NCBI GenBank assembly: GCA_002719295.1
Contig: PBHC01000015.1
Coordinates: forward strand, 1 to 26,058
Source of the DNA: Chloroflexota bacterium
Lineage (GTDB): Bacteria; Chloroflexota; Dehalococcoidia; Lucifugimonadales; Lucifugimonadaceae
Length of the DNA stretch: 26,058 nt
Reading direction: 5' to 3'
Each line of letters starts with the position of its first letter. Position 1 is the first letter of the stretch. The notes under the pieces were generated by a model that was given only the letters and a program-made list of their open reading frames with translations, was not told where the DNA came from and did no database searches. A program made the position numbers and the translations under genes. Of the stretch, positions 1-26,058 are shown piece by piece.

Positions 1-1
1 A

Positions 2-440
2 CCTGGAATGGGTGCACCTGGAATGGGAGCACCTGGAATGGGTAACCCTGCTGCTGGAATGCCTGGAATGGGTGATCCTGCTGCTGGAGCTACGCCTGGA
101 ATGGGAGCACCTGGAATGGGTGATCCTGGAATGGGTAACCCTGCTGCTGGAATGCCTGGAATGGGTGATCCTGGAATGGGTAACCCTGCTGCTGGAATGC
201 CTGGAATGGGTGATCCTGCTGCTGGAGCTACACCTGGTGGAGATGTGGCACCTCCTCCTGGTAACCCTGCTGCTGGAATGCCTGGTGGAGATATGGCACC
301 TCCTCCTAATAACCCTGCTCCTGGTGGAGATATGGCACCTCCTCCTGCAGATACATATACACCACCTGCGGATACATATACCCCGCCTCCACCTGAGCCA
401 GTTTATGAGGCCCCGCCTCCACCTGAGCCAGTTTATGAGG
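2..440 (+). repeat. Nested coding tandem repeats (cctggaatggg core; cctggtggagat[g/a]tggcacctcctcct; ccgcctccacctgagccagtttatgaggc)
   Basis: Read directly from the sequence. All unit lengths are multiples of 3. Confidence 0.9.
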
Positions 441-526
441 CACCACCGCCTCCACCGGAGCCGGCTTATAGTCCTCCGCCTCCTAGCGCGCCACCGCCAG
501 GACCACCGCCTCCTATGTTCCCATAA
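2..526 (+). CDS. 5'-truncated Pro/Gly/Met-rich low-complexity repeat protein (C-terminal part only)
   Basis: Frame +2 is open from the window edge to TAA at 524-526. It encodes 10 PGMG units, then PGGD(V/M)APPP x3, ADTYTPP x2 and PPPEP(V/A)Y x3. Synonymous third-position variation between repeats (ggt/gga, acg/aca) supports this frame. Confidence 0.75.
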   Translation, partial: PGMGAPGMGAPGMGNPAAGMPGMGDPAAGATPGMGAPGMGDPGMGNPAAGMPGMGDPGMGNPAAGMPGMGDPAAGATPGGDVAPPPGNPAAGMPGGDMAPPPNNPAPGGDMAPPPADTYTPPADTYTPPPPEPVYEAPPPPEPVYEAPPPPPEPAYSPPPPSAPPPGPPPPMFP

Positions 527-552
527 GGATGCGCTAATAGAACAAAATAAGT

Positions 553-592
553 AATAATAACCTTGAGAAAATTTCTCAAGGTTATTATTTTT
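553..592 (+). terminator. Perfect 18-bp inverted repeat followed by T residues; probable intrinsic terminator, possibly bidirectional
   Basis: aataataaccttgagaaa (553-570), a (571), tttctcaaggttattatt (572-589), then ttt. It starts 26 nt after the stop codon of the repeat protein. Confidence 0.6.
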
Positions 593-599
593 AAAACAT

Positions 600-1373
600 A
601 TGAAAAAAACTTTATTACTAATTTTTTTAATTCTGATTTACAGCTGTGGAAAAGAAGAAGAACCAATTACAATACCAGAAACAGTTAAGATCATTGAAAC
701 TGTAACTGTAGAAGTAACTAAAGTAGTAGAAAAAGAAAAAATAGTTTACTTAGATGCTACTTATAATCCAGAGCCAACTTGGACTCCTACTCCAGTACCT
801 TTATCCATGCCAACTTGGACTCCTACTCCAGTACCTTTATCTGTCCCAACTTGGACCCCTACTCCCACTCCAATAGCTGATGCAACTTGGACTCCAACTC
901 CTACACCAAAGCCAGCTGCTACATGGACCCCAACACCTACACCTACTCCAACTCCAATCCTTTGGGAATATTTTCAAGATGGAGTCTTGGTAACTCCTAC
1001 TCCTACTCCAGCTGCTACATGGACTCCAACTCCTACACCAAAGCCAGCTGCTACATGGACCCCAACACCTACACCTACACCTTTGCCACCTGGAGATTTA
1101 GGTTATGAACTTGTCAGGCATACCTTCACAGTAAATCTTACAGATTTAGGACAAGTTACCACTGTAGGTGTACCAGCTTATATGTCTCCAATTGTTGATT
1201 CAAATAGAAATGATGACTTATTGGATGAAATTGCTATTAAAACTGATCCACAAAACTATACTATTCTAAAAGTTTCTCAAAATAGAAACTCTATTTCGGA
1301 AATAACTTTTGTATCAATAACTCCAACGGGAAATACAACAATATCTTTTGATTTTTATACTACTAAGAAATAA
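600..1373 (+). CDS. Putative lipoprotein with Pro/Thr-rich (WTPTPTP) stalk and small beta-rich C-terminal domain
   Basis: MKK, a hydrophobic stretch and a lipobox-like IYS-C16. Seven TWTPTP units follow. The C-terminal ~90 aa are non-repetitive. Confidence 0.8.
   Translation: MKKTLLLIFLILIYSCGKEEEPITIPETVKIIETVTVEVTKVVEKEKIVYLDATYNPEPTWTPTPVPLSMPTWTPTPVPLSVPTWTPTPTPIADATWTPTPTPKPAATWTPTPTPTPTPILWEYFQDGVLVTPTPTPAATWTPTPTPKPAATWTPTPTPTPLPPGDLGYELVRHTFTVNLTDLGQVTTVGVPAYMSPIVDSNRNDDLLDEIAIKTDPQNYTILKVSQNRNSISEITFVSITPTGNTTISFDFYTTKK
773..1078 (+). repeat. Internal duplications in the lipoprotein gene: 36-bp-period repeat (773-805/809-841) and exact 59-bp direct repeat (888-946/1020-1078)
   Basis: Direct base comparison. 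Confidence 0.85.
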
Positions 1374-2129
1374 CTAATTTTCAACTTTAGCTAGAAATTC
1401 ATTAAACTCATTAAATCCATAATTTATCCAGTCTAAGGCTCCAGATAAGAAAAATCTAGCTCCAGTTTGCATTGCCCACTCATAACTACCTATATTTGCT
1501 ACCGTACCCGCAACTCTTCCTTTTTTAGTTATTCTATGAATTGTTTCTTGAACTAATTTATCTACCTCTGGATGATTTTGTTCTCCAATATGGCCAAGTT
1601 CCTGAGAAAGATCTCCTGGTCCTACAAAAAAAACATCTATATTATCTACCTCTAAAATTTCATCTAAATTTTCTATAGCTTCTAAATCTTCAATAAAGAC
1701 CAAAACAAAGGTTTCATCATTAGCTTTTCTAAAATAATTATCTACACCTATCCCTTGTCTGCTAGTGAACATGCCTCTTTGACCTATAGGTGCAAATTTT
1801 GCAGCTTTTACAACTAATTCAGCATCTGCTTTAGTTTTCACATGAGGGACAGCAACTCCTTGTGCTCCCAAATCAAATGCGTGGTAAATAAGCTGATATT
1901 CAGGCCTTGGAACTCTAACTATAGAGGTTGCATTGATAAGATCTGATGCTCTTGTCAAATCACCTATATTTTGAGGATTTACAATAAAATGTTCTCCTTC
2001 AAACCAGAAACAGTGAGGATCATTTGGGGCAAATTGCTCTACTGTATCAGCGTCATTTAAATTTTCTATTGCAATTACGTGTTTACCATCTCTTAATCTT
2101 TGCTTTATTCTGTTCTTTCTAATTTCCAT
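1374..2129 (-). CDS. HpcH/HpaI aldolase/citrate lyase family protein (class II pyruvate aldolase fold)
   Basis: Motifs EGEH, IVRVP, FDLGAQGVAVPHV, KFAPIGQRG, FIED and VGPGDLSQELG. Confidence 0.9.
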   Translation of the reverse strand: MEIRKNRIKQRLRDGKHVIAIENLNDADTVEQFAPNDPHCFWFEGEHFIVNPQNIGDLTRASDLINATSIVRVPRPEYQLIYHAFDLGAQGVAVPHVKTKADAELVVKAAKFAPIGQRGMFTSRQGIGVDNYFRKANDETFVLVFIEDLEAIENLDEILEVDNIDVFFVGPGDLSQELGHIGEQNHPEVDKLVQETIHRITKKGRVAGTVANIGSYEWAMQTGARFFLSGALDWINYGFNEFNEFLAKVEN

Positions 2130-2890
2130 TATTTTACATTCTTTCTAGCAAATTCTTGATACTTTTGAAATCCTTCAGACATATAGGGCCTAGGATCACA
2201 TAGGAAAAACCTAGCGCCATTATCATATTGATGTTTAACATTATCTTTATTAGCAATAGCACCTGTAATTTTTCCTCTTTTTGTTATTCTTCTCATTGTT
2301 TCATCAACTACTTTTTGAACATCTGGATGGTTTGCTTGACCTGGAAGCCCCATTGATTGGGCCAAATCTCCTGATGGAACCATAAATACATCAATATAGT
2401 CAACATCAAGGATAGAGTCTAAATTTTCTACTGCAATAATATCTTCTAAAAGAACGATTAACATTGTTTGATCATTAGCTAAATCATGATAATTTTCTAT
2501 TCCAATGCCTTGCCTACTGGTGAAAGATCCTCTTTTGCCTAATGGATAAAATTTCCCTCCTTCAACAACGTTTTCAGCTTCTTCTTTATTATTTACGTGT
2601 GGAACAACTATTCCTAATGCTCCTAAGTCTAATGTTCTATAAATAACTCCTTGATCATTTTGATTAATCCTTACTATTGGAGTTGCTCCTATAATGTCAC
2701 AGGCTCTTGTAAAATTTGAGATATTTGGAGGATCAACATTTCCATGCTCTCCTTCCAAGAAAACTCCATGAGGCTTCAAAGGCCCTAATCTTTCAATATG
2801 ATCTGGACCAGAATATCCCCAAGCAGCAATACATGAAACAGCTTTTCCCTGATAAAGCCTTTCTTTTGAAATATTTCTTCTTATTTTCAT
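2129..2890 (-). CDS. HpcH/HpaI aldolase family protein, tandem paralog
   Basis: Motifs EGEHG, IVRIN, LDLGALGIVVPHV, KFYPLGKRG, LLED and PSGDLAQSMG. Start moved to ATG 2890 (MKIRRN), which matches the paralog's MEIRKN and removes the overlap with the SDR. Confidence 0.88.
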   Translation of the reverse strand: MKIRRNISKERLYQGKAVSCIAAWGYSGPDHIERLGPLKPHGVFLEGEHGNVDPPNISNFTRACDIIGATPIVRINQNDQGVIYRTLDLGALGIVVPHVNNKEEAENVVEGGKFYPLGKRGSFTSRQGIGIENYHDLANDQTMLIVLLEDIIAVENLDSILDVDYIDVFMVPSGDLAQSMGLPGQANHPDVQKVVDETMRRITKRGKITGAIANKDNVKHQYDNGARFFLCDPRPYMSEGFQKYQEFARKNVK

Positions 2891-2895
2891 AATAA

Positions 2896-3690
2896 TTAGT
2901 AGTAAACAGCTCCTTTCCATCCCCCTCCAGCCGGAATTGGTTCTCCATTTATTGATTTAGATATTGGTGACGACAAGAAAGCAACTATGTTAGCAATATC
3001 ATATGCAGTAATAACTGTATTTATTGAATTGTTAGACAACATCTTCTTTTTTGCATCATCAATTGAAATATTTTCTTTTTTTGATAATTCTTCAATTTTT
3101 TCATCACTTCTTTCTGTATAAGTTAGTCCCGGATGAATAACATTAACGTTTATACCGTATTCACCAAGGTTATCAGCAAGATTTTTTGTCAATGAGCTAA
3201 CAGAAATATTTCTCATGGATCCTATAAGATTTGCAGACGATCTGGCATTCATACCACTAATATTAATAATTCTTCCCCAACCATTTTTTTTCATTATTGG
3301 AGCTACACTTTTTGCACACCTAATATAACCTGCAACTTTAACTTCTATTTGTTCGAATAGTTTTTTATCATCAAAATTTTCTAAAGTACTATCCTCTGGA
3401 AGTGCAGCTGCGCAATTAACTAAAATATCAATTGTGCCAAAAGCTTTTTCAATATCTTTCACTGTTTTTTGAACTTCATTATTATTCTTAGTATCACATA
3501 TAAAATAATCAACTTTTACTTCTGGAGAAATATTTGAGATCTCATTTTTTGTTTGGAGCAACAAGTCTTCATTTCTAGCTAATAGAGCTATGTTTACTCC
3601 TTCTTTAGCTAAAGTTATTGCTGATGCTTTTCCTATTCCTCTATTAGAGCCTGTAATCAAAGCAACTTTTCCAGAAATTTGCAAATCCAT
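2896..3690 (-). CDS. Short-chain dehydrogenase/reductase, atypical (no YxxxK)
   Basis: TGSNRGIG Rossmann motif, DILVNCA, GWGRIINIS, INVNVIHPG, and C-terminal INGEPIPAGGG. Confidence 0.9.
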   Translation of the reverse strand: MDLQISGKVALITGSNRGIGKASAITLAKEGVNIALLARNEDLLLQTKNEISNISPEVKVDYFICDTKNNNEVQKTVKDIEKAFGTIDILVNCAAALPEDSTLENFDDKKLFEQIEVKVAGYIRCAKSVAPIMKKNGWGRIINISGMNARSSANLIGSMRNISVSSLTKNLADNLGEYGINVNVIHPGLTYTERSDEKIEELSKKENISIDDAKKKMLSNNSINTVITAYDIANIVAFLSSPISKSINGEPIPAGGGWKGAVYY

Positions 3691-3704
3691 ATTTTATAAT
3701 CCCT

Positions 3705-4526
3705 TTAGTTTTTATTTATAATTCCAGCCTTAATATTTAGGCTTCCAGATCTAAATCCTTTATTTTCTAATTCAATTTCTTTATATCCATATTTTAATAA
3801 TTCTTTAGATATTTCATTATATTTACTCTTAAATTTATTAAAATCATCTTTAGGGATTTCTATTAATGCTTTTGATTCATAATGCCTTACTCGAACTATC
3901 TTAAATCCTAATGATCTTAAATATTTTTCAGATTTTGATACCATAAGAAGTGCTTCAATAGTCACTTTGGTTCCATAAGGCAGTCTAGATGAAAGACATG
4001 GAGATGCTGGGCGATCCCAAGTTTCTAAATTTCTTTTACTAGCAAATTTTCTTATATCTTCTTTTGTAAAATCATTTTCAATTAATGGTGATCTAACTTT
4101 ATGAAGATTAGCTGCTTTCATTCCAGGTCGATAATCACCTTTATCATCTAAATTCGAACCATTTACCACCCATTCAAAATCTAGATCATCGGAAATTTCA
4201 ACTAGAGTACTATAAAGTTCATTTTTACAAAAGAAACATCTATTTACATCATTCTTAACGTAATTTTCATCTTCCATTTCTTTTGTTTCAACTATTTTAT
4301 AATTCCATCCTTTGGATTTTGCTAGCTTTATAGCATCATCTCTGTCATCTTGCGCAACACTAGGTGAAAATGACATAACTGCTAACGCATTTTTGCCTAA
4401 GGTTTCGTTTGCAACATCCATTAAATAAGATGAATCTACACCTCCAGAATATGCAACTATTACACTTTTCATTTCAAAAAGTGTTTTTTTCAACTTGTCT
4501 TCTAAATTAGAAATTTTTGTAATCAT
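3705..4526 (-). CDS. larE: ATP-dependent sulfur transferase LarE (nickel-pincer cofactor biosynthesis), CxxC...C type
   Basis: PP-loop SGGVDS, RCFFCK, GSNLDD..DYRPG, SPL, PASPCLSSRLPYG, VRVRH and GFRSGSLN are the LarE-family signature motifs. Confidence 0.9.
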   Translation of the reverse strand: MITKISNLEDKLKKTLFEMKSVIVAYSGGVDSSYLMDVANETLGKNALAVMSFSPSVAQDDRDDAIKLAKSKGWNYKIVETKEMEDENYVKNDVNRCFFCKNELYSTLVEISDDLDFEWVVNGSNLDDKGDYRPGMKAANLHKVRSPLIENDFTKEDIRKFASKRNLETWDRPASPCLSSRLPYGTKVTIEALLMVSKSEKYLRSLGFKIVRVRHYESKALIEIPKDDFNKFKSKYNEISKELLKYGYKEIELENKGFRSGSLNIKAGIINKN

Positions 4527-4680
4527 TTAGCAGAATATTAGCGAATTTTTTAAATTATTTCATTCAATAAAGTTATATTTTGGATGTTATTTTAATGGGA
4601 TTATGATAAATATATAGAAATTTACATAATAAATCAGGAGTTTATTGTAAGTTTCAGATATTGAGAAGAAGAGGAATAAG
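4527..4680. promoter_or_regulatory. Divergent intergenic promoter region (larE / DUF362) with bulged inverted repeat at 4622-4650
   Basis: 154-nt AT-rich gap between divergent starts. It contains ttaca-(ta)-ataaa tcaggag tttat-tgtaa. An SD-like gagga lies just upstream of ATG 4681. Confidence 0.5.
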
Positions 4681-6183
4681 ATGGAAAAACCTAATGTATA
4701 TTTTATGGATGCTAGGAGTGAATCACCTGACACTAGCTTGATTAACAAAACTGTGACAGTTTTCGAGGCTGCAGGTTTTGACAAAATGATAAATGAAGGT
4801 GATGTCGTCGCTATCAAAATGCATTGTGGCGAATTAGGATCTAGTGCTTATATTAGACCTGCATATGTTAGAGCAATTGCAGATAAAATAAAGCAACTAG
4901 GTGGAAGGCCATTCGCATGCGACACAACAACTCAAACTTATGGAACATGGGGATCAAGAGTTACTGAGTTAGATTTAATTGAAACCGCTGAAAGAAATGG
5001 ATTCTCATCAGCAACTCTGGGGTGCCCTTTTATATCTGCAGATGGATATGTTGGAACAAGTGATTACAGGGTTGATGTGCCTGAAGGTTACTTATTGAAG
5101 GAGGCATATATAGCTCAAGCTATTGCAGCAGCAGATAAAGTAATAGTATTAACTCACTTTAAGGGACATGGGATGGGTGTAATAGGTGGTGCTTTAAAAA
5201 ATCTTGGAATTGGATGTCAATCAAAAAGGGGTAAATTCAACGTTCACATGGGGCGTCATCCAGAATATGGAATTGGAGATTCAACCGTTTTTCATCCAGA
5301 AAATTTTAAAGGAAAAGAAGCTGATCCTGATTGGGAATTATTAGAAAATTGTTGCCCATTGGGATTATTTCAAGTAACTGATGACGATAAATTATTATGG
5401 GAAAGAGAAAAATGTATTAATTGCTTAGGTTGTGGGAGCTGGATGAATCCTAGAGGAATCTTTGAGCCTAATTTAGCAAACTTTGATGCTACTGATATTG
5501 CTATTGCTGACGCAGCTTTAGGTGTAATAAAAGCAGTAGGGAAAGAAAATATAGGTTTTATAAATGTAGCAGTTGATGTCTCTCCAAAATGTGATTGTGC
5601 AGGTTTCTCTGATCTTCCTTTAGTTCCTCACTTAGGAGTTTTTGCATCTAAAGACCCTGTTGCTATAGATCAAGCTTGTGTTAACGCTGCTATGCATGCA
5701 CCTGGAACACCTGGATCTCTTGCAGAAGAAATGGGAATTGACGCACCAGGAGAAAGAAAATTTGATTTGGGCGGAGGAGCAATTGAAGGATTAAGTGAAC
5801 AAACAACAATAAATACTGCAGTAGTAAATGGTTTGGGAAGTAGAGATCATGAAATAGTTCATGCTCAACCGCTAGGGAGAGATAGATTTGCATTCCCACC
5901 TGATCCAAGACCAACTAAAGTTAGATTTGCAAAAATGTTTGAAAAATTTCAACCTTTTCCATTTGATAGACATGATGGACGTGGTTACAAAAGACTTGAT
6001 AAAGTAGATATTGATGCAGTGAAGGGTGACAACATAACGGTAGATCCTCATTCACATCAAGATGCTGCTTATCATGGAGATGGAGGATGGCATCCTGGAG
6101 ACGATGACCCTAGTTATCACCCTAAGGATAATGGTTCAAATAATGGTAAGTCATCTAAAGATTCAAAAGTAAAAAAAGATTAA
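4681..6183 (+). CDS. DUF362 domain Fe-S protein with ferredoxin-like insert and His/Asp-rich tail; candidate NPN-dependent epimerase/racemase
   Basis: DUF362 motifs VAIKMHCGE, GGRPFACDT, THFKGH..GGALKNLGIG, SPKCDC and ASKDPVAIDQA. The insert has CCP...CINCLGC. Confidence 0.85.
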   Translation: MEKPNVYFMDARSESPDTSLINKTVTVFEAAGFDKMINEGDVVAIKMHCGELGSSAYIRPAYVRAIADKIKQLGGRPFACDTTTQTYGTWGSRVTELDLIETAERNGFSSATLGCPFISADGYVGTSDYRVDVPEGYLLKEAYIAQAIAAADKVIVLTHFKGHGMGVIGGALKNLGIGCQSKRGKFNVHMGRHPEYGIGDSTVFHPENFKGKEADPDWELLENCCPLGLFQVTDDDKLLWEREKCINCLGCGSWMNPRGIFEPNLANFDATDIAIADAALGVIKAVGKENIGFINVAVDVSPKCDCAGFSDLPLVPHLGVFASKDPVAIDQACVNAAMHAPGTPGSLAEEMGIDAPGERKFDLGGGAIEGLSEQTTINTAVVNGLGSRDHEIVHAQPLGRDRFAFPPDPRPTKVRFAKMFEKFQPFPFDRHDGRGYKRLDKVDIDAVKGDNITVDPHSHQDAAYHGDGGWHPGDDDPSYHPKDNGSNNGKSSKDSKVKKD

Positions 6184-6201
6184 AAATCATAGGAGAAAAA
6201 A

Positions 6202-6486
6202 ATGGGAAGAGCTCAAGATTTGTTAGAAAAAGCAATGCAAAATATTAAAGAATTATCTAATAATGTAGACTTCTCAGAAAGATGTAATGACGGGCTAAGT
6301 AGGTTAGATGTACAAAAAGACAAATTCTTTTTTCAGTCTTTAGCAGGACTGCCTTCAGCAAATAAGTTATTCAAGGCTACTGAAAAAATGATTTCAGATC
6401 CAAATGATACAAATATGAATGAAATTGAAACTGTCATTCAAGAAATAGACGATAAAGCTGATGCTCCAGGCACAGTCTTAACCTAG
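6202..6486 (+). CDS. Hypothetical protein (94 aa, acidic, probably helical)
   Basis: Strong SD aggag at 6190-6194. It fills the gap between flanking genes, and its TAG overlaps the GTG of the next gene. Confidence 0.75.
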   Translation: MGRAQDLLEKAMQNIKELSNNVDFSERCNDGLSRLDVQKDKFFFQSLAGLPSANKLFKATEKMISDPNDTNMNEIETVIQEIDDKADAPGTVLT

Positions 6487-7349
6487 TGAGTAATATTTTA
6501 GTTACAGGTGGCGCTGGCAGCATGGGACGGCTAGTGGCTGAAAGTCTTATTAGCAAAGGCCATTTTGTTAATATATTTGATATCCCTTCAGCAAATTATG
6601 ATGGATTCGAATCTTTAAAAACTAAAATATTTAAAGGCGACTTAAATGATGAATCTGTAATAGATGCTCTTAAAAACATTGATACTATAATACATTTAGC
6701 TGCAATTTTACCTCCTACTGCAAATACAAATCTAGAGCTTACTAAAAGAGTGAATGTTGATGGAACTAACAATCTTTTAGAAAAAATTAAAAAAATAAAT
6801 CCAAATGTACATTTGATTTTTAGTTCATCTGTAAGTGTGTATGGAAAAAATACTAATAATACACTAATTGATATAAGTTCATCAGTTAATCCAGATGATA
6901 ATTACGCTCAAACCAAATATGATAGTGAAGTTTTAGTTGACACATCTTCTGTAAAAACTACTATCTTAAGAATTTCTGGAGTTTCTATACCAATTTTTCA
7001 AGAGCCACCATCAGAATGGCCATTTTTACCTAATCAACATATAGAATTCGTTCATAGGGATGATGTAGTAACTTCAATATGTAACTCAGTAGGAAACGAA
7101 GAATCCTATAATAAAATATTTAATATTTCCGGAGGTGAAACATGGCAAATAACTGGGGAAAAATATGTGAAAGATTATTTTGAAATTTTAGAAGTTGGTA
7201 TGGAAAATGCAATTTATCAAAAAGACGAAGGGCATTTTTCGTGGTATGAATCAAAAAAATCAAATAAAATATTACAATATCAAAACAATACTTATGAAAA
7301 TTATCTAGAACAGATTAGACAGGATTTAAGTAAATTAATGGGAGAATGA
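6486..7349 (+). CDS. NAD-dependent epimerase/dehydratase (extended SDR)
   Basis: TGGAGSMG, IIHLAA, VNVDGT, SSSVSVYG, catalytic YAQTK, EFVHRDD and FNISGG. GTG start. Confidence 0.9.
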   Translation: MSNILVTGGAGSMGRLVAESLISKGHFVNIFDIPSANYDGFESLKTKIFKGDLNDESVIDALKNIDTIIHLAAILPPTANTNLELTKRVNVDGTNNLLEKIKKINPNVHLIFSSSVSVYGKNTNNTLIDISSSVNPDDNYAQTKYDSEVLVDTSSVKTTILRISGVSIPIFQEPPSEWPFLPNQHIEFVHRDDVVTSICNSVGNEESYNKIFNISGGETWQITGEKYVKDYFEILEVGMENAIYQKDEGHFSWYESKKSNKILQYQNNTYENYLEQIRQDLSKLMGE

Positions 7350-7350
7350 T

Positions 7351-8481
7351 TTGAAAAAAATAGAACAAACTTATGGATACGATGATGTAGCTATAGTCCC
7401 TGGAGAAATAACTCTAAATCCTGAATTAGTAGAAACTAAAACAAAAATAGGCGAATTAGAACTTGATGTTCCAGTACTTGCTTCAGCAATGGATAGCGTA
7501 GTAGATCCTAATTTTGCACAAGAATTATCAAGTCTAGGAGCAGCAGGTGTCATAAATTTAGACGGAATACACGTCAGATATGAAGACACTGAAGAAATAT
7601 ACCAAGAAATCATATCTACTCCTCAAAAAGATGTAACTTCTCTTTTACAAAAAATTTACAATGCTCCAATGAAAGAAAATTTAATTGGAGAAGTAGTAAA
7701 AAAGATTAAAGAATCAGGAGGCAAGTGCTTTGCTTCATTTATTCCTGCCTCTACTAAAAGATTTGCTCCTATTGCAGTTGAAGCTGGATGCGATGCTGTT
7801 GTTGTTCAGTCAACCGTAACAACTGCTAGACATAATTCAAAAAGCTTAGAAGGTCTAATTCTATCAAAATTAGTCGAGTCCCTAAATGTTCCTATTATTG
7901 TTGGAAATACAGTAACTTATAATGTCACCAGAGAGCTAATGGAACAAGGTGTTCATGGTATTTTAGTAGGCGTAGGACCAGGTTCAGCATGTACAAGTAG
8001 AGAAGTTCTAGGTGTTGGTGTCCCACAAATTTCAGCAACTCTCGAATGTTCAAGCGCTAGAGATGATTACTTCAAATTGACAGGTAGATACGTTTCTATA
8101 ATTACCGATGGCGGGATCAGAACAGGTGGTGAATTATGCAAATCTTTTGTTGCAGGAGCTGATACTGTGATGATTGGATCTCCATTCTCAAAAACATTTG
8201 AGTCTCCAGCAAAAGGAAATCATTGGGGAATGGCAACTCCACATGGATCTCTTCCAAGAGGAACAAGAATAGTAAATAATCAAGAATATAGTATAAAAGA
8301 ATTATTATTTGGACCATCTTCAAAAACAGATGGGACAAGAAACTTAGTGGGAGCGTTGAGAGTATGCATGGGAATGATCGGAGCAGAAGACATTATTTCA
8401 ATGCATGATGCAACTTTAATATATGCTCCAACCATTAAAACAGAAGGTAAAAGCTATCAGCTATCTGGATTAGGTTCGTAA
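7351..8481 (+). CDS. GuaB3-family IMP dehydrogenase-related protein (no CBS subdomain)
   Basis: YGYDDVAIVP, ASAMD, catalytic-loop GVGPGSACTSREVLGVGVPQ, DGGIRTGG and HWGMA...LPRG. TTG start with SD ggaga. Confidence 0.88.
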   Translation: MKKIEQTYGYDDVAIVPGEITLNPELVETKTKIGELELDVPVLASAMDSVVDPNFAQELSSLGAAGVINLDGIHVRYEDTEEIYQEIISTPQKDVTSLLQKIYNAPMKENLIGEVVKKIKESGGKCFASFIPASTKRFAPIAVEAGCDAVVVQSTVTTARHNSKSLEGLILSKLVESLNVPIIVGNTVTYNVTRELMEQGVHGILVGVGPGSACTSREVLGVGVPQISATLECSSARDDYFKLTGRYVSIITDGGIRTGGELCKSFVAGADTVMIGSPFSKTFESPAKGNHWGMATPHGSLPRGTRIVNNQEYSIKELLFGPSSKTDGTRNLVGALRVCMGMIGAEDIISMHDATLIYAPTIKTEGKSYQLSGLGS

Positions 8482-8483
8482 AT

Positions 8484-9761
8484 TTGGAATATAAAGCTCA
8501 AAGAGGAACAGTAGACATTCTTCCAAAAGATGAAAATCTTTGGAATTATGTTCAGGAACAATGTTTTTCAGTTTCAAAATCATTTGGTTACAGATATATA
8601 GAAACCCCTATATTTGAAGATTCAAAAATATTTGAAAGAACTGTTGGTGAAGATACAGATATAGTTGAAAAAGAAATGTATACATTTACTGATAAAGGTG
8701 GAGACAATGTTAGCCTAAGACCTGAAAATACTGCTGGTGTTTGTAGAGCATTTATTGAAAATGGATTACATAATGAAACCCTTCCTTCAAGGCTCTTCTA
8801 TTACGGGCCTATGTTTCGATATGAAAGGCCTCAGTCAGGAAGATACAGACAATTTCATCAATTTGGAATTGAATGTATTGGAGATAGCTCATTTGATAAT
8901 GATTTTGAGGTCATAAAATTAGCATGGAATATAATCAAGAGATTTAAAATTCCAAATACTGAACTAAATATTAACTCATTAGGTAATAAGGAAGATAGAG
9001 AAGTATATTCATCAAAATTAAAAGAATATTTTTCTAAATATATAAACGACTTACCAAAAGTAGATAAACTCAGATTTGATAGAGCACCTTTAAGATTATT
9101 AGATTCAAAAGAAGAGATAACAATAAAAATATCTCAAGATGCTCCAAAAACATTAGATTACATATCAAATGAAAGTAAAATTCACCATGAAAATGTAATT
9201 AATAATTTAGAAGAATTAAGTAAATCAGATGAAGATTTCAAGTTCAGAATAAATGACAAATTAGTTAGAGGTTTAGATTATTATAATAAAACTGTTTTTG
9301 AATATGTTAGTGATTCTTCTGGACCCCAAGGTGTACTATTAGGAGGCGGCAGATATGATCCATTAATCAAAATCCTTGGAGGTCCTGATACTCCTGCCGT
9401 AGGATTTGCAATGGGTATTGAAAGAATTGTTAATGAATTAAAAAAAGTTGAAATTAACAGCAAAAGCGATCTTGATATAGTCATAGTAGTATTAGATGAT
9501 AATTTTAGAATTAATGCAGAGAAACTTTCTGATTTATTAAGAAATAATCAATTAAAAACTATTATTGCACCTAGAAGATCTATGAAAGGTCAACTTAGAT
9601 TTGCAAATAATATGAATTCAAAAATTTCAATTATTTTAGGAAAAGATGAAATAAATAATGATTTACTTACAATAAAGTTTCTAAATTCAAAAAAAGATCA
9701 AATACAAATTAAAAATAATGATATGGAAAAAATCAAAAGCCTAATTATTTCTGAGGTATAA
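8484..9761 (+). CDS. hisS: Histidine--tRNA ligase
   Basis: KEMYTF, LRPENTA, FRYERPQSGRYRQFHQ, RGLDYY and GGGRYD. TTG start. Confidence 0.97.
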   Translation: MEYKAQRGTVDILPKDENLWNYVQEQCFSVSKSFGYRYIETPIFEDSKIFERTVGEDTDIVEKEMYTFTDKGGDNVSLRPENTAGVCRAFIENGLHNETLPSRLFYYGPMFRYERPQSGRYRQFHQFGIECIGDSSFDNDFEVIKLAWNIIKRFKIPNTELNINSLGNKEDREVYSSKLKEYFSKYINDLPKVDKLRFDRAPLRLLDSKEEITIKISQDAPKTLDYISNESKIHHENVINNLEELSKSDEDFKFRINDKLVRGLDYYNKTVFEYVSDSSGPQGVLLGGGRYDPLIKILGGPDTPAVGFAMGIERIVNELKKVEINSKSDLDIVIVVLDDNFRINAEKLSDLLRNNQLKTIIAPRRSMKGQLRFANNMNSKISIILGKDEINNDLLTIKFLNSKKDQIQIKNNDMEKIKSLIISEV

Positions 9762-10847
9762 ATGGAAGATTGGATATTAAATAGATTAGATGAAATAAAA
9801 AATCGGTTTGGAGAAATCGAGGTCCTTATGACTAAACAAGAAATTGTTTCTAATCAGTCAGAAATGAAAAAACTTTCTAAAGAATATAAAAATTTAGAAA
9901 AAATAAATAAGTTATGGGATGAGTACAATAAAACATCTATTGAATTAGAAGAAACAAAAGAGATGATGGATTCAGAAGACAATGAAATCTCTGAGTTAGC
10001 GAAATTAGAAAATGATACTTTAAGCAAAAATTTAGAAATACTGTTCAGTGAGTTGAATAAAGAACTAATTCCAAAAGATGCTACTGACGAAGCTGATGCT
10101 ATAGTTGAAATTAGAGCTGGAACTGGCGGAGATGAAGCAGCTATTTTTGGAAATGATCTTTTAAGAATGTATACAAGATATTCTGAAAATAATAAATGGA
10201 AATTAAAAATACTAAGTTCTAATTATAGTGAATTTGGGGGTATCAAAGAAGTTGTTCTAGAAATATCAGGAGAGGGGACTTTTTCAAAACTAAAGCATGA
10301 AAGTGGGGTTCATAGAGTTCAAAGAGTTCCAAAGACAGAATCTCAAGGTAGAATTCATACTTCCACTGCAACTGTTGCAGTATTGCCAAAATCAGAGGAA
10401 ATAGATATAGAAATCAAAGATGATGATATAAGAACAGATGTTTTTCATTCAGGTGGAGCAGGAGGGCAAAATGTCAACAAAGTGGCGACCGCTATAAGAT
10501 TAACTCATAACCCTTCTGGGATTGTTGTACCATGTCAAAATGAAAGATCCCAGCTTCAAAATAAAATGCAAGCGATGGAAATACTTAAGTCAAAATTATG
10601 GGATTTAGAATTACAAAAACAACAAGATGAAATTTCAAAAGCTAGAAAATCTCAAGTTGGTTCAGGTGGAAGGTCTGAAAAAGTTAGAACATATAATTAT
10701 CCTCAAAGTAGAATTACAGACCATAGAATAAATGTAACTGTACATAATTTATCAGAATTTATGGATGGCTTAATAGATGAGCTTATAGGACCCTTAATGA
10801 AAAATGAGCAGGCTCAAAAAATGTTGTCACAAAATCCTTCTAAATGA
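9762..10847 (+). CDS. prfA: Peptide chain release factor 1
   Basis: EIRAGTGGDEA, RF1-specific PxT in VPKTES, GGQ, and EKVRTYNYPQ. Confidence 0.97.
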   Translation: MEDWILNRLDEIKNRFGEIEVLMTKQEIVSNQSEMKKLSKEYKNLEKINKLWDEYNKTSIELEETKEMMDSEDNEISELAKLENDTLSKNLEILFSELNKELIPKDATDEADAIVEIRAGTGGDEAAIFGNDLLRMYTRYSENNKWKLKILSSNYSEFGGIKEVVLEISGEGTFSKLKHESGVHRVQRVPKTESQGRIHTSTATVAVLPKSEEIDIEIKDDDIRTDVFHSGGAGGQNVNKVATAIRLTHNPSGIVVPCQNERSQLQNKMQAMEILKSKLWDLELQKQQDEISKARKSQVGSGGRSEKVRTYNYPQSRITDHRINVTVHNLSEFMDGLIDELIGPLMKNEQAQKMLSQNPSK

Positions 10848-11686
10848 TCACAATTGGTGAAATCAAGAAAAAAATTATAACTTTATTGAATGATAACAAC
10901 ATTCTAGATTCACAATTTGAAGCAATTTCCATGATTTCATTTTCACTAGGAATCAATAACCAAAAAGCTATAATTGAAAACGATTTAGAGATATCAAATG
11001 AAGAAAATAGAACTATAAATAAGCTTCTTGAAAAAAGAATAAATGGTTATCCTTTAGCTTACTTAATAAATGAAAAATATTTTTTTAATGAAAAATTCTT
11101 TGTAAATAAAAATGTGCTAATACCTCGGCAAGAGACGGAAGAATTAATTGAATATTTCTTTTCTTTGAATAGCAAAGAATCTATGAAGAATAGAAATATT
11201 TTAGATATTGGGACTGGAAGTGGTGTTATTTCAATAATATGTAAAAAGAAATATCCTCATTCTAATTTACTTACTATTGATAAAAGCCAGGGAGCAATTG
11301 AAGTAGCAAAAAAAAATGCTGATATAAAAAATGTTTTCATTCAATTTTTTCTTGATAAAATTGAAACTTGCAAAATAGATAATATAGATTTTGTTATTAG
11401 CAATCCTCCATATCTGAAGCAATCAATATTAAAAAATTTACAAACAGAAGTCTTGAAAGAACCTAAATATGCCTTAGATGGTGGAGTTGATGGACTAAAA
11501 ATCATAAACAAAATTTTTGAATGGGAAAAAAATATCAACAAAAATAATGCTTTACAAATAATCATTGAAATTGATGAAAATATTAAGCATGAATCTAAAA
11601 AACTAGCTGAAAGTTTTTATCCAAACAAGAAAGTCCAGATTATAGACGATATTGCAAAAAAACCAAGAATTCTATCTATAATATAA
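10844..11686 (+). CDS. prmC: Release factor glutamine methyltransferase (HemK/PrmC)
   Basis: VLIPRQETE, LDIGTGSG, SNPPY and ALDGGVDGL. 4-nt overlap with prfA. Confidence 0.95.
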   Translation: MITIGEIKKKIITLLNDNNILDSQFEAISMISFSLGINNQKAIIENDLEISNEENRTINKLLEKRINGYPLAYLINEKYFFNEKFFVNKNVLIPRQETEELIEYFFSLNSKESMKNRNILDIGTGSGVISIICKKKYPHSNLLTIDKSQGAIEVAKKNADIKNVFIQFFLDKIETCKIDNIDFVISNPPYLKQSILKNLQTEVLKEPKYALDGGVDGLKIINKIFEWEKNINKNNALQIIIEIDENIKHESKKLAESFYPNKKVQIIDDIAKKPRILSII

Positions 11687-11688
11687 TT

Positions 11689-12084
11689 CTATCTCTTTGT
11701 GTATTGAGGAGCTTTTCTAGCTTTCTTCAAACCATACTTCTTACTCTCTTTGACCCTTGAGTCTCTAGTAAGTAATCCATGAGATTTAAGTTTTGGTCTT
11801 AATTCTTTATCCATCTCACATAATGCTCTTGCAATACCTAGTGAAATAGCCCCTGATTGACCTGAAGCTCCTCCACCATGAATTTTAATTTCAGCAGATA
11901 TTTTTTCTTTATCAACAATTTTTAAAGGTAGAAGCGCAACATTGACCAAATCATCCATTAATAATACTTCTTTTATGGATTTACCGTTCACTTGAATTTT
12001 TCCATTTGTATTAAATATTTTTACTCTAGCAATTGATGATTTTCTTTTACCTGTTCCGTAATAATATGTTTTTTTTGTTGTCAC
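11689..12084 (-). CDS. rpsI: 30S ribosomal protein S9
   Basis: GTGKRKSSIARV, GGG..GQ, and KKYGLKKARKAPQYTKR. GTG start with GAGG SD. Confidence 0.98.
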   Translation of the reverse strand: MTTKKTYYYGTGKRKSSIARVKIFNTNGKIQVNGKSIKEVLLMDDLVNVALLPLKIVDKEKISAEIKIHGGGASGQSGAISLGIARALCEMDKELRPKLKSHGLLTRDSRVKESKKYGLKKARKAPQYTKR

Positions 12085-12097
12085 TCTTTACCTCTTT

Positions 12098-12529
12098 TTA
12101 TTTATTCTCAATTTGAGCTTGATGAGGATGTTCACTTCCTGAATAAATTTTCAATCTCTTCAACATCCTTGCTGACAATTTATTCTTTGGAAGCATTCCC
12201 TTAACTGCTTTTGTAATAATATATTCTGGTTTTCTATCTATAAGGTTAGAAAAAGTTTTCACTTTAGTACTACCAGGTCTTGTTGAATGGGTTATATACT
12301 CCTTGTCAGAATATTTTTTTCCAGTCACTTTTATTTTTGATGAATTAATTAAAATAACAAAATCACCTGTAATATCATTAGGGATATATCCGGGCTTATT
12401 CTTCCCCATTAGAATCATAGCAATTTTAGATGCCAAGCGACCTAATGTTTCGCCATCTGCATCAATTAGAACCCAATTTTCTGAGTTATTTTTTTCTTTT
12501 ATAGAATAGTGTTTTAATTTATTAATCAT
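12098..12529 (-). CDS. rplM: 50S ribosomal protein L13
   Basis: WVLIDA..LGRLAS, GDFVILIN, AVKGMLPKN and HPHQAQ. Confidence 0.98.
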   Translation of the reverse strand: MINKLKHYSIKEKNNSENWVLIDADGETLGRLASKIAMILMGKNKPGYIPNDITGDFVILINSSKIKVTGKKYSDKEYITHSTRPGSTKVKTFSNLIDRKPEYIITKAVKGMLPKNKLSARMLKRLKIYSGSEHPHQAQIENK

Positions 12530-12568
12530 TTTTTTTTTACTAGGTTTCCATTTTACACTTTTTTTTTA

Positions 12569-12922
12569 CTAATCAACTAGTTCCAATATAGCTATTTCAG
12601 CATTGTCACCCTGTCTTGTTCCCAAAGGAACAATTCTTGAGTACCCACCATTTCTTTCTGTAAATTTTTCAGAGACATTTTCAAACAGATGATCAACGAC
12701 CGCTTTGTTTAAAATAAACTCAGATACTTTTCTTATTGAGTTAAAATCTTTGGTTTTAGAAAGAGTTATCATTTTTTCAAGAATTGGTCTTGCTTCTTTT
12801 GCTTTAGCTTTAGTCGTTCTTATTCTTCCATGCATTATCGCATCAGAAACTAAATTCCTCAACAAAGCTTTTCTTTGATTGGATGGTCTGCTTAATTTAT
12901 TTTTAGATAATCTATGTCTCAT
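12569..12922 (-). CDS. rplQ: 50S ribosomal protein L17
   Basis: MRH...R, TTKAKAKE, RNGGYSRI and RQGDNA. Confidence 0.98.
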   Translation of the reverse strand: MRHRLSKNKLSRPSNQRKALLRNLVSDAIMHGRIRTTKAKAKEARPILEKMITLSKTKDFNSIRKVSEFILNKAVVDHLFENVSEKFTERNGGYSRIVPLGTRQGDNAEIAILELVD

Positions 12923-12947
12923 TTTATCCTCGTATATAACTGAATTA

Positions 12948-13922
12948 TTAACTTTGCGGAAGCATATTTCTTTCTGCTAGAACATCAAATAATTCATCTA
13001 AAGATTTCCTTCCAAAATTTCTAATCTTCAACAAATCACCTTCAGGCATAGCAATGACTTCTCCAACCCTATTTATTCCAGCCCTCTTTAGACAATTGAG
13101 TGTCCTTGCAGACAGATCTAACGTCTCTACAGGAGTGTTATAAATATCAGGGCTAATACCAAGTCCTGCTGCAGGATTTTGTTCTTCAGCAGCTTGATCA
13201 AATTTACTAAATACATAAAAGCTATCCATCAATGTTTCTGAGGCTTTTTGTAAAGCAGATTGAGGATCTATTGTTCCATCAGTCCAAATTTCTAAAGTTA
13301 ATCTTTCCCAGTCAGATCTTTGGCCAACTCGTGTAGGTTGAACTGAAAAATTTGCCTTTTTAATAGGAGTAAAGACTGAGTCTATTGGCAATATTCCAAT
13401 ATTGGAATCAAATTCGTCAGATGCTCTTCTATAACCTTGCCCTTGCTCTACACTAAATTCTACTGATAAATGGGCATCAGGGGAATCTAAAGTTGCTAAA
13501 TGATGGCCTGGATTAACAATTTCAAAATCAGCAGTAGCCATTATATCTCCTGCCTTAACTTCACCTTCTCCATCAACTTCAAGCCTAAGACGACCTGTTC
13601 TGTCAGATAAAGATCTTAATCGTATTCCTTTGGCATTCATCAAAAATTCATTTACTTCTTCTCTCATACCCTTGAGTGTTGAGTATTCATGTTGAATTCC
13701 TTCAATTTTAACCCAGTTTATTGCTGTACCAGGAAGTGCTGATAATAGAGCTCTTCTTAAAGGGTTACCCAAGGTTACTCCCCAGCCTTTATCAAGAGGT
13801 TCTGCTATGAATTTCCCATAGGTTTCACCGCCCTCTATCATTCTGATAGAAAGTTCAGGAACCTCAGGTTCAGAAACAGAAATATTGTCAATTGGCGATA
13901 ACCCAAATTGTTTTTCTAACAT
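12948..13922 (-). CDS. rpoA: DNA-directed RNA polymerase subunit alpha
   Basis: EPL..G.G.TLGNPLRRALLS, HEYST, LEIWTDG, and alpha-CTD LSARTLNCLKRAG..NFGRKSL. Confidence 0.98.
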   Translation of the reverse strand: MLEKQFGLSPIDNISVSEPEVPELSIRMIEGGETYGKFIAEPLDKGWGVTLGNPLRRALLSALPGTAINWVKIEGIQHEYSTLKGMREEVNEFLMNAKGIRLRSLSDRTGRLRLEVDGEGEVKAGDIMATADFEIVNPGHHLATLDSPDAHLSVEFSVEQGQGYRRASDEFDSNIGILPIDSVFTPIKKANFSVQPTRVGQRSDWERLTLEIWTDGTIDPQSALQKASETLMDSFYVFSKFDQAAEEQNPAAGLGISPDIYNTPVETLDLSARTLNCLKRAGINRVGEVIAMPEGDLLKIRNFGRKSLDELFDVLAERNMLPQS

Positions 13923-13925
13923 TTA

Positions 13926-14507
13926 TTACCTCCTTGAATAGTATTCAACTATTTGCCTAGTATCAATCTCAAGCTCAGCGTCAGAAGCAGATGGAAGATT
14001 GTTTATTTGTACAGAAAGTGCTACTTTATCGAAAGATAACCATTTAGCACATTGATTGTTTTTAATATTTTCACTTGCTATTTGAAATAAGCTAGAATTT
14101 TTAGATTTTTCTTTCCAAGTAATCTTATCTCCCTGCTTAATTTCATATGAAGGAATATTTACTTTTTTATCATTGATCAAAAAGTGGCCATGATTGACTG
14201 CTTGTCTTGATTGCCTTCTTGTGTTAAACATTCCTGTTCTAAACATCACATTATCAAATCTTTTTTCAAGTAATATTAGAAGTTCATCACCAGTTGAACC
14301 TTCTATATTTGATGCTTTATCATAATAATTTCTAAATTGACGTTCAAGAATTCCATATAAAAATCTTGCTTTTTGCTTTTCTCTCAATTGTAGACCGTAT
14401 GGAGACAGCCTTCTTCTTGGAGACATTCTGTTTTTTCCAGGTTTTGTAGCCATTTCTAAGCCTAAAAACCTCATTTTTTTGTTAACTGGACCTGTGTATC
14501 TAGCCAT
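13926..14507 (-). CDS. rpsD: 30S ribosomal protein S4 (zinc-free, short N-domain)
   Basis: MARYTGP, YGLQLREKQK, LEKRFDN, VNIPSY and IVEYYSR. Confidence 0.97.
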   Translation of the reverse strand: MARYTGPVNKKMRFLGLEMATKPGKNRMSPRRRLSPYGLQLREKQKARFLYGILERQFRNYYDKASNIEGSTGDELLILLEKRFDNVMFRTGMFNTRRQSRQAVNHGHFLINDKKVNIPSYEIKQGDKITWKEKSKNSSLFQIASENIKNNQCAKWLSFDKVALSVQINNLPSASDAELEIDTRQIVEYYSRR

Positions 14508-14531
14508 AAAATTTCCCGTTCTAAATTATAT

Positions 14532-14915
14532 TTAAACTCTTCTTTTCTTTGGAGGCCTGCATCCATTATGCGGAACAGGAGTTACATCTTTAATTGAAAC
14601 AACTCTAATGCCTGCATGTTGAATAGCTCTAATAGCAGCTTCTCTTCCTGCCCCAGGACCTTTTACGAAAACATCTACAGTTTTCATACCAAGTTCAACT
14701 GCTGTTTCTGCTGCTGTTTCTCCTGCTTTCTGAGCTGCAAAAGCAGTGGATTTTCTTGAACCTCTAAACCCTTTAGCTCCAGCACTACTTTGCGCAATAA
14801 CATTTCCACTATTATCAGTCATAGTGATTATAGTGTTATTAAAAGTAGCTTTCACATATGCGTTACCTTGAGGAACGAAAACTTTTTCTTTTTTTCTTGT
14901 TCTATTTCTAGCCAT
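14532..14915 (-). CDS. rpsK: 30S ribosomal protein S11
   Basis: [25 protein letters not shown] and [18 protein letters not shown]. Confidence 0.98.
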
Positions 14916-14929
14916 TTATACCTTCTATA

Positions 14930-15310
14930 CTAGTGAGTTAATTTCTTTTTATTGGCAATTGTTCGTCTCTTACCTTTTTTTGTTCTTGCGTTAGTTTTAG
15001 TTCTTTGACCATTTGCAGGCAAACCATTTTTATGTCTCAATCCTCTATAGCTACCTATGTCACCTAGTCTTCTGATATTTAATTGAACTTCTCTTCGCAA
15101 ATCTCCTTCTATTCTTATTTGAGATCTTTCTATAGCACTTCTTATTCTTGCTATCTCATCTTCTTGAAGATCTTTAACTCGTGTATTTAGGTCTATGCCA
15201 ACATCAGAAATGATTTTTTTTGATGTTGATCTTCCTATACCACTAATTGCAGTTAGTCCTATTTCAACTCTTTGAGAATCAGGTATATTTACCCCTGCCA
15301 ACATTGCCAT
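14930..15310 (-). CDS. rpsM: 30S ribosomal protein S13
   Basis: [21 protein letters not shown] and [13 protein letters not shown]. Confidence 0.98.
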
Positions 15311-15314
15311 TTGC

Positions 15315-15431
15315 TTATCCTTGAACTTGTTTAAACCTTGGGTTTTTTTTATTTATAATTCTTACTCTGCCTTTTCTTCTAATTATTTGATCATCGGCAC
15401 TTCGTTTTTTTATAGATGCTCTTTTTTTCAT
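15315..15431 (-). CDS. rpmJ: 50S ribosomal protein L36, zinc-free (C-) type; absent from the ORF track
   Basis: Hand translation gives [38 protein letters not shown] (38 aa), at the canonical position between infA and rpsM. Confidence 0.95.
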
Positions 15432-15446
15432 ATTTTTCTCACAGTA

Positions 15447-15665
15447 TTATTTGAATCTGTATGTTATTCTTCCTCTTGTTAAATCATAGGGAGACAGCTC
15501 TACTAGAACTCTGTCTCCTGGTAATATTCTTATATAATTTTTTCTAATTTTTCCTGACGCATGTGCCAAAACTTCATGTCCATTAGCTAACTCAACTTTA
15601 AAAGTAGTATTAGGAAGAGCTTCCTCAACCTTCCCTTCTACTTCTATTGCTTCTTTTTTTGCCAT
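15447..15665 (-). CDS. infA: Translation initiation factor IF-1
   Basis: [20 protein letters not shown] and [13 protein letters not shown]. Confidence 0.98.
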
Positions 15666-16430
15666 TTATATATTTGCCTTTGTTAAAACCTCAGGACCAT
15701 TCTCTGTTATCAAAATCGTGTCCTCAAAATGAGAAGATAACTTCCCATCTTTAGTAACAACTGTCCATTTATCATCCAATACTTTTGTCTGCCATTTCCC
15801 TTGAGTAACCATTGGTTCAATTGCAATTGTCATTCCAACTCTCAAAAGCGCTCCTTGATTTTTTTTACCAAAATTAGGCACACTAGGAGGTTCATGCAAC
15901 TGAGTACCGATGCCGTGTCCAACATATTCCCTTACTACATCAAAACCTTTACTTAGAACATATTCTTCTATTGCATTGGACAATATTCCAATTCTATTTC
16001 CTGCAATAGAATTTTCAATACCTATTCTCAATGCATTATCCGCAACTGATATAAGTTCATTTTTATCTTCATCAGTTGAATCTTCAATTGTAAAAGTTCT
16101 TGCATGATCACTATACATGCCATCAACAATCGCACCACAATCAATAGAAATAAGGTCACCTTTTAATAATTTACGTCCCCCTGGAATACCGTGAACAATT
16201 TCTTCATTTAGTGAAATACAAGCGGTTGCTGGAAACCCATACAAACCTAGAAAAGCAGGCTTAGCGCCCTCTTTTTCTATGTATTCTCTAAGAAAACTGT
16301 CAATTTCTCCGGTTGTAACTCCAGACTGAAGCTTTTTACCACAATTTATCATAGCACGAGCTACTATGTCTCCAGCCTCTCTCATAGAGGAAATTTGTTC
16401 TGGAGTTTTAATGGTCCCCTCAGTAAGCAA
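15666..16430 (-). CDS. map: Methionine aminopeptidase type I
   Basis: CISLNEEIVHGIP, SIDCG..SD, GHGIG..HEPP, AIEPM and HFED. TTG start. Confidence 0.96.
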   Translation of the reverse strand: MLTEGTIKTPEQISSMREAGDIVARAMINCGKKLQSGVTTGEIDSFLREYIEKEGAKPAFLGLYGFPATACISLNEEIVHGIPGGRKLLKGDLISIDCGAIVDGMYSDHARTFTIEDSTDEDKNELISVADNALRIGIENSIAGNRIGILSNAIEEYVLSKGFDVVREYVGHGIGTQLHEPPSVPNFGKKNQGALLRVGMTIAIEPMVTQGKWQTKVLDDKWTVVTKDGKLSSHFEDTILITENGPEVLTKANI

Positions 16431-16469
16431 TTATTTAAGCATCTCCCATTAATTTAAGTACAAACTAAT

Positions 16470-16475
16470 ATTATA
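16470..16475 (-). promoter_or_regulatory. Possible internal -10 element (TATAAT) upstream of map
   Basis: Perfect TATAAT in the 75-nt adk-map gap, the largest gap in the supercluster. No well-spaced -35 was seen, and the AT-rich background weakens the call. Confidence 0.3.
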
Positions 16476-16505
16476 TATCTAAATAATGCAAATTGTACAG
16501 TACCA

Positions 16506-17132
16506 TCATTGTAAAATTTTGTCAATTTGCAATGACACTTCTAAAATTGAAGAATTTGCTCTAATTTTACTTAACAAAGATTTTTTTTCATAAAATTCTA
16601 AAAGAGGTTCAGTTAATTCTTTGTATGTTTCCATTCTTTTAGAAACTGCACTAGGTTTATCATCTTCCCGTTGATACAATTCTTGACTTGAACAACCATC
16701 TAAACAAATATATTCTTCATCACTTTTAGAAAAAGTTTTGGAACAATTTTTGCAAGAGACTCTTTGAGACAATCTGTTAATCAAATCATCGAAAGGGACA
16801 TCAAAATAAAGAACATAATCAATTGATTTGTTTAAATTTTCCATTTCTTTTTCCAAAGACAACGCCTGATTTATTGTCCTAGGGAAACCATCTAATAAAA
16901 TAGATTCTAGATTTTTTGTTGTTGATGAAACCATATCTATTATTAATTGATCAGGAACGAGTTCACCTTTATCCATATATTTTTTTGCTTCTATTCCTAA
17001 AGAAGTTTTATCAGTTATTTGAGACCTCAAAATATCTCCTGTAGAAATGTGAGATAAAGCATATTTTTCCACTAACTTATAAGATTGAGTCCCCTTACCT
17101 GATCCAGGAGGTCCTAAAAGTATGATATTCAT
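16506..17132 (-). CDS. adk: Adenylate kinase
   Basis: GPPGSGKGTQ, STGDILR, GELVPD, LDGFPRT, a 4-Cys lid, and QREDD. Confidence 0.97.
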   Translation of the reverse strand: MNIILLGPPGSGKGTQSYKLVEKYALSHISTGDILRSQITDKTSLGIEAKKYMDKGELVPDQLIIDMVSSTTKNLESILLDGFPRTINQALSLEKEMENLNKSIDYVLYFDVPFDDLINRLSQRVSCKNCSKTFSKSDEEYICLDGCSSQELYQREDDKPSAVSKRMETYKELTEPLLEFYEKKSLLSKIRANSSILEVSLQIDKILQ

Positions 17133-17134
17133 TA

Positions 17135-18478
17135 CTAATTAACAAATCCTTCATAATTTCTCATTAAAAGTTGAGATTCTAACTGTCTCATAGTGTCTAG
17201 TGCGACTCCTACCATAATTAGCAAACTGGTACTTTGAACAATACTAGTGGTTGATTCTAATCCTGTAACAAATGAAGCTATAGATGGAATAACAGCTATT
17301 GTTCCTAAGAATAGAGCACCACCCCAAGTTATTCTAATTATAACTCTCATCAGATAATCTCTAGTTGGAGGTCCAGGCCTTATACCTGGTATGAATCCAT
17401 TATTATTTTGAAGAGATTCTGCTAAGTTTTGCTGATTATGGACTACTAATGTATAAAAAAATGTAAAAATCACCACAAGTATAAAAATTGCAATCCAGTA
17501 CAAAGTTCCAGTAGGTCCAAATTGTATAGTCAACCATTCAGCTATTTGCGGCACAAAAGAATCAGATGCAGGATCTACAAAATAGGAGGCAACAACCGCC
17601 GGTAAAGCAAGTATTGAAAAAGCAAAAATCAAAGGGATCATTCCAGCAGAATTCACTCTAATCGGAATATGAGAAGAACCTTGAGATCTATACATTCTAT
17701 TTCCTCTGAAGACACTTCGTCCGTATTGAACAGGAATTCTTCTCTGAGCTTCTGTAAATATAACTATTGTAAAAACAATCAATAAAATTAGAGCAATTAA
17801 CAAGCCTACTTGAAAAGGTTGATCTCTAAGAAGCCATAGTTCAGCTCCAATTGAAGGAAACGTGGATACTATTCCTGCAAAAATTATCAATGAAATACCG
17901 TTCCCTATTCCTTTTTCCGTAACCAATTCACCCAACCATACAAGAATCATCGTACCTGCAGTCATAGATAGCAAAATGGCTAATGTATTAAGACTTTGAC
18001 CTCCTCCAAAACCAATTCCTGTAAGAGCGCCTTGTCCTAAAGCTCCTGAAAATAGATTAATCTGTCCGTATCCTTGCAGGAAAGCTAATGGAACTGTTAG
18101 ATAATGTGTATATCTATTAATTGCCTTTCTTCCCGCTTCTCCTTCTTGAGCCAGCTCTTTTAATTGAGGAAGCAATGGAGTTAGAATTTGTATTATTATA
18201 GAAGCAGTAATATAAGGATAAACACCCAGAGCAGCGATAGATAAATTTCTCAAAGCTCCCCCTGAGAAGATATCAATAAAGCCTAGCAAAGGGTTGGCAT
18301 CAAAGGCTGCTTGCAATGCCTCTTTGTCTACACCAGGAACTGGAACATGAGCAAAAAACCTAAAAATAACCAGTATTAGCAAAGTAAATAAAATTCTTGA
18401 TCTTAAGTCAGAAATCTTAAATGCATCAATAATAGCCTGAATAAGAGCTGGTCTATTAGATTGTGCTGTAGTTGTCAT
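17135..18478 (-). CDS. secY: Preprotein translocase subunit SecY
   Basis: ALGVYPYITASII, WLGELVTEKGIGNGISL, AGMIPLIFA, FIPGIRPG and TSLLIMVGVALDT. Confidence 0.98.
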   Translation of the reverse strand: MTTTAQSNRPALIQAIIDAFKISDLRSRILFTLLILVIFRFFAHVPVPGVDKEALQAAFDANPLLGFIDIFSGGALRNLSIAALGVYPYITASIIIQILTPLLPQLKELAQEGEAGRKAINRYTHYLTVPLAFLQGYGQINLFSGALGQGALTGIGFGGGQSLNTLAILLSMTAGTMILVWLGELVTEKGIGNGISLIIFAGIVSTFPSIGAELWLLRDQPFQVGLLIALILLIVFTIVIFTEAQRRIPVQYGRSVFRGNRMYRSQGSSHIPIRVNSAGMIPLIFAFSILALPAVVASYFVDPASDSFVPQIAEWLTIQFGPTGTLYWIAIFILVVIFTFFYTLVVHNQQNLAESLQNNNGFIPGIRPGPPTRDYLMRVIIRITWGGALFLGTIAVIPSIASFVTGLESTTSIVQSTSLLIMVGVALDTMRQLESQLLMRNYEGFVN

Positions 18479-18482
18479 AATA

Positions 18483-18926
18483 TTATTCTATTACCTTTAC
18501 TGCTCCTCCAGCTTTTTCAATTTTGGATTTTGCAGAAGATGATATAGCATGAACTTCTATATTTAATGATTTAGAGATATCTCCACCTCCAAGAATTTTG
18601 ATCATTTGCTTACTACGTATCACGCCTTTTCTCTTGAAATCTTCAATAGTTACTGAGTCCTGTGGAAAAATATTTACTAAATCTGAAATATTTAAAGCTA
18701 CATAATCTTTCTTAAAAACATTAGTAAAGCCTCTCATATGAGGAAGTTTTTTTACTAATCTTAATTGACCACCTTCAAAAGTAGGGTTTAAGTTTCCTCC
18801 ACTTCTTGAAAGCTGACCTTTCAAGCCTCTTCCAGAATATGTTCCTTTAGAACCATTTCCTCTTCCAACTTGATTAGCCTTTGGGGTATTTTTATTTTTT
18901 CTTTTTATGTCATGTAATTGAGGCAT
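18483..18926 (-). CDS. rplO: 50S ribosomal protein L15
   Basis: GRGNGS.GT.SGRGLKGQ.SRSG, FEGGQ and KIEKAGG. Confidence 0.97.
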   Translation of the reverse strand: MPQLHDIKRKNKNTPKANQVGRGNGSKGTYSGRGLKGQLSRSGGNLNPTFEGGQLRLVKKLPHMRGFTNVFKKDYVALNISDLVNIFPQDSVTIEDFKRKGVIRSKQMIKILGGGDISKSLNIEVHAISSSAKSKIEKAGGAVKVIE

Positions 18927-18938
18927 AATTTCACCTAT

Positions 18939-19121
18939 CTATTTTTTTTCTTCAGTTGATATCAAATGATCAACTTTTTTAATCATCCCTTCAATTTGAG
19001 GAGACAAATCTTTTTCAACTTTAGATCCAATTTTTCTTAATCCCAAAGCTCTTAGAGTATCTCTTTGTGCAGGAGATGCTCCTATTTTACTTTTTGTCTG
19101 AAAAATTATAACTTTTTTCAT
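18939..19121 (-). CDS. rpmD: 50S ribosomal protein L30
   Basis: KS.IG, TLRALGLRK and GMIKKVDHL. Syntenic position. Confidence 0.95.
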   Translation of the reverse strand: MKKVIIFQTKSKIGASPAQRDTLRALGLRKIGSKVEKDLSPQIEGMIKKVDHLISTEEKK

Positions 19122-19122
19122 T

Positions 19123-19704
19123 TTATGCTCTTCGCTTGCTTATTTCTTTTTTAGGATTTTTCATCTCTTTCAATGCTTCCATAGTTGCATAAACAACATT
19201 TATTGCATTTGTAGAACCAAATGTTTTAGATACTACATCCTTAACTCCTACAGCTTCAAGGACAGCTCTTACTCCCCCTCCAGCTATTAGACCTGTTCCA
19301 GGAGCAGCAGGTTTTAACATTACTTTTGATGAACCAAATTTCTTAAATGATTCGTGAGGTAATGTAGTATTATTTAAGTTCACGTTTATCATTTTTTCTT
19401 TAGCATATTTTACAGCTCTTTGAACTGCATCTGGTACAGCAGTTGCACTAGCTAAAGCTACTCCAACTCTTCCCGCACCATCCCCTACAGCTACCATTGC
19501 ATTAAATGATAAATTTCTTCCACCTTTAACAGTTTTTGAAACTCTTCTGATTTTTATGACATTTTCCACTAAAGAAAATTCATCGTTATCTCGATTTCTT
19601 CTTGATCTAGAATTTCTTCTATTCTGGTTATTTCTATTCTGGTTATTTCTATTTTGGTTATTTCTATCTTGAGTTTTGTTCTCAGGCTTATTATCAGTTG
19701 TCAT
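19123..19704 (-). CDS. rpsE: 30S ribosomal protein S5 with N/Q/R-rich N-terminal extension
   Basis: RVSKTVKGGR, LKPAAPGTGLIAGG and GSTNAINVV. Confidence 0.97.
   Translation of the reverse strand: MTTDNKPENKTQDRNNQNRNNQNRNNQNRRNSRSRRNRDNDEFSLVENVIKIRRVSKTVKGGRNLSFNAMVAVGDGAGRVGVALASATAVPDAVQRAVKYAKEKMINVNLNNTTLPHESFKKFGSSKVMLKPAAPGTGLIAGGGVRAVLEAVGVKDVVSKTFGSTNAINVVYATMEALKEMKNPKKEISKRRA
19617..19667 (-). repeat. 15-bp tandem repeat (~3.4 copies) encoding RNNQN in the S5 extension
   Basis: On the + strand: ttctattctggttat x2, ttctattttggttat, then ttctat. Confidence 0.9.
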
Positions 19705-19707
19705 TAG

Positions 19708-20064
19708 TTATACCTCTATTCCAGATTCTCTAATTCCGTCTGCAACAGCTGCAACTTTACCATGGTAAAGATTGCCTCCTCTGTCAAACACAACTTTTTT
19801 GAATCCAAGTTTTGAAATCTTTGCGCCAAATTCAATCCCCATTTTCTTTGAAATATCTTTGTTTATGGAATTTGATTCAGACTTTAAGCTAGAAATAGAA
19901 GTCAATGTAACTCCTTTAGAATCATCTATTAATTGAAGATAGATATTTTTATTTGATCTATATAAAGATACTCTAGGTCTTTCATTTGTTCCAGTAATTT
20001 TTTTTCTTACTCTCAAATGTCTTTTACTTCTTCCTAATGTTCTAGTCTTTCTTGTAAATTTCAT
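19708..20064 (-). CDS. rplR: 50S ribosomal protein L18
   Basis: RPRVSLYRSNKNIY.Q.IDD and VVFDRGG..YHGKV. Confidence 0.97.
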   Translation of the reverse strand: MKFTRKTRTLGRSKRHLRVRKKITGTNERPRVSLYRSNKNIYLQLIDDSKGVTLTSISSLKSESNSINKDISKKMGIEFGAKISKLGFKKVVFDRGGNLYHGKVAAVADGIRESGIEV

Positions 20065-20066
20065 TT

Positions 20067-20618
20067 TTATTCTCCTGCTCCAACAGCTGCTTTACCTGAT
20101 TTTCTTCTTATTACTTCATCATCATACTTTATACCTTTACCAGTAAATGGATTAGGTTTCCTAAGAATTCTTATTTTTGCAGCTTGTCTTCCAACATGCT
20201 CTTTATCTGTTCCTTCAATAGTTAATAAAGTTTGATCTTCTACAGAAAATTTATTTTCTCCAATTGGATCTACAGTTATAGCATGGGAGAAGCCTAAACT
20301 TAATTCTAAAGACTTTCCTTTTAATTGAGCCCTATAACCTGTTCCAATCAATACTAATTTTTTTGAAAATCCATCAGTTACTCCTGTAACCATATTTGAA
20401 ATAAGTGCTCTATATAATCCATGAAAAGACTTTGTTTCGATCTCATTGTTTTTTCTAGAAATAGTTAGATTATCATCAGACAGATCAAATGAAATGTTTT
20501 GATTACTAATTTTCTGCTCCAGTTGACCTTTCGGTCCTTTAACTGAAACTAGATCTTTTTCTATTTTAATTTCAACTCCAGATGGAACCTGGATTGGTTG
20601 ATTTCCAATTCTACTCAT
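20067..20618 (-). CDS. rplF: 50S ribosomal protein L6
   Basis: MSRIG..PI, VKGPKG, GTGYRA, LGFSH and P.P.TGKGIKY. Confidence 0.98.
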   Translation of the reverse strand: MSRIGNQPIQVPSGVEIKIEKDLVSVKGPKGQLEQKISNQNISFDLSDDNLTISRKNNEIETKSFHGLYRALISNMVTGVTDGFSKKLVLIGTGYRAQLKGKSLELSLGFSHAITVDPIGENKFSVEDQTLLTIEGTDKEHVGRQAAKIRILRKPNPFTGKGIKYDDEVIRRKSGKAAVGAGE

Positions 20619-20627
20619 AATTTCCTC

Positions 20628-21026
20628 TTACCATACATAAAATAAAAGTTCTCCTCCCAGAGAATTCTTTTTAGCTTCGAATCCCGTCATTATACCTTTG
20701 GGAGTAGATATTATGGCAACACCCATCCCAGAAAAATAAGTTGGAATTTCATCTTTTTTGATATAAATTTTTAGACCTGGCTTAGATACTCTTTTCAATC
20801 CAGTAATAGCCGAAGATCCATCTTCAAAATATTTTAGTTTAACTGATAAATTAGAAAACTTATCAGAATCATCTTCTGAAAACTCTGATATAAAGCCTTC
20901 ATTGTTTAATACTTCTAAAATCTTTTGATTTACTTTAGATTTCCCAATTGAAACCCTTTCATGTTTTACCATTACAGAATTTCTAATTCTAGTTATCATA
21001 TCTGATATTTGATCTTCAATAGTCAC
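20628..21026 (-). CDS. rpsH: 30S ribosomal protein S8
   Basis: D.ISDMITRIRN, RVSKPG, STPKGIMT and GGELL. GTG start. Confidence 0.97.
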   Translation of the reverse strand: MTIEDQISDMITRIRNSVMVKHERVSIGKSKVNQKILEVLNNEGFISEFSEDDSDKFSNLSVKLKYFEDGSSAITGLKRVSKPGLKIYIKKDEIPTYFSGMGVAIISTPKGIMTGFEAKKNSLGGELLFYVW

Positions 21027-21034
21027 AGTAACCT

Positions 21035-21340
21035 CTATAAACTTCCTTTTCTTATTCCTGGCAAATGCCCTCTAAGAGCTAAATCTCTCATTGAAATCCT
21101 ACTAAGTCCAAAAAATCTCATATAACCTCTTGGTCTTCCAGTTTTTTGACATCTATTTCTAACCCTAACAGGGCTAGAATTTTTAGGTAGCAAATCTAAT
21201 TTTCTTCGAGCTTCCATCTTTTCCTCAAAAGTTGCTTTTGAAGAATTAGCAATATCTTTCAACTCATTTCGAACTGTAGAATATTTTTCTACCATTCTGA
21301 TTCTTTTATTATTTCTTGCAATTGCAGATTTCTTAGCCAA
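21035..21340 (-). CDS. rpsN: 30S ribosomal protein S14, long zinc-free (C-) type
   Basis: MAKKS...RNRCQKTGRPRG..R.FGLSR, 101 aa. TTG start with TAAGGAG SD. Confidence 0.97.
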   Translation of the reverse strand: MAKKSAIARNNKRIRMVEKYSTVRNELKDIANSSKATFEEKMEARRKLDLLPKNSSPVRVRNRCQKTGRPRGYMRFFGLSRISMRDLALRGHLPGIRKGSL

Positions 21341-21350
21341 TTAATTCTCC

Positions 21351-21935
21351 TTAATTATCTTCAAAGGGCATTCCTAATAGTTCTAACAATTTCTTAGTTT
21401 CGTCGTCACTATTAGAAGTTGTAACAATATTTATTTGCATACCTCTTAGTTTATCAATTTCGTTGTAATCAATCTCAGGGAAAATAACTTGTTCTTGTAA
21501 TCCAAGTGAATAATTTCCATTCCCATCAAATGACTTTTTTGAAACTCCTCTAAAATCTCTTACCCTTGGTAATGAGACATTAAATAATTTATCTAGAAAA
21601 AACCACATGTTGTAAGATCTAAGAGTTACTGACAAACCAATAACTTGCCCTTCTCTTAATTTAAAGTTAGCAATAGATTTTTTTGCTTTTCTCTCAATTG
21701 GTTTTTGTCCTGTAATCAATTGTAAATCCCTAGCAACTACTTGAACAACATTAGAAGATGCTAATGCCTCTCCTAAACCTACATTTACAATTACTTTCGT
21801 AACTCTAGGGACTCTTAGTCTGTTTGTAAAACTAAATTCGCTCATCATTTGAGGAATAGTTTCTTCATTATACTTAGACTTTAACCTAGGTATTAATTTT
21901 TCTGTATTTGAGTTTTCTTTTTGCTTAGTAGTCAA
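21351..21935 (-). CDS. rplE: 50S ribosomal protein L5
   Basis: ITGQKP, KKSIANFKLREG, LPRVRDFRG, FDGNGNY and EQVIFPEI. TTG start with GGAG SD. Confidence 0.98.
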   Translation of the reverse strand: MTTKQKENSNTEKLIPRLKSKYNEETIPQMMSEFSFTNRLRVPRVTKVIVNVGLGEALASSNVVQVVARDLQLITGQKPIERKAKKSIANFKLREGQVIGLSVTLRSYNMWFFLDKLFNVSLPRVRDFRGVSKKSFDGNGNYSLGLQEQVIFPEIDYNEIDKLRGMQINIVTTSNSDDETKKLLELLGMPFEDN

Positions 21936-21950
21936 ATAATTCTCCAGTAT

Positions 21951-22265
21951 CTATTTCTTAGACTTTCTTACTATTCTGTTATATTTTCCTGAATCAAGCT
22001 GTTCGTATGAAACCCTTCCAGATTGTGAACTTTCTGGGTCAATGAACAAAACGTTTGAAATATTTATAGGTGACTCTTTATCGACAATTCCAGATTGAGT
22101 TACATTTGGTGTGTTTTTAATATGCTTTTTTGAAATATTTACACCTTCAACTATCACTCGAGAATTCTTTTTATCAACACTTATAATATTTCCTTTTTTA
22201 CCTTTATCTTTACCAGCTATAACTAGCACTTCATCACCTTTTTTAATCTTAAATTTCTTGTTCAT
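21951..22265 (-). CDS. rplX: 50S ribosomal protein L24
   Basis: KOW motif IKKGDEV.VIAGKDKGKKG, VEGVN and ISNV. Confidence 0.97.
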   Translation of the reverse strand: MNKKFKIKKGDEVLVIAGKDKGKKGNIISVDKKNSRVIVEGVNISKKHIKNTPNVTQSGIVDKESPINISNVLFIDPESSQSGRVSYEQLDSGKYNRIVRKSKK

Positions 22266-22267
22266 AA

Positions 22268-22636
22268 TTATATTACCTCCGGCGCTAAAGAAACTACTCT
22301 CATAAATTGCTTATCCCTAAGCTCTCTTGCAACAGGACCAAAAATCCTCGTTCCTCTTGGATTATTATCTTCACCTATAATGACGCATGCATTTTCATCA
22401 AATTTAATATATGAACCGTCATTTCTTCTTAATTCTTTTTTCGTTCTTACTATTACAGCATTCACAACTTGATGCATTTTCACAGTTCCACCTGGCTGAG
22501 CATCTTTTACTGCACAAGTAATAACATCTCCTATACCTGCAAATTTAGTGTGACTATTACCATTAATATTTATGCAAAGAACTTCCCTTGCACCAGAATT
22601 ATCAGCAACTTTTAATCTTGTTTCTCTCTGTATCAT
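22268..22636 (-). CDS. rplN: 50S ribosomal protein L14
   Basis: MIQ...[24 protein letters not shown] and SLAPEV. Confidence 0.98.
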
Positions 22637-22638
22637 TT

Positions 22639-22881
22639 TTAAGCTATTACCTCAACTAATTTCCATTTCTTTGTCTTAGATATAGGTTTTGAAAATTCAA
22701 CAACTACACTGTCTCCTACTTTTGCCTCTTCCTTTGGATCGTGAGCTACTAATTTAGTCAGCCTTCTAGTAGATTTTTTATACAATCTATCTTTCTGTGA
22801 CCAAGAAACTCCTACAATAATAGTTTTTTCAGGGGTGTCAGAAATCACTTTTCCAATTCTTCGAGTTTTTTTTCTATCCAT
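22639..22881 (-). CDS. rpsQ: 30S ribosomal protein S17
   Basis: G.V.SD..KTIIV, AHD, GD.V and KPISKTKKW. Start placed at ATG 22881 (8-nt overlap with rpmC); 22899 is also possible. Confidence 0.93.
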
Positions 22882-23104
22882 CTTGTTTATCTTTCTCATC
22901 GTTTTCTAATTGAGCAATTATTTTTCTTTCATTTATAACTGTGGAAATTCTAGCTTTGTCTTTTCTTAATTTTCCAATTTGGCTAGTATCACTAAGTTGC
23001 ATAGACTTATGCTTAAATCTATTTTCCATTATTGACTTTAGGATAGATTCTTTTTCCTTAATCAATGCATCGTTATCTAATTTTCTTATATCTTCTATAT
23101 TCAT
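22874..23104 (-). CDS. rpmC: 50S ribosomal protein L29
   Basis: RF....QL.DTSQI..LRKDKARI.TV..ER. Syntenic position. Confidence 0.93.
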   Translation of the reverse strand: MNIEDIRKLDNDALIKEKESILKSIMENRFKHKSMQLSDTSQIGKLRKDKARISTVINERKIIAQLENDEKDKQDG

Positions 23105-23524
23105 TTAAAATGCCAATTCTTCTCTTGAAATTATTTTTGTTGAGATAGGGAGCTTGTGCCCAGCTCTCTTTAGAGCTTCTTTTGCTATATCTTCAGGTAC
23201 GTCTCCTATTTCAAAAAGAATCCTACCTTTTTTAACAACAGATACCCATCTATCAACAGCTCCTTTTCCACCACCCATTCTTGTTTCTGCAGGTCTAGCA
23301 CTTACAGGTTTATCTGGAAATACTCTAATCCAAATTTGACCACCTCTTTTAACATGACCGGTGATTGCTCTTCTAGCAGCCTCAATTTGACGAGCTGTAA
23401 TCCATGAAGACTCTTGAGCTTTTAAGGCAAAGTCTCCATTAGAAATAGTTGAACCCCTAAGAGCCATGCCTCTCATTTTACCTCGTTGCTGTTTTCTAAA
23501 TTTTGTTCTACTTGGCTGTAACAT
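23105..23524 (-). CDS. rplP: 50S ribosomal protein L16
   Basis: [23 protein letters not shown], and [18 protein letters not shown]. Confidence 0.98.
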
Positions 23525-23529
23525 TTAAT

Positions 23530-24252
23530 CTATCCTTCAGAGCTTGATTGAGTATTTTGATCTTTCGGTGCGTTTCGTCCAATTCTAGCAGTTTTTATAG
23601 CTAGAAGATTTTCTGGAGTAGGAATAATATCTCCTTTATAAATCCAAACCTTTACACCAATAACTCCGTATGTTGTATTTGCTTCACTTATTTCATAGTC
23701 TATTTCTGCTCTTAATGTATGAAGAGGAACTCTTCCTTGCATATATTTCTCTGTTCTAGCAATATCTGCTCCGGCTAATCTTCCAGAAATAACTACTTTA
23801 ATTCCTTCAGCTCCTACTTGCATTGTTCGTTGCATAGCAGTATTTACAGCTCTCCTAAAGGCTACTCTTCTTTCCAATTGTTCAGCTATTGATTCTCCCA
23901 CAAGTTTTGCGACTAATTCAGGAACTCTGATTTCATTAATATTTAACCTCACAGAATTCTTAGTTTTTTCCTCAAGGAATTTTTTTAATTCCTCAACTCT
24001 AGTACCGCCTCTTCCAATTATGATTCCAGGCCTAGCTGTATAGACAGTAACAGAAATATCTTGAGAGCCTCTTTCTATTTCAATTTTAGAAATAGCTCCA
24101 TTTTCTCCAAGTTCTTTTGTTATTACATCACGAATATATCTATCTTCATTAAGAAGGTTTGCATAGGATTTACCATTATTAGCATACCACTGTGATTGCC
24201 AATCAATAACTCCGCCTAACCGAAACCCTGTTGGATGTGTTTTCTGTCCCAT
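23530..24252 (-). CDS. rpsC: 30S ribosomal protein S3
   Basis: [31 protein letters not shown] and [10 protein letters not shown]. Confidence 0.98.
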
Positions 24253-24588
24253 TTATACTTCCTCTGAATTTACTTCTATTGTTATGTGTGATGAAGGTCG
24301 ATCAAAGGCTCCAGCTCTTCCTCTAGCTTTTGGCTTAAATCTCTTCATACTTGGTCCTGAGTCTGCAAATACTCGAGTAACAATCAAATCATCTTCATTC
24401 GCAGAATCTTTATTAACAGCATTTGCTATGGCAGAATTTAATATCTTAAGAATTTCTAAAGCAACAGGAGATCCTAATAAATCAAGTTGTATTTTAGCAT
24501 CAGAAACAGGCCTTGACCTTATAAGATCAATAACACGTCTTACTTTGTATGCTGAATGCCCAACATTCTTATTATGAGAGATTGCCAT
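24253..24588 (-). CDS. rplV: 50S ribosomal protein L22
   Basis: K.R.V.DLIR, SAIANA, GPSMKRFKPKARGRA and SHIT. Confidence 0.96.
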   Translation of the reverse strand: MAISHNKNVGHSAYKVRRVIDLIRSRPVSDAKIQLDLLGSPVALEILKILNSAIANAVNKDSANEDDLIVTRVFADSGPSMKRFKPKARGRAGAFDRPSSHITIEVNSEEV

Positions 24589-24851
24589 TAATTGCCCCTT
24601 GCATGTCCTCTGTAGGTACGAGTTGGAGAAAACTCTCCAAGCCTATGCCCTACCATATTTTCACTTACAAAAACCGGTACAAACTTCCTTCCATCATGCA
24701 CAGCAAATGTAACTCCAACCATTTCTGGCATTATCATAGATGACCTAGACCAAGTTTTTATAGGCTCTCTACTTCCAGATTCTTTTATTTTTTCAACTTT
24801 CTTCAAAAGCTTAGGATCAACATAAGGACCCTTTTTTATAGATCTTGACAT
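24588..24851 (-). CDS. rpsS: 30S ribosomal protein S19
   Basis: MSRS.KKGP, IKTWSR and [13 protein letters not shown]. Confidence 0.98.
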
Positions 24852-24852
24852 A

Positions 24853-25680
24853 TTATCTATCGTACCTTCTTCTTAAAACCATTTTATCTGTTTTTTTGTT
24901 TCTTCTAGTTCTTTTTCCTAATGCAGGTTTACCCCATGGAGTTTTTGGATGCTTCATTCCTACTCCTGCTCTTCCTTCTCCACCACCATGTGGATGGGCA
25001 TTAGGAGACATTGCTGAACCTCTAACAGAAGGTCTTCTTCCAAGCCTTCTTGATGTTCCAGCTCGTCCTAATTTTTTGTTTTTATTGTCAGGGTTAGAAA
25101 CTTGTCCAATAGTGGCAGTACAATTACTTAGCACTCTTCTCATTTCACCTGAAGGTAATCTCAATAAAGTATAACCTGCTTCATGAGCCATAACTTGTGC
25201 TGAAGTTCCAGCAGATTTTACCATTACCCCTCCTTTACCAGGAGAAAGCTCAATATTATGTACAACGGAACCTGTTTGAAGAGATCCCAATTTTTTTGTG
25301 TTACCTATTGAATTATCTGCATTTTCACCATTTTCTATGACATCTCCAAGCTTAGCATTATTCGGAGTTAGAATATATTTTCTTGTACCATCCTCATATC
25401 TAATTAATGAAATTCTTGCTGATCTATTTGGATCATACTCTACGGACTCAATAACCGCTTTCCCAACTTTTGATCTCAAAAAATCTAGCATTCTATATCT
25501 TCTTTTATGACCACCACCTCTATGACGAACAGTAATTCTTCCTTTATTGTTTCTACCGCCCTTTTTGGTTAAAGGAGCTAAAAGTGATTTATATGGAACG
25601 TTGGTGGTTAAATCTGAAAAATCATCAACTACAGCGTCTCTTCTTCCAGCAGTTGTAGGTTTTAATTTTTTTGTTGCCAT
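24853..25680 (-). CDS. rplB: 50S ribosomal protein L2
   Basis: [40 protein letters not shown] and TPWGKP. Confidence 0.98.
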
Positions 25681-25683
25681 TTT

Positions 25684-25968
25684 TTATGCTCCCTCATAAA
25701 GAGTTATAGAATCACCAAGCTTAAGAGTAATCAATGCTTTTTTCCAAGCTGGTGTCAAAACTCTATTTCTTCCATAAGTCTTATTTTTTCCTTTTACTTT
25801 AATCACATTTACACTCTCGACCTTTACATCAAAAACTTCTTCAATAGCATTCTTTATTTGAATCTTGTTTGAATTTTTGTGTACCTTAAATACATACTTG
25901 TTACTCTCTTGTAATAAGGAGCTTTTTTCAGTTATTATTGGTGAAATTAGAATCTCTTCGTTATGCAT
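25684..25968 (-). CDS. rplW: 50S ribosomal protein L23
   Basis: PIITEKS, Y.FKV...NK.QIK.AIE..FDVKV and WKKA.ITL. Confidence 0.97.
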   Translation of the reverse strand: MHNEEILISPIITEKSSLLQESNKYVFKVHKNSNKIQIKNAIEEVFDVKVESVNVIKVKGKNKTYGRNRVLTPAWKKALITLKLGDSITLYEGA

Positions 25969-26058
25969 CTTCTTTTACTGTCTTTCTAGTAGCTTTTGCT
26001 GGAGCTTTCTTTGCTGGAGCTTTCTTTGCTGGAGCTTTCTTTGCTGGAGCTTTCTTTG
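25961..26058 (-). CDS. rplD: C-terminal fragment of the gene upstream of rplW, by synteny 50S ribosomal protein L4, ending in an AKKAP-repeat tail
   Basis: Minus-strand frame reads ...(AKKAP)x4-AKATRKTVKEDA* with TAA at 25961-25963, overlapping the rplW start by 8 nt. Identity rests on S10-operon order only; no L4 core is in the window. Confidence 0.6.
   Translation of the reverse strand, partial: KKAPAKKAPAKKAPAKKAPAKATRKTVKEDA
25995..26058 (-). repeat. Perfect 15-bp tandem repeat (at least 4.3 copies, runs off the window) encoding AKKAP
   Basis: On the + strand, tttgctggagctttc starts at 25995, 26010, 26025 and 26040, followed by a partial copy. Confidence 0.95.

Follow-up and report, generated by a model that had tools for sequence, protein, structure and literature searches.

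To our knowledge, no function has been assigned to DUF362, a widespread family of the LarA clan, and we know of no LarA enzyme that carries out net redox chemistry. In LarA, H174 is the catalytic base, K184 anchors the cofactor, and H200 ligates the nickel (PMC7583248, PMC12611868), with H174 assigned as the base for the L-enantiomer (PMC12611868). About 15% of surveyed genomes possess larB, larC, and larE without larA, and the client of the cofactor in them is an open question (PMC11796402). Lar-gene adjacency has revealed two cofactor users outside the LarA family, the NPAD ornithine cyclodeaminase (cited in PMC13524815) and NphT (PMC13524815). NphT is an NPMN-dependent hydride transferase of the aldo-keto-reductase fold that relies on a His/Lys motif and passes hydride from one molecule to another. 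The folds of both differ from that of DUF362, and the available main text of PMC13524815 describes no Fe-S cluster for either and does not mention DUF362; our literature search found no paper connecting DUF362 with lar genes. In SAR202 group I, non-phosphorylative sugar-acid pathways use COG3836 aldolases and COG1028 SDRs and yield pyruvate, lactate, or lactaldehyde (PMC10444878). The available part of that description includes no nickel or lactate-racemase step, and DUF362, LarA, and LarE were not found in the available part of its supplement.

The DUF362 protein of the locus described here resembles the LarA family (5HUQ, 7S91, 9EIA, 9Q3J, and 9Q3K) in its predicted N-terminal fold, His-x9-Lys-x15-His motif, clan (CL0471), and linkage to lar genes. 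It differs in lacking Lar_N and LarA_C matches, the C-terminal domain, and apparently H108, and in possessing a ferredoxin-like insertion with Fe-S cysteines and a small helical companion. With generic PF04015 members, named "uncharacterized Fe-S center protein," it shares K46, H48, H159, H163, K173, H189, and C304-D-C306, whereas the locus subfamily is longer (440-500 versus about 370 aa), has a dedicated small protein, and contains a single ferredoxin motif, as against two in 78 of 126 PF04015 representatives.

Layout of the locus and lar genes of its host

Within the window (the whole 26,058-nt stretch analyzed), the minus strand carries larE (3705-4526), an SDR of the adh_short type without the YxxxK motif (2896-3690), and two HpcH/HpaI-type aldolases of PF03328, aldolase 1 (2129-2890) and aldolase 2 (1374-2129; 48% identity to aldolase 1). 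The gaps of 14, 5, and -1 nt assume that aldolase 1 starts at 2890, as the longer start of the ORF caller (2920) gives an overlap with the SDR. Across a divergent intergenic region of 154 nt (4527-4680), the plus strand carries the 500-aa DUF362 protein (4681-6183; PF04015, E 2.8e-43, 148.8 bits against a gathering cut-off of 24), an 18-nt gap, a 94-aa ORF (6202-6486), and an extended SDR (6486-7349; PF01370). These coordinates agree with the gene set, strands, gaps, and head-to-head spacing given in the initial annotation. The plus-strand run continues unbroken into guaB3 (an NCBIfam-type equivalog match) and two more genes, which we take from their sequences to be hisS and prfA. Two weak sigma-70-like matches lie on the plus strand of the intergenic region, and promoter-like sites in the promoter scan were not above chance (26 versus a shuffle mean of 30).

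The larE gene at the locus is the single copy in the genome. The CxxC-C motif defines the [4Fe-4S]-dependent type of LarE (PMC9283937), and on the basis of its TIGR00268 score (307 bits, cut-off 150), its SGGxDS loop (SGGVDS at residue 27), and C97/C100/C177 in a CxxC-C arrangement, the protein belongs to this type. The window contains no larA ORF, and the locus had been described as built around DUF362 instead of LarA. That description does not hold: a full-length larA with both domains (PF09861 and PF21113), the sole PF09861 match, is present on another contig of the same genome, and larA was found in 16 of 16 genomes carrying the DUF362 subfamily in a 41-genome set and in 5/5 distant carriers tested. 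A genome-wide check for the remaining lar genes, also proposed in that annotation, located larB elsewhere, whereas larC was not detected in the host assembly, which is 81% complete. Because the usual larC site coincides with a contig break (tuf without residues 1-46 at the start of contig C17) and 9 of 12 same-genus genomes have larC, the host gene was probably missed at a gap in the assembly. The subfamily occurred in 16/41 genomes of the set and larE in 33/41; a class-wide search found the subfamily in 2/301 genomes, plus three distant matches. Among 120 Chloroflexota genomes of at least 95% completeness, larC was present in 34/39 with DUF362 (87%) versus 34/81 without it (42%). DUF362 without larC was seen in the other 5/39 and in a Bacteroides thetaiotaomicron control.

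Fold, motif, and cysteines of the DUF362 protein

PF04015 was the sole Pfam match of the DUF362 protein, with no match to Lar_N (PF09861) or LarA_C (PF21113), and a sequence search of the PDB returned nothing better than E 0.094. The predicted model (pLDDT 80.9, with low confidence for residues 459-500) gave seven Foldseek matches at E<=0.001, all of the LarA family. In the VIA search, LarA entries scored Z 13.7-16.8 and the next best match 6.2; Z values above 8 were reached by LarA structures only, which were 5 of 48,161 chains. The alignments to the LarA N-terminal domain covered approximately 215-228 residues with an rmsd of 3.2-3.9 Å and 10-12% identity, and residues 196-264 aligned to ferredoxin-like domains. 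We conclude that the protein is predicted to fold like the N-terminal domain of LarA and to carry a ferredoxin-like insertion. The fold link to LarA that had been mentioned in the initial annotation is thus supported by these searches, by the common Pfam clan CL0471 (PMC11770544), and by the motif considered next.

The H163-x9-K173-x15-H189 residues (codons at 5167-5247, plus strand) have the spacing of H174/K184/H200 in LarA and were invariant in 99/99 and 80/80 related sequences. The motif is family-wide: distant representatives retained H163 in 118/124, K173 in 122/126, and H189 in 123/125 cases, and it is also found in a Parabacteroides DUF362 adjoining mnmE. Profile-profile comparisons with LarA gave no match apart from one deeper, weak local alignment (E 0.053, probability 1%), which, unguided, matched H163/K173/H189 with H168/K178/H194 in the LarA of the host. 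By sequence register rather than atomic superposition, K173, H189, and H163 would correspond to K184, H200, and H174 of LarA. In the weak alignment, LarA H102 fell on S92 and R103 on R93, with the D/R pair out of register (versus D72 and R75), and the K298 position lies within the C-terminal domain that the DUF362 protein does not have. The second LarA base, H108, appears to be missing, but H48 (112/123 distant representatives) or H159 (119/124) could stand in for it. By analogy with 2[4Fe-4S] ferredoxins, C225, C245, C248, and C251 (codons at 5353-5433, plus strand) would ligate a single predicted [4Fe-4S] cluster; typical DUF362 members have a second cluster motif, which the locus subfamily has lost.

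Conservation of the cassette and its neighbors

The conserved unit consists of DUF362, the 94-aa helical protein, and the extended SDR. Of the 80 related loci, 45 had larE within 10 kb of the subfamily, which exceeds a chance arrangement. This is the conservation of adjacency that the initial annotation had proposed to check, and the three layouts of larE were divergent in the host genus (8/8), co-directional downstream in a distant clade (36/38), and that of locus L114, where a whole larE-larC-larB-larA cluster abuts the cassette. In a quickly built tree whose root is open, five label changes suffice for these layouts, pointing to few independent events. In 44/45 linked loci larE alone joins the cassette, without larB or larC, whereas in 10 order-level control genomes lacking the subfamily larE stood beside larB (6), larC (3), or neither (1). 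The larE and larC genes are adjacent in 11/12 other genera of the family and on separate contigs in 7/7 same-genus genomes having both, which indicates that larE left larC for the DUF362 cassette; in genome G035, larE is beside DUF362, and 2.3 Mb separates it from larC and larA. No larE was nearby in one large set of relatives (0/33 loci, 0/20 with long flanks). In 6 of these 33, larB lies 4-7 kb downstream on the other strand, possibly by chance.

The 94-aa ORF was present in 76 of 80 related loci by one count and in 73 of 80 by another, and the small gene was duplicated along with DUF362 in 3/7 distant loci. Its model is all-helical, with a conserved FFF motif and a C-terminal (L/I)T. The protein could be assigned to none of the Pfam families (1/56 members reached the best E, 0.01), an Atlas search gave no match, and its model had no Foldseek match at E<=0.001 and none in the PDB. 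The predicted fold resembles a common helical bundle, and we do not claim it as novel. No fused longer form was seen among 7,999 candidates, which is weak evidence. The protein is likely a partner subunit of the DUF362 protein. Its assignment as a partner of the extended SDR was dropped, as the small gene follows DUF362 without that SDR in 6/7 distant loci and duplicates with DUF362. The small gene and the extended SDR are tightly coupled, and the inversion seen in locus L149 has not separated them.

The extended SDR retains the TGGxGxxG, Ser, and YxxxK motifs, and by these it would be a dehydrogenase or an epimerase. It was found in 74/80 related loci and was absent from 6/7 distant ones, making it a usual yet dispensable cassette member. 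The name NAD epimerase is simply the Pfam default for PF01370; the scores fell below the equivalog cut-offs for a GalE-like NDP-sugar epimerase (64.5/262 bits) and for D-erythronate dehydrogenase (82.3/325 bits), its best NCBIfam match. This SDR may itself be a client of the NPN cofactor, in line with larE directly following it in the distant clade and staying with it in L149, but its intact NAD-binding and YxxxK motifs argue against such a role.

The minus-strand neighbors were genus-specific. The aldolases were present in 4/8 same-genus loci (4/4 with enough flank) and in 0/72 outside the genus, and orthologues (at least 50%) of the minus-strand SDR in 6/8 and 0/72, respectively. The aldolases met the family-level PF03328 threshold and scored below all named equivalog cut-offs for HpaI, GarL, and RhmA (98-125 bits versus 369-441). 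Five further aldolase-like and 21 further SDR matches occur elsewhere in the genome, and both families are described as paralog expansions in SAR202 group I in the available part of PMC10444878 (HpcH-type aldolases, COG3836; SDRs, COG1028). These genes are probably genus-local additions not required by the system, although they may supply its substrate through aldol cleavage to pyruvate and an aldehyde. The single pathway originally proposed to unite them with DUF362 was not sustained, given this restricted distribution, the paralog expansions, and an SDR without YxxxK.

In another Chloroflexota family (f93), the DUF362-small pair followed E1-beta/E2-like genes in 6/6 loci, inside a pyruvate dehydrogenase (PDH)-type operon; gene families were profile-scanned in loci L298 and L301 and assigned by ORF likeness in the remainder. 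No larE was near these loci. The operon may instead encode acetoin dehydrogenase, in keeping with E1-alpha scores of 374-378 bits, just below the PDH cut-off of 394, but in two single-contig genomes (G344 and G378) it holds the sole E1-alpha found. Genes for an aldehyde:ferredoxin oxidoreductase and MoaD come after DUF362 in L223 and L234 (evidence given for L223), and yqeC is among its neighbors in L212 and L226.

Competing functions of the DUF362 system

Given its Fe-S cysteines and the PDH-type setting, the system looks more like one of net redox chemistry than of epimerization. The DUF362 protein rather probably binds the NPN cofactor, and we tentatively favor, as a possibility short of a firm expectation, that together with the small protein it forms a nickel-pincer/Fe-S 2-hydroxy-acid dehydrogenase and not a sugar epimerase. 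LarE would help to make the cofactor, which K173 would tether and whose nickel H189 would bind, like K184 and H200 in LarA. H163 would deprotonate the 2-hydroxyl group while hydride moves to the cofactor; with H108 and the C-terminal domain apparently missing, the hydride would not be returned, and the predicted [4Fe-4S] cluster would reoxidize the cofactor and pass electrons out. The 2-hydroxy acid, with lactate as the first candidate, would thus become a 2-oxo acid, with the 94-aa protein acting as a subunit. The full version, in which half a lactate racemase and an Fe-S cluster make a two-subunit nickel-pincer/[4Fe-4S] enzyme that would supply pyruvate dehydrogenase by oxidizing L-lactate or a similar 2-hydroxy acid, is doubtful when all its particulars are taken together. 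Several findings weigh against a dehydrogenase: LarA in the carriers already explains the lar genes, no larE is near 33 related loci or the f93 loci, the motif is family-wide, five near-complete genomes have DUF362 without larC, the profile alignment (E 0.053) is below significance and the fold searches included no residue-level superposition, H48 or H159 could replace H108, and two FAD-oxidase-domain genes of the host might already oxidize lactate.

Some of the same observations would fit a DUF362 protein that does not use NPN, with larE serving LarA and DUF362 being an Fe-S/metal enzyme whose ancestral His/Lys/His site accepts another ligand; adjacency would then come from a common demand for Fe-S or sulfur, or from the shuffling of genes in small genomes. 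The presence of larA in 16/16 carriers, of DUF362 without larC in 5/39 genomes and one control, the 33 loci without larE, and neighbors such as yqeC and MoaD (cofactor/sulfur genes of other kinds) are consistent with this. We consider it unlikely, as larE left larB/larC for the cassette in two clades, locus L114 has a whole lar cluster adjoining the cassette, larC is commoner in genomes with DUF362 than in those without it (87% versus 42%), and the three retained residues are exactly the cofactor contacts of LarA. The view of the initial annotation, in which DUF362 uses NPN to epimerize or racemize sugars or sugar acids alongside both SDRs and the two aldolases, accommodates the LarA fold and motif, the tight operon spacing, an arrangement kept across the genus, the D-erythronate dehydrogenase match (82/325 bits, far below cut-off), and the sugar-acid catabolism that the available part of PMC10444878 gives as typical of SAR202 group I. 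It is quite unlikely when set against aldolases in 0/72 loci outside the genus and the many aldolase-like (5) and SDR (21) matches elsewhere in the genome, the absence of the extended SDR from 6/7 distant DUF362-small pairs, and a racemase having no need of an Fe-S cluster and the LarA C-terminal domain being absent. An accessory function, in which the pair binds, stores, or redox-repairs NPN or gives Fe-S clusters or electrons to a [4Fe-4S]-type LarE, would account for larE alone joining 44/45 linked loci, the CxxC-C type of LarE, and retention of the cofactor-binding half of LarA with loss of the substrate half. This is improbable: many lar-complete relatives lack the subfamily (DUF362 16/41, larE 33/41), and the position in PDH-type operons and the tandem duplication there would go unexplained.

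If the dehydrogenase interpretation is correct, combining NPN with an Fe-S cluster for net redox would be chemistry new to the cofactor, and DUF362 would be the first nickel-pincer enzyme to couple hydride transfer to one-electron carriers. It would also represent the first function for DUF362 and a candidate for the missing client in larBCE genomes without larA. The PDH-type operons hint at lactate or another 2-hydroxy acid as substrate, and in SAR202 the system could dispose of lactate or lactaldehyde from fucose and rhamnose breakdown. Earlier attempts at expression would have left out the small partner, which looks required. The cassette is also present in a cultured organism, Ca. Lucifugimonas marina JH545 (locus L119).

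Predicted fold and conserved motif of the DUF362 protein

The AlphaFold model of the DUF362 protein (4681..6183, plus strand), built on a 99-row alignment, had a mean pLDDT of 80.9, and its predicted fold is LarA-like. All seven Foldseek matches at E≤0.001 were LarA-family structures. When the model was compared with 48,161 chains, the five at Z≥8 were all LarA-like (Z of 13.7-16.8, next 6.2), with rmsd values of 3.2-3.9 Å across 215-228 residues. In the model, the likeness covers mostly the N-terminal, cofactor-binding domain.

The LarA motif H-x9-K-x15-H (H174/K184/H200, with roles described in passages of PMC7583248 and PMC12611868) was also present in 27 LarA genes of relatives, and its spacing recurs in DUF362 at H163/K173/H189 in 99/99 and 80/80 close homologues. 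Among the distant representatives (126 of 149 retained by length), the filled rows conserved H163 in 118/124, K173 in 122/126, and H189 in 123/125. A local profile alignment, not significant at E 0.053, placed the three residues on those of LarA and set the other catalytic His of LarA on S92. Cys225, Cys245, Cys248, and Cys251 are putative ligands forming one ferredoxin-type set; typical DUF362 members have two such sets (78/126 representatives), and C304-D-C306 is nearly invariant in the alignment.

The locus and its neighbors

The seven genes, their strands, and their gaps agree with the initial annotation. The window is one entire 26-kb contig of a 1.27-Mb genome, and the nearest named relatives of its DUF362 protein, at 92-95% identity, are SAR202/Dehalococcoidia records. 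Gaps of 1-2 nt join the cassette to guaB3, hisS, prfA, and prmC (7351-11686; the hisS and prfA labels are presumptive), so that in this genus it heads a housekeeping operon. At the other end, two low-complexity Pro-rich ORFs (2-526 and 600-1373) converge with the aldolases; one is the end of a PGMG-repeat protein, and the other resembles a lipoprotein and carries WTPTPTP repeats.

Species genomes gave 155 related loci; of the best 80, 76 have the small ORF (6202..6486) and 74 the extended SDR (6486..7349), several absences coinciding with contig ends. The small ORF was also found in 73/80 metagenome loci, which were retrieved via the extended SDR, and was kept despite reshuffled order in loci L223 and L234. 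Those two operons (L223:3529-8297, L234:370-5138) read extended SDR, DUF362, aldehyde:ferredoxin oxidoreductase, MoaD, and small protein. In three other metagenome loci the cassette is immediately followed by a yqeC-like gene of a selenium cofactor biosynthesis family, TIGR03172 (L212:1350-2150 and L226:8869-9681 by family scan, L214:2869-3438 by likeness).

The proposed adjacency of larE (3705..4526, minus strand) and DUF362 was borne out in relatives: in 45 of the best 80 of 155 loci, larE lies within the flanking sequence retrieved. It is divergent from the cassette in 8/8 loci of the same genus and co-directional, downstream, in 36/38 loci of a distant clade (34/35 with long flanks). In L114 a larE-larC-larB-larA run diverges from the cassette; genome G013 has the same full-cluster layout, and the two were counted together, once. 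larE was not found near the cassette in the remaining 33 loci (0/20 with long flanks), which include that of the cultured strain (L119). On a quick tree with an open root, the linkage label changed 5 times versus a shuffled mean of 27.5, and the same genus stood beside an unlinked clade with 97% support; a fair count is two or three events. PaREP1-family ORFs recur as insertions separating the extended SDR from larE (L066:11255-11620, L129-L142).

lar genes in this genome and in distant carriers

The initial annotation had DUF362 acting instead of LarA, but a complete larA with both domains lies on contig C10, and DUF362 is therefore not a stand-in for LarA. The suggested search for larB recovered it on contig C8, above its cut-off. 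larC was not found in this 81% complete assembly. The same-genus genome G007 carries larC between genes that we take to be clpC and tuf. Because tuf here is missing its initial 46 residues, starting at base 5 of contig C17, and the top clpC match reaches only 41% identity, the larC site is probably an assembly gap; 9/12 same-genus genomes have larC. The larA neighborhood (C10, 7532-10428 of L062) is an odd pterin setting for a LarA homologue: larA is co-directional with upstream folE, SDR, and folB genes and with a downstream beta-lactamase-family gene, and two xanthine-dehydrogenase-type molybdo-subunits come before them.

A small-protein search of 401 phylum genomes identified seven distant carriers outside the class, and in all seven the small protein directly follows a DUF362 of ∼50% identity. 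The extended SDR was absent from six of these loci, all from another Chloroflexota family (f93), and the pair is tandem-duplicated in three of the seven (L300, L301, and L303). In the six f93 loci (L298-L303) the pair is preceded by pyruvate dehydrogenase (PDH)-type E1-alpha, E1-beta, and E2 genes, with an E3 gene after the pair in L298 and L299; families were scanned in L298 and L301, and the other loci were assigned by ORF likeness. In genomes G344 and G378 the f93 operon carries the only E1-alpha at E≤1e-30. larE, larC, and larA are elsewhere in the genome in 5/5 distant carriers tested, of the seven. Lipoyl synthase occurs near the pair in L301-L303.

Proposed reaction and alternatives

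As a candidate for a novel type of nickel-pincer enzyme, the locus is real and well supported. The reading we favor, tentatively, is that DUF362 carries the nickel-pincer cofactor (NPN) for half of the LarA reaction: the bound NPN would take a hydride from a 2-hydroxy acid, the predicted Fe-S cluster would then reoxidize the cofactor, and the small helical protein would be a subunit, perhaps replacing the lost C-terminal domain of LarA. Since passages of PMC12611868 assign His173/174 to the L-enantiomer and argue that single-His LarA homologues act one-way, the reaction may be L-specific and unidirectional. The PDH-type operons, together with the lactate or lactaldehyde in which SAR202 fucose and rhamnose catabolism ends (according to passages of PMC10444878), suggest lactate as the substrate.

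A function of DUF362 that makes no use of NPN is doubtful, and the distribution of larC bears on it. In a family-level test of 120 Chloroflexota genomes (completeness ≥95%), larC occurred in 34/39 with any DUF362 versus 34/81 without, kin not being independent. It was not found in five carriers (G080, G100, G117, G416, and G432) or in the Bacteroides thetaiotaomicron control, also a carrier, and a Parabacteroides DUF362 beside mnmE retains the H/K/H motif (larC searchable in the 422-kb record only); the link is thus strong yet not obligate. Less probable still is an epimerase within a sugar-acid pathway. Among the best 80 of 155 loci, the aldolases (1374..2129 and 2129..2890) were found in 4/8 same-genus loci (4/4 with long flanks) and the minus-strand SDR orthologue in 6/8, each in 0/72 others. 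Elsewhere the genome has 5 further aldolase-like and 21 further SDR matches, and passages of PMC10444878 describe both families as paralog expansions in SAR202 group I. The minus-strand SDR (2896-3690) is missing YxxxK and could be atypical for its family or have no redox role. The two aldolases and this SDR are best regarded as neighbors local to the genus, and the candidate system is smaller than, and different from, the single pathway originally drawn. A cofactor accessory is the least probable role.

As to the larE linkage, larA is present in 16/16 carriers of this DUF362, which speaks against DUF362 as the reason for larE. Of 41 genomes, 33 have larE, each as one copy. As controls, larE adjoins larC in 11/12 other genera of the family; where this DUF362 is missing (10 order-level genomes), larE sits next to larB in 6, larC in 3, and neither in 1. 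Same-genus genomes with both genes have larE and larC on different contigs (7/7). In another family of the class, larC lies ∼2 kb from a broken DUF362 gene (G054:C68 9173-13132).

In the literature searched, the sole relevant mention of DUF362 was as a same-clan outgroup in the portions of PMC11770544 covered, although reviews and founding papers may discuss it; COG2768 received an off-topic mention only, and no paper joined SAR202 and lactate racemase. DUF362 was not met in the text and supplements covered of PMC13524815, whose co-occurrence table could list PF04015, and a supplement search for PMC10444878 gave no DUF362, LarA, or LarE.

This genome also encodes a second DUF362 in an unrelated context (contig C12, 55862-57028; L064:7862-9028). 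It belongs to another subtype, keeps the KTH and K of the motif, and is flanked by an amidohydrolase on one side and a pyridine-nucleotide disulfide oxidoreductase on the other, with arginine genes near. Two FAD-oxidase-domain genes (C12:175545-176294 and C19:19063-19812) are identical in score and frame length, a possible duplicate assembly.
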